Assembly: GCF_009914755.1 (NCBI RefSeq)
Contig: NC_060930.1
DNA: 64,000 nt
Direction: 5' to 3' (one strand)
DNA from: the human T2T-CHM13v2.0 reference genome, Homo sapiens
In this document: positions 1 through 64,000 of the stretch, piece by piece
Layout: each line of letters begins with the position of its first letter
Numbering within the stretch: position 1 is the first letter of the stretch
Translations under genes and position numbers: made by a program
Notes under the pieces: model-generated
Told to the model about the DNA's origin: nothing
Seen by the model: the letters and a program-made list of their open reading frames with translations, nothing else
Database searches by the model: none

Positions 1-718
1 CTCGGGAGCAGCTTGTTCAGTTTCCATGTAGTTGTGCGGTTTTGAGTGAGTTTCTTAATCCTGAGTTCCAACTGGACTGCACTGTGGTCTGAGAGATAGT
101 TTGTTGTGATTTCTGTTCTTTTACATTTGCTGAGGAGTGTTTTACTTCCAATTATGTGGTCATTTTTAGAATAAGTGCGATGTGGTGCTGACAAGAATGT
201 ATATTCTGTTGATCTGGGGTGGAGAGTTCTGTAGATGTCTATTAGGTCTGCTTGGTCCAGAGCTGAGTTCAAGTTCTGGATATCCTTGCTAATTTTCTAT
301 CTCATTGATCTAATATTGACAGTGGGGTGTTAAAGTCTCCCACTATTATTGTGTGGGAGTCTAAGTCTCTTTGTAGGTCTCTAAGAACTTGCTTTATAAA
401 TCTGGGTGCTCCTGTATTGGGTGCATATACATTTAGGACAGTTAGCTCTTCTTGTTGCATTGATCCCTTTACCATTATGTAATGGCCTTGTCTCTTTTGA
501 TCTTTGTTGGTTTAAAGTCTGTTTTATCAGAGACTAGGACTGCAACCCCTGATTTTTTTTTTTTTTGCTTTCCATTTGCTTGGTAAATCTTCCTTAATCC
601 CTTTATTTTGAGCCTTTGCACATTGAGATGGGTCTCTTGAATACTGCACATTGATAAATCTTGACTCTTTATCCAATTTGCCAGCCTGTGTCTTTTAATC
701 GGGGCATTTAGCCCATTT
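1..718 (-). mobile_element. L1PA-type LINE-1 fragment, ORF2 endonuclease region
   Basis: Recognisable antisense L1 text (gaatgtatattctgttgatctggggtggagagttctgtagatgtctattagg ... ggggcatttagcccattta). Confidence 0.9.
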
Positions 719-1022
719 AATTATTAATTATTTTTGAACTATTTCCTTTGTGGTCACTCTAAGCTAACCATATATACCTTAACTTATCAGAGCTTCAAAT
801 TTATACTAATGATAGTGAAATACAGAAACATAAATCCTATGCACTATATAGCTCTATTTATTTCTCTCCCTTTTTGTGGTATTGTTATACTTATTATATA
901 ATATCTACAAATGTTAAAACTTAAAAGTATACTGTTGTAATTTTTACTTTATATAAATTTATGTCTTTCAAAGAAGCTAAGAAAAGAGAGAACAGCAAAT
1001 ACATATCTTAACTTCTGCTATA

Positions 1023-1343
1023 TAGGTCCAGCATTCCAAAGATCCAAAATTCCAAATGCTTCCAAATCTGAAAGTATTTGAGCTGACCTGATGCCATAAG
1101 TGGAAAATTCCACACCTGACTTCATGTGACAAGTTGCATATACTATTTATAAATATTGTAAAAAATTACCTTCAGGCTACATGTTTAAGGTATATATGAA
1201 ACATAAATGAATTTCATGTTTAGACTTGAGTCCTGCTGCTAAGATACCTCATAATAAATATGCAAATATTCAAAAATCCAAAAGAATCTGATATATAAAA
1301 CACTTCTGTTCCCAAGCATTTTGGATACGGAATACTCATCCTA
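1023..1343 (+). mobile_element. Tigger4b DNA transposon (TcMar-Tigger)
   Basis: gtggaaaattccacacctgac and aaattaccttcaggcta motifs; terminal cccaagcattttggata..atactca. Confidence 0.8.
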
Positions 1344-1399
1344 TATTAACCTTCTTATTTATCATTTCTGTTTTTTTTTTTTTTTTTTTTTTCATTTAT

Positions 1400-2880
1400 T
1401 CCCAGGTATTTGAGTTGCCATGTGGAGTCCTTTCCTTAGCCTAATACTGTTTTCTCTCACCACCTCCTTTTTATTGTTATTGATAAAATACTATATTTCT
1501 ATAAGTTATAGGCCCAACAATATTATTTTATACAAATGCTTTTTAAAAACCAGTTAAGATAATAAAGATGAAAAAATGTGAATTTATACTGTCTTAATAA
1601 TTATATGATAATCTTTACTAGAATTCTTTTGTGTGTTATGTGGATCCAAATTACTGCCTGGGGTCAGTCTCAGTCTGAAAAACTTCCTTTAGCATTTTGT
1701 TAAAAGGTGGGTCTGTTAGCAACAAATTCTCTCAGTTTTAATTTATTTGAGAATGTCTGTTTCATCTTCAGTTTTGAAAGGTAGCTTTGCTGAAAAAAGA
1801 TTCTTGGTTGACAGGTCCCCCTCTACACTCCTGCTTTAATTCCTGTGAATGCTATCCCACTGTCTCTGGCCCCCAGTTTCCTCTGAGAAGTCAGCTGTTA
1901 ATCTTACTGGGGTTTCTTGTAGAGGATGAGTCATTTTTCTCTGGCTACTTCCAAGATTTTCTTTGCCTTTAGCTTTTGGCATCTTTACTATAATGTATCT
2001 GTTTGTGGATCTTTTTGCATTTACCTTACCTGGAGTTAGTGGAACTTCCTGAATGTATAAGTTAATATTCTTGAATAAACTTGAAAAAATTTTAGAAATT
2101 ATATTTTATTTTCAATTTTTTTGGCTTTCTCTCTTCTTCTGGTTCACCTGTTGTATATATGGTGCACTTAATGGTGTTCCACATTTCTCAACAGCTCTGT
2201 TCATTTTCTTCATTTTTTTGTCCTCTGTGCTTTAGATTGTATGATCTGTATTGATCTATTTTCAAGTTTGCTAATTCTTTCTTCTGCCAGTTCTAATCCA
2301 CTAATGGGCCCCTCTGGTGAAATTTTCAACTCAGCAAAATTTCCATTTGGTTCTTTTCATAAAATTTCTTTCCCTATTGCCACCATACTTTCGTTTTCTT
2401 CATTTATCACACATTCCTTTAGTTCTATATTTATAATAGTTACTTTGAAGTCTTTGTCTGTTAAAGACAATATCTGACTGCTCTCACTGGCAGTTCCTGT
2501 GGCCTGCTTTTATTCTCAGTATATGGATTGTATGTGTCTGTTTCTTTGCATGTCCTGTAATTTTTTGGTGAAAATTGGGCTTTTTAAATAATGAAGTCCA
2601 CTCCTCCTCTTGCCCTCTCACTGCCTTAGATATTGCTTCTGAGGTGATGTAACCTCAGGTACGCCCACAGTCTCCATGTGAAGACAATGGTTTTGGCAGG
2701 ACTCTCTTTGACTGTCCCTTTCCCTGATCACACTCAGCTGTTAAGCTCCACTAATTAATTTCTGGGTGATTGTTTTAATGTTTTTAGTAATACACTGGGG
2801 CATAAATTGCTTTAAGGACTAATCTAATCAAATTCAGGCTCCTTTGAGGTCAGTGCTTGAGATTTATTCTGACCTAAGAG
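1400..2880 (-). mobile_element. Old L1M fragment (probably also 720-1020)
   Basis: Degenerate antisense L1M text (gggtctgttagcaacaaattctctcagtttt, ttttgaaaggtagctttgctg, gagaagtcagctgttaatct). Confidence 0.7.
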
Positions 2881-2886
2881 CTCTAT

Positions 2887-2930
2887 CCCAAAGTGCTGGG
2901 ATTACAGGTGTGAGCCATTATGCCAGGCCA
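2887..2930 (-). mobile_element. Isolated Alu 5'-end fragment
   Basis: cccaaagtgctgggattacaggtgtgagcca...ggcc only, abutting the L1M. Confidence 0.8.
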
Positions 2931-3425
2931 ATAAATGTTATTTTAAAGCAATCACTGGAAGTAAGGCTGATGAGACTGAAAACAAAAGGAGTAGAATCAA
3001 AGGACCCCTACCGGTTTGCCTCAAAAATCAGCTTAGATATTCCAGCAAAAACCTGAATAAAAAAAGTATGATGACCTCTCATTACTTGATATTTAACAAA
3101 TTGCCTTTAATACTGAAGTCAAATTGAACAAATATTCTTTGAGAGGTTAACAAATCTAATCAAGGGAAGTAACCCTTAAATAAACTATTTGCCTCAAGGG
3201 GAGAAAAAAAGCCAAAACTAAAATGGACCAAAACATCTCAGTTTTTAACCATTTTATCATACCTAATCTGAGCTGCTAGCTGGAGTTTATTCTTTAACCA
3301 TGACCCATATCAAGAGATATAAAAGAATCACATATATTTTGTAACTATCCATTAAATTGAGGGGAAACAGTAGTTTCTTAACTTGTAAAAAGAAAATGGT
3401 AACAAAAATAAGCTTACAAACAAAC

Positions 3426-3589
3426 CTTGTGGTTCACTGACTAACACCAAGCATTTTAAAATGCCAGGGAGGAGTAGTTCAACTTCATAAATGTCTGTGT
3501 TAGTTTCCTTGAAGAGTTGGAGGATGAAGGCCAGAATGGATGCTAAGCGAGGAGGAGGTGAGGACCCCTTATACTCAAGGTAGGATTTC
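3426..3589 (-). CDS. MMS22L: MMS22L coding exon (164 bp, probably exon 22): RKSYLEYKGSSPPPRLASILAFILQLFKETNTDIYEVELLLPGILKCLVLVSEPQ
   Basis: ttttcAG|GAA acceptor, AAG|GTTTGT donor; the gene continues beyond position 1. Confidence 0.93.
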
Positions 3590-4559
3590 CTGAAAAGAAG
3601 CAAAATTTGTTTATTCTCTGCTTAAAGCTTCAATAGAGCAAGACCAAATGGCATATAATTTAAAGATATTGGCAAAATTTACCCCCCAAATTAATACAGT
3701 GCCACTTGTATAAAGTATGTATATTTTACCATGCTATCTTCAAACATAGGATTTTAGAAGCAATGACTGACTGTATATCTTTCTGGTGTGTTCTGAGGGC
3801 CAAAGCACAATATAGTCACAAACTAAATTGAAAGCAACCTTGTTTTAAAATGAACTCAAAATCCAAATGAAAGCCTAACTGTTAATTTGCAGGTTTTTTT
3901 TTTCCCTTTCTAATACAAGTCTGATCTCCTCCATTGGGTCCTCAATGCCGCAACATTTTCTCTAATGTCAAATTTGCATAAAGAAATCTCTCTTCATATC
4001 TATTTATTTAAGGACTTGGAAGGAGTCTTATTTTTCCAAACAAACAGAGGACTGTCCTAGGAATAAGATAGGACACTCAAGCTTTATCTCCTTCCTTCCT
4101 CCAGCAAGTTAAAGACTCAGAGAACTAATTTAGGATTTAGCATTATCTCTCAAGACAAGACAAAATTTAGTACTAGAACTCAAGAGCGATCATAAGGATA
4201 ATAATTTGACTCATCTTTGTATATTCTCACCTCTTAGAACAGGTCCGGGCCCATAACAAGTGTTCAGTATACATTTATTAAATGAATAAATAAAAGTTGG
4301 AATTGCTTAGTTTCTACAAATGTCTAGACAATGTGAAAATCTGTCAAATACAGCTAAATATAAACTAGACATCCATATATATATATATTTGCAAAGTAAT
4401 AATAACCATAAGGAAGAGAAACCACTAAGTATTATAAACATAAGGACAGGAACTATGTCTTAGTAATTATTTCTATTCCCTACAGTGACTTCCAACAAAT
4501 ACTACATATTAGAAAATTCATTCTTTGAGGTTTTGTCCAATTTTGTTTACTGCTGAATT

Positions 4560-5750
4560 CCTAATGCCTAGAACAAACATATATTGGGCGCCAGTGGAAT
4601 GCCAGGTACATGTCTAAGAACAAGAATATAAAATTGAATAAAATATGGTCTCTGAAAGCAAGAGGCCCACCATGGAGTGGAGAAGTTAAATGAGAAAAAG
4701 AAAAAGACAATTATAATATAGCATAATGGTGCTTTTGACAAAGATAAGCACAGAATTCTCAGGAATTCAGAGAAAAGAGCCCTAACTCAGATGAGGGAGT
4801 GCAGGAATAGAGAAGCATGGCATGGAAGAAGTCATAGAAGACAATCTCTATATCTTTCCTGAGTATTAAAAAAAAAGCCTTCAACTATAAACCACAAGAA
4901 AAACATTTTCACTGTGTGTTAAGTAAATAGGAAAGTCAACTAATTCTGGGATCCTAAACACTGGGGTTTTAAACAGTTTTACAGATTCAATTTCACTTCA
5001 GCATCTGTCATTTAGTTTGTACTATAATTACTTATGCAATATCTCAAACACTGTGTTAGGTTACTACAATCCTGTTGGAAATTCAGATACAAGTAAGGCA
5101 AAACTATCATAATTCTGCAAATTGAGCTGTACAGGGCATATGATTTCAAAAAAGGAAACATACATGGTACACTGACATATCAGGTGTAGGTTTTATAAAG
5201 GATACGTGGGATTTAGCCCAAAAAAATGACATTTTAATGGAGAAAGCAATTTGAATAAAGCTGTGACATAGGGAGGTATGAGGCATTTTGGAGGGGCAAT
5301 ATGAATCTTATTAGGGGTTGTATGACACCATATGTAATACATTTGGAAACGGTAAGTGATGGATTGCAGAGAGCTAAGGAGCATGAAATTTATTTCATGG
5401 ACAAAAAAGATATTGCAGGTTTAATGGCAGGGAAGTTTCATAATGAAAGAGTATTTTAGGAAAAGTAATCTGGGGGCATTGTTTAGGGTGGACTAGAAGA
5501 AAAGACTAGAGATGCAGAAAGCAGTCAGGAGATTCTGACAATAGTCTAGGTATAATGCACTAAGGGAAGAGAAATAGGAAAAGGAGGACAGGATTGCCAA
5601 AGGATGGGCAAGGAAAGGAAGCAAAGAAGATAAAGCTTCCAAACCTGAGTAACAGGACACTAAGAACTCAAAAAGGTGAGAGGGGAGACAGATTTTAGGC
5701 ATGGAATTCTATGAGAGGTAACAGATATTATTGGGTCATTAAAAAACACA
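4560..5750 (-). mobile_element. L2 fragments
   Basis: Purine-rich degenerate antisense L2 text (gcagtcaggagattctgacaatagtctagg). Confidence 0.5.
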
Positions 5751-6036
5751 GAAAACTAATACTAGATAAGAATAACATACATCACCATAGCATCTTAAAG
5801 TTTAAAAGCTAATTTCATATAAAAATAAATAATACATGAAGGCAATGACAAAACATTTTTTATTACTGAACTTTCTAATGTTAAAGTTAAAGGATATAGA
5901 CTTAGTAGAATATTTAAGAAGTTTTGTTTTTCATTTGCTTAATAAAACTGAGTTAAGACTAAACTAACAAAATAAGACTTCAGGGTGCTTCATTTCCAAT
6001 ATTAGCATTCATTTTTTCACTTAATTATCTTTATAA

Positions 6037-6375
<339 letters not shown>

Positions 6376-6674
6376 TAAAATACAAATATTGTTTATCTGA
6401 TGAAAAACTAAAAAGCAAAAATATACCTTTAGGACATATATAAGGAAGGTAATAGCTACATAGAGAAAAGAGAAGGAATTTAAAGAGCATTGTCTTAGGC
6501 TGCCATAAGCAAATGTCATTTTAATAAAATCTTAGATAATGCTTCTCAGGAAAACAAAAAGCTTCTGAACTACTAGTATCCTAAGGGTTGCCAATATGTT
6601 TGAAATGCCACTTTATCACTTTAATAGAGCTTAATAATTTGTACATACCACCTATATTTAATATTTAGATGTAC

Positions 6675-6886
6675 CTTATGACTTGCACAATGCATTTCTT
6701 TAGAGATGATATTGGCGGAATAGTGGCTGTGTTTCTCAATGCCAGCAAAACAGGATGTTGTCCAAGATCTGAAACATATGGTGAAGCTGGAAGAAATCGC
6801 CCAATATACTGCTCAATAACATTCCCTAGCAATTGATTCAAATAGGCATTCGGATTTTGAGATTGACAACACACGATACACATGCC
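6675..6886 (-). CDS. MMS22L: MMS22L coding exon (212 bp, probably exon 21): GMCIVCCQSQNPNAYLNQLLGNVIEQYIGRFLPASPYVSDLGQHPVLLALRNTATIPPISSLKKCIVQVI
   Basis: ccttgtAG|GGC acceptor, AAG|GTACAT donor; phase 0 in, phase 2 out. Confidence 0.95.
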
Positions 6887-7379
6887 CTACAAGGAAAAAA
6901 AGTAAGAAATACTAAGAGGTAAAGTTTCAAAGAACAAACAATATTTAGAAACTCACTAATGAAGTCCCCAGCATTAATAATCATGTGAGAATATAAAAAT
7001 CAAAAAGGATACCTCACGTAATCCACAGATAATGTACATACGAATTACAAGGAGTTAAGCCTGGGCAATACATATGATATGGCATCTAACTAAGCATGTG
7101 TGTCTGAGGTGTGGACAAAGGAAGCAGGGGAGAACAGTAGGAAGACAAAGGCAGATTCTTTTCCTGTAATCATCAGAACACTTGAACATCTTGCTCATCA
7201 ACTACATTTATGTGTACTTACAAAGTTATAAAACACCTTTAGGTCATTTTTTTCTAGGTACTGGTTATTTTGTCTAAGACTATACAATTTTTGCTAAAAG
7301 TCTTCCATGCTAAAAATCTGATAATTTTTTTTAAAGTAATAACAAAGGGCGAGGAATATGGAAATTAAGACTCGGAATA

Positions 7380-7560
7380 ACAATTTACTTAGTTTTCCTA
7401 TAACAGGCACTGTGCTGTGTGCTTTATATTCACTATTTCATTTAAATTTCTCAAAGAACCACTGAGTTAGTAATATTGTATCTCCATTTTACAGCTAGGA
7501 TAACTAAGGTTTAGAAAAGTGAAGAGTTTAATACAGTCACACAGAACTCTTGATATCTGG
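7380..7560 (-). mobile_element. MIR
   Basis: ctccattttacag..actaaggtttagaaaagtgaag core. Confidence 0.6.
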
Positions 7561-8539
7561 TTGCATGTCTGTTTATTTAATCTCTTACATTTGTATAGCA
7601 GTTAACAAAATACTTTCATATATATTACAGTATTTAATACTTAAACCAATACTCTGAGAGAAAATAATGTTTTCTGCTAGTATTAGTAAATATTAAATGC
7701 TACTAAATATAGATAATCACCAACACAGCAATACATTATATTATAAAAGTTAACTCTTAATTTGGTACTTGGTGACTCACAACGTATTTTCCAAGAGAAA
7801 TAATTTAAAATGTTTGAAGTCTCCATTTTAGTTGTAAACGGGTACTTACCCAATAAGAAATTCTGAAAGTTTATTTGTAATGAAAAATAGCATACAGCTG
7901 TTAAAACTGTACCAAATAAACAACTGAAAAAAATCAAACAATGAACCCCTCCCCCAACCCACCCGCCACCACCAACTCTGTTTCTTGAGTAGTTTAAGGA
8001 AAAGCACATTAAATCAGAAGAAGATGAAGTAATAAATGAATATTTTCTGAAAATTCCGAAGAGGAGAGCTGGGTACCATGAAGAAATTAAAGACATAGCT
8101 CCAGTTCTACCAAACAGATAATACACCAAACTTTTAAATTTACCACTTACGAAGCTTAAGAGAATTCTTATTAAATGGACTGTTTGGGTTTAAGAGGACC
8201 ACATGGAAGAAATATTCCAGACTCTCCTGCTGCTCACCACTCCCCTCTATTCATCTCTCCCTCTGTGGGATTGGCGGTTCAGGCTGTGGTGTGGCTGCCT
8301 CCCCTTTTTGTCATTCTGCTAGATTAACACACTAAACTTCATTTTAAATGCTATTATGAATAAAAATTAGAGGGAAAATTTAAAACTTCTCAGGAATCTT
8401 AAAACTCTGTTAAGAAATACATCTTTGAAAAAAGATTGTTACATAATCAAAATCCATTTTCCCTTTCCTCCTCAGCTTCCCTTGTTGGACCTCAAATTAA
8501 GAAGCACTTATCTTTAACATCAGACACTAATGAATAATA

Positions 8540-9380
8540 AAGTACACCTCCAGTCTCATCCTTTCCTGAATGGCAGATCAATATTTCCAACTGCCTACCT
8601 CAAACTAAAGCTGCTCAGAAACCAATCCTTACCTTCATCCCGACATCTCCAGGATTTCCCACGTTAGTAAGTAGAACTACTATCTACGCAGATAGCCACT
8701 CTGGAATCTAGGAAGCATTTCACTTCTTTGAGTTCCTCCACAACACTCAATTAGCAAGTACTCTTAATCACAGCTCCCAAATGTTTTTGAAATCTGCTGT
8801 TATGGGTTTTATTCCCACTGCCTTAGGTCAAAACCTTCTGACAATATGTGGATTATTACAAGGAACTAGTTACCACTGCTTTCCAAAACCTCCACACCAA
8901 TTATCTTACATATGACCACCAGAATCATCTTTCTAAAATGTAAATATCATTATGTCACTTCTACTTCTCTGCTCCAAATTCATCAGGTCCCCATGTAAAA
9001 GATTAAGTCCAAACTTCTTAGGATGGAATATAAAGCCCTCCATTACATGGCTCCTCCCATATGACTCTCCAGCCACAACAGAACCATTCTATATTTTCTT
9101 AAAGCTCATGCCCTTGTACATGTTGCTCCCTCTGAAATGAAAAGCCCTCCAACTCCTACCCATTTTGCTCTTTTACCTCTGATGTCCTCTACAGTGTATT
9201 CTCTTATATCTCCTCACCCATAGTCTAATAGATGAGGTCTGAAAAAAAAAATACTGAGCACACTACCATAAGTGTCTGTGCTCATCTACCTCCTCTCTCA
9301 ACTTTAAGCTCCTCTGCTTTTTCATTTTTGTTTCCAAAGCCAAACATAAAAGCAATTTAAAATATGTTCAATAAATGTGC
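8540..9380 (+). mobile_element. L2
   Basis: ccagaatcatctttctaaaatgtaaat..gtcacttc motif; 3' end ttcaataaatgt. Confidence 0.65.
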
Positions 9381-9499
9381 CACACAAGCATTTGAGATTA
9401 TAATGTACAGTTTTTAAATCTGCATTTAGTAAACTATGTTTTTAAGGCAAAGTTTCAATATTTTTTTTTTAAACTTTTAAGCAACCACAGATACTATAC

Positions 9500-9669
9500 C
9501 TGGAGATACAAAGGAAGACTTTTCTGAATTGCTGACAACATAGGTGCAGGCAGTTCCTTCTCTTGCTGTAATACTGCATGTGGCAGCAGTAAACAATCTA
9601 TGATCCGGAATAGTAATTTTTGGGCTTTAGAAGTGGCAAAGATTTGTGCCCATGATTTCACAAGAATTC
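9500..9669 (-). CDS. MMS22L: MMS22L coding exon (170 bp, probably exon 20): GILVKSWAQIFATSKAQKLLFRIIDCLLLPHAVLQQEKELPAPMLSAIQKSLPLYLQ
   Basis: ttgttAG|GAA acceptor, CAG|GTATAG donor; lies within ORF 9494-9730. Confidence 0.95.
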
Positions 9670-9916
9670 CTAACAAAGAAGAGAAGTAACAGCATGTTGT
9701 TGTTATCCTCTGACCAGAACATTTTGTCACTTAATTTAAAAATTTGTATTGAAAGCACATGGGACCAAATTAAAGTAGGGAATAGGAAGAGACATATAGT
9801 AGAAGTAACAAATATTTATGTCAATTCATATATTTCACTAAAGAGACAAATTTTTCATAGAGTTTTGGGCCAAGGAAAACATACATTTTCCGAGCAACTG
9901 GCATTTAATATATACA

Positions 9917-10153
9917 CTGGTTAAGTATCCCTAATCTGAAAATATAAAATCTGAAACGCTCCAAAATCCAAAAGTTTGTGAGTGCCAACATGATGATCAA
10001 AAGAAATGCTCATTAGACCATTTCAAATTTCACACTGTTGGATTAGGGGTGCTCAACTGGTTAAGTATACTACAAGTATTCCAAAATCCAAAAAAATCTG
10101 AACTCCAAAATACTTCTAGTCCCAAGAATTTTAGACAAGGGCTAGTCAACCTG
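9917..10153 (+). mobile_element. Tigger4a (MER46A)
   Basis: Terminal inverted repeats ctggttaagtatccctaatc ... gggctagtcaacctg; internal aaatgctcatt. Confidence 0.85.
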
Positions 10154-11258
10154 TTTACACTCACACATACAGTGGAATATATTTATACATTATGTGACTA
10201 CATTGGCTGAATGTTGAAATTATTCAGGATTTCCCTTTCTGCTTTCCCTCTGAGTTGCTAGGATGCCCAGATGCAAATTAACAATCCACCTTTTAAAGAA
10301 TACTGTAGGATTATACATTATGGTTTTATATGCATACTAATTTTCCCTGGGCCTCACCATGAAACTCTATATTTATTTGTTGGTACCCCTATTTCTTCAT
10401 ATTTTAATCTTACATGTAAGTGGCCTCAATCCAGTTTGCAACAGAAGTATAATTAAATTTAATTGTTAATACATGGAAAGCAGGATTAGCTATAAGCTAA
10501 TCACTTAACCTCCACCAACTTCAGTTAACCTCCATGAACTTCAGTTTTTACACCTTTCCATTATTTAATATAAACAAACAAAATTTTAATTCTGAATGAA
10601 GAGAAACAGATTTCTTTGCTACTTGAAATATATTATGGCTTCCTTGGTGCTAGAAGTCTGTTAATTGCCACATCTGATGATAATAAAGCTTAACAAATGA
10701 GCACCCTTTGTTTAATAAAGTAATTAAGAGCAGATATATAATTCCCATTAGGATATATTATTACTATTGAGGTCTCCTTACTGAAAAATGAATTTAAAAA
10801 CAGATTAAATGCTTATCCAAAAAGCACAGTGGTACATCTACTGCATAAACTTTTATATTTTATTCCATCCTAGAAAGCAAAAACGATAAAATTCAAAGTC
10901 ATTTCCATCAAATAAAGAGTTTAAAATTTAAGCTCTGAAGGAAAACCAAAATATGCTTATGGAAAAGTATACTGATGTTAAAGAAAAAAACTCAACAAAT
11001 TATCACTTTTAAGAACAAACAGCAACATTCATCTTTTGTTGTAAAAGGAAGTACAATAATCAATCATAAAGAAACAATGTTCACTTAGCAAAGTTTTAAA
11101 TAATGCTGGCTTGCTCCTCATTTCTTCAGTTGGTGGAGAATTTCAGTATGACAGCAATATTAGAAGAACTTATATTCTAAAAACATTAATATACCTGTAA
11201 GGGGAACTGCTATCATCACTGGCATATGAAATGATTCTTATTACTCTCAGGTGCAATA

Positions 11259-11657
11259 CAGGTATGTTTCACTTTCTACAGTTTTAGTTACCCGTGCTAT
11301 AGGGTACCACATGGTATAGTTTAGTTACCGGTGATATAGGGTACCACGTGGTATAGTTTAGTTGCCCGTGGTATAGGATACCAATAAGATATTTTGACGA
11401 GGGGGTGGGGAAGGCAGTCAGAGAGAGACACAAAGTTCACATAACTTTTATTAGAGTCTATTGTCACAACTGTTCTATTAATACTATTATTAGTTATTAT
11501 GTTAAACTCTTATGTGCCTTATTTATGAATTAAACCTTATCATAAGTATGTATGTATAGGCAAAAACACAGCATACATAGGATTGGTACTATCTGCGGTT
11601 TCAGGCATCCACTAGTGGTGTTGAACATATCCCTCATGAATAAGGGGAAACTACTGT
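11259..11657 (+). mobile_element. MER44A (Tigger7 derivative) with an internal 37-bp triplication
   Basis: ggtactatctgcggtttcaggcatccact...gaataaggggaaactactg right end. Confidence 0.8.
11283..11383. repeat. Tandem repeat, period 37, about 2.7 copies
   Basis: tttagttacccgtgctatagggtaccacatggtatag-like units start at 11283, 11320 and 11357. Confidence 0.95.
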
Positions 11658-12152
11658 ATTTCATTTTCTGCAACGGTTGAAACACTTTGTTGAAGACTGT
11701 AAGCTTTAGGAGTTCATATAAGGTGGAGATATTTGTTTTACTCCTTGCTATCAGACACCTACTTTTTAGGTTTCAGCAATGAATATTTGTGTGTGTGTTA
11801 TTAAAAATGCAAAATGGAAATATAAAAAGATTTTTAAAGTAAAAAACTGGGAAAGGTTTAAATACATACAGTACCTTTGTAAAAACCTAAGTTTTTTTTT
11901 TCTTTTTCTGGCTATAAATATATTATTTATTAACAAATAAAACTGAAAATACAAAAAAATTTAATACAATCTCTCCATTCAATGATAACCACTATACAAG
12001 CTCTTGAGTATTTACTCATTTTCTATCGTCTGTATTTTCTATCCTATGTATTTTGCCTACTTTCTACCCTACGTAAAAATTGGGATCACTACAATATACA
12101 TTTTTAAATCTTTATAGTTAGAAAGTATTTTGTTCATTTAAGAACATTAAAA

Positions 12153-12470
12153 GCTGCGCACAGCGGCTCACACCTGTAATCCCAGCACTTTGGGAGGCTG
12201 AGGCAGGCAGGCTGCTTGAGCCCAGGAGTTCAAGACCAGCTTTGGTAACATAGTGAGATCCTGTCTGTAGTAAAAATACAAAAATTAACCAGGCATGGTG
12301 GTGCACATCTGCAGTCCCAGCTACTCAGGAGACTGAGGCACGAGAATTGTTTAAACCCAGAGGCAGAGGTTGCGGTGAGCTGAGATCACGTCACTGCACT
12401 TCAGCATAGGTGACAGAGGGAGACTCTGTCTCAAAAACAACAACAACAAAGAAAAACAAAAAGAACATTA
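12153..12470 (+). mobile_element. Alu (J or old S)
   Basis: Full dimer, A-rich tail, target-site duplication aagaacattaaaa. Confidence 0.95.
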
Positions 12471-14489
12471 AAAAATATATACTATTGCTAGATTAATAAA
12501 GTCATTAAATTCCATAAATATTTATATAGTATACACTATCTCCTACTTTGGAGCTCTTTAACTAATGTATCCCTAACTCTCAATCCAGCACCTGATACAT
12601 AATAATTGTTCTTTTTTGTTCAAAATACATGACAATGGGAATAAAAAATTCAAGAGATGGCTACTACAAGTTTGAAATTTGGTGGGGGCATGTCAAGTAC
12701 ACAAGTAATTTTAACAAATGGCAAACTATAAATAATATCATATCACAAGAAAAGGATAGATGAAGTGTAATGAGAGAGATGATCAAGTCTACTTGGCAAT
12801 GTGGGAAAAGTGGGGAAATTTGCACTTGGCACCAAAGGGTCATGACTTGAATTTCAATTACAAAGCAAAATGGGGAAGAATGGCCAAAGAGACAGGGATG
12901 ATTGAAAGCTTTATACATGGAAACAGAAAACTATCAGATATGAAGAATGAGAAAAACAAAACAAAACAAAATCTACAGAGGAGAGAAGTTGATGGATCCA
13001 CCATGCCTTTTCAGAAATAACTGAGCTACAATTAAGATCACAGATGCCTTCTCCTTAATATGAAAGGTGATTTCATCAACAGTTCTGTGCCTTTCACTAG
13101 CAGTCTTGCAACCTTGTAAGTGAACAGCAGAGGTGTCCCCAGTTAGGAACTGTCAAGGTAAATAGAGTACAGTGTTTCAGTGGTTAACTCCTTCCCTCAA
13201 ATGGTTATGCTATCCCAACCCCAACACATTTTAAAACACCTTGGAGCTCTCCAAAGTTTATACTTTGCTCTTTCTCTGTTTTATTCTAATCCTTTAACAT
13301 GAAGAAATCATTAAGTTACCTATCCTAATTCCTAACAAATAAATGGGCAACACTGTAGCAATATACTCTTCCTAGTCTTTGAAACCTAGACAAAAGGAAA
13401 GAATACAGATCTGCGCATGGAGACAAAAATCAACAAGGCAGCAAAGCAAAGAAAGTCTTCAATTTTTCCTAAGTAGAATTTTGTCCCATGTCTATATCAG
13501 ACATTTATCTTGGCAAAAATCTAAATCTGGAAACAGAAAACTTTTGTAGACACTAATAAATTATAAGCATGAATGCCAATATATTTATTAATGTGTATTT
13601 TACTATTAAACTTATAAATTCTCACTTACATTTTTCTCTAAAATTAAGATGCCTGAATTGCTATAGCTTTTCCTGTAATTTACATCTTCTATATTTACAC
13701 ATTTTCACATTCGCCTTTATCTTTTACAACAAAGATAAAAGGTTTCAGACAACCCGAATCAGGCTTACTCATACATTCATAAGATTAAAGGGAACAGATA
13801 AAAGGTTTTGACCACAGAGAAATAAAGGAAAAAAACAAAAAACTTAAATTCTATATAAAAACTTCTAAGGAAATCTTTCTCATTTACCTTTATCCAATTC
13901 CTAGTTTTGGTTAGCACCATGGTTTTCGTGAAAAAAAGATATGTTAATCACTGACTTCCTAAAGAAAGATAAACTCCATTGTTATAGAACGGGCATAGAA
14001 AATGATTTCTTTTTGAAAAGGGAAGAGTATTGTGAGAAACAAGATTTGAAGCATAAATATTTTTAGTGCTGTATTAAATCCTATCTCCTTCATACAGAGC
14101 AGAGCATAGAAATAGATGTAAGCGATAGTTTTCTGATGTTTTTAATTCTAACAATAGATAAGCGTTTTTTTAAAAAAGGTCCATTCTAGTTATTCAGGTA
14201 TTGAAATGTGACTCATGACAGACTACTGAAAGCAATTGGTGCCAGCATATTTTCTGTATTGATCATAATTTTAATATTAAAACAATCAAAAGTATTGAAA
14301 AGAGATAGAGCAAGACAGAGATACATTTGAAGGCCAACATGAATTATTTTAAGCTAAATCACTGTATTTCAGATTACTCTTATGATTGTATGGAGGGTAG
14401 TGATTTAGCCAATATATACCTATCCATCATGATAGTATAGGCTCAACCTAAGGAAATGTTACTAGCAAAATAATGCCAGGAATACATAC

Positions 14490-14649
14490 CCATCATTCCA
14501 TAAGTCAGCTGCAGCCCTGCACTGAAAACTTTTTTTCCCAAATAAGGCTTAATATATTTTAATACTTCACCAAGGTATTCCAAGGACTTTGTGACCATGG
14601 CAGATTTATCAGAAAGTGTCTGGACGTTCCCGTAAGTTACACCAACAGC
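14490..14649 (-). CDS. MMS22L: MMS22L coding exon (160 bp, probably exon 19): AVGVTYGNVQTLSDKSAMVTKSLEYLGEVLKYIKPYLGKKVFSAGLQLTYGMM
   Basis: Translated by hand; tttatAG|GCT acceptor, TGG|GTATGT donor; phase 0 in, phase 1 out. Confidence 0.95.
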
Positions 14650-15397
14650 CTATAAATAAAGAAAAACATTATTTAACTTCCCAAAGTTTATACCATAAAG
14701 ATTTGGAACATAAAGATAATTTTTCTCTCTTTTTCTACATACGCACCCATACCCTTTACATTTAAGCCTTCATTTGTAACCTTCCAATAAAGAGACATAG
14801 GAATTAAAACACAAGTAAAAAGAATTAAGTCTTGTCTTTTATTATTAAAATAAAGGTTAAAGGAAGAATTTTTAAAAACTCACCAATAACTACTTATAGA
14901 AGGGCCGACTTAGCAAAATATCAGTGAAAAAAAAATGTGAAACTTATGTACACATACCTTGTAACTAAATCACATCATGACTTCCAGACAGGTTGGCTCA
15001 CCATATTTCCCAGATTACTAGGAATTCAAAATCCCCAAATTCCCCTACAAGGAAAACCTACAAGTAATGCCAAATTTTTACAAGCAAAACCTCTAAAAAG
15101 TTCAGCTTTATTATATGAATTCACTTTTCTTCCTAGAATTTTATGAGCCATCTGATGCCAGCTTAACTTCTTGGAAAAAAAAAGGATGGGCAGAGAAGGT
15201 AGAGATGGCAAAATGGAGAGTGGTAGAGAGAAATGTGAGGTGAATCAGTAAGAGAAGAACAGAGACATGAGAAGAAGAGGAAAGGAAACAAATGAGAGAA
15301 TAAATTGAGGAAAGGTTAGAATAAGCAAGGGGTGAAAGGTCACAAAAGAATCAAGAGAAGACTGGCTAAGAGATGGATTAGAAAGTTTAAGGAAAGT

Positions 15398-15918
<521 letters not shown>

Positions 15919-16426
15919 TCAAGATTGTGAGAATGTTGGTAAGAGTAGCTGAAGTAAGGCCCTAAGGGGTCTAATTATGGTGAATAGGGAAGGAAGTGAG
16001 GCCTTGGGAGAATGTTGTCCTAGGATAACAGAGAGGGGAAGATTACAATGTGGTCACTCATGAGCTGGAAGGACAGATGATGGTAGTCAATGAGCTTTCA
16101 GATGCTCCAAGAGATTCCACTGCTCCGGGTTTAGTCACGGAAGTGGGTGGATGAAGTAGGGGAGAAGTGAAAGACTACTTCTTTCACTGAAAGACTGAAA
16201 GAGTACTACAGAAGCTTTGAAATGAAAGCTTAATAGAAGTCATCCATGGTGACATTAAAGTTGGACATGCTGACAATAAAATGTGAAATGAAAAAGATAA
16301 GAAAGTCAGTGAACCTAAATGAGTGACTGTGAGATTAGCAGATAAGAACAAGAGATATACTTGACTAATCCCATTCCTCTCTATTTAGCTCTCTTCCCTT
16401 TGTTTTCTACACTTCTTTCCCTTGAC

Positions 16427-17734
16427 TAGACGTTCTCAAACTCTTTGGTCTCTGTTCCCTTTTGCACACTTAAAAATGGAGGATCTTGAAGAGCTTTTAA
16501 TTATTTGGGTTATATCTATTGATATTTATGATATTAGAAAATTTTATTTATTAATTCATTGAAAAGTGATAATGAACATTACATGTAAGTAACATATTTT
16601 AGTGAAAGACTATTTCCCAAACAAAAAACAAATTTAGTGAGAAAAGTAGTATTTTTTAACATTTTTACAAATCTCTTTTATGCCTGACTTAATAAAAGAC
16701 AGCTTGATTCTTATATCTGCTCCTGTATGATTTATTGTGGTATGCTGCAGATGAAGAAAATACAGCTTCAAAAATATATGTGGCTGGAAGAATAAGAAAT
16801 ATTTTGAAAGATTTTTCACATAACCATGAGAATTCCTCTTTGCTATTATACCAAAACTTGACAAGTGGTATTTCCTACAGATTAGTTGTAACTAAACCAT
16901 GGTGTCTGAAACCATGTCAATAAACATTTTATATTCTGTTAAATTAAAAGCCATTGGTCTATCCTGTATTTTGAGTGAATCTTTTACATCCATGAATGCT
17001 TTTTAAAAAGCCTATATTCGTCATTTGGAAAATTGTGGTTCACTGAGTTACACAGCTTCCCAATGTTGACACACTTCATTATTTATATCAGGAAAAAAAA
17101 ATCACACCTGCTAATACCACCACCATTCTCATCAGAAAATAAGTATCGGGAAGCTCTCAAGATCACGATGACAAATACAAGTTTCTCAAAATTCTAATTT
17201 TCTTGAAAGCTTGAATTATATTATTAGCAACAAATACTGTCAGTTGTTTGCTTTGAAGTGACAGGCTCACTTCATTCATTTTTTGAGAAAATGTCTGCCA
17301 AATAGCCAAGTCTGAATAACCATACTTTGTCAGTTGTTCTTTTAAGATAAAAGCAGTCAGTTCAGCTTGCAACTCAAATAATCACACAAGTGCTTTTCAT
17401 TTAGGCAACCACATTGCTTTGGTATGCAGCAAAAGTGCTTTAAGTGCACTTTGCATTGTCGTTCACGGAATACTGAAAGTACATGTACTCAAGAGTCAAA
17501 ACGTAATAAAATAAATAATTTTACTGCTTCATTGAAGATATTCTTAAGTGAAACTGGCTTTTTCTTCTGTAAATGCATGGCAGTATCAATTATAATGAAT
17601 ACTAGTATAATCTTGGGCCGCAGTGTTGATTCATGTAAAAGATTTTACACTATTTGTGCAAATATTAATACTGTTTTGAGCAGGTGGTATCAGTAATTCC
17701 CAGGGGTCTATGGACTACACTTTTGAACACCAGT
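16427..17734 (-). mobile_element. Charlie1(a) hAT DNA transposon
   Basis: Both termini (gttctcaaa ... ggactacacttttgaacaccagtg); ORF 17163-17372 KMNEVSLSLQSKQLTVFVANN resembles decayed hAT transposase. Confidence 0.85.
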
Positions 17735-17845
17735 GCCTTAGACTTCTCAATATTGCTCTATGCTTAGGCTTAACTTCCCTAGCCTAAAAAACATGCATTT
17801 CTCGGTACCTTGATAATAATAACTTAGATGTCATACTATCATTTC

Positions 17846-18367
17846 TGTGCAGAAAAGAGTTAATACAGCAGACCCAAGACTGCTACTCTTAAAATGTCCT
17901 GCTTGCAAGGCTGGCTCTTGGCTGGTATTTGGGGTCTTAGATTTTGAAAAGCTTCCTACAATTCCTTGATCCTAAACTGGTCTATGCAAATAATATGGCT
18001 TATACTGAATACCTGCTTTCCTTCTGGAACTGGAATTCTCTAAGTATGAGGCAAAGAGGGCATACGTGACCAGTCCCCAATAATAACCATGGGCACTGAG
18101 TCACTAAGGAACTTCCCTGGCAGGTAGTGTTTCACATGTCTTGTCACAATTCCTTGCTGAAAGAATTAAGCATATCCTGTGTAATTTCACTGGGAAAAGA
18201 ATCTTGGAAGCTGTCCCTGGTTTCTTCAGACTTTTCCTCATGCATCTTTTCCTTTTGCTGATTATGCTTCGTATCCCTCTGTTAATAAGTCATAGCTGTG
18301 AATACAACTATATGCTAAGTCCTATGAATCACAGAACCGAGGGATAATCTTGGGGAGACCTGACACA
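17846..18367 (+). mobile_element. MER21-family solo LTR
   Basis: Begins TGTGCAGAAAAGAGTTAA and ends ...cctgacaCA. Confidence 0.85.
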
Positions 18368-19866
18368 ACTTAAAAATGAATAAATTTAAAACTGAATTCC
18401 TCACCTACTTCTCTGTCACCCTAAATCATGATGTTCCTATTTCTCCTTAAGGTATCATCACTCTTTTAGTCAAACACAGCATTTATTTCATATCCATTCA
18501 GAAATCCCACAACCATTCAATCTTTGATTCCTTCTAAACCTCATTAGCTTTTGGCCAACAGTTCTCTGCACCTTTAAGTTACATTATTGTTACTTATTTT
18601 CATTAAAAAAATTATTTAACCAAATCATATCTACTTAAAAACTTACAAAGCCTTCACAATCTTCACAGGATAAAATCCAAACTTCTTATACTAAAATGCT
18701 TTAAATTCTTTACCTACTGATTGATCTGTCAACCAACTGGCACTTAGCATATAATGCCTTGTGTTACTATTTTAGTCTTTGTGTATGTCTTATATCCACA
18801 GAGAAGTAAAGGCCACCTGAGATAAAGAACTACTTCTTTTGATTTTTCAAATCCCTACGAAGTTCTAGCATAATATTATCTAGCATTCAGCAAAAAACTC
18901 ATTTTCTTAGTGGTGAAAGAACAATTAATTTGGGCTAGATGAAAACTATCAATGAAGAACTTGATTTCTAGCTCTATTTCTGATCCATTATAGCTCCTAG
19001 CACACCACAGGCATTTAATTGCAGGTTCAGATCCAATCAACAACTAAATAAGGGTCCAAATGGAATGTGTATTTTACATCTGCATTTACTATTATCAAAT
19101 ATTTTTAGAGATTGCATGACATCTCTAATTGTCATACAATTGTACTTTAACTTAATAGAAACCAATGGAAGAATTAACATTTATGGAAAGAGCTTATTGA
19201 TTTTAATTATTTTCACTGCAGCTAATACCAACCACTCTGTGGGAAAATAAACCAACTTTTACAATTAATAGCTTACAAAAGACACTAATCCAAACACATT
19301 AACAACTAGGTTTGCAAAACAAACACTCTCACATAGATAAATTTCTGTACAATTAATAATTAAAAATAAAATTTTGAATGGTACTGTTTATTATGGAAAC
19401 AAAACAAAACAAATGGATTGGATTTTAATGCTCCAACTATACTATCATACGAAGTAGATGGTGCTTATGCCTACACTGTTCGCTACAGGGTGATAAACAC
19501 TAAGGTGGGAGTATCATGGAATGTTTACAAGGATATTCAGTTCCCAAGCATCTGAACAATGCGGTTGTCCAGCAACTGTGTCAATATTCCTACAATTTAG
19601 ATTAGCCTTAGAGTAAAGCTTTTTTGTGGTATTCTTTAGTTTTATTATTCTTCATTAATGTAATTTTTCTGCTGTCCTTAAGTGTGAATTGTACTATACC
19701 TTAGATTCACATTTTTCTTCCTCCAGAACTTTATAATAGCAGGCAATCAATAATATGATTCAATTTATAAGAATTCATTTTATAGAAAAACTTTAAGAAT
19801 ACTTCAGGTTTTTCTGAAAATTAATTGTAATTAATCTGGACAATTATACTAATAAATGACAAATAC

Positions 19867-20009
19867 CTCAAAGAATCGAACAAGTGCTTTTTTAGGGTCT
19901 TCTGAGATGGATAAATATTCAGCTTGGGCCTTTGAGAAAATACTCTTTACTTCTGAGAGATTAAATAGTAATCTTGTCAGTTTGACCAACTGTTTCATGT
20001 ACTCTTTTT
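19867..20009 (-). CDS. MMS22L: MMS22L coding exon (143 bp, probably exon 18): EKEYMKQLVKLTRLLFNLSEVKSIFSKAQAEYLSISEDPKKALVRFFE
   Basis: Translated by hand; ttttaacAG|AAA acceptor, GAG|GTATTT donor; phase 1 in, phase 0 out. Confidence 0.95.
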
Positions 20010-20831
20010 CTGTTAAAATAAAATAGTATTTGTTATATCAATTTATATAACATACTATATACATAACCACACATACAACATATATATAATGTATATATGA
20101 GAAGTAATACAGTATTCTTCACTTATGACATGCTTTCTTTTAAAATTCAAATTTCCACACAAGGACTTCAAATTAAATTTCTCTCACTTATGAACATCCT
20201 TGCCCCAAAAGTTATTCATGTAACACCAACTAATATAATAAAATATTAAAATAAATTTGGAGGATTTTTTTCAGGCCAACCTTCATGAAAATAACAAGTG
20301 GCCACAAACAATAGCTTTGGGAAAAGACATGTCCTACAGACAACAGAACTGCATGGGACATTTTTTAAAAAGTACAGATATCACTCAATGACTACTTGTA
20401 AAGCAGAAGAAAGGCAAAATATCTAATATAAAATGGGAGAGAATTATTCATAATTGGGTATTTTTCTTTTTAGGGTGTTCACAGTGTGATATCTGGTTAC
20501 TCGCTTCAGAGTTCTACTTTTTTCGTGATCAGTTTCTTTAAAAAAATAGCTTGTCACCTGAGAAGCAAATTTCTGTCCTTGGCTTCCAAGGAAACAAGTT
20601 CTTTTATCTTTTATAGCAGAGAAGTTTGTCATATATAGTAACAGGAAAATAAAAACAAAACAAAACAAAAAAACGGAAACAGGCTACAAAAGGAAATTAA
20701 GTTCTGCTTGTATTCATACCCAATTACGAATATTTTGTATATTTTCTATTAATTACATAACAAATGATCTAGACAGCAAATAGCTTTCCATAGATACCCC
20801 CATCCTCCCCAAAAAACGTACACTTACTTAC

Positions 20832-20983
20832 CAACTGCCTCTTCCAGATTTTTATCTATGAGCAAATCATCAGGCCCAGAGAGGTTTTTAATATACATTT
20901 GCAAAACACAACGAATCCATGATCTTACGGTTAAGGCTTGAAAAGATACATAGCCTGAATGAGAAAGTGCTTCACATAATGTG
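20832..20983 (-). CDS. MMS22L: MMS22L coding exon (152 bp, probably exon 17): STLCEALSHSGYVSFQALTVRSWIRCVLQMYIKNLSGPDDLLIDKNLEEAV
   Basis: Absent from the ORF track and translated by hand; ttctacAG|CAC acceptor, TTG|GTAAGT donor; open in the expected phase. Confidence 0.95.
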
Positions 20984-21234
20984 CTGTAGAAACAAATTGA
21001 CAAATATTTTTAAAACAAAAACGTTTCCTGAGTATAGAGATTAAGAAGTAAAGAAAAACATTCTAATATCCCTGCAACTCCTTGGCCTCATTGATTTTTC
21101 AGACAAACACACTAACGTAGGCATGCATTGTTGAAAATGAATACTACAGATAAACCCAAAAAGATGTTAAACAAATATCCTTCTTTTCATTTTTAATGTT
21201 ATAATTTTCAATTTTCCTTTTTCCACTGATGGCA

Positions 21235-21437
21235 TATGTGTAGGTTTATGTTAAGGAAGAAGACAAGAAAGAATGTGGCTACCAAGGAAAAAGCAAGGGC
21301 TTATTATAACTAGCTAGGTGAGATAATAATGAAGGAAGTGGCAAGTAGAATAAATATCAGTGTCCGTTAGAATAAGTAAACAGAGAAGTAGTCATGAACG
21401 TATGCTCTCTCACTATACGGAGAGTTGTTACTAAAAA
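21235..21437 (+). repeat. Local duplication, copy 1 (about 200 bp; copy 2 at 22462-22660)
   Basis: tatgtgtaggtttatg...aaaagcaagggcttattataactagcta...gttgttactaaaaa present twice with scattered differences. Confidence 0.95.
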
Positions 21438-21514
21438 TTACCTCACAAAGAATTCCAAAACCATTTGCCAGATTTAAAAAATAATTATTTATATGAAGAC
21501 AATGGGCTGGCTAA

Positions 21515-21824
<310 letters not shown>

Positions 21825-22375
21825 ACTAAACCTGATTTCTAACCCATTCATTAGTCAGGGTAGAGAGGATGGGGATGGTCTTAACCTAAATATAAAATGT
21901 TATGTAATGTCCAAAATTTTTAAAATTCATACAAACCACAAATCTAAAAATGTTTTGAAATACCTCGAATATAAGTTGTCATAAAAAAGTACACAATGAA
22001 GAAGAACACAGACTGGTTATTTATTACCTTATAACTTTCCCAAAGCTATATAGCACCTTTGCATTTCAGTTTCTTCAAATGTTACTAATACGCTAACAAT
22101 ATCATTTTTTAAGTAGAAATTATTTCAAATTATTTCAGCAAAAGTCTTTAATGCATAATATAAATGTTCATTACTATTAAAGAATTCCCAAACTGGAAGG
22201 GATTGTAAAAGTAATCCAACTGAATTTGAACTCTCTTACCTTACAACTGAAAGCCCAATGAAAAAATGTATACTTAATGATACTGCTTATTGAAGCTTCC
22301 TTAGGAAAAGACTTAGCTCACCAACTACATCTCTCTTCATTTCCACTGATGGGCAGCTTGGACAAAAACTACGTT

Positions 22376-22711
22376 AAGATGAGGGAAAATAAAATAAATA
22401 CACAGGCCTAAGAGGACTAAGATCTCATAAACCTACACATATGCCATGTGTACACACGACGTATGTGTAGGTTTATGCTAAGGACGAAGACAGGAAAGAC
22501 TATGGCTACCAAGAGAAAAGCAAGGGCTTATTATAACTAGCTATGTGAGATAGTAATGAAGAAAGTGGCAAGTAGAATAAAAATAAAAACCCTAGAAAAA
22601 ATAAACAGAGAAGTGGTCATGAATATGCTCTCTCACTCTACAAGCAGTTGTTACTAAAAAGAGGACTAAGACCTCTTAGGCTTGTATATTTATTTTATTT
22701 TCCCTCATCTT
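22376..22711. repeat. 40-bp inverted repeat (22376-22415 / 22672-22711) enclosing duplication copy 2
   Basis: aagatgagggaaaataaaataaatacacaggcctaagagg versus cctcttaggcttgtatatttattttattttccctcatctt (38/40 complementary). Confidence 0.95.
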
Positions 22712-22869
22712 GATGTTCTTATTCAAGTCTTCCTGACCACTCTACACTATTTCTATTGTAACTTTATTCATTCTATTTTTTTTTCCAATGAGGTTCCTCA
22801 GATCTCTTGTGTAATGTGGCAGGAAATACTTATAGATAAGGAAGACATTGTTCAGGTGAAGTATCTTGT

Positions 22870-22932
22870 TCATGATCTCATGAGTTAAGAGTGAAAACTC
22901 ATGATCTCATGAGTTAAGAGTGAGTTAAGAGT
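22870..22932. repeat. Short tandem duplication
   Basis: tcatgatctcatgagttaagagtga twice, plus an extra gttaagag. Confidence 0.9.
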
Positions 22933-23327
22933 TAAAAATCTAGCAGCAAAAAGGAAAGCTATCATTAAAACGAAGACTGTAATAAATACCAGTATCTTAC
23001 AGATTCAGTAATAATAAATGTGTAATTTCTTTCACAGTGGGATGTGTAGAAAGGTCACTTCAGTATGATGATAAGGCAGTCTTACAAAAACAGTTTTGAA
23101 AGGGCTTAACAAACAACTTTTTTTTTTTAAAGCAGGCCACAAAATATAAGTTAGTGTTCTTACTATTACTACTGTCGAAAGGCTGATATATCTGAAAGCA
23201 AAAACCTGACAAAGTGAGAGTATATGTAGTAGAGATAAGTCCTCATTTGTGAAAATTCTTAGCTTCCTAGGATACTGATCTGTCACAGGTTTGCATTAAT
23301 GTGTATGCCTGAAATAAAAGCACGTAC

Positions 23328-23478
23328 CTATTTTGTAGGACATGACTTAAATATCTTGCTACAACTTGAGGGCAGATGATATCATCCCAACCAAAAAGTT
23401 GAATAATTGATATAACTGGCTGAGGCTGAAAATCTGATGGAGCTGTGCTTGGCATGTCCATTGCTAGCAAAGTAAAGT
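23328..23478 (-). CDS. MMS22L: MMS22L coding exon (151 bp, probably exon 16): DFTLLAMDMPSTAPSDFQPQPVISIIQLFGWDDIICPQVVARYLSHVLQN
   Basis: tctAG|ACT acceptor, TAG|GTACGT donor; phase 1 in, phase 2 out, continuous frame. Confidence 0.95.
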
Positions 23479-24099
23479 CTAGATTCAAAATGAGAGAAAC
23501 TTAAAGTCAGGAATCTTTAAAAACCATTTCTGACCCACACACCCCTGGCCAATTATAACAAGTGTTTTTTTTTTTTTTAAGTAACAAATAATAAAATGTT
23601 CTACTTAGAAATGTAGAGCAAACAAAAAGCTAAAACTGAACAAATTCATGTTGTCATAGAAATTTCTGTAGCATCTAGATCTCCAAGAAAGGCCTAGAAG
23701 AATTTATCTCTGCATTATCATTACAGATCTATAATGGCTCCCTCTAATTACAAATTCTATGCCTGAGGTTTTGGCTAATGTGCCTCCACCATTCAAAAGA
23801 CCTATTTATAAAATATGTCCAGCATCTAGTCTTCTAAGGAAGCAAATTTGCCTGTCATCTGCCACAGGTGAACAGTTCCTTCTCACCTTAGACACTGGAC
23901 ATTCTCTTCTATTAAACAGAGATCTCCTACAATCAATGACACTCCACTTCCTTTAGAACCCACAAAGTCTAGGAACTAGAATTCCTTAGTTAACCATGCT
24001 AAACAAATATGTTTTATTTTGTGATTTTTCTTGGGAACCCATAAACTCATTTTGTATGATATTAATTTGTTTGCCAATACATTATTTATTAAGAACTCC

Positions 24100-26770
24100 T
24101 ATGCAGCTTTCTGAAACGGGGTGGCTGTCTATTTTCCCACTCCCCGTATACCACTTGATCTATCAATAGGGTGAGATTACTCCTTGGTCCACATTGCTGC
24201 TTCTAGACTATTCTCCCCTCTTCCTCCCTAAAATTGCTAGCTTTGAATTTCATATCATCAGGTTATATCAGTCACTATCTTTGTTGCATTTACCTACTAC
24301 TTCCTAGTTCACCTCCTCCTCTCATTCTTTGTAGACTGTAGCTCACTATCATGCTCTCCAACAGCACTCCTGCCATAATCTTTTGTGATTATTTTTCTCC
24401 AGTGTCATGGACTCTTGATTTCTTGAACTCCTCTGATTTAATGAATCTATCTTCCATTCTACGTCAGCCATTCACTCCCATGCTGATACCCAGCGACCTT
24501 GGCATTACCAGTAACTACAATCTCAGTAATTTCAATTGTAAAGTACCCCAATTTTTGACTCCAAACTAGCTTTCCAACTTTCCTCTTCTCCCCCAACTCC
24601 AACAATTCTTTGATTCCATCAGGACCTAAAATCCACTGATCCTACAACCATTTCCTCATCCCTCCTTGTCTCCATGCCTTCCCTGTCCCTCTTTAGGACA
24701 CTTGATTGCATGGTCCATTATTATACTCATTCATTTATACTACCAACTCTTGCTCCTTTCTTGATTTGTGTACTCGCCTGGAAAAATCATCACCTGTTTA
24801 ATTCAAACTCTTGGCCTTTTCCCCACATGTACCAGTATTAAATGGCTGAAGAAGAACCATGCTGACTGATACCACTTTACATTTATGACTACAGACTTCA
24901 AGTAGGCTCTTAGAATTGGCCAGCATTCCTATGACATTTCCCTAGTCCATTCAGTCTTTTATTCTCTTAGGGTACAATTGCATATCTTCTCTTCACTCTT
25001 CATCAACAGCCAGCACCTTCTGCCCCTTCCTCATTTTCAGCTGATGGACTGACTTAATACTTCACAGAGAAACAAGAAACATCAGAAGAGAACTATCACA
25101 AGCTGCTACCACATTTACGCAGTTGCCTTCATCTGGGCTCACTTATTCTGCCTTCTCTTCTGCTACTAGAGATGAACTGAGGCCAAGTTCTCTATAAGAT
25201 CCCATTTTATCTGGGCACTAAAACAAAAGTGACTTTGTTTGTACCATGCAATTTTCCTTCACTTTGGAGCATTCTTGTCAGCATTTTAAATATACTGAAA
25301 TGTCTCCCATGTTATTTAAAAACCAAACAAAAACAAACCTTCCTCTTTGACCCCTCTAGCTACTATCCCCATTTTTCTACTTCTCTTAAACAGTGATATT
25401 CAAAAAGATTAATCTAAATTTGCAGTCTGGAATTGCTCTTTTCACCTTTTCTCTGGAATCATCTTCTATCAGGCCTTTGCCTCTCCACTACATACAAACT
25501 GCTCTTTCAGGTCACCAGTGACTTCCCTCTTATTAAATCCAATGACTAATTCTCAGACCTTATCTCACTTGATCCATCTATAGAAACTGAGCTGTTGATC
25601 ACTTTCCTCTCTTTGGGCTCCACGGCACCACACTTCCCTGCTTTTTCTTAACTTACCTTCATTCCTCTCCAGTCTCCTTTCTTGTTTCTCCTGACCCTAC
25701 AAATCTGAACAAAGGAATACCCTAAGGCCCAGTCCTCAAACTTTTCTTTTCATCCATACTTGCTCTATGGGTGATCTCATCCAGTTTCATGGCTTTAAAG
25801 AATTATTTATATATGGATGCTTTCCAACTTCAAATCTCTAGCTTGGACCTCTTCCTGAACTCTAGGATCATTATCTAAGTGCCTACTTAACATGTCTACT
25901 TGGATTTAATGAACATCTTAAAAAAAATTACCAAAAATGTTAATCTTCCCTCATAAAATCTGTTCTAGCCTCAATCTTCCTCATCTCAGCAAATGGCTAT
26001 AGTTACCCTTAATTCCTCTCTTTATCTATTTGGTTACCGTATCTTACCCACTTAGCAAATTCTGTCATCTCTACCTTGAAAATACTTTCTTCAGATGGGA
26101 AACCTGACCACTTCTCACCACCTCTACTGCCACCACTCTAGCCACAGCTGCTCATTTTTGGGTTATTACAATAGTTCCCTAACTGCCTTCCTGCTTTTCC
26201 CCTTGCCTAGTCTTCCTATAAGTCTAGCCTCAACCTAGCAGCCAGAGGACTCTTATCACTCCTCTGCTCAAAACTTTTCAACAGCTTCCAATCTCAGAGT
26301 AAAACCAAAAGTCTTTATAACCACTTACAAGGCAGAACACAAACTAGCTCTCCATTACCTCTTGATCCATCTCTTAGTTCTCTTTCCCTTTCTCATTCCA
26401 CATGAGCCTTTGCTGCTTCCCTATAGTTTCTCAAACACACCAGACATGTTCTTGCCTTCAGACTTCTGCAAAGCATGGTCTCTCATCTCCTTCAGTTCTT
26501 TGCACAAATATTACTTACTTGGGCCTTCCTGACCACTCTATTTAAAATCACAACTGCCTCTGGCCTTCTGTATTCCTATCCTATATTCCACTCTTTCCCA
26601 CAGCATTTATCACCACACATTACACTATTTACTCATTTAGTGGTCTTCCTATGCCCCAACACTAGATTATGAGCTCCATCAGAACAAGTATTTTTGTCCT
26701 TCTTCTCCATTAGTATCTCTCCAATGCCTATTAAACTAGGTATTCAGTAACTTTTTTTAAATGAAGAAAA
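24100..26770 (+). mobile_element. Long L2 (L2a-like) copy, about 2.7 kb
   Basis: C/T-rich L2 body (ggtcaccagtgacttcc..aaatccaatg, gatctcatccagtttcatggctttaaa) and an L2-type 3' end. Confidence 0.85.
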
Positions 26771-27920
26771 TCATTCTCTCCTAAACTATCAAGTCTTTAT
26801 TTCAAATCAAAGCCAAAGTACACATATTTTGCTTTCTATTTATATACCATTTATCTTCAGCATCTAAGACAGCACTGACTGAACTGATGCATTATTATTT
26901 TTGTTGACTGGCAGTTGGGATGATGCATGTACACAAGTTATATCATCTATTAATGACTGCTTAAACTGGCTGAATATCAATATTTATTTTCATAGACATT
27001 ACAGTAGTTGGAAAATTGTTGTCCTGTCACAATTCTTTAATCTATCATCGTAAAGTCCTAATTATAGAAGTGTTATCAGAATTCAAAATCTTTTCAAATT
27101 TAAATCATTAGTCTTTTACACAGCACTTTAAGCTCAGTTTTCCTCGTATACACTAGGATAAATATTGGTTTAAATCTTAGGTTTTTAAAACTATTATTTA
27201 AAAATAAATTAAATACCTTTAAATGGACTTCATTCAAGTACATGGAGTTACCATACTAATCACTGTCTATTCCAATACTTCTTAACATATTTTGAGCAAA
27301 ATACCCCCTTGAGAAGACAATGGCCTCTTCTTAGAAATGATATATATGCGCATATATTCAAATTCTTACCTATAATTTCATGAGATCCAGAGTCCCTTAA
27401 AGCCTAAGGACATGTCTTTAGGTTAATAATCAAATTAAGTAAAAATTACAACTTAAAGTAGAATCTAGTAGAAGTCAGAACAATAACATCCTATATATTC
27501 AGTGTCATTCTGATCTCATCTTCTTGGGATTGAAGTGGTATTTATTTTATATTCTTTTGCTCTTTACACAAATTAACTTCATCTTATACCTATGTATCTG
27601 CTCATACAATTTGAAAATAAACTACTTGAATCACACGTAATCAAATGCTAGTTTACCTTCCAAAATATTACATGCATAAGAAAAGCTTATGTATATTCAA
27701 TATTTTCAGGATAGAAAATTATCTTATTTTTAGTAAATAATCATTTAATTTTTAGCAATAAATAAGCCAAAGGATCCCAATTTATTAATATGTAATTTGT
27801 TTCATCTTTCTGGCTGACAAAATGTTTGCTATACAAGAGTTTGTTACTAAGAAAATAAAGGAAAATACTGACAAAGAGTCTGCAAAAAGAGAAATTAGCA
27901 AATTAATAATTAATGCTGAC

Positions 27921-28114
27921 CTGCAGCTGCATCCGCAAGTTGTGAGAAAGGCACTACCTGTGACATTCTCTGACTCTTCAAAAATGAAAAGAAATGTCTC
28001 CACAGTGCACTGGCAACTGCAGCAAGGTGGCGCTCTTTAGCCGATAATGAAGACTGTACAAATAGGTCCACATTGTCCCTTTGAAGTTCCTGACACAATT
28101 GTTGATGCATACTC
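27921..28114 (-). CDS. MMS22L: MMS22L coding exon (194 bp, probably exon 15): SMHQQLCQELQRDNVDLFVQSSLSAKERHLAAVASALWRHFFSFLKSQRMSQVVPFSQLADAAA
   Basis: Acceptor ttttAG|GAG and donor CAG|GTCAGC on the minus strand; peptide recognised as MMS22L; phase matches the next exon (G|AC=Asp). Confidence 0.95.
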
Positions 28115-29829
28115 CTAAAAAGAAATAAAAATACAGCTAACACCCTTAATAAATGCTTACAAAAATCTTCTTAAAGTACATTTTGAGCTTTTTCCATTTA
28201 TATCATATGAGAAACATTTTATATAATTAAAACCTTTATGCCAAGACATTATGCATTTCTGGTTGTTTGATGGATGAATGATGGCATATTAAGCATCATA
28301 AAGTTAATGTTAACTACTAATGTCAACCATTAATTATATGCTTTTTAATATGTCAGATCCAAATGAGAAAGAGGCAGCTTCAGAATGAAGGCCTGCATTT
28401 TGCAACTCACACATGACAAGTGATTTTTACTTAAAATCTAGACATGAAAACAATTTTTAAAACAATTTTTAAAACAATTTTCTCCTGAGGGCTTTAGGAC
28501 ATGGATGTACCAAGAGGAAGGTAAGTACAACTGGCTTATGCGTGGTATTTTAAATTAAAATACTTTCCTTGTTTAGAAGACACAGGCCTTGTGTAGTAGA
28601 CAAAACTATGCTAGATACAATCTTACTACTTTGGTCCCAAAAGATTCATAATCATTCTCACTTGGTAGGCAATAATATACAATAACAAGTTGCTCTTCAT
28701 AAAATAATAAAACATAATTCGATACTGCCTCAAATTTTGATTAATCATTTACTCACCTTTGCTGATTAATTCAATCGAAAATTTAGATATCTCTAGACCT
28801 TAATAGAAACGTGCAGGAAATTGAGGTTACCAAAGAGAGGGAAATAAGAGATCTTCTTAGTGATGTGGAACAGAAGGCATTTATGTTGTGCACCCACTGA
28901 TAATATGATTATTTAAAACTAAATGTACAACCATGCTATTATTCCTGTTTCTGTTTATATTACTGCCAGATCAACTGAGTAGACATAAATGCATGGATAC
29001 ATTTACATTTGCATTTTTTTTTCAATTATACAGAAAGCAGCAAAAAATAACCAATGGAAATTATGGAGAAGACTTCCTTTAATAGAGATAGCATTCCACT
29101 AAGAAAAATAATTAAGTACTTTAAAAAAGATGTTTGATGTTTTTAAACAGTTTAGGGGAAGTGGATAACATGAAAGAACTATACAAAACACAGAACTAGC
29201 ATGTGTATCTAAAGCAATCCCACAAAAAGATCAAGCTGGTTATAAGATCACATCTTAGAATATTTCGCATAACTACCCAAGAGTGAGTAAAAATTCTAAG
29301 TATAAACTGTATAACATTAGGGCCTTGAGCCCCTTTACATTGGAATTCCTGGAAAATTATGGGATATTACTTAATACTACAGGAAATATTCAAAAAACAA
29401 GTGAACAAATGGCTGGGGAAAGAGTATACAGTAAACAATTCTCATAAAAGCTAACCAAATATCTGCTATGTCCTCTCTGTAAAAACTTCTTGAGATGCTT
29501 TCAACTTGAACTAGTGGCTAGAGAACCATTTCAGTTCCTTTATCTTAGAGTGAGATAAATAACAAACCACTAAAATCTATCTGGCAACTAACTCAACTGC
29601 CTATATCAACATAGCAAAGTTCACAGTACATTTCTACACAGTGGAATCCATGTAAAATAATACCACCATTTCTACTGCCCTTTATAGCTTTTTCAAAGTA
29701 TATTGGTTTCAAAAGACAATAAATAACTTATGGTACTTGAGTAGGATGGATTTTGCTCACCATATCTAAAAAAGCCATTTTATTTACTAACTAAAACCTA
29801 TTCCCTAGGAAGGAGTAACATTTCTGATC

Positions 29830-30030
29830 GACCTCTATATATGTGCTAGAAATTCCTTAAATTAATTAAATTCTTTTAAAATCGGAACAACTCTATGAGA
29901 TAGGTATCATTAATCCTCTTTATAGATGACGAAGCTAACAGTAGGAAAGCTAAATATGCCCAAAGGTCACATGGCTAGAAAGGGCTGGCCCCATCATCTG
30001 AACTTAAATCTGACTCTGAAGCCCACTTTT
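29830..30030 (-). mobile_element. MIR
   Basis: aactctatgagataggtatcattaatcctctttatagatga..gcccaaaggtcacatggctag. Confidence 0.65.
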
Positions 30031-30130
30031 CTTTTTACACACTAAGACATGCACCCTTATGCGCCTACACATACACAAGTTTTAAGTGAATTAAACATTG
30101 ATAAATTATCTTCTCTTTCTACTTAGGTTA

Positions 30131-30435
<305 letters not shown>

Positions 30436-30713
30436 GGAATTTCAGAAAGCTTAAGAAAAGGGGCTGGAAAAGCCACATGTAGCTGTGTCTTTTGAAGGGC
30501 CAGGAGCAACATCAGAATTCTAACATTAGGAAAGACTATAAGAAGAGATGCTAGAAAACATGTATTCAAGGCAATAATGAGAAAGGCCAACAAATGTGAA
30601 CCACCTTTGACCTCTCCACAACAAAACGTTGAGGTACCAGGGAGTATAAGTATGAGCTAACGTGGGGATAGGATTCAAAGTTCTGAATCCATTAGGTTTA
30701 AAAAAAAAAAAAA

Positions 30714-31009
30714 GCCGAGTGCAGTGGCTTATACCTCTAATCCCAGCATTTTGGGAGGCTGAGGTGGGTGGATTGCCTGAGCTCAGGATTTCAAGACCAG
30801 CCTGGGCAACATAGTGAAACCCCATCTCTATTAAAAATACAAAAAATTAGCCGGGCGTGGTGACATGTGCCTGTAGTCCTAGCTTCTTGGGAGGCTTAGG
30901 CTGGAGGATTGCTTGAGGCAGAGGTTGCAGTGAGCTGAGATTGCACCACTGCACTCCAGCCTGGGCAACAGCGAGACTCTGTCTCCAAAAAAAAAAAAAA
31001 AAAAAAAAA
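30714..31009 (+). mobile_element. Alu (J/S)
   Basis: Dimer with a small right-arm deletion and a poly-A tail. Confidence 0.93.
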
Positions 31010-33597
31010 GAATAATTAATTAAAAAAAAAAAACCATTGTGAGGTAAAAAATTTTAAAGCTATAGATTACATCCTCCAAGGTTGAGTTAAAACAGCTAAG
31101 ACAAGTTTCAACTAAGGGTAAGACACTGACCCCAAACCACACTTGTGTTGGAAATGTGCACCCACTTTGTGTTTTTGGATTTGAAAAGCAGCTAATATCC
31201 CCGGGAATATGCAAAATGTTTCCTGCTCAATAGTTTGAAAGTTCAAGCTTTTTCAGTCTGGATAAGAAGAAATGATTACCTGCTATTTTAAACCAGAACC
31301 TAGTTGTTTAAGACCTTATAATAATAATTTATTTAAGCATAAAGAAATCAGTGAGTGACAAATACAGGAAATGCCAAGAGTGCACTGTAATAGAAGTCTG
31401 AAGGAAGAACCAAATTTTTGCACTATAGCCAAATAGCTAGAAATACTCCTTGCAGACACTGGTAATTTTTTAAAATCACATGTTTGAACCAGAAAACTAA
31501 TTATACAGACTACTGAAAAATAAATTATATTAGATGTGACCACTGCATATCTGCTGAAGGTACATTTACAAAAATGCAAAGAAGAAGCTCTGTCACTAGA
31601 GGTAACAATGTAAAAGAAAACACAAAACATACATAAAATATTATAAAGAATGTAATATAGTTCTAGGTGATGGCTGTTTTATGAGGCATTATTTACCTTC
31701 TTCAACACAAACAGTAGAAATATGTAAGTAGATTTTTTGCATAAAAGGAAAAATATGTGATTTCTGGTCAGAAACTGAAAGACATAACACAAGGATGTAG
31801 GATCTCCCAACACTTGGCAATTGTTTTATTTGAGTAAAGACAGATTTCACATTAAGATCAGTTTGGAAATACAAGATCAGATAAGGAAATACACACATGT
31901 AACCAGCTCTCTTACATTATAAAAGATATAATACAGTATAGTAGAAAATAAATTTGCTGAATGTCAAGTTATTCAAATTGCAGCTCTCACGGTGGAAATA
32001 ACAGCAACATCCAGCATTTACTGGTATTTACTATGAGACCAGCACCATGCAAAGTGTTTTATAAGCATCGTTTCTCACCCTATGAGGTAGGCATAATTAT
32101 TATTCAAATCTTATATATGAGAAAATTGAGACAAAAGGAGTAATTATGCTGCGTAATAAACATGGTTATTAGCATAGCTATCCAGAGCAGTGTGGCTTTG
32201 GAAAAACAAGTAACCTCCCAACTCGCTGTTTTCTTTAGAGTCAAGAACAGGAACAATTGTTGCTATATCCACCTAACAGGGTTATTGTGAAGACCACAGG
32301 AAATAACATTCTGAAAAGTTTAGAAGCCTATCATTACACTATATAAACACCCACACTTTCACATACCAATTATCCAGGTGTTCCTACGCTTCTATTTTAG
32401 CTCAGTTACCCTGCCTCCTTTAGCTTTCCTCATTATCTTCAAGTATTTTCCTGATTCTTTCATCTGACTGCTCTTTTGCCCCACTTTCCAAGATTTCCTG
32501 TTTTTATTTGTCTGCTACTTCTTGCTTTGATTTCATGTTTACTTATCCATTTTGCCCCCACCTCTCTACTCCCACACAGATACCTTATCCCCACAGACAC
32601 ACAAATTTATTGAGGCATCTATCATATGAGACGCATGGAACCCTGTACCTGAAACTTCTACCTGCCAGTCTGGCCTCTCAGTTTCTGCTCCTCCCTAGTA
32701 ACTTAGGCAGGCTTCTGGGAACACTTACTGGACCACTGCTTATAGTTTTCGCCTCTAATCTTGGCATACCATTGTTTCTCCTATAACTGTTATAGAATAA
32801 GGTATGACATCCTATATACCACTTTCCTGGTATTCACAGTTGTATATTAATTATTTCTAATACATGATGCCTCAAAGTTTAAGGAAAATTAAAATTGTCT
32901 ATTGATGGACTTTTCATCACATGGAAAAAGCATAATATAATAAATATGACTGGTAAGGATTAACAGCAATAATTGAATTCTTTTAACTCTACTGCAAACA
33001 TGGTAACTTTAAAAAAATCTTTATTAGTGAAAAATATAATGGAAAATTTTAAGTCAAAAAGTTGTTCCAAACCACTATGAGTAATTATTCCAAGTATCTT
33101 ATTGATCTGATGGAAAACTAAATGGGAATCAGGACACTCTATAACCATTTTTAGCTTCAGCTAAACTCACTAAAAAATCTTAGACACTGAATCCTCTCAT
33201 CATACTTGCTTGTATCTGTGAAACAGGGCTTACTCTGCCTTATTATCCAGGAAGAATATAACATAACTAAGGTAATGGCATTATCAGAAAAACAAAAAAT
33301 CCCTGAAATTTAAACAGTGGAAGTTATCCAAAAAATCATCAATCCAATCTTGTCTTCAAAAAATGAGAAAAAACAATAGACAACTTCTAGGTATGAAGAG
33401 ACTTTTACAAAGCCTCAATTTGAGATAATGGTAGTTTCAATCCTGAGTCCCAATCCTGTGCATGCCCAAATTGTCAGGGAGAAACCAGGCTGGCAAGTAG
33501 CATTCAAGCACACTTTGCAATGCCTCCATGTAACAGACACCCCAGTACATCTGTGTGTCTGTGCATATGTGGAGGAGGGGGTAAGTAGGTGGTAGAC

Positions 33598-33652
33598 GGA
33601 TGGATGGATGGATGGATGGATGGATGGATGGATGGATGAATGAATGAATGAA
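33598..33652. repeat. (GGAT)n(GAAT)n compound microsatellite
   Basis: Direct reading. Confidence 0.95.
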
Positions 33653-34199
33653 TATGTGAAATCAAAGCAAGAGTTTATTGACTGTTTTGATGATAAAGCA
33701 CAGCAGTGGCAATGATGCTTACCGTCACATATAATTACAGAGAAAAATAAGGGCTCCTTGAGATGCAAGGAGAATTCTTCAAATGAGCTCTTGTCTAAGA
33801 CAGAAAAGATCAGCTTGTGACTCTGGAAAACTACTAAGCCTCAGTTTTTCATCTGTTAAATGGAAATAAGGCCCTACTGTCCTCTATGGAGCTGCTAAAG
33901 CATTAAAGTCACAGCATTTAGGTAAAAATACTTTGTAGACAAGGCAAAATAATATGCACTTTCATAGACTGTAAGGCAAGACAATATGCATTACTGCTTC
34001 TAAATCCTAATAAACATGTTCTTAGAGGCATTCGAACATCACTAGAAAGATACAAGCTTTGGAGACAGACATACTAAAGTATACATCCTATTTTGCCAAT
34101 TAGCAGTTGGATGGTCATTTCCTCATCTGCTGCAAGAATTAAATAAGACATATTCAATAAAGAGTAACTATTAGGGTTGGCCAGAGAATTAAAAACTGT

Positions 34200-34420
34200 T
34201 TAATGATAATATATGTACTAGCCCTATTCTAAGTGTTTGACCTTTTATAACTAATTTAATCTGTAGGTACTTTATTGTCCTCATTTTATAGACAAGGAAT
34301 CTCAGTACAGAAAGGATAAGTAATTTGCTTGGGTCATGCTCTTAGTAAGCAGCAGAGCCAGGATTTGAACCCAAACAGTCTAGCTTCAATACCCCAATTC
34401 ATAATCACTATGCTACAGCT
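34200..34420 (-). mobile_element. MIR
   Basis: cctcattttatagacaaggaatctcag..gcagagccaggatttgaacccaaacagtct. Confidence 0.75.
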
Positions 34421-35145
34421 GCCTCAAATACCATTTTACTACACAAATAAATAATACATGCTCCAAATGTCGCATTGCTGTATTCACTCATTCATATGTA
34501 AGTTCTTAATAAAGGTAGTTATAAAGTAGTATAACAGCTAATCCCAGGTGATATACCAGATGCATACATGTTAAAAGTTTAATACTTCTGGGGAGTGCCA
34601 GGCTCTATAGGGATTCCAAAGGTCAACGATGTGTGATAATTTACAATTTTCCTATGCTCCAAAATTGACTTAGTTTGCAAGACTGGGAAAGAACAACAAA
34701 TCAGGAATCCAGTGATGAACCTAGCAAACCAAGCATGCCTATAATAATGCTGTCTTACATACAATAAAAGGGGTGAAGTGCCTAAAATGAAGTTGCTTGC
34801 CTGTGTCCCAAAAACAGTAACTAGCACTGGTATGAAAACATACCAGTAAGAAGTCATCATTTTTAGAATTTACCCTCATATTTTCATTAGTCTTGACTTT
34901 GTAGATGATTATGAGTATAAAATTACTTAAGTTTTTCAGTTACGTTTCACTGTATTTTATAACACAGTAGTAACAAGGATCCACTTCCTTGTTATTATTG
35001 TAAGTAGTTCCCAATGTTGACTACCACCAAAATTATCTGTATATCTTTCTACAAATTTACTAATGTCTTGGCCTCACTAAAGATCTTTCTGCAACTTCAG
35101 CATTGGGCCCAATCATAATATTTACTATTTGTTTTTAATTCCTGA

Positions 35146-35782
<637 letters not shown>

Positions 35783-36289
35783 AGGGTCTACATTTCTACC
35801 AGGCAGATGCTGCTATCCTATGGTGCACCATGCTGTGGGCAGTCACCTTCTTGGCTTTCCTCATCTAAAAAAAAAGGGATAATAATAGTACCTACAGAAT
35901 TACATTAATAAAGGCCAAACACTTAGAATAGATCTGGCATATATATTTTCAATAAACAATCTTTGATTTTCTGATCAATAATTATTTCATTTATTGAATA
36001 GGCCTTATTTAATTCCTGCAACAGATAAGGCAATGACCATGCAACTAGCAGTTCATAGACTAAGTAACAAGATCATACATAATCCTGTCATGGAGGAGGA
36101 TTGAAAATACTCCTTTACTCTATAGGTATAAGTGCAAAACAAAGTATAAGATTGTTTTACCAACTCAGAGGAGAAAAACCTTTGGGGGGAAGCACAAGAA
36201 AATGGGCGTGGAAGAGATTCTCAAAGGATAGGTAAGGAGTGTTTAGGTGAAAAGGAGGAAAGTAAAAACACAAAGGTATATAAAATCAA

Positions 36290-36860
36290 ATCACTTACTC
36301 TCTAATTCAACATATACAGCATACGTTCTAAGCAGTAGGGTACAAAACTAGCAAACAGACAAAGTCTCTGCCCTCTGGAACTTATATTCTAATGAGAGAC
36401 AGATAATTAAACATACAACCATGTAATACCTGAACTTGTGGTGAGCTTTATGTATAAAAAAGAAATCACAGTATGGGGATGATGATTGATAGAACTTTGT
36501 ACAATAACATTGTACTTGTACAATGATCAGGAAACATCTTTTAAGAAGGTGACATTTGAGCAAAGAACTAAATAAGTAAGGGAGGGAAACACACAGGTAT
36601 ATGGGGAAGAATATTCCAGTGAGAAGAAAAAGTGCAAAGGTGCTGGGCCTGGCACAGTTTCACAGACTCAAGGAACAACAACCAGGAGTCCAAAGTGGCT
36701 GAAGCACAATGGGTGACAGATGAACAGCAGATGAACTGGAGAGGTGGCAGGGTTCCAGACCATGTAAGATCTTGTGAGCCATGTAAGGACTTTGGATAAA
36801 ATCCAAGTGGATAACAAGCCAGAAAAGCAGAAGTGTAATATAATTTACATCTTAAAAGGA
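36290..36860 (-). mobile_element. L2a
   Basis: cagacaaagtctctgccctctggaacttatattcta, aaggtgacatttgagcaaaga, gccatgtaaggactttgga. Confidence 0.8.
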
Positions 36861-39394
36861 ATATATAAAAGAACAAGGTGTTTGAAGAATGAAAAAAACG
36901 TAACCACTTTGATTATAATAGAGAATTTTTATAGTAGCATTGGAAGGCAATAAATTTAAGAATACAAATGGTGTTCCATTTGTTCAGTCATATGTTTTCT
37001 TCATTCACTTCAGAAGAAGTTACTCAGTGCTAGTCACTATGTCTGATGCTAGAGATACAAAAATGGTTAATCCTGCTGTTAAAAGAAAAATCAAGACTTC
37101 ATTCTTAAAGTGGTAAGAAGACACTGAAGGATTCTGAACTGGAGGGTGATATAATGAAAAAAGTGCTTTGGGAAAGATTAATCAGGTAATGGCAAACAGA
37201 ATGGGTCAGAACAAGAACTGACTAAAGATAAAAGAAACTAATTAAGAAGCTTCTGTAAACATCCAGGTAAGAGCTAATGTGCATTTTCAGTTACTTTATG
37301 AAGGAAAAAGCCAACACTAATTATTTCGCATTTTGTGAGGGAAAGGAAGGAGCAGCCTGTCATTGCCAAATTTTGGGGGAGAAAAACTGAAAGTTACGAG
37401 GGACAGTTAATTATAACAGGAGGATATAATTTGATATGAAAAGAGAAAATTGAAGTAACACTATCGAAAATATTTTTGGAAATCTGGACCTAGAGTCGAA
37501 GAGTACAATCAGACTCAGGAATCATTCTACCTAATAGTTCAGATCATCTTAATGAACACGTCAATGTCTGTTAATTACATGAGCCATTGTACTAGATGTT
37601 ATCAAATATAGTCCTTCCTTTCAAAGAATGTACAGTTAAGTGCCGAGACAGAGGTATGTAAAGAGTAAAAAACAGGATTCAAAGAAGACTTCCTGGAGAA
37701 GACATGCCATTACCTGTTACAGAAGTCATATTAGTTAATTAAAAAAATAATAGAGTTGCAGAAAGTTAAAATAACATGAGTAAAGCATAGTGACATGAAA
37801 TTGCATGGTACATGAAGGGATTCACAAACAGTGTGGTATTACTAGTAGACGGTATTACCTTTAGTCAAGTGCCAGTAACTATAGTATTGATAAGGAACTG
37901 TAGTACTGATAAGAACAATGTAACTATACATTTGTATAATGTAACTATAGTATTGATAAGGAACAGGTCATAGAGGATCATGTCATCTCAAAAAGTTAGA
38001 GCCAAAAGTAAAGTCTTTAAGGTAGCTGGAAATGAGAGAAAACCAACTTATATACCCAACATATATATTCCTCATGGTTTGTTCCCAGATAATCTAATGC
38101 TTATTAAGGATTGCCTAATATATTTATACATTTAAACATCCTCTTTAACTGCACTGTGCTAATGTTACAATGCTAGTTGTCTCTGAAATATTTTCATTAA
38201 AAAAACCCAACCTGATGAGTATGTGCAGTGTGACTTTGCACATATACGAATCTATATTACTCATTACAACATACTACACATATATAGATACATAATTATA
38301 TCTATACATTTGTATATCTATATCTATACATTTTGCCAATGCTTAAGTGTTATCTTATGCTCTCATCTAATAAAAGTGAGCATGGGCAGAGCTACCCATA
38401 AGCTTCGGTGCTGACCCATAAGCATCAGCTTCACCTATAAGCATCATTATGACCAACAAGTTATAGTCCTGAAGTTAACACACAAAAAAAAAATAAAAAT
38501 TTTCACGCTGGATGTTAAAATTTAAGTTTTACAGCATCACAAGATGCCTTCAAGGAAATGGTTGAGGGTAAAGGCCACAATTAAGGCTTGGGTACATCCT
38601 TTGGCATTATAACTATAAGGAACTACAGACGTCATCGTAGGTTAGTAATTTCTAAAAGAAGAGCAGAATGATCATCATCTGATTGTGACAACTTGCACTG
38701 CTTGTATTCAGTTAGGGCTCCCATTTCCAGGAACTCATCCTCCAAATTTAATAGCAAGTGTGTGGGTACAAGGTAATGAACGAAAGTAAAAGAGGGGGAG
38801 ATTATGGCTGAATATGAAGCTAGTCAGTCTCCAAGTTTTCTACTACCAGAGTATCACGTGGGTAGGACCACTAGTTAAGGTCCAGGATCTTTGTCCTTGG
38901 GGTTAAAGGCACTCAGAGGTGAGATCATCTCTGAAAATAATCTCACAACAAAATGTACATGCCTTATAAAATATGTGAAGTTGTTATACTGGTTTTTGGG
39001 ATTTCAAATACAATTATCTTCCTCTTCAAATGTAAATGGATAGGGTATAACTGTGCAAGCACACATGCACTAGATCTTATCCAAAATGTTATGTATTGAA
39101 TTCTCATAGAAGAAAAAAGAATGAGCTCAGGCCGGGGGGCAGTTAGGAATTGGTGACTAAAAAAGAAAGTTAGAATACAAGCAACAGTGTGAACAAAATA
39201 TTTATGGAATATGCCCTCATTTTCATTTTGGAAGAGACCACCAATCTATCTAACTTAGCAGCACTGGAGCCAATAATTACTATGATATTAAGAACACCTC
39301 ACAATCTTTAATTTTCTTCCTCCTCCCAATCCTCCCCCACCCTGCATCTCTATCTCTGTCTTGCTTTGGCTATTCCACTGTTTGCTGAAAAACG

Positions 39395-39960
39395 TGTAAT
39401 TTTTAAAATATGGCCACAATTCTTTGACACTTCTTGATTCTGAGAGATCCTGTGACTGATTTGACCAAAGAGCACAGCAGACATGACATTATGTGGCTAT
39501 AAGGTTTGGTAATAAAAGGCCATAAAGCTTCTGCCTTGTTTGCTGGGAATACTCACTTTTAGAGCCCTGAAATGCAATGTAGGAAGTCCAATGACCCTGA
39601 GAATACCCTGTTCGAGAGGCCACAGACAGCACTCAGGTCAACAGTTCCAGCTAAGCTTGTCCACCAGCCATTCTAGCTTAGAAACTAGATGTATTACTGA
39701 AGAAGAAGCCATCTAGGAACTGGATCCTCCAGCTTCAGCTGTTCTAGTCTCGGCCTTTAGTTACTCACAGACATTGAATTAGAGTTACTTCCAGACATTG
39801 AATCATCCTAGCTGAGGCTCCAGACGTGGTAGAGCAGATAAGAGCTGCCCTTGGCTTTTCAAAGTCCTGACCTACAGAATCTGTAAGCATAATAAAAGGA
39901 TTGCTGTTGTGGTGTTTTACCCACTATGTTATTACATAGTATATTATGCTCTAAAGGGCA
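39395..39960 (+). mobile_element. MLT1 (H/G-like) MaLR LTR
   Basis: atggccacaattctttgacactt start; cagaatctgtaagcataataaaa..ttgctgtt end. Confidence 0.75.
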
Positions 39961-42841
39961 TATAAGAAGCACTATGTAGGAATTAGAGATTCAAAGATGA
40001 AAAAGATGCAGACCTGACCTAAAGGAATTCACACTTGGGAAGCTTGGGGTGGGAGGTGGGAGGAACAAAGAATTTTATTAGAAATATAACCACAGGGTAG
40101 TATCTACAATAGTACAAAGGCAGACTTAGACAAAATAGCTGTTTTAAGTCTCCTAGAAGCCGTTCCCAACAATCTAAGAAATTCTGGACTGGTTTCAGGA
40201 CAAATGAATTTCAGAGATAAGGGTAATTTTAAGAAAAACTACTTTATTTTTCTACCTATCCAGCACAGAACACCTATATGAAACATATGCTGAGACATTT
40301 TATGTATATTATCATATTTCCTCTCAATAAACTTTATTCAGTTCTTGCTGCTTTCAAAAGTTTCATTTTAGTTTTCCCTAGATGTAAGGTATTATGTTTA
40401 TGAACCTATGGAGACCACCTTTTAAAGCTAATTAATAAAACTATCCTCTAAAAACTAGCTTAGCTCTCACCATCCCAGCAGTCTTTTTCGAAAACAGTAG
40501 TACATAGTCACTGCTACCCTCTAATGACAACTGCAATCATTCTACCACATTTTACATGTGGTTAGTGGCTATATGCTATGTGGGGGAGCGTGCATTGCTT
40601 CAAAAAAGAAATTTGGAGTCATTTTATTAAAAGTAAAGAGCCAAAGATTTTTGAGGTCAACTATTCCACAGTAAGTAAGCTAGGGCTGAAGTCCATTTGT
40701 GAGCATTTTTCCTAATTGTTGGTAATAAATTTTTATAAATAAAGGGTCTAATGGTAATGTTGACTGATTATTAACTACATCAACCCAAATGTTCCCGTCA
40801 CAGTGAAATTTGCTTTATAATTTACCTTAACGGACTATGTATCAATAAATATTGAAAATGTCCAGTCTCTTCCCCCCACCTCCATTTAAATCAAATCCAA
40901 TTCTATGTGAACAGATTGTACCAATGTATAATTACAATAGCTAATGCACTGGAAAAGTAGTGTTCTTTGATAAATAATTTTTCTAAAACCTCTTAAGCAT
41001 TCTGCATCCTCAACACTTCTCTCACACTCAAAAAATGCAGTAAATTATACAACCAGAAACTAGTGACCATTGCCAATTGTGTTAATGGATCTACAAACCT
41101 CATCATCAGCTCCAATAGTGACTTGTTTTTTTTTTTCTTTTTGGATTTCAAAACTCAGTCAAGTAAGAGTCAAAAAGTACCTAGGGATATTTTTTAAAGT
41201 GTTTATTCATCAAAAGTATAACCAAACCCTAATGGAAATAACAGTCTAGTCACCATTGTAATATAGTGCTAAACCTGCAGTACATATATAATCTTTAGAA
41301 ATCTGCAAACTCCTTGAAATTATGTGTAAAGTTTTGTGTATACATAAATGTGTATAAGCCCCATCCCCTTTCTTCTGCTTTCTACCACTTTATAAACACT
41401 TCTAAGTACAAGCTGAATGCCTCCTCTCAATTTCTCTCCCTGACTCCTCTTCTGCCTTATTTTGATCTCCTCACTCTGTGCCTCTGTTGTAGTCAACAAT
41501 CCAACTGTAACCTCATGTACAAAATGCACTAACTTAGGAGGAATGTTTAATATGAATTCTATGTAGAAAAAGCAGTGACTAATACATGTTTAAGATCAAT
41601 TATGAAAATCATCAAAAAGTATAAGCTCGTTTAGAATAATATCATATTTAGCAGTAAATAAATTTCTTAATTTTAAATTATGGTTTTCCAGATATGTAGT
41701 TTCATACCACATACATTCCCTATAGAGATGCTATTTACCACTTTTACTGTAGTTCTTTAAAAGGGAGGAAAAGATAGAGGAGGGGAAAAAGTTTCCTAAA
41801 AGATTATCCATTGAGTCAATGATCTGTGGGGTTTATTATAAAGCTCCATTATTAGGGCTGAGAGCCTCAAAGGCGTTTATTATAGCACTAATTTCTTTTT
41901 GCAAGGCTTCAGCAAATGAACCGATTTATCTGGTATCTGCATGCTTAGGGCTTGATACATGCTATTTGTACATGACAGGTTTCATCTGCGTAGCACCATT
42001 GATAACATTTATCTGCACATCAAAAAAGCTCATCTCCTGATGAAAAAAAAATCCATGCATATGCTGGGATAAGAAATGTTAAAGTGGTGAGTAAAAGACC
42101 TGTGATATCTCATAAAATGGAACAAAACTACAAAAAGATCACCGATTCAGTATGAATGTGCAACAGTGCTATAGGAGCAGATATAATGTCAAACAAGGAA
42201 GAAATGGAAAGATACTTGCTTACACTGATAAAAGAGTAGGGCTTTGTTACCATCCTGTGAATTTTAACTAGAAATTGGAAAAAAAAATTACTTTCAAATA
42301 AGACAAAGTTTCATAAAGCTTTAAGAACAATGCAAAAGTAGTTCAAAATAAATCTTAAGACAGTACCCATTGTTTGTAACTGCCAGTAGAAATTAACCCC
42401 TGAAAGTTACTCTTATGGGAATAAGATGTTTAGATTGACTGTTGCTGTAGTTCAAAATTAAAAATCTTTGATAAAGCTTAAAGTCCTTATAAGAAAGTAA
42501 CTTTAAAAAACACACAGAAAAAAATGTAACCAAAATGTAAACCTGCTTTCCTTTCAGAAACAATAATCAGCTTACAACATCTGTGTAAAAGATTGTGAAA
42601 GGTGGACACAGCCTACATATTTGAATAATAATGTAATAATAAAGTATTTCCAACAGATAATATATAATATATTCTTTTGAGAAAAATCAGTGTTTTTCTT
42701 TATAAAGAAGGTATACACTGAGTTAAAGAGCTTGTTCCTATAATTCATGATCTTTCAGAACATGTGGTTACGTTAGGCTTCAATCACCTCTTACTCTTAC
42801 TCTTCCCAGCATTTGGTAATATAGACAGTGGAGCTAATTTT

Positions 42842-43355
42842 CTGTCATTCAGGAAGAACTGCTGGATCACTAAACTTGTATCATCATCATCTCTGAAACA
42901 CAGTAAAAATCACTGTTAGACCCAATAGTTTATTAGATCGAACCCACCATCAACAATGTCAACTCTGCCTGGTCGTGTTAACAGGAAAATGTTTTACGAG
43001 TTCCACCACTGGGCATCAATTTAACTTCCAGCACCAGCTATGCTGTAAAACCGTGAATGTAATTTATATGGTGACCCGCGTGTGTGGGAAGCAATATCTA
43101 GGTGAAACTTCTCACAGTCTGACAAAATGCTTTGATTTGCACCATTCAGATGATTGAGCAAAAAGAGTTTAAGCAATCACCACCAATAGCCTTTATCTCC
43201 AAATTCACTAAAAATTTATTACTCTATGAGTGCAATCTATTGCTTTAGAGCCTAGATTGACAGAATAGAAATGACTGGATAAATATTACATTTTCAACTG
43301 GTACACATCTTGTCCATTAGGTTTAAATATTGGACAAGCTATGTGTTTAAGATAA
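42842..43355 (+). mobile_element. Fossil Penelope-like element (Neptune-type): CxxC linker plus GIY-YIG endonuclease relic
   Basis: Translation CQLC..FTSSTTGHQF..LCCKTVNVIYMVTRVCGKQYLGETSHSLTKCFDLHHSD, and later in the same frame LDKYYIFNWYTSCPLGLN; motif order and spacing match PLE endonucleases; interrupted by stops and frameshifts. Confidence 0.8.
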
Positions 43356-45934
43356 ATATCAGTCTTAGCTTATTCCCTCGAACAATACTTTTAGAAAGCC
43401 TACAAATGTTTCCACAGTAACATTTTTGTGCTTACATATAGCAGAGGACACATGTTCACTGCCAATTAGGAGAAAGTAAACCAAGAGACCACTGTATTCT
43501 TCTTATAACAACATACCTTTGTCTTTTACTTAGCACTTAACACAGATGACAATATTTACATATATTTTGCTGTGTACTAAACAACTGAGTAATCACTCAA
43601 GCTGGAAAGGACATAAATAGAGCTCACCCACCTATCCTAAATAACAGTTTACTATTCAGGCCTTCCTAGGAATTTTAAACTAGCATAGATTTCATACAGA
43701 TGGCTTTCCAAGTAGCTACTCCTGTGCACTAACAGAAGGGTGTTTACCTGGCAACCTCTCTATCCACTTGCCTGAGATCATATACCTTTAAATATGGCAA
43801 TGGATGTTTCAGATCTATATATATAGAGCAAAGCTGCGAAGATCGCTGCAACACAACTTTTAAATATCCTTTCTAGCATTATGGGAGGGATCCTATGCAT
43901 ATAATCTTCAATGACTTTGGGTTCCTGAGCTATTACCTTAGCGTTGACTAACCTGATTAACTCAGTACTACTTTCTAGTATTTTCTAATTTGGTTTTTTA
44001 GATACTGTAAAGTAAATAATATCATCTACAGTTTGGTGATGAAAAAATGGACTCAGAGGTTAAATAACTTGACCACTAAGTAACAGAAATGGAATTATAA
44101 CCCAGGTGTATCTGACTCCAAAGCATTTTTCACTATAAACCATCTTTGTTCAAGATTTAACTGTAATAATTAAACTCTTACACTTGAAGGTTTAAAAGAG
44201 TACCTAATAGTAAAATAAGACTAAAGCACACACAGAATTATTTATAAGAGGTGTATCTTTATAATACTCTTAATCACCAACATTTATTCATTAAAGAACT
44301 ATACTACTAATCAAGGGATGATCAGGTTAAGATGACTACTGGTCATTAATGTTGGCAGTTGAGTTCTTTTCCTTAAGGTTTCCAGCCTTGTTTTTATGCA
44401 TTTTGTTTGCCACATCAAAAAAAATAATTGCTTTGTACAAAAAGGATATAAAACAAAAACTTACTACTTAGAAAAACATCACCCATATTCCACATACAAA
44501 GCTTTTTGTTATTGCACTACTAGAAGAGACTTAAGCATTTAACTTGGAATGCCTAGCAAGATCTTTTAAGCTGTTTTTCTTATCTTGTTCTTCAAAATTC
44601 GAAACTAGAAAATCCCACTTGACTAAAAAGGCAAAAAAAGGAGGTTGTCCCTTCTAGGGTTAACAGATGCTTTTTGTAAGATTTTAGGTAAGATTAACCT
44701 TTTGCTCACAACAGGACTGGTTATTTATTTATTTATTTTTTTTACTGTCTTTAACTCAGGTAAAAATCAATATACAGCGAGACAAAGGGCTCTAGAGGGT
44801 CTGGCTACACCAGCTTTTGGTTTGGCTCCTGCACAATTCTACAACATGCTGAGGCTGGGAAGGATTAGCCTGCTTGTGTTGAGTAAACCGATGATACTCA
44901 ATAAACAGTTTCTGTTGTAAACCCCTTAGGACGTGCAAAGCCACACTAGTTGGCAATAGACCAGATAAGCTGCAGAACCAGCTGTAATCTCATTTAGACC
45001 TGAGCTGATCCTCCTGTCCTTTCATTCCACAGGATCAAAGCAAACCACTGAGGAGGCAGCTGTATTATAGCAGCTCTGCTTGCTGGATGCAGCAAACATT
45101 TCATAAATTCCACTCCTTGAAGCAAGTCTCTACCTAATCTACCCAGAGCTGGGACAATCAATGAATTTCTGAATTCATTAGACCGATTATTACAGGGTAA
45201 CCATTTTTTCTTTGGAGAAATATAATGATTGTATGCCAACTTTACAAAGCAGCTGTTTCTGACCATCTCTTTCTTCTGGAAGGGGCTAAATTTTCCCCCA
45301 CAATATTGAATAAAAGTGGTTTAAAAGTACTTAGCTCATTATATTTAATGCATATTAACAAGTAAACAATATATGATGCTAAATTTCTCCAGCAGTAGTA
45401 GCTGACTACCACTTAAAGGCAGCCAAACTTTAACAGTGGCCCATACTTTCCATGTTCAATGACACAGTGAGGAATGCCAAACCCTACTGTAACACAGCAG
45501 CATAGATTAACTGATGCTCCGAAAAAATTTATAGAAAAAGTTGTTGTTGTTTATTAAACAATATTATTTGGCATGTATTTGTATTTTTTTATAAAACAGG
45601 ATAAAATTTTCAAAGTGTTCCAAACTGACATTGTTAAGTGTTTCAAAGTCAGTCAAGCATTTCATCCCCATGCCTCCCCTTCAATAGAACTGACATCTTA
45701 GTATCTATTACTAGGAATTCCTTTCAGTAGAAACCTAAATTTCAAGTTATGAATCTTCAGAAAATTTACCATCCTCATGGTTAAGATAACATTAACTGGA
45801 TGTATAATGGACACTGAAGAGGCAGGTATTAGGCATGACATCACAGATCACTCTAAACAGTGAACGTGAAAGAAATGAAACCCAAAACAAATGCATAGAG
45901 CTATAAAACATTAGCATTTTAAAAGAATCAACTA

Positions 45935-46240
<306 letters not shown>

Positions 46241-46267
46241 TCAACTATAATTATAATTTAATACTGA

Positions 46268-46886
<619 letters not shown>

Positions 46887-47805
46887 TAGTCTAAACTACT
46901 CATTTTTCAGATGACACGACAAACTTTCAGGGACATGAATTGTTCTGCATAACTAAGCAGCAAGTGTCAGCATCAGAATTTAGATCTCCTGAGACCCACT
47001 GTGTCTCTCTACTGTTTCCTAACATTTAACCCAACACTACTTTTCTTAGAAAATGGTGTGAAGATTCTACTATAATTCAGAAACACTTGAAAAAGCAACA
47101 ATGAAAAGCACAAAACAGTTTTAAGAATGCCTGTGACACGTCAATGCAGACAGCATGCAAAAATGACCACACATTAGCTGACCCAATCATTTCCAAGCTA
47201 ACAAATGCTACATTTAATAATGATTCACCTTCCCTCCAATCCCTTCTTCAGACATAAAATGGTCCCATTTAAGATAATCACCTAATAACAGCAAAAGTGA
47301 GAAATATGGAAACCGTAACTCTTCTATTTGCAAAATCCAGATCTTTGTAATAATAACTCCACAATAGGAAACTGCAAAACTGTGTAATTATACTTTAATT
47401 GTATTGTGAGGCATGCATTAATCACAAAGTTTAAGCACCAAGGATAGAATTATAATAATTCTGTAAAACAAATTCCAGCTAGCTAAGTAGGTCAGAACCA
47501 CTAACATGCAACAGGAGACCTCTGGGAATTTATCAGTTAATGGCTATTTATGTGCAAATGAGTGCCCTCCAACCCTCCAAAATCCTGTGTAGCTGAAGGG
47601 TATTTCTGTTAACCAGGAGCACTGCTTAACTGCAGAGGCATAAATTAAAGCATTTTATTGAAATGATTTTTAATTTCTCTACTTTCCTTTTCCACATTCC
47701 TTCCTACCTCTTTCAAGAAGCACAATTTATAGCACACATTTAACAAGGAAAAAAAAAAAAGGCTGCTGGAGAATATTCAAAACTGATTTCTCCTGAACCT
47801 CGCAT

Positions 47806-47807
<2 letters not shown>

Positions 47808-47839
<32 letters not shown>
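47808..47839. repeat. (CA)n microsatellite
   Basis: Direct reading. Confidence 0.95.
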
Positions 47840-47842
<3 letters not shown>

Positions 47843-50800
47843 ACCTTCAGTAAAATTAAAGGAAAACATGTCTCACATTAAATTTAAAAACTTCAATATA
47901 AGCACTAAATTAACATGCTTTTTATAATGAACTATATAATAAAACAAAATTCTGTTTTATGTTCTTATATTCTTATCCTACAGAAAACAAAGAAATTCAA
48001 TGGTGTTTGTATCTATCATAATTCTTGTCCTAACAGTCAAACAATATACCTATCAAAAGTACACTTGGAGAAGTGGGGAAAGACTTTTTTGTTAAAAAGA
48101 AAGTCTCTAAGATGTTTTTTGAAAGGGGTAAAAAGAAAGGCAGAATACAAATTTTCAATACCATCTAAACATGGCTAAAAGAGACACTAAACGCCCATCA
48201 TAAGGACCATATCAAATTTACTCAGTACAAAGTTGGCATAAAACTAAGTACTGTCCAATGTTTAGATTTTAGGTAGAATAACAGTTATCTAAAATTACTG
48301 TTTTTAATGATTTAATATAGTGGCAATTTAAAAGTTTTAAGTTATGTTAACACTACCTTGGAGCTCTTTCTTTCCCATCATTAACTGAAATAAAATATAA
48401 CCTAACCCTAAGTTAAAGACAAGTAAAGGCCAAATTAATCATATAATATCTTTAAAATTATAATACTTTTTAATGTAGTGAAACTTCAGCACTTTAAGCT
48501 ACAGTCAAAAAACTAAAATGTTCGTGAGAATTCTCTATTTTAAATATATAGGCAATACAACTTTGTGGTAAACTCTTTCTCAAAAAGATTTTAATGTTCC
48601 ACTCATTTTTCCATAATTGAGTTTTCCAGAGTTGTAAGTAAATTATAGCAGAGCAAATGATTCTATCAAGTTTGCTTCTGATTAGTTTGCTCCATATCAC
48701 TCCTGGATTCAGAGGGCAATAATTGAAGGAATCAAGTGCTCCTCTGGTCAATTGTGTTTGTATATGAAATAGGGAACAGAAGTCTCTGGCCTAATGCTGT
48801 GTGTTATACTTCAATGTACAAAACATGTAAGTCATAGGAATTAAGATATATTTCTGGCCTAAAAACATAATTTCATTACAACTATTTGCTTTAAAAAAAA
48901 TTATCACATAAATGTAACCATCTGTTAAAGGTCATCACCCTATTTCAAAAGGGAACTCTCAGAAGCTGTAAAGCAAGGGCTCACTTGAGGCTCTCCTCTC
49001 TCTTTGGTCAGGGGAAATACTGTGGTCACACCAGTCTTCCAGTCACAGGAAGATTCTAAGTCAGATCTCTGTGTACCAAGCACTGCACTAAGGCTTAATT
49101 AACCCTGTTCAGAAAAAATAAGACCTTCTCTTAACTGAAGAGACAACAAATACATAGTCAACTTGCTGAAGGAGTACAATTAAGAGGTATGTCTCATATT
49201 TGGACTATCCCCTCCAAAATCTCTTAACATTACACATGAAAAGAACTATACAGGCATATGGAAATCATTGAAAATTTCCAACCTCTGCATTTATATGGCT
49301 GAAACTGAAGAAAAAATGAGATGATATTAAAGTGTTTTGATATCCTTAGGGTGATAAGGTCAAGAGCACCAATGAGAGAAATCTTGGACCACAGGAACAG
49401 TGAAACATTTTATCAGTAGTTAAACATAAGTAAAAGATGTATTTAAGTATAAGAAGCTATTAGGTTTGTCTAAGTCATAATTCCTAAAATTTCCTAATTA
49501 CTGAAAATGTTGGTTAAATATTATTGCCTGACTACATACAGGACCAACCTGAGTCATCAGATCATTCCTTTCCTTTATTCCCTTTATCACTCGATCCCAG
49601 TCATGACTTCAAAACTAATGTACTGTCCTACCTTTATGTATTTTTAAAAATTACTTTGGCATTTTTGTATTATTAGCCTTTATTACCACAATGATTTCCT
49701 ACCTAGTTTCCTTGCTTAAAGTTTGCTTAAAGTTCTCTTTCAATTCATTGGGCATATTACTGCCAGAACCATCTATATAATCACCATTCAACAGACACGT
49801 CATGCACTTTTAGCTGGATACCTAAGTGCTGAAGTTATAATTATGAATAAGACAAATTCCCGGCCCTCAATAAGTATCAGTCTAGTGAAGGAGATATTTC
49901 AAGTGGTAAATGTTCTGGGTGATACAAATATGAACAGGGCAAACAAGAAGGACAACACTTGCCTCTTGGGGAACCTGGAAACCCTTAATAGGGGAAACTG
50001 TATATTTCACTTACACCCGAAAGGAAATAAACTTTCCAGGCAGAAAAGAAATCAAGGAGCATTTCAAGCAGACGGATTAAGGGAAAGAAACAGGTAAGGT
50101 CTTTCTGTCAAGGATCTTATGATTCAGGGAGACAGAACAGCATATGAAGGGTATAAAGAACTGCTCTCATCACACCCCTCTACTTAAAACCTATAGTCTT
50201 TGATTTCCTCCTCACCCAGGTCTACACTCTGGCCCTAACTTCAAAGTCCTTCATAATCTGGTATAACTTTCTACTGGAGCATGTATCCTCTGCATTCATC
50301 AGACTAGTTTGTATCGCTACCTAAAAAACATTTAACCCGTCCCAACTTCCAGTTCTTAAGTCACTCTCCTGTTTTAGCATTTTTTTCCTCACTTCTCTTC
50401 TTCAACAACTTAGGTAATTGCCACTCACATCCAACCTCTTTCAAGAGGCTCTCCCTACCCCTCCTCCTTCCTTATCACAGGTATAAATCCTACTTCTTGA
50501 ATACCCAGTTCAAAGGCCATCTATTTCAAAATATCTTTCCTAATCCTTTCTTTCCACCCTTTTTCTTCCTTCTCCTACTGATGAATCCCCCAAATATCTT
50601 CAAGTGTTCATTACTCATTAATTTTCACTTTACACTAGTTATACACATGTACGGTTTACTAAAAAATAATTTCCCCAAGAACAGAATCTAATCCTTATTT
50701 TTGCACACAAACCAAAAAGCATTTTGCACTAATAGCACTCAAAAGCGTTACTGAATTACTACAGTATCCCACTACTACTTTTTAATATTCTGTGTGCTAT

Positions 50801-52058
50801 CATATACTCCAACTAGAGAATATCTTGTGCTTTTCTCATATCCTATCTAGTACCGGTAAGAGAGTAAGTCCATACAAAGCACCCAAGAAATACTTGCCTG
50901 GGTACTCTTCTACCTTCACTGACCTCAAGCTATCTACAATTACAACCAATTTATTAGTAATTTTCTCTTCAAATCTCTCCTCAACCCAAAGCAAAAGATA
51001 ATGAGAACTCAAACTGCTTAAGGTCTCTGACATACAAAAGGCCCTAAGCAAATATGCTGTTTAGTAATCAACTATGACATAGTTATTATGTCTCTATCGA
51101 AAAAGATTTCTTGAATAACACAGCTATCTCAGTATTTTTTGACTAAATTATTTAACTAATACATATCTAAAAATCACTCAAAGTAAATATTTGATAATAT
51201 TTGTAGCACTATAAATTGATGCTTAAGAAAAGTCTTTCCTATGTCATTCTTTTTTTGTAATTTTATTTTATGCATGCTACATAAAGTGAGAAAAAGCAGC
51301 TCTATATAAGCAGAAAACTAAATAACGGTAATTTAGTAAAATTTAATTTAATCGTGCTGGCAGTGTAAATCACATTTCCATTTCCTATATCAACTTTAAA
51401 GAGAAAAGCAAATTTGCTTAAAAATGTTAAAATATTCAATATATAATTGATATAATTAGAAACACTAAAGTAATCTAATCCAATCCTTTATCCTTCAGAT
51501 GAAAGAAATAAAATATGGGGACCTGCCTGAGGTCCCAGAGTTAGAGCTGAATTAGGTACAAAAGGCTCTTTCCATCACTTCATATCCAACCTTTTGCTTT
51601 TTCCTAAAAATCTTATATATCCCTAAACCAGTAGTTCTTGCTCCTAAAATAAATGTAGATACTGTATTAATGAATAACCAAGGAGATATAAAAAGTGCTT
51701 AATATGCAAGATAATAAGTGAACAGAATCAGGTATCAATTTTAACCTATCCCCTTCACTTTGAATCTTTGTATTAAACATAAAGAAAAGAACTAAAGCAG
51801 ACAACAGGGTGAAGAAAGGATTCTCTAACTTCAGGGTTTCCAAAATAAATGCCATAAAAAACAGTAAGAGAAAAGATTCATTTATGTATATGAAATTTAA
51901 TCTGACTCATTCTCCCACAATCATTATTCCAATGAGAATAAATACATCTGTCCAACATGTAAACAAGTTCATATATTTAAGTTATTCAAGTTCCTGGTGC
52001 CCACTAGTACATTCTAAATGACAAATTCAGAACAGCATACCAAAAGACAAGACATGAC

Positions 52059-52142
52059 TGTATTAGTCTATATAGAAATCATGGAAAGATTGAACTGTGT
52101 TGTATTAGTCCATATAGAAATCATGGAAAGACTGAACTGTGT
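52059..52142. repeat. 42-bp tandem duplication
   Basis: tgtattagtc(t/c)atatagaaatcatggaaaga(t/c)tgaactgtgt twice. Confidence 0.95.
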
Positions 52143-54552
52143 TGAATCTCTAAATTAGGCAAAATACACTTGCCTTCTGGGAAACAAGGGATATTTTGGT
52201 TACACGTTCTCACAAAACTTCTACTGTAATATAATTCTGAAATAGCTGGACCATTAATTCAACCTAATATATGTAATTTCTTATATTCCAGAGGCCACTT
52301 ACCATCTTCCATGAGTAGTCTGCAGAATGTAAGAGATTCCATATTTTGTATCAAATTAATGGTCCAACCATTTCAGAATTTAAAAAGGAATGACCATGGA
52401 GACATAAAAACTTGGTGGCATTAAATGGCATGATAGTATAAATGCTTTCTACTATACTATAAGCTCTACAAGTGCAGGAACATTTTCATGTACACAAGAG
52501 TACTTACTAGCACAGTTCTGGGACACAGAAGCATTCAAAAAACATTTGCTGAATTACATTGGAATTCCTCTTAGGAAACCACAATTAAAAAACTGTTAGC
52601 TGTTTACTTTTGTGTGTGTGTATATAATTTTTTAAGATTATGACATTTATATATAAAAATCCCTTAAAACTTTTACACATCCAAAAAAATACATAAAATG
52701 CAAATTTCAAGTGGGGCCAATATATTTGCAACATACGTAATGTATAGAAGATTGATGTATTTAATACAATTTTGTGGCAAATTAATATTAAAAGAAAAAA
52801 TAGATTACTTAATAAGAGGGTATCAGAACAATCCACATTCTGTGTTATAGGCTTTTCAAAGCAAACATATCAAAAGATTTCTTCTTCTTGACTTAATCTT
52901 TCATTTCCCTAATGTAAAATCTTCATCTTCTAGTAGTATACCTCAAAAGTGTAATGCATTAGAAAAAAAGGAAGTTGCACAGCTCTATGTAGCATCCGTG
53001 TTGTTAGCATGTACATAAACTTTTTAAAATGCACAAAGCAATACTACATTGGTTTTAGAATCTATTTTTTCATATTAAAATATTCTTCTGACATCTATTT
53101 TTCTTCTATTCCCATTCTCTGACACCTAATGTCAGAAGTAGAAAAGTAGATGTCAGAAGAAAGAAATGCGGCAAAGTGTATCAATAACACAGTGCTATAA
53201 TAACAATTCACTCAAGACCTTAAATATGTGTACAAGTAGCAAAGTTAATTATTTTTATTATTAATGGAATGTGTGAAAGATGTCAGGAAAAACTTTAAAA
53301 ACTTTTGAACTGCTATCTAAATAAACACAAACTTCTAAAGACTTAAAATTCCTCCCTTCTAATATTTGCCACCTATCATCTATATGACATAGTGTAGCTG
53401 ACTTACTGCCACATAATCTAATCACATGCTTTATTTTATGTAGGGCAATCTCAGAGAAAATTCTGTAAGTGACATGGAAGTTTTAAGAAAAGTCTCCAAC
53501 ATCTGTCTATTATTCTATCCATCACAGTGTATTTCATTTATTTGTTTATATGTCTACCTCACTACACTGTGGGGCACTTAAGAGCAGCATTCTGATTTTA
53601 TGCATCTCTACTTTCTCCAATACCAGCACAAAGTCTGTCATGGCAGGTACTTGATGGGCACTCAATAAGTGTACTGGCTGGAAAATACAGACATTTCTGT
53701 TTCATGCATAAGCACAAAATTAATACAGCAGAATTTTCTCCAAAGACATAAGAAAAATAAAAGGGGACAGAGATGTGACCAAGAAAGCAATTTATGTACT
53801 TAAAGCATAAATAGTATTCTTTTCATGGAATACCTATCATTGTACTGATTCAGAATGGAGCCCTAAAAAATCTTAATTTAGAATGGAAAACTCTGTCTAA
53901 TAAACCATTCTCTCACTTTACTTCTCTGAAACCAACACACAGTAATGATTATAAAAGCAATCACCGCTAGGTACTCTGTTAGACATGACATATATTACCT
54001 TTTTTATTCTCCAAATCAGCTCTTCAATACGTATCATTATACACATTTTACAGGTCAGAAAGACTGAGGTTCAAAGAAGTGACAAGACTTGTTGAAGACT
54101 ACAGTGAAAGAGCAGAGTCAGGATTCAAATTCACATTTGTAACATTTTGAAAAATACAGTAATTTTTTTTTACTATAAGCAAAAGACTATTCTATGTATG
54201 ATTCACACATACGAAATGACTGAAGTGAAAATTTGCTCGAATGGTTTTGACAATGGATATATTAATGACCCACAAAACTGAAATACAGTGAATATCCCAG
54301 TTAGATAAGCTAAGCAAATCAAATTTTTAAGCAACTAGGATCTTGGAAACAAGAGCCAAGCCAACTAAAAACTATGTACAGTTCCTAAACATTCACTGGG
54401 TTAAATGACGTTTGATTTATATACATGAAGTTTGAGATATTACACAGTTTTAAACAGTGCATGAGCACATTGTGTGTGTGTGTGCGTGTGTGTGTGTCTG
54501 TAGACAGAGTAACATGTCTTTGATATTTTTTTCTGTGAAGAAAATGAGGTTG

Positions 54553-54845
54553 CAGCCAGGCATGGTGGCTCACGCCTGTAATCCCAGCACTTTGGGAGGC
54601 CAAGGTGGGCAGATCATCTGAGGTCGGGAGTTCAAGACCAGCCTGACCAACATGGAAAAACCCCATCTCTACTAAAAATACAAAATTAGCCAGGCATGAT
54701 GGCGCATGCCTGTGGTCCCAGCTACTCAGGAGGCTGAGGCAGGAGAATCACTTGAACACAGGAGGTGGAGGCTGTGGTGAGCCAAGATCGCGCCATTGTA
54801 CTCCAGCCTGGGCAACAAGAGCAAAACTCCACCTCAAAAAAAAAG
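54553..54845 (+). mobile_element. AluSq/Sp-like
   Basis: Full dimer; flanking gaggttg repeat. Confidence 0.95.
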
Positions 54846-56549
54846 AAAGAGGTTGTAGAAATTTCCATAGTATAATCCCACTTTTGTCCCCCCACCCTTC
54901 AAAATAAAACAGGTGGTAAAGGAGGCAGTGTAGATAAAAGGAGAAGCAATAGCAGCTGGGAAAAATATTCTCCAAAGTGTTCATAGTGGCTCCCTTTGCA
55001 GACGAAGGGTAGGGTTTAGGAAAAGAATGAGTTTCATCTTCTACTACATATAATTCTGTATTATTTACATTCTTTGCAAGATACATAAATTTGATAATAT
55101 AAAAATGTAAAAGAGAGGCATTAAAAACTCTCTAGAGCCTTCAACTGCTTCAGAAATTACACTGAAAATGTTATTTGATATTTGATATTAATAGTAAGAA
55201 AAAAGGCTTAGAGAAATAGTGGGGTACCTATACTAACAAGCATAGAAAAAATACTAATACTGGAAAATAAAAGTTAATTTATTAATCCTTTTACCTATCA
55301 TTTCACCACAGGCTCTAGAAGCCTCCTCTCTGTTTTTCCATCTACAGAACTACAGCTTTGTTTTAAAAATCTGGAAAAAGTTAAAAAAAAATTTTCTAGT
55401 CTAAGGTTTTTCAACTAGTTAAAAATTTGCATCTGTTGGATATATGTAATTGGATCTTGAACATACGCTATGGCTCCCATTCATTTTTAAGAATTACATC
55501 TAAGGTTCTATTTTTTAAATCAAATCATTAAAAAAAATACCTTCTACACATAATCAAACAAGTCTATGAAGATCAAAGCCTCATTTACACTGCTGTGAAT
55601 GGTACCCTTGAGGTTATGCAGCACACAATTTGTACAATACCCAAGAGCCCTGCCAAGACACACAGGAGCACATTCCCCACAGCCTTGTATCTAATGGTGA
55701 AAAATTCAAAATAGCAGAAGTTTTCACAAATAAGAAATAGTTAATCCACACCATGGAATATTATGGTATATCTACACAATGAACACCAATAATAATGTAG
55801 ATGTCATCAATATGGAAAGTTGTTGATGATATAGTAAGCGAAGAAGCCAGCCCACTAAACAGCATTTAATCTTATTTTTGGTTTTAAAAAAGTATATGAA
55901 TAGTAATGTGTAGAAGAATACAACAAAATATCAATAGTAGTTCTCTCAGCATGGTGAGTTAAATAACTTTTTAAAAAATCCATCTACATTTTCTAAGTTT
56001 AACACCAGAAATATATATAATAGCAGCCTAATATTGATTTCTTAAAAAATTACAGCTGTAGGAGTAAAATGAAACAAAGAGATCTTATATCATAAGATTT
56101 TACTATTTTTTTTGTTTTTTTTTTTTTTTTCAAATCATTTGACTTATAGGAGAAACATTTTTCTTCCATCCCACCTCCTCCTTAAGAGAGAGATTTATGC
56201 AGCATAAGCCACATAATCGGGGCATTTTTTACTTTATATTTTTATCAGCTGCCTTTCAAACTGTGCTAACACTGTGGTTTCTGGATTTTAAAGATTAGTT
56301 GTTTGCACAGTCCTGTTACTGATAATGAAAAAAATACATAATTAAGAGATCAACCAACCCAGTTGAGGCCCCCTGAAAGAATACTATTCCAGGAAGGGTG
56401 TACAAGGTTTCTTGCCCTGGGAGTTTCACTTCATAAATGGATTAATCCTTGGTTCACTAGAAAATTCTAGAACAATCAACTTCCCAATTTCTGATTTTTT
56501 TCACAATTAATCATGTTTTAAATATATATATATATATATATATTTTTTT

Positions 56550-57300
56550 TTTTGCATTGTTTCACTAGCGGCTGTTCACCACCAAAGAGCTCAAGATTCC
56601 TTGAAACCAACAAGGAGGATTTTTTCTTTATAATATTTTACTAGTTTCCAGGAAAACTGCCAGTAGGAGGCAGCAATGACTGGCTGTGGCAACAGCAGCG
56701 GCTCTGCTCTGCACAGTAGTTAGCTGCTGACTTCATTCTTCTGTCATTATATAAGCAAGATGACACTGTTCTCTAATCCAGCCAAAGCTGATAAGTACCA
56801 TCAACCTGTCACTTCCTACATTTCAAATTCTAACATCACAGCATCAAAGAGTTTTTACATTTCGATTTCTTTTGCTGGCAGCAGCCGGTAGCCTCTCATT
56901 CTCCCACAGTGTTCTAATGCTGCATTTGCACACCGGGGTTACTCCCAGACTGAATAGCAGGTCATCCCCTGCTCACTGAGCTCATCTGTGGCCCATGTGC
57001 TAGGCAATTTAGATCCAATCAGCCCTTATTTAGCTCAAGAGTAATGAGCAGCATAGTGACACAGACTTAAGCCTGACCCTCAGGACACTGCTCATCAAGC
57101 AGTAAAACTGTGACAAAATCATTCATCTTCCACCCGCTGGCAAGAAATAATACTCGCACTCACTGTATTACTTTTCAAGATAAAAAAAAAAGTCCTGAAT
57201 TTTCATGATGTGAGACATTAATTTGCAGAAAGCTGAATTCCCTTAAACCCCCCTGTTGCTATGAGCTCACCAGGGGGAAATAGGCCTTAGGAGACTGAAA
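56550..57300. promoter_or_regulatory. Candidate conserved intronic element or enhancer (possibly containing uc.195), with a CTCF-like motif at 56658-56675
   Basis: Repeat-free block, higher in GC than its flanks; tgCCAGTAGGAGGCAGca resembles the CTCF core; recollection that an ultraconserved element lies in a C6orf167/MMS22L intron. Confidence 0.5.
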
Positions 57301-58674
57301 TGGAATAAAGAAAATTGCTCCAGCTTTCTTTTCATTTTAAATAAGCCTTAAATCTGACAAGAGATACCCTAAAGAGAGAAAAATATATATCTTGTAAGGT
57401 AAAGAAGAAACAATTGAAATTAAGAGTTTCAAATGCTAGTTTCACTCCTTGTTTGTCCTCAATTTCTTTAAAATATAAATAAAATTTGAAACAGCAGTTA
57501 CTCACCTTTTTCCACAAGGCGGATGAAGAAAGCTAAGAACTGCTTCCCATAAACAATATGGTGGCAACAGTAAATTCATATCATTAAACATGTACTCTGA
57601 TGTTTTCTACAAAACACATCTTAAAGAAAATAGCTTTAGGGTAACAGTAAGATGGTGAGAATAGCTAGAAGTATTTTAAAACTATAATGAATCTATTTTC
57701 TCCACAATTTATAGTGCCTTCTGAGGTTTTATTAATCCAAAAGTAATTAATTACAGGAATAATTAAGATTGGTTTCCTTCCCTCACTGTCATATCACATC
57801 ATTAAAAAAAAAAGTCTGGTAGCTTATTCTAGTGCATTTATTGAATGTAAATGCTGAAATTTTACTTGCTTCCCAAGTACTTCCCTTTTATAACCAAAAG
57901 CCACAATGCCAGTTTATCATACTGAGTTTTTTTAAACTAGGTCAATGTACCAAAGTCACAATTTTAGGTGTTTTTAACCTATTCCATAGTCAGAGAAGAG
58001 TTAACTTTAACCAATCTGTCACGAATGGGATTTACCAGTCTTCAATATACTTACTATGACAGCCTGTCTTTGGTTTAAGAAACAGCACCGTGTGGTGCCA
58101 TGAAAGAGCACAGTAGTGATGTCTTCCTACAAACTCATTGCTGAATTTCATCTAAAGCTTCAAAGATCTGGGTGGTCTAAACACCTATAGTGAACCACAG
58201 GGTTCAGACTAGGAATCACAGTGACATAAATAAGATTGGGAAAAGTAGCTTTTGCCTCATCCCAGCATCTTTTGATTTATTGCCATTTGCTAAAGAGAAA
58301 TATTCCAGTGGCTGGTAAAGAAAAATAATCATGGCACTTCTATTCCCTAAACAACTGAATTGATCCACTTTCAAAGGAATGAAATGCTTTCTTTACAGAG
58401 TATATTTATTTTTTCCTTCTCCTTTTATCCAATGTTCTTCACTCTAGTTTCTGTTTTACAGTGTTCTTTCTCCACCCTTATGTTTTCTCTTTTTCCTCTG
58501 TAATTATGAGAAGACAATTTTCTGGGTTTCATCCTAGAAAAATCATATTACTGGTAACTTCAAATTTTGGTAATAACTATAAATCAGAAATCATAAACCT
58601 CTATTCTATTCTATGCTTCTTGAAAGTAGGAGTAATCTTGTAAAAAATCTAATATATTTTTATTTTTAATTCAT

Positions 58675-58983
58675 TATTTATTTATTTTTTTGAGGCGGAG
58701 TTTCACTCTTGTTGCTCAGGCTGGAGTGCAATGGCGCATTCTCGGCTCACTGAAGTCTCCACCTCCCAGGTTCAAGCGATTCTCCTGCCTCAGCCTCCTC
58801 AGCCCTTGAGTAGCTGGGATTACAGGTGCCCACCACCACGCCCAGCTAATTTTTTGTATTTTTAGTAGAGGTGGGGTTTCGCCGTGTCGGCCAGGCTGGT
58901 CTCAAACTCCTGACCTCAGGTGATCTGCCTGCCTCAGACTCCCAAAGTGCTAGGATTACAGGTGTGAGCCACTGCACCCAGCC
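58675..58983 (-). mobile_element. AluSq/Sx-like
   Basis: Full dimer; target-site duplication aaaatctaat. Confidence 0.95.
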
Positions 58984-60147
58984 AAATAAAATCTAATTAT
59001 AAAGCTTCATTCACCTCCCACGTTAATTATATAATTATTAGGAACTGGGGTTAAATATCAGCTCTGACCTAGATTACAACTACAGATTATAATCAGGGGC
59101 ATAGCAAATAAAAAACCAGAAGACTAACAAGGGTGAGGAACGTTTGTGAAAGCTTTGATATCTTTTCTTTGTAGCTAGTATTTTGAATTTCTCACAGATG
59201 GACCCTGCTGTGATTCTATTTTCTTATGTTGTGCTGGAGTCACTCAATAGGCCCTTTCATTACAGAATCTTCGGTTCTGAGAAATTTTCTTAAATTGTTT
59301 TATTGATTATTTCCTTCATTCCATTTTCTAAGTTCCCTCTTCCAAATGCCTTCCTTCCACTCTAATCCCAATACAGACAATCTGCACTTGTAGATTCAAA
59401 GTGTTCCCGCAGACCCAGCCTTGAGAGACTGGTTCCGAAATGTCTCAAAAGGAAGGTAAAGGCTCAAAGGACCCACTTGCTGCACCTGTTTCCATAGTTC
59501 AGTGGAAAAAATTCAATGATAACTAGTGAATTAGAAAGATAAAATAATAATAGTCATCCAGAAAATACTAAGGAAAACACACTGAATTTTTCAATAACAC
59601 CGAAAACCTTTCAACTGGGAAGAACAAACCTCCTATCATCCTCTAGAGGTCCCTTCTACCCATGGGTACTTAGAAGACAATAAACACAGAGATGAAATTC
59701 AGATTATGCATTAAATCCATATCCTGACTGCATGGATACTGTTGTCTGCTTGCATATGGACACTGGCAAGAATTGTTGGATAAGCATATAAAATTTCAGG
59801 ACAAGTATAAAACATTAGCAAGTAGTATGAAATGGTGAAAAAGTGATGGTTTAAATAAATACAAGTTTCTTTGTCCTTCCTCTCTACCATCTTAGTCTTT
59901 CATGTAAAAAATACATGAGTGCATACTACATATGCTTCATGTGACTGGTTCACTGATATATCCTAAGTGCCTACTATCATAGTAGGCATTCAAAAATACT
60001 AGTTAAATTTGTTGAATAAATTGTTTTTCATGAATATGTCTCCCCTTTAGAAAATAATTACAACACAAGGTAAAAAACAATAAAGGACATTAGAGATTTA
60101 GTAACTATTCAGGAAATTCAACAGGAATAGAGATTATTCAAGACTGG

Positions 60148-60611
60148 TGTATTAGTCGGTTCTCACACTGCCATAAACACCCTAGACTGGGTAATTTATA
60201 AAGAAAAGAGGTTTAATTGACTCATAGTTCCCCATGGCCAGAGAGGCCTCAGGGAACCCAAAATCATGGAGGAAGGTGAAGGGGAAGCAAGGACCCCTGA
60301 ATTGAATTTTTTATTTTATATTCACTAATTTAAACTGTCACACATAGCTAGTGCTACCCTACTGGACAGCAGAAATCTTCACATGACAGCAGGAGGGAGA
60401 GCTGCTAGCAGGGAAAATGCCAGATGCTTATAAAACCATCAGATCTCGTGAGAACTCACTCAATACTACAAGAACAGCATGTGGGAACCACCCCCATGAT
60501 CCAATCACCTCTGTCCATTGACACATGGAGGATTATAGGTCTCTCCCTCGACACGTGGGGATTACAATTTGAGATAAGATTTGAGTGGGGACACAGAGCC
60601 AAACCATATCA
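60148..60611 (-). mobile_element. MSTA/THE1D-type MaLR solo LTR carrying a 77-bp foreign insert
   Basis: tgtattagtc...gagccaaaccatatca termini; 5-bp target-site duplication actgg on both sides. Confidence 0.9.
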
Positions 60612-60834
60612 ACTGGTAACACACGGATAAGCATACATTTCTCTTGAAATGTACAAGCATGCATTTCAAGAGAAGCTTGACATGAAGCTTCTTGACATGA
60701 ATATTATTCACAAAAAAATGAAGAAAAGATAAATGAAGAAAACCAACATGTATTGAATGTACTGAAAGCTTATTATGATTCATGTTCTGGACAGGTGCAG
60801 CATCAAAGTCAGTGCTATCCCTTGGCAAGTCTTT

Positions 60835-60985
60835 CTGCTGCTATCCACTACATTATCCACTAACTAAATATAGCTATTGAGGACTTAATATATAGCTGGT
60901 GTTACAGAACAGTTGAATTTTTTATTTTATATTCACTAATTTAAACTGTCACACATAGCTAGTGCTACCCTACTGGACAGCAGAA
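60835..60985. mobile_element. MER3/MER33-like hAT-Charlie relic (source of the 77-bp copy)
   Basis: cacatagctagtgctaccctactggacagcag resembles the MER3/MER33 terminus. Confidence 0.55.
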
Positions 60986-61799
60986 ATCTAAGCAGATGTT
61001 CATGGAAATCCTATGAGGTGGATATTATTTTACAAAGATGCAGCTGAAACTTAGAAAAGATTAAGTAACTTCCTAAGATTGCACTGTTGGTAAATGAAAG
61101 AGGGTGATCTGAACTCAGGTTTACTGACCTTAAAGCTCCTGCTTTTTAATACAATGTTTTGACAGCAGCAACTATCAGGCACTACTAGAGGTTCCTTAAG
61201 AAGCAAAGGCAAAAAGCAAAACTTGCTGTGTGCATAAGTCTCCTGCCTGGAATACTGGCTCCTCCCATATATGATGCTCTTTAATTCCATCTCTACCTCT
61301 CATCAACATACTACTAACTTCTGAAAACACTTTCCATTCTCCTCAAATACCTCTAGTTTTTTCTTTTTCTATACTCTGCCATCTCACCCCTATGTCTACT
61401 ATTACCAACACTGACCACTTCTGACTCTTGATTTTGACAATTACTTCCATTCCCCCAACTTAACCTTTTTCTAAGCAGTGACTCTCACACGACATGCTTA
61501 TTCAGTCCTCAGCTTCAGCTCTGCTATACTGGTCATGTTCTGGCCTGAACCCTCAATTGGTTTTGACAAGAGGTCAAACTTGTCAACTTTGACCCTCAAC
61601 TTCGTTGGACAAGAAGATATAAATAAAGGTAGAAAGACTTGGGGATTTCTTGAGAACTAGTAGCTCCATCTGACTAAAGGAGAATCACAAGAAAAAGTTA
61701 CAGATTAAGGTAAAAGAAGACTGTGGATGGCTTTAAAGACCATGATAAGAAATGTGAAATTTTCTACTGTGTCTATTAGAGTGTCACTAAAAGTTTCTT

Positions 61800-61955
61800 T
61801 TTAATGTAATGAAATGTTCTAAAATAGTGGTGATGGGTACAAAACAACTATGAATATACTAAAAACCAATAAATTGTATGGTGTGTGAATTATATCTGAA
61901 TAAAGCTAGCAAACTCTATGATATGTGAATTATATGTCAATAAAGCCATTAAAAA
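61800..61955 (+). mobile_element. L1M 3'-end fragment
   Basis: gatgggtacaaaacaactatgaatatactaaaaacca, tgtgaattatatgtcaataaagc. Confidence 0.65.
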
Positions 61956-62385
61956 AGATAATCTGAGGAAGGAAGGCATTGGAGGCAGGGTGATTAGGCA
62001 AGTAGTATTAATGTTTTAAAAACAGAGGTAATGACATCTGTGAGAATAAAAGAAAGAAGATAAAAGGAATTCACCAAAGAAGACACACGCTCCCCACCTT
62101 ACCAAAAGAATCAGCTGATTATAAAAAGAAAGGGTATACATATATGTCACATTTGTACCTTTAAAAATTACTTTTTCTACAGCAGCACTCAGTAACATAG
62201 CATTACAATTTCCAATGGGTCCACTGCAGTGAGGCAATGTTGTTTCCTACAATTCTTTGTTTTTAAAGAAAACGATTCATTACACACTAAAACAACAACA
62301 ACAACAACAAAACTTGCTCAATGGTCACTATGCTAGAAGTATTATATTAGGAATGGGTAAAAAAACCATCCAAGATAAGACCCCT

Positions 62386-62386
<1 letters not shown>

Positions 62387-62420
<34 letters not shown>
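62387..62420. repeat. (CA)n microsatellite
   Basis: Direct reading. Confidence 0.95.
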
Positions 62421-62423
<3 letters not shown>

Positions 62424-62494
62424 CATTGATGTTGCCAGGCATAAAGCATAACGAAGAAATGATTATGAGTTCTTTTGAAAACAATACTTATGAT

Positions 62495-62640
62495 GATAGC
62501 ATTATCTAACATTCATTGAACACTTACTGATATGCCAGGCAATTTGCTAACTGCCTTATATTCATTATTGCATATAATTCCCAAAACATTCTAGTGAGGT
62601 AGGTGGTATTATCCTCATTTTACAAATAAGTAAGTCAAGA
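62495..62640 (-). mobile_element. MIR
   Basis: aacattcattgaacacttac..tgccaggca..gtgaggtagg..tattatcctcattttacaaat. Confidence 0.7.
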
Positions 62641-64000
62641 TTTTGGCACATAAGTTTTTCCTCACATTATTTTAAATGAATCGCTTTATACTTATTTAAG
62701 GAAAACTCGTATCTATGTACCGGATTTAGATAGGGACTGAAAAAGTGACCCAAATACTAATTCCTATGCGTGAAAAACTGAGGAGATAATCTATGTTTCA
62801 GCAAAACACAAAAAAGTGGAACTCTGCAAAGCTAATATATTGAGTAGTTTATATTACTGCATGGGATTATAAAATATGTAATAGAAATACATTATGCCAA
62901 ATTCAAGCCTGATAAAGAGTAAATAAGGTGAAAATACTAATTTATAGTATATATCTAAATACTCAGCTGATATAAAAAATATTTAACTAGGAAAAAAAGT
63001 TTTTCTTTACATATTTTATACATTCCTGAAATACTAAGATTTATACTGTATTCCCTTAGAGATACCCATGCTTTCTCTGAAGGAACGAAAAAAGGCAATG
63101 GATTACTCCTTGTAAGCAACAATATCTCTACTTGGTTTTTCAAATAAAAACTGGTAATAGATTTTATTACCATGAGGGCATACACATGTGTTTCCCAAAA
63201 ATTATTAGAACACTGCCTCAAAATTTCCATAAAATTATATATAATGAAACAGCAGACATTTTGAGCAAACTACAGAAATAACTCATTTGATTAAAAATTC
63301 TATCCAGTTTCAAATTTGTTTGTTGTAAACTGTCAATAATTAAAAGCTGTAACCCATTCATACTAATAGAACACCCAATAACAAAAGGAAGAAAAAGCTT
63401 GCATGCTGTCAAAAGTATCATTTCTATTTTTCCTGAAATATTATATAAATTATTTGGCATACAGCAGCCCCTCAAGTGAACAGTTCCTCTTGTACCTCCT
63501 TTTTTGCCTAGGCAATCCCCAGTTCTCTTACAGAAGCAAAGAAAAACCAAAAATCTTTGGGGAGAATAAATAATACCATACCAATAAAACTACTGAGCAT
63601 AAAAATATTTGAAGAGAATAATAAACAGTTTTTCTCTACATGCTCATACACAAACACTTCAAATGTCAAAACAGTTATAAAACAAGCAGATGATCTTCTA
63701 GCCTTATAGGGAGAGAAAAAAAGGAATTTAAATATATATATATTTTCAAAATGTATTTTGAAGCCAGGGAAAATAACCTTAATCTTTGAAGAAGTTGTAG
63801 TTCAGCACACAGCATCTCAAAAAGGTAATTATTGCTTCTGAACTATTTCTTAGTCTCAGTATTTAGCATTTTAGGCAAGTTCTCAACTGCCTTTAGACAT
63901 CTTTGAAACTAGTCTCTTGTTTAATACAAAATAGGATGTCAGTTGATCAATATCTATTTGGCTTAAATTCATAAGTCCACAACCTCCCTTAAGTGGTAGA

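What the first reader, a model, noticed from the sequence alone, without database searches (positions are those of the whole stretch)
42842..43355. Readable fossil of a Penelope-like GIY-YIG endonuclease inside the large MMS22L intron
Seen: an open frame at 42897-43157 reads ...THHQQCQLCLVVLTGKCFTSSTTGHQFNFQHQLCCKTVNVIYMVTRVCGKQYLGETSHSLTKCFDLHHSD. After a 1-nt shift it continues IEQKEFKQSPPIA, and back in the first frame at 43275-43331 it reads LDKYYIFNWYTSCPLGLNI. Known: Neptune-type Penelope-like retroelements end in CxxC..FxSxxTGxxF..CxTxNVIYxIxCxCxxxYxGETxRxLxxRxxEHxxxI..PVA..RExxWIxxLxTxxPxGLN. The order and the ~86-codon NVIY-to-PxGLN spacing match. Several expected Arg positions are one CpG transition away (CAC; TGC at the catalytic Arg position 43128; CAT; TGA at 43272), which fits decay after insertion. 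Inference: PLEs are long extinct in mammals, so a copy this legible within a repeat-poor block may have been exapted as a constrained non-coding element. It is not an active nuclease.
Basis: partly seen in the sequence, partly recalled or inferred. Interest (0 to 1): 0.8.

Follow-up and report, generated by a model that had tools for sequence, protein, structure and literature searches.

The report
Decayed Penelope-like endonuclease fossil, MMS22L intron
This stretch of a human MMS22L intron is a dead remnant of the endonuclease gene of an ancient Penelope-like jumping element; it is unusually well preserved, but such fossils have already been described in the human genome.

Summary
The + strand at 42939-43337 matches the C-terminal CxxC-linker and GIY-YIG endonuclease of Penelope-like retroelements (PLEs). 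The 86-codon open frame hits 212 proteins at E<=0.001 among 1.84 billion. The long hits checked carry reverse transcriptase plus a C-terminal GIY-YIG domain. A profile I built from 53 PLE endonucleases scores 72 bits, E 2e-24, and nothing else in the window exceeds 0.1 bits.

The PLGLN tail is supported only when anchored to the first half. No reverse transcriptase remains. The catalytic Arg is Cys, and the frame carries stops and two shifts, so it is not a nuclease.

The first half looks only about 0.1 substitutions per site from a working endonuclease. Close translated look-alikes exist in unnamed DNA of other organisms. This favours purifying selection on non-coding DNA, but the donor species are unknown and constraint is not shown.

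The kind is in print: Frith 2022 reports 56 pre-amniote Penelope protein fossils in human, which the paper describes as exapted. Low novelty.

The parts
42897..43157 (+). 86-codon stop-to-stop open frame (P0001). It holds the CxxC linker and the first half of the GIY-YIG domain, and has no ATG before codon 58.
   Evidence: The length alone is not unusual for this window.
42939..43151 (+). Well preserved first half of the PLE endonuclease. It runs CxxC (42957-42968), F.SS.TG, C..NVIY (43056-43067), QYLGET, then the consensus Arg positions read as His, Cys (TGC 43128) and His.
   Evidence: The N-half profile scores 60.6 bits, E 3e-20. hhalign gives 99.4%. phmmer hits reach RT+GIY-YIG ORFs. 11 of 14 invariant or near-invariant columns of A1 are kept.
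43152..43271 (+). Broken middle of the endonuclease: a 1-nt insertion near 43152-43155, several stops, and a return to the first frame before 43272. No frame here is recognisably PLE-like.
Evidence: The 1-nt insertion is inferred because P0004 reads through in one frame.
43272..43337 (+). C-terminal end of the endonuclease: TGA at 43272, then D.YYI...T..PLGLN. Pro, Gly and Asn are kept. Glu reads Asp, Trp reads Tyr and Leu reads Trp.
   Evidence: In the anchored shuffle test 0 of 2000 shuffles reach the real score. It is not found by the C-half profile alone.
42687..42896 (+). Upstream flank that also has translated look-alikes in unnamed DNA. It has four stops in human in that frame and is not recognisably PLE.
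   Evidence: P0002 aligns from 42687 and P0003 from 42773, in another frame. PLE upstream profiles and tblastn find no RT or linker here, apart from one tblastn alignment of P0012 that reaches back to 42786.

Best explanation
What it is: the 3' end of an ancient, 5'-truncated Penelope-like retroelement with a C-terminal endonuclease, of Neptune-type layout. It inserted on the + strand, antisense to MMS22L, in what is now a large intron.

What it coded: the zinc-finger-like CxxC linker and the GIY-YIG nicking endonuclease that primes reverse transcription at the target.

State now: it is dead. The catalytic Arg reads Cys, other consensus Arg codons have decayed by CpG transitions, there are two frame shifts and six stops across the domain, no start codon, and no reverse transcriptase.

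Why it survives (inferred, not shown): about 210 bp of its first half have stayed close to the working sequence because the DNA itself has been under purifying selection as a non-coding element. The likeliest role is as part of a cis-regulatory block that also includes conserved sequence 1 kb upstream.

My odds are about 0.97 for the identity and about 0.65 for constraint or exaptation. The figure below is for both together.
For: Identity:
- 212 of 1.84 billion library proteins match P0001 at E<=0.001.
- Of the 19 hits scanned with Pfam, 16 carry PF01541, and 4 of those (P0076, P0081, P0101, P0118) also carry RVT_1. In all 4 the match to P0001 lies at the C-terminal end.
- My profile of 53 PLE endonucleases scores 72.1 bits, E 2e-24, over model positions 4-138 of 143.
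- hhalign gives 99.4%.
- 13 tblastn alignments from all 12 long PLE proteins hit 42786-43328 at E 6e-13 to 5e-6. Everything else in the window is at E>=0.076.
- An endonuclease-only remnant that ends 7 codons after GLN fits a 5'-truncated element with a C-terminal endonuclease.

Low decay:
- Against a held-out profile the first half scores 70.2 bits. Intact members score 91.6 +/- 7.5.
- Random substitution of members brings them down to the relic's score at d about 0.05-0.1. Only 1.9% still reach it at d=0.2, and 0 of 260 do at each tested d from 0.3 to 0.7.
- 11 of 14 near-invariant columns are kept in the first half, against 3 of 7 in the second.
- There is no frame-breaking indel in 258 bp.

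Look-alikes elsewhere:
- P0002 (90% identity), P0003 (80%) and P0004 (61%) are translations of the same element from unnamed DNA.
- They differ from human by frame-breaking indels, so the sequence evolves as non-coding DNA.
- The core is more alike than the upstream flank. P0003 shows 67 of 84 against 27 of 45 identical residues (Fisher p=0.02). P0002 shows 77 of 86 against 57 of 72 (p=0.08).

Context in print: Frith 2022 reports 2 pre-tetrapod and 54 other pre-amniote Penelope fossils in human. They lie in gene deserts and large introns and are described as strongly conserved and exapted (passages).
Against: - Constraint is not measured. The organisms behind P0002-P0004 are unknown, so 80-90% translated identity could simply be neutral divergence among close relatives.
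- The proteins used for the decay estimate were picked by their likeness to this relic. That inflates its score and lowers the estimated d.
- The age of this particular insertion is not established here. It rests on print statements that Penelope activity is not reported in amniotes (Kojima 2018) and on recalled neutral rates.
- No RefSeq functional element overlaps the relic. The nearest is a silencer at 44426-44626 (hub table).
- Orthologues with stops would have been missed by a protein search, so the open frames in the look-alikes prove nothing.
- The generic GIY-YIG model does not see the locus.
- The C-terminal half is not detectable on its own.
Confidence: 0.62

Rival explanations
1. 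A neutral relic. It is the same PLE endonuclease remnant with no function, and it is legible only because the local mutation rate is low, because it is younger than assumed, or by luck.
For: - No direct measure of constraint was possible.
- The flank-to-core difference is modest (p=0.08 and 0.02).
- The second half of the domain has decayed much more: 3 of 7 conserved columns kept, two frame shifts and six stops.
- The decay estimate is biased by how the reference proteins were chosen.
- The 86-codon frame is not unusual in this window.
Against: - The first half sits at d about 0.1 with no frame-breaking indel in 258 bp.
- By my recollection, neutral human-lineage divergence since the placental ancestor alone is about 0.15-0.2 per site. 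Elements of MIR/L2 age stand at 25-35% from consensus.
- PLE activity is not reported in amniotes (Kojima 2018).
- All the other PLE traces I found in the whole genome are far weaker: at most 29.8 bits against 54.9 for this locus.
Confidence: 0.3
2. A former or present protein-coding domestication. On this reading the zinc-finger/GIY-YIG first half was kept for a time as a host protein module, and is perhaps still coding in some lineages.
For: - The first half is open in human and in all three look-alikes.
- It is much better kept than the catalytic second half.
- Frith 2022 describes a Crypton relic that may have gone through such a phase (passage).
Against: - In human there is a stop directly upstream, no ATG before codon 58, a stop after codon 86, and no annotated + strand transcript (hub table).
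- Human, P0003 and P0004 differ by frame-breaking indels next to the core.
- Finding only open copies is an artefact of searching a protein database.
- The catalytic Arg is Cys in all four copies.
Confidence: 0.04
3. A chance resemblance of intronic sequence to GIY-YIG motifs.
For: - Pfam, NCBIfam and PDB sequence searches give nothing.
- The middle peptide is no better than shuffles.
Against: - E 2e-24 against the PLE endonuclease profile.
- 212 library hits, 3 of them at E<=1e-10 (the three look-alikes P0002-P0004); the best unrelated hit is at E 9.6e-9.
- hhalign at 99.4%.
- 0 of 2000 shuffles reach the real score in the anchored tail test.
Confidence: 0.01

Closest known systems
Penelope-like element protein fossils in the human genome (Frith 2022, Mol Biol Evol, PMC9004415; passages and PDF supplement searched)
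   Same: It is a decayed PLE coding sequence found by protein-level likeness. It lies in a large intron, carries frame shifts and stops, and is probably conserved as non-coding DNA. My weaker hit at C13:105649754-105650128 is probably the fossil that paper lists near EFNB2 (coordinate systems differ, so this is not verified).
   Different: This locus is not named in the main text or the PDF supplement: 'MMS22L' and 'chr6' each occur 0 times. The full list is on Zenodo, which I could not read. Here the surviving part is the endonuclease. In my searches it is the strongest PLE-like place in the genome, although the query proteins had been picked by likeness to it.
Canonical endonuclease-bearing PLEs of the Neptune clade (Arkhipova 2006, recalled; Craig et al. 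2021, PMC8557442, passages)
   Same: It shares the CxxC linker directly before a GIY-YIG core with internal cysteines, then the H..SD and W/I..L.T..P.GLN end, with the frame closing a few codons after GLN.
   Different: - No RT is left.
- The first Cys of the CX2-5CxxC is missing.
- One internal Cys reads Arg in human, though it is Cys in the look-alikes.
- The catalytic Arg reads Cys and Glu reads Asp.
- No hammerhead ribozyme and no pseudo-LTR repeat was found.
- The clade was assigned by motif layout only. No named Neptune sequence was available for comparison.
Repbase UCON13 (filed under Penelope by Kojima 2018, PMC5753468) and the RepeatMasker family Penelope1_Vert
   Same: Both are ancient, low-copy Penelope-derived repeats annotated in human.
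   Different: I could not compare sequences, because no Dfam or Repbase library is among the tools. 'Penelope1_Vert' occurs in 0 papers of the library and 'UCON13' in 1. At the DNA level this stretch is single-copy in the genome.
Host GIY-YIG nucleases, Pfam PF01541
   Same: They share the same superfamily fold with the parent domain.
   Different: PF01541 finds only three places on contig 16 of this genome and not this locus. By my recollection those three are the SLX1 copies. P0001 gives no Pfam hit.

Membership tests
PLE C-terminal GIY-YIG endonuclease (the type NCBI describes as cd10442, per Craig 2021) | Significant sequence likeness to endonuclease domains of ORFs that also carry a PLE reverse transcriptase | tested here: met
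   hits P0076, P0081, P0101 and P0118 carry RVT_1 plus a C-terminal GIY-YIG; 72.1 bits, E 2e-24; 99.4%.
PLE C-terminal GIY-YIG endonuclease (the type NCBI describes as cd10442, per Craig 2021) | CX2-5CxxC linker motif upstream of the core (Neptune/Naiad type; absent in Penelope/Poseidon) | tested here: inconclusive
   CxxC is present at 42957-42968. The first Cys position reads Thr in human (alignment) and is also absent in P0002 and P0003.
PLE C-terminal GIY-YIG endonuclease (the type NCBI describes as cd10442, per Craig 2021) | [quoted passage not shown] | tested here: inconclusive
   Human reads T-R-V-C, with the first Cys position either deleted or read as Arg. P0002, P0003 and P0004 read C-x-C. 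The His of the H.SD motif is kept. The second His cannot be placed.
PLE C-terminal GIY-YIG endonuclease (the type NCBI describes as cd10442, per Craig 2021) | Catalytic R, H, E and N intact (Van Roey 2002, as cited in Craig 2021) | tested here: not met
   Arg reads Cys (TGC at 43128) in human and in all three look-alikes. Glu reads Asp. His and Asn are kept. This is expected of a fossil: it descends from the family but is not a working member.
PLE C-terminal GIY-YIG endonuclease (the type NCBI describes as cd10442, per Craig 2021) | Reverse transcriptase upstream in the same ORF | tested here: not met
   tblastn of 12 long PLE proteins finds no RT hit near the locus. A profile of 24 upstream parts scores -4.4 bits at best anywhere in the window.
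PLE C-terminal GIY-YIG endonuclease (the type NCBI describes as cd10442, per Craig 2021) | Hammerhead ribozyme or pseudo-LTR structure of full PLE insertions | tested here: not met
   Rfam at E<=1 over 40000-46000 gives only a weak SRP/Alu match. No convincing direct repeats appear in 41000-45500.
Pfam GIY-YIG (PF01541) | Score over the curated cut-off of 22.6 bits | tested here: not met
   One search gives 0 families at E<=10. In one search the locus is not among the genome's PF01541 matches.
Exapted TE-derived conserved non-coding element | Substitution rate below neutral across named species (phyloP/phastCons), with presence outside placentals | not testable with these tools
   The evidence is indirect only. 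Searches give look-alikes of unknown origin. One search gives the decay estimate. One search gives the core-versus-flank comparison.
Exapted TE-derived conserved non-coding element | Regulatory activity or chromatin marks at the element | not testable with these tools
   The hub table lists only a RefSeq silencer at 44426-44626, which does not overlap the relic.

The most novel reading that the evidence does not exclude
This would be the best preserved Penelope-like endonuclease fossil in the human genome. Its zinc-finger/GIY-YIG first half, frozen at about 0.1 substitutions per site, would be the core of a deeply conserved regulatory element. The element would have been built from former coding sequence and would sit within a larger conserved block (41680-43340) of the MMS22L intron, perhaps serving a distant developmental gene rather than MMS22L. 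A bolder version holds that this half first passed through a spell as a host DNA-binding protein module.
Probability: 0.12. Interest if true: 0.45.

Novelty: new member of a known kind. Interest (0 to 1): 0.22.

Why it matters
It adds one clear, checkable example to a known class: coding sequence of long-extinct retroelements that survives in the human genome, probably as regulatory DNA. Because the endonuclease first half is so legible, the locus would be a convenient test case for asking what sequence features of a former gene are kept once it serves as non-coding DNA. It also helps to date PLE activity in our ancestors. It does not change what is known about PLEs, GIY-YIG nucleases or MMS22L. 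It is very likely already in the genome-wide fossil list of Frith 2022.

Tried and rejected
- Pfam, NCBIfam and PDB sequence searches with P0001 gave no hits.
- The C-half profile alone found nothing at the locus.
- The search for RT or linker remains on either side found none.
- No hammerhead or other Rfam family was found, and no pseudo-LTR or tandem copy.
- DNA copies in the own genome: only the locus itself.
- Protein-level copies of P0001 in the own genome: the locus plus 7 weak places at E 0.37-8.2, taken as chance.
- Searches for DNA of related loci:
  - IMG/VR gave one 20-residue match at 65% identity, taken as chance.
  - Prokaryote genome contigs gave none.
- A calibration of neutral divergence with a frame 1 kb upstream returned P0152 and P0153. 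That block is also well matched in unnamed DNA, so it gave no neutral yardstick.
- The ESM Atlas gave eukaryotic clusters at 0.90-0.92. In one of them 10% of members carry PF01541. I treat this as a lead only.
- Literature:
  - 'MMS22L' with 'Penelope' gave one unrelated paper.
  - 'Penelope1_Vert' gave 0 papers.

Full report
**Observation**

The frame starting at 42897 is open for 86 codons up to the TGA at 43155 (P0001). 43275-43331 reads LDKYYIFNWYTSCPLGLNI. Asn of NVIY (43056) lies 86 codons before Pro of PLGLN (43314). The open frame itself is not remarkable, because 34 stop-to-stop frames of 75 codons or more overlap 30000-58000.

**Is it a PLE endonuclease?**

The generic libraries say nothing. 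Pfam and NCBIfam give 0 families at E<=10, and PDB sequences give 0.

A full HMMER pass of P0001 over 1,835,955,588 representative proteins gave 212 hits at E<=0.001. I scanned 19 of the 150 listed hits with Pfam:
- 16 carry PF01541 (GIY-YIG).
- 4 of those (P0076, P0081, P0101, P0118) also carry RVT_1 upstream of the GIY-YIG domain. This is the architecture of endonuclease-bearing Penelope-like elements.
- 3 had no GIY-YIG match: P0004, P0116, and P0008, which is a PT-repeat protein and probably a false hit.

From 147 hits I cut the endonuclease region. I kept the 53 that reach the G[LIVM]N end and built a profile of 143 positions. Run over all six frames of the window with X at stops, it gives one hit: + strand, 42939-43337, model positions 4-138, 72.1 bits, E 2e-24. 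The next best place scores 0.1 bits. Independently, hhalign of P0001 against a MAFFT alignment of 22 short hits (A1) gives 99.4% probability, E 2.2e-21, over 70 columns at 36% identity. tblastn gave 13 alignments from all 12 long PLE proteins on 42786-43328 at E 6e-13 to 5e-6. Everything else in the window is at E>=0.076.

**The three segments taken apart**

- The first half alone scores 60.6 bits.
- The C-terminal half alone, as a 70-node profile run unanchored, reports nothing at the locus.
- Anchored to the first half, the real sequence scores 83.5 bits against 69.7 for the first half alone. 0 of 1000 base shuffles and 0 of 1000 codon shuffles of 43152-43340 reach 83.5, their maxima being 81.1 and 80.5. 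So the PLGLN end is real, at the right distance and in the original frame.
That frame scores 82.1 bits, the unshifted one 85.3, and 144 of 1000 shuffles match or beat the real maximum.
- A 1-nt insertion near 43152-43155 is still likely, because the look-alike P0004 reads across this point in one frame. But what follows is no longer recognisable as PLE.

**State of the domain**

Of the 14 invariant or near-invariant columns of A1 that fall in the first half, the relic keeps 11. The lost ones are:
- one internal Cys, deleted or read as Arg in human but Cys in P0002-P0004;
- Val to Leu;
- the catalytic Arg to Cys.

Of the 7 such columns in the second half it keeps 3 (Pro, Gly, Asn). Glu reads Asp, Trp reads Tyr, Leu reads Trp, and one His cannot be placed.

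Three consensus Arg positions read His, Cys and His, each one CpG transition from CGN. At one of them P0003 still has Arg where human has His. That shows the decay happening on the human side.

There are six stops across the domain's read-through and two frame shifts. There is no ATG before codon 58. It cannot be an active nuclease.

**What else of the element is left**

- No RT or linker is detectable on either side. tblastn of full-length PLE ORFs finds none, and a profile of 24 upstream parts scores -4.4 bits at best anywhere in the window.
- No hammerhead ribozyme or other Rfam family at E<=1 lies in 40000-46000, apart from a weak SRP match at an Alu.
- There is no pseudo-LTR-like repeat.

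An endonuclease-only remnant whose frame closes 7 codons after GLN fits a 5'-truncated copy of an element with a C-terminal endonuclease. The CxxC directly before the core fits the Neptune layout. Craig et al. 2021 state that the CX2-5CxxC linker is absent in Penelope/Poseidon and reduced in Nematis (passages). No named Neptune sequence was available, so the clade call rests on motif layout only.

**Copies in the genome**

- At the DNA level 42842-43355 is single-copy in the 3.1-Gb assembly.
- P0001 finds only itself plus 7 places at E 0.37-8.2.
- Natural PLE proteins used as queries find this locus first: 54.9, 44.1 and 36.1 bits.
- They also find three weak RT-like places: C14:30352701-30352982, C13:105649754-105650128 and C9:9905635-9906153, at no more than 29.8 bits.
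- Those queries had been chosen by likeness to this locus, so its first rank in the endonuclease part is biased.
- PF01541 finds only three places on contig 16.

**Constraint**

Three translated look-alikes of the element turned up in databases built from unnamed DNA: P0002 (159 aa, 90% identity over the 86 codons), P0003 (128 aa, 80%) and P0004 (137 aa, 61%).

- All three share Cys at the catalytic Arg position.
- P0002 and P0003 share the human 1-nt insertion. P0004 does not.
- P0003 and P0004 differ from human by frame-breaking indels beside the core. So the sequence evolves as non-coding DNA.
- No paralogue exists in human, which makes orthology the simpler reading for all three.
- The core is more alike than the upstream flank. 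P0003 shows 67 of 84 against 27 of 45 identical (p=0.02). P0002 shows 77 of 86 against 57 of 72 (p=0.08).

Because the organisms are unknown, none of this calibrates a rate. A frame 1 kb upstream, tried as a yardstick, also returned close look-alikes (P0152, P0153), which span three human frames over 41680-42247. The relic therefore sits in a wider well-matched block.

As an internal measure I built a profile from 27 of the 53 endonucleases and scored the other 26.
- Intact, they score 91.6 +/- 7.5 bits.
- The relic's first half scores 70.2 bits.
- I then applied random substitutions to back-translated members. They fall to the relic's level at d about 0.05-0.1.
- 1.9% still reach it at d=0.2, and 0 of 260 do at each tested d from 0.3 to 0.7.
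- The count of 11 of 14 conserved columns gives a similar d of about 0.1 (my arithmetic).

There are two caveats. The members were picked by likeness to the relic, which flatters it. The neutral expectation is recalled, not computed: about 0.15-0.2 per site since the placental ancestor, and more for older insertions. Given that Penelope activity is not reported in amniotes (Kojima 2018, passage), a first half at d about 0.1 with no frame-breaking indel in 258 bp is best explained by purifying selection. I put that at about 0.65.

**What is known**

- Frith 2022 (PMC9004415; passages read; PDF supplement searched) scanned the human genome with RepeatMasker's TE proteins.
- It reports 2 pre-tetrapod Penelope fossils, near FAT1 and EFNB2, and 54 other pre-amniote ones. 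Only 1 of the 54 was previously in RepeatMasker.
- It describes such fossils as lying in gene deserts and introns of about 100 kb, near developmental genes, with strong conservation taken as exaptation.
- MMS22L is not named in the text or the PDF supplement. The full list is on Zenodo and was not readable here, so I cannot say whether this locus is in it. With a plain tblastn E of 6e-13 it very probably is.
- Kojima 2018 (PMC5753468; passages) files Repbase UCON13 under Penelope.
- 'MMS22L' with 'Penelope' returns one unrelated paper. 'Penelope1_Vert' returns none.

**Verdict**

It is the dead 3' end of a Neptune-type PLE, antisense in an MMS22L intron. Its first half is preserved well enough to make non-coding constraint the likeliest reason. 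The class is already described, so the finding is a new (or merely unlisted) member of a known kind and of modest interest.

Noticed in passing
window 41680-42247 (+): A block about 1 kb upstream of the relic has close translated look-alikes in unnamed DNA (P0152, P0153). Pieces reach 89% (34 of 38, P0152) and 74-76% identity, and one search's BLASTP gave 97% for P0153 over 34% of the query. The matches span three human frames, so this is non-coding conservation. It shows no PLE likeness.
   Followed up: partly
own genome: C14:30352701-30352982 (+), C13:105649754-105650128 (-), C9:9905635-9906153 (-); loci L011, L012/L014, L016: These are weak reverse-transcriptase-like matches to PLE ORFs, each with several stops (E 4.7e-4, 3.3e-4 and 0.74). 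The C13 place is probably the Penelope fossil that Frith 2022 lists near EFNB2.
   Followed up: no
own genome: C16:29736573-29736722, C16:30478674-30478823, C16:30580646-30580795 (L019-L021): These are the only PF01541 GIY-YIG matches in the genome: three identical copies at 27.4 bits. By my recollection they are the SLX1 gene copies of 16p11.2.
   Followed up: no
window 52523-52645 (-): This is the second-best place for the PLE endonuclease profile in the window (0.1-1.9 bits, E 0.05-0.2). It has a C..NV-like stretch. I take it as chance.
   Followed up: no
window 45937-46000 (+): A weak Metazoa_SRP match (16.6 bits, below the gathering score) sits at the start of a masked stretch. I take it to be an Alu.
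   Followed up: no
window 43077-43079: Human reads Arg (CGC) where all three look-alikes read Cys. This is a T-to-C change on the human side that created a CpG inside the relic.
   Followed up: partly
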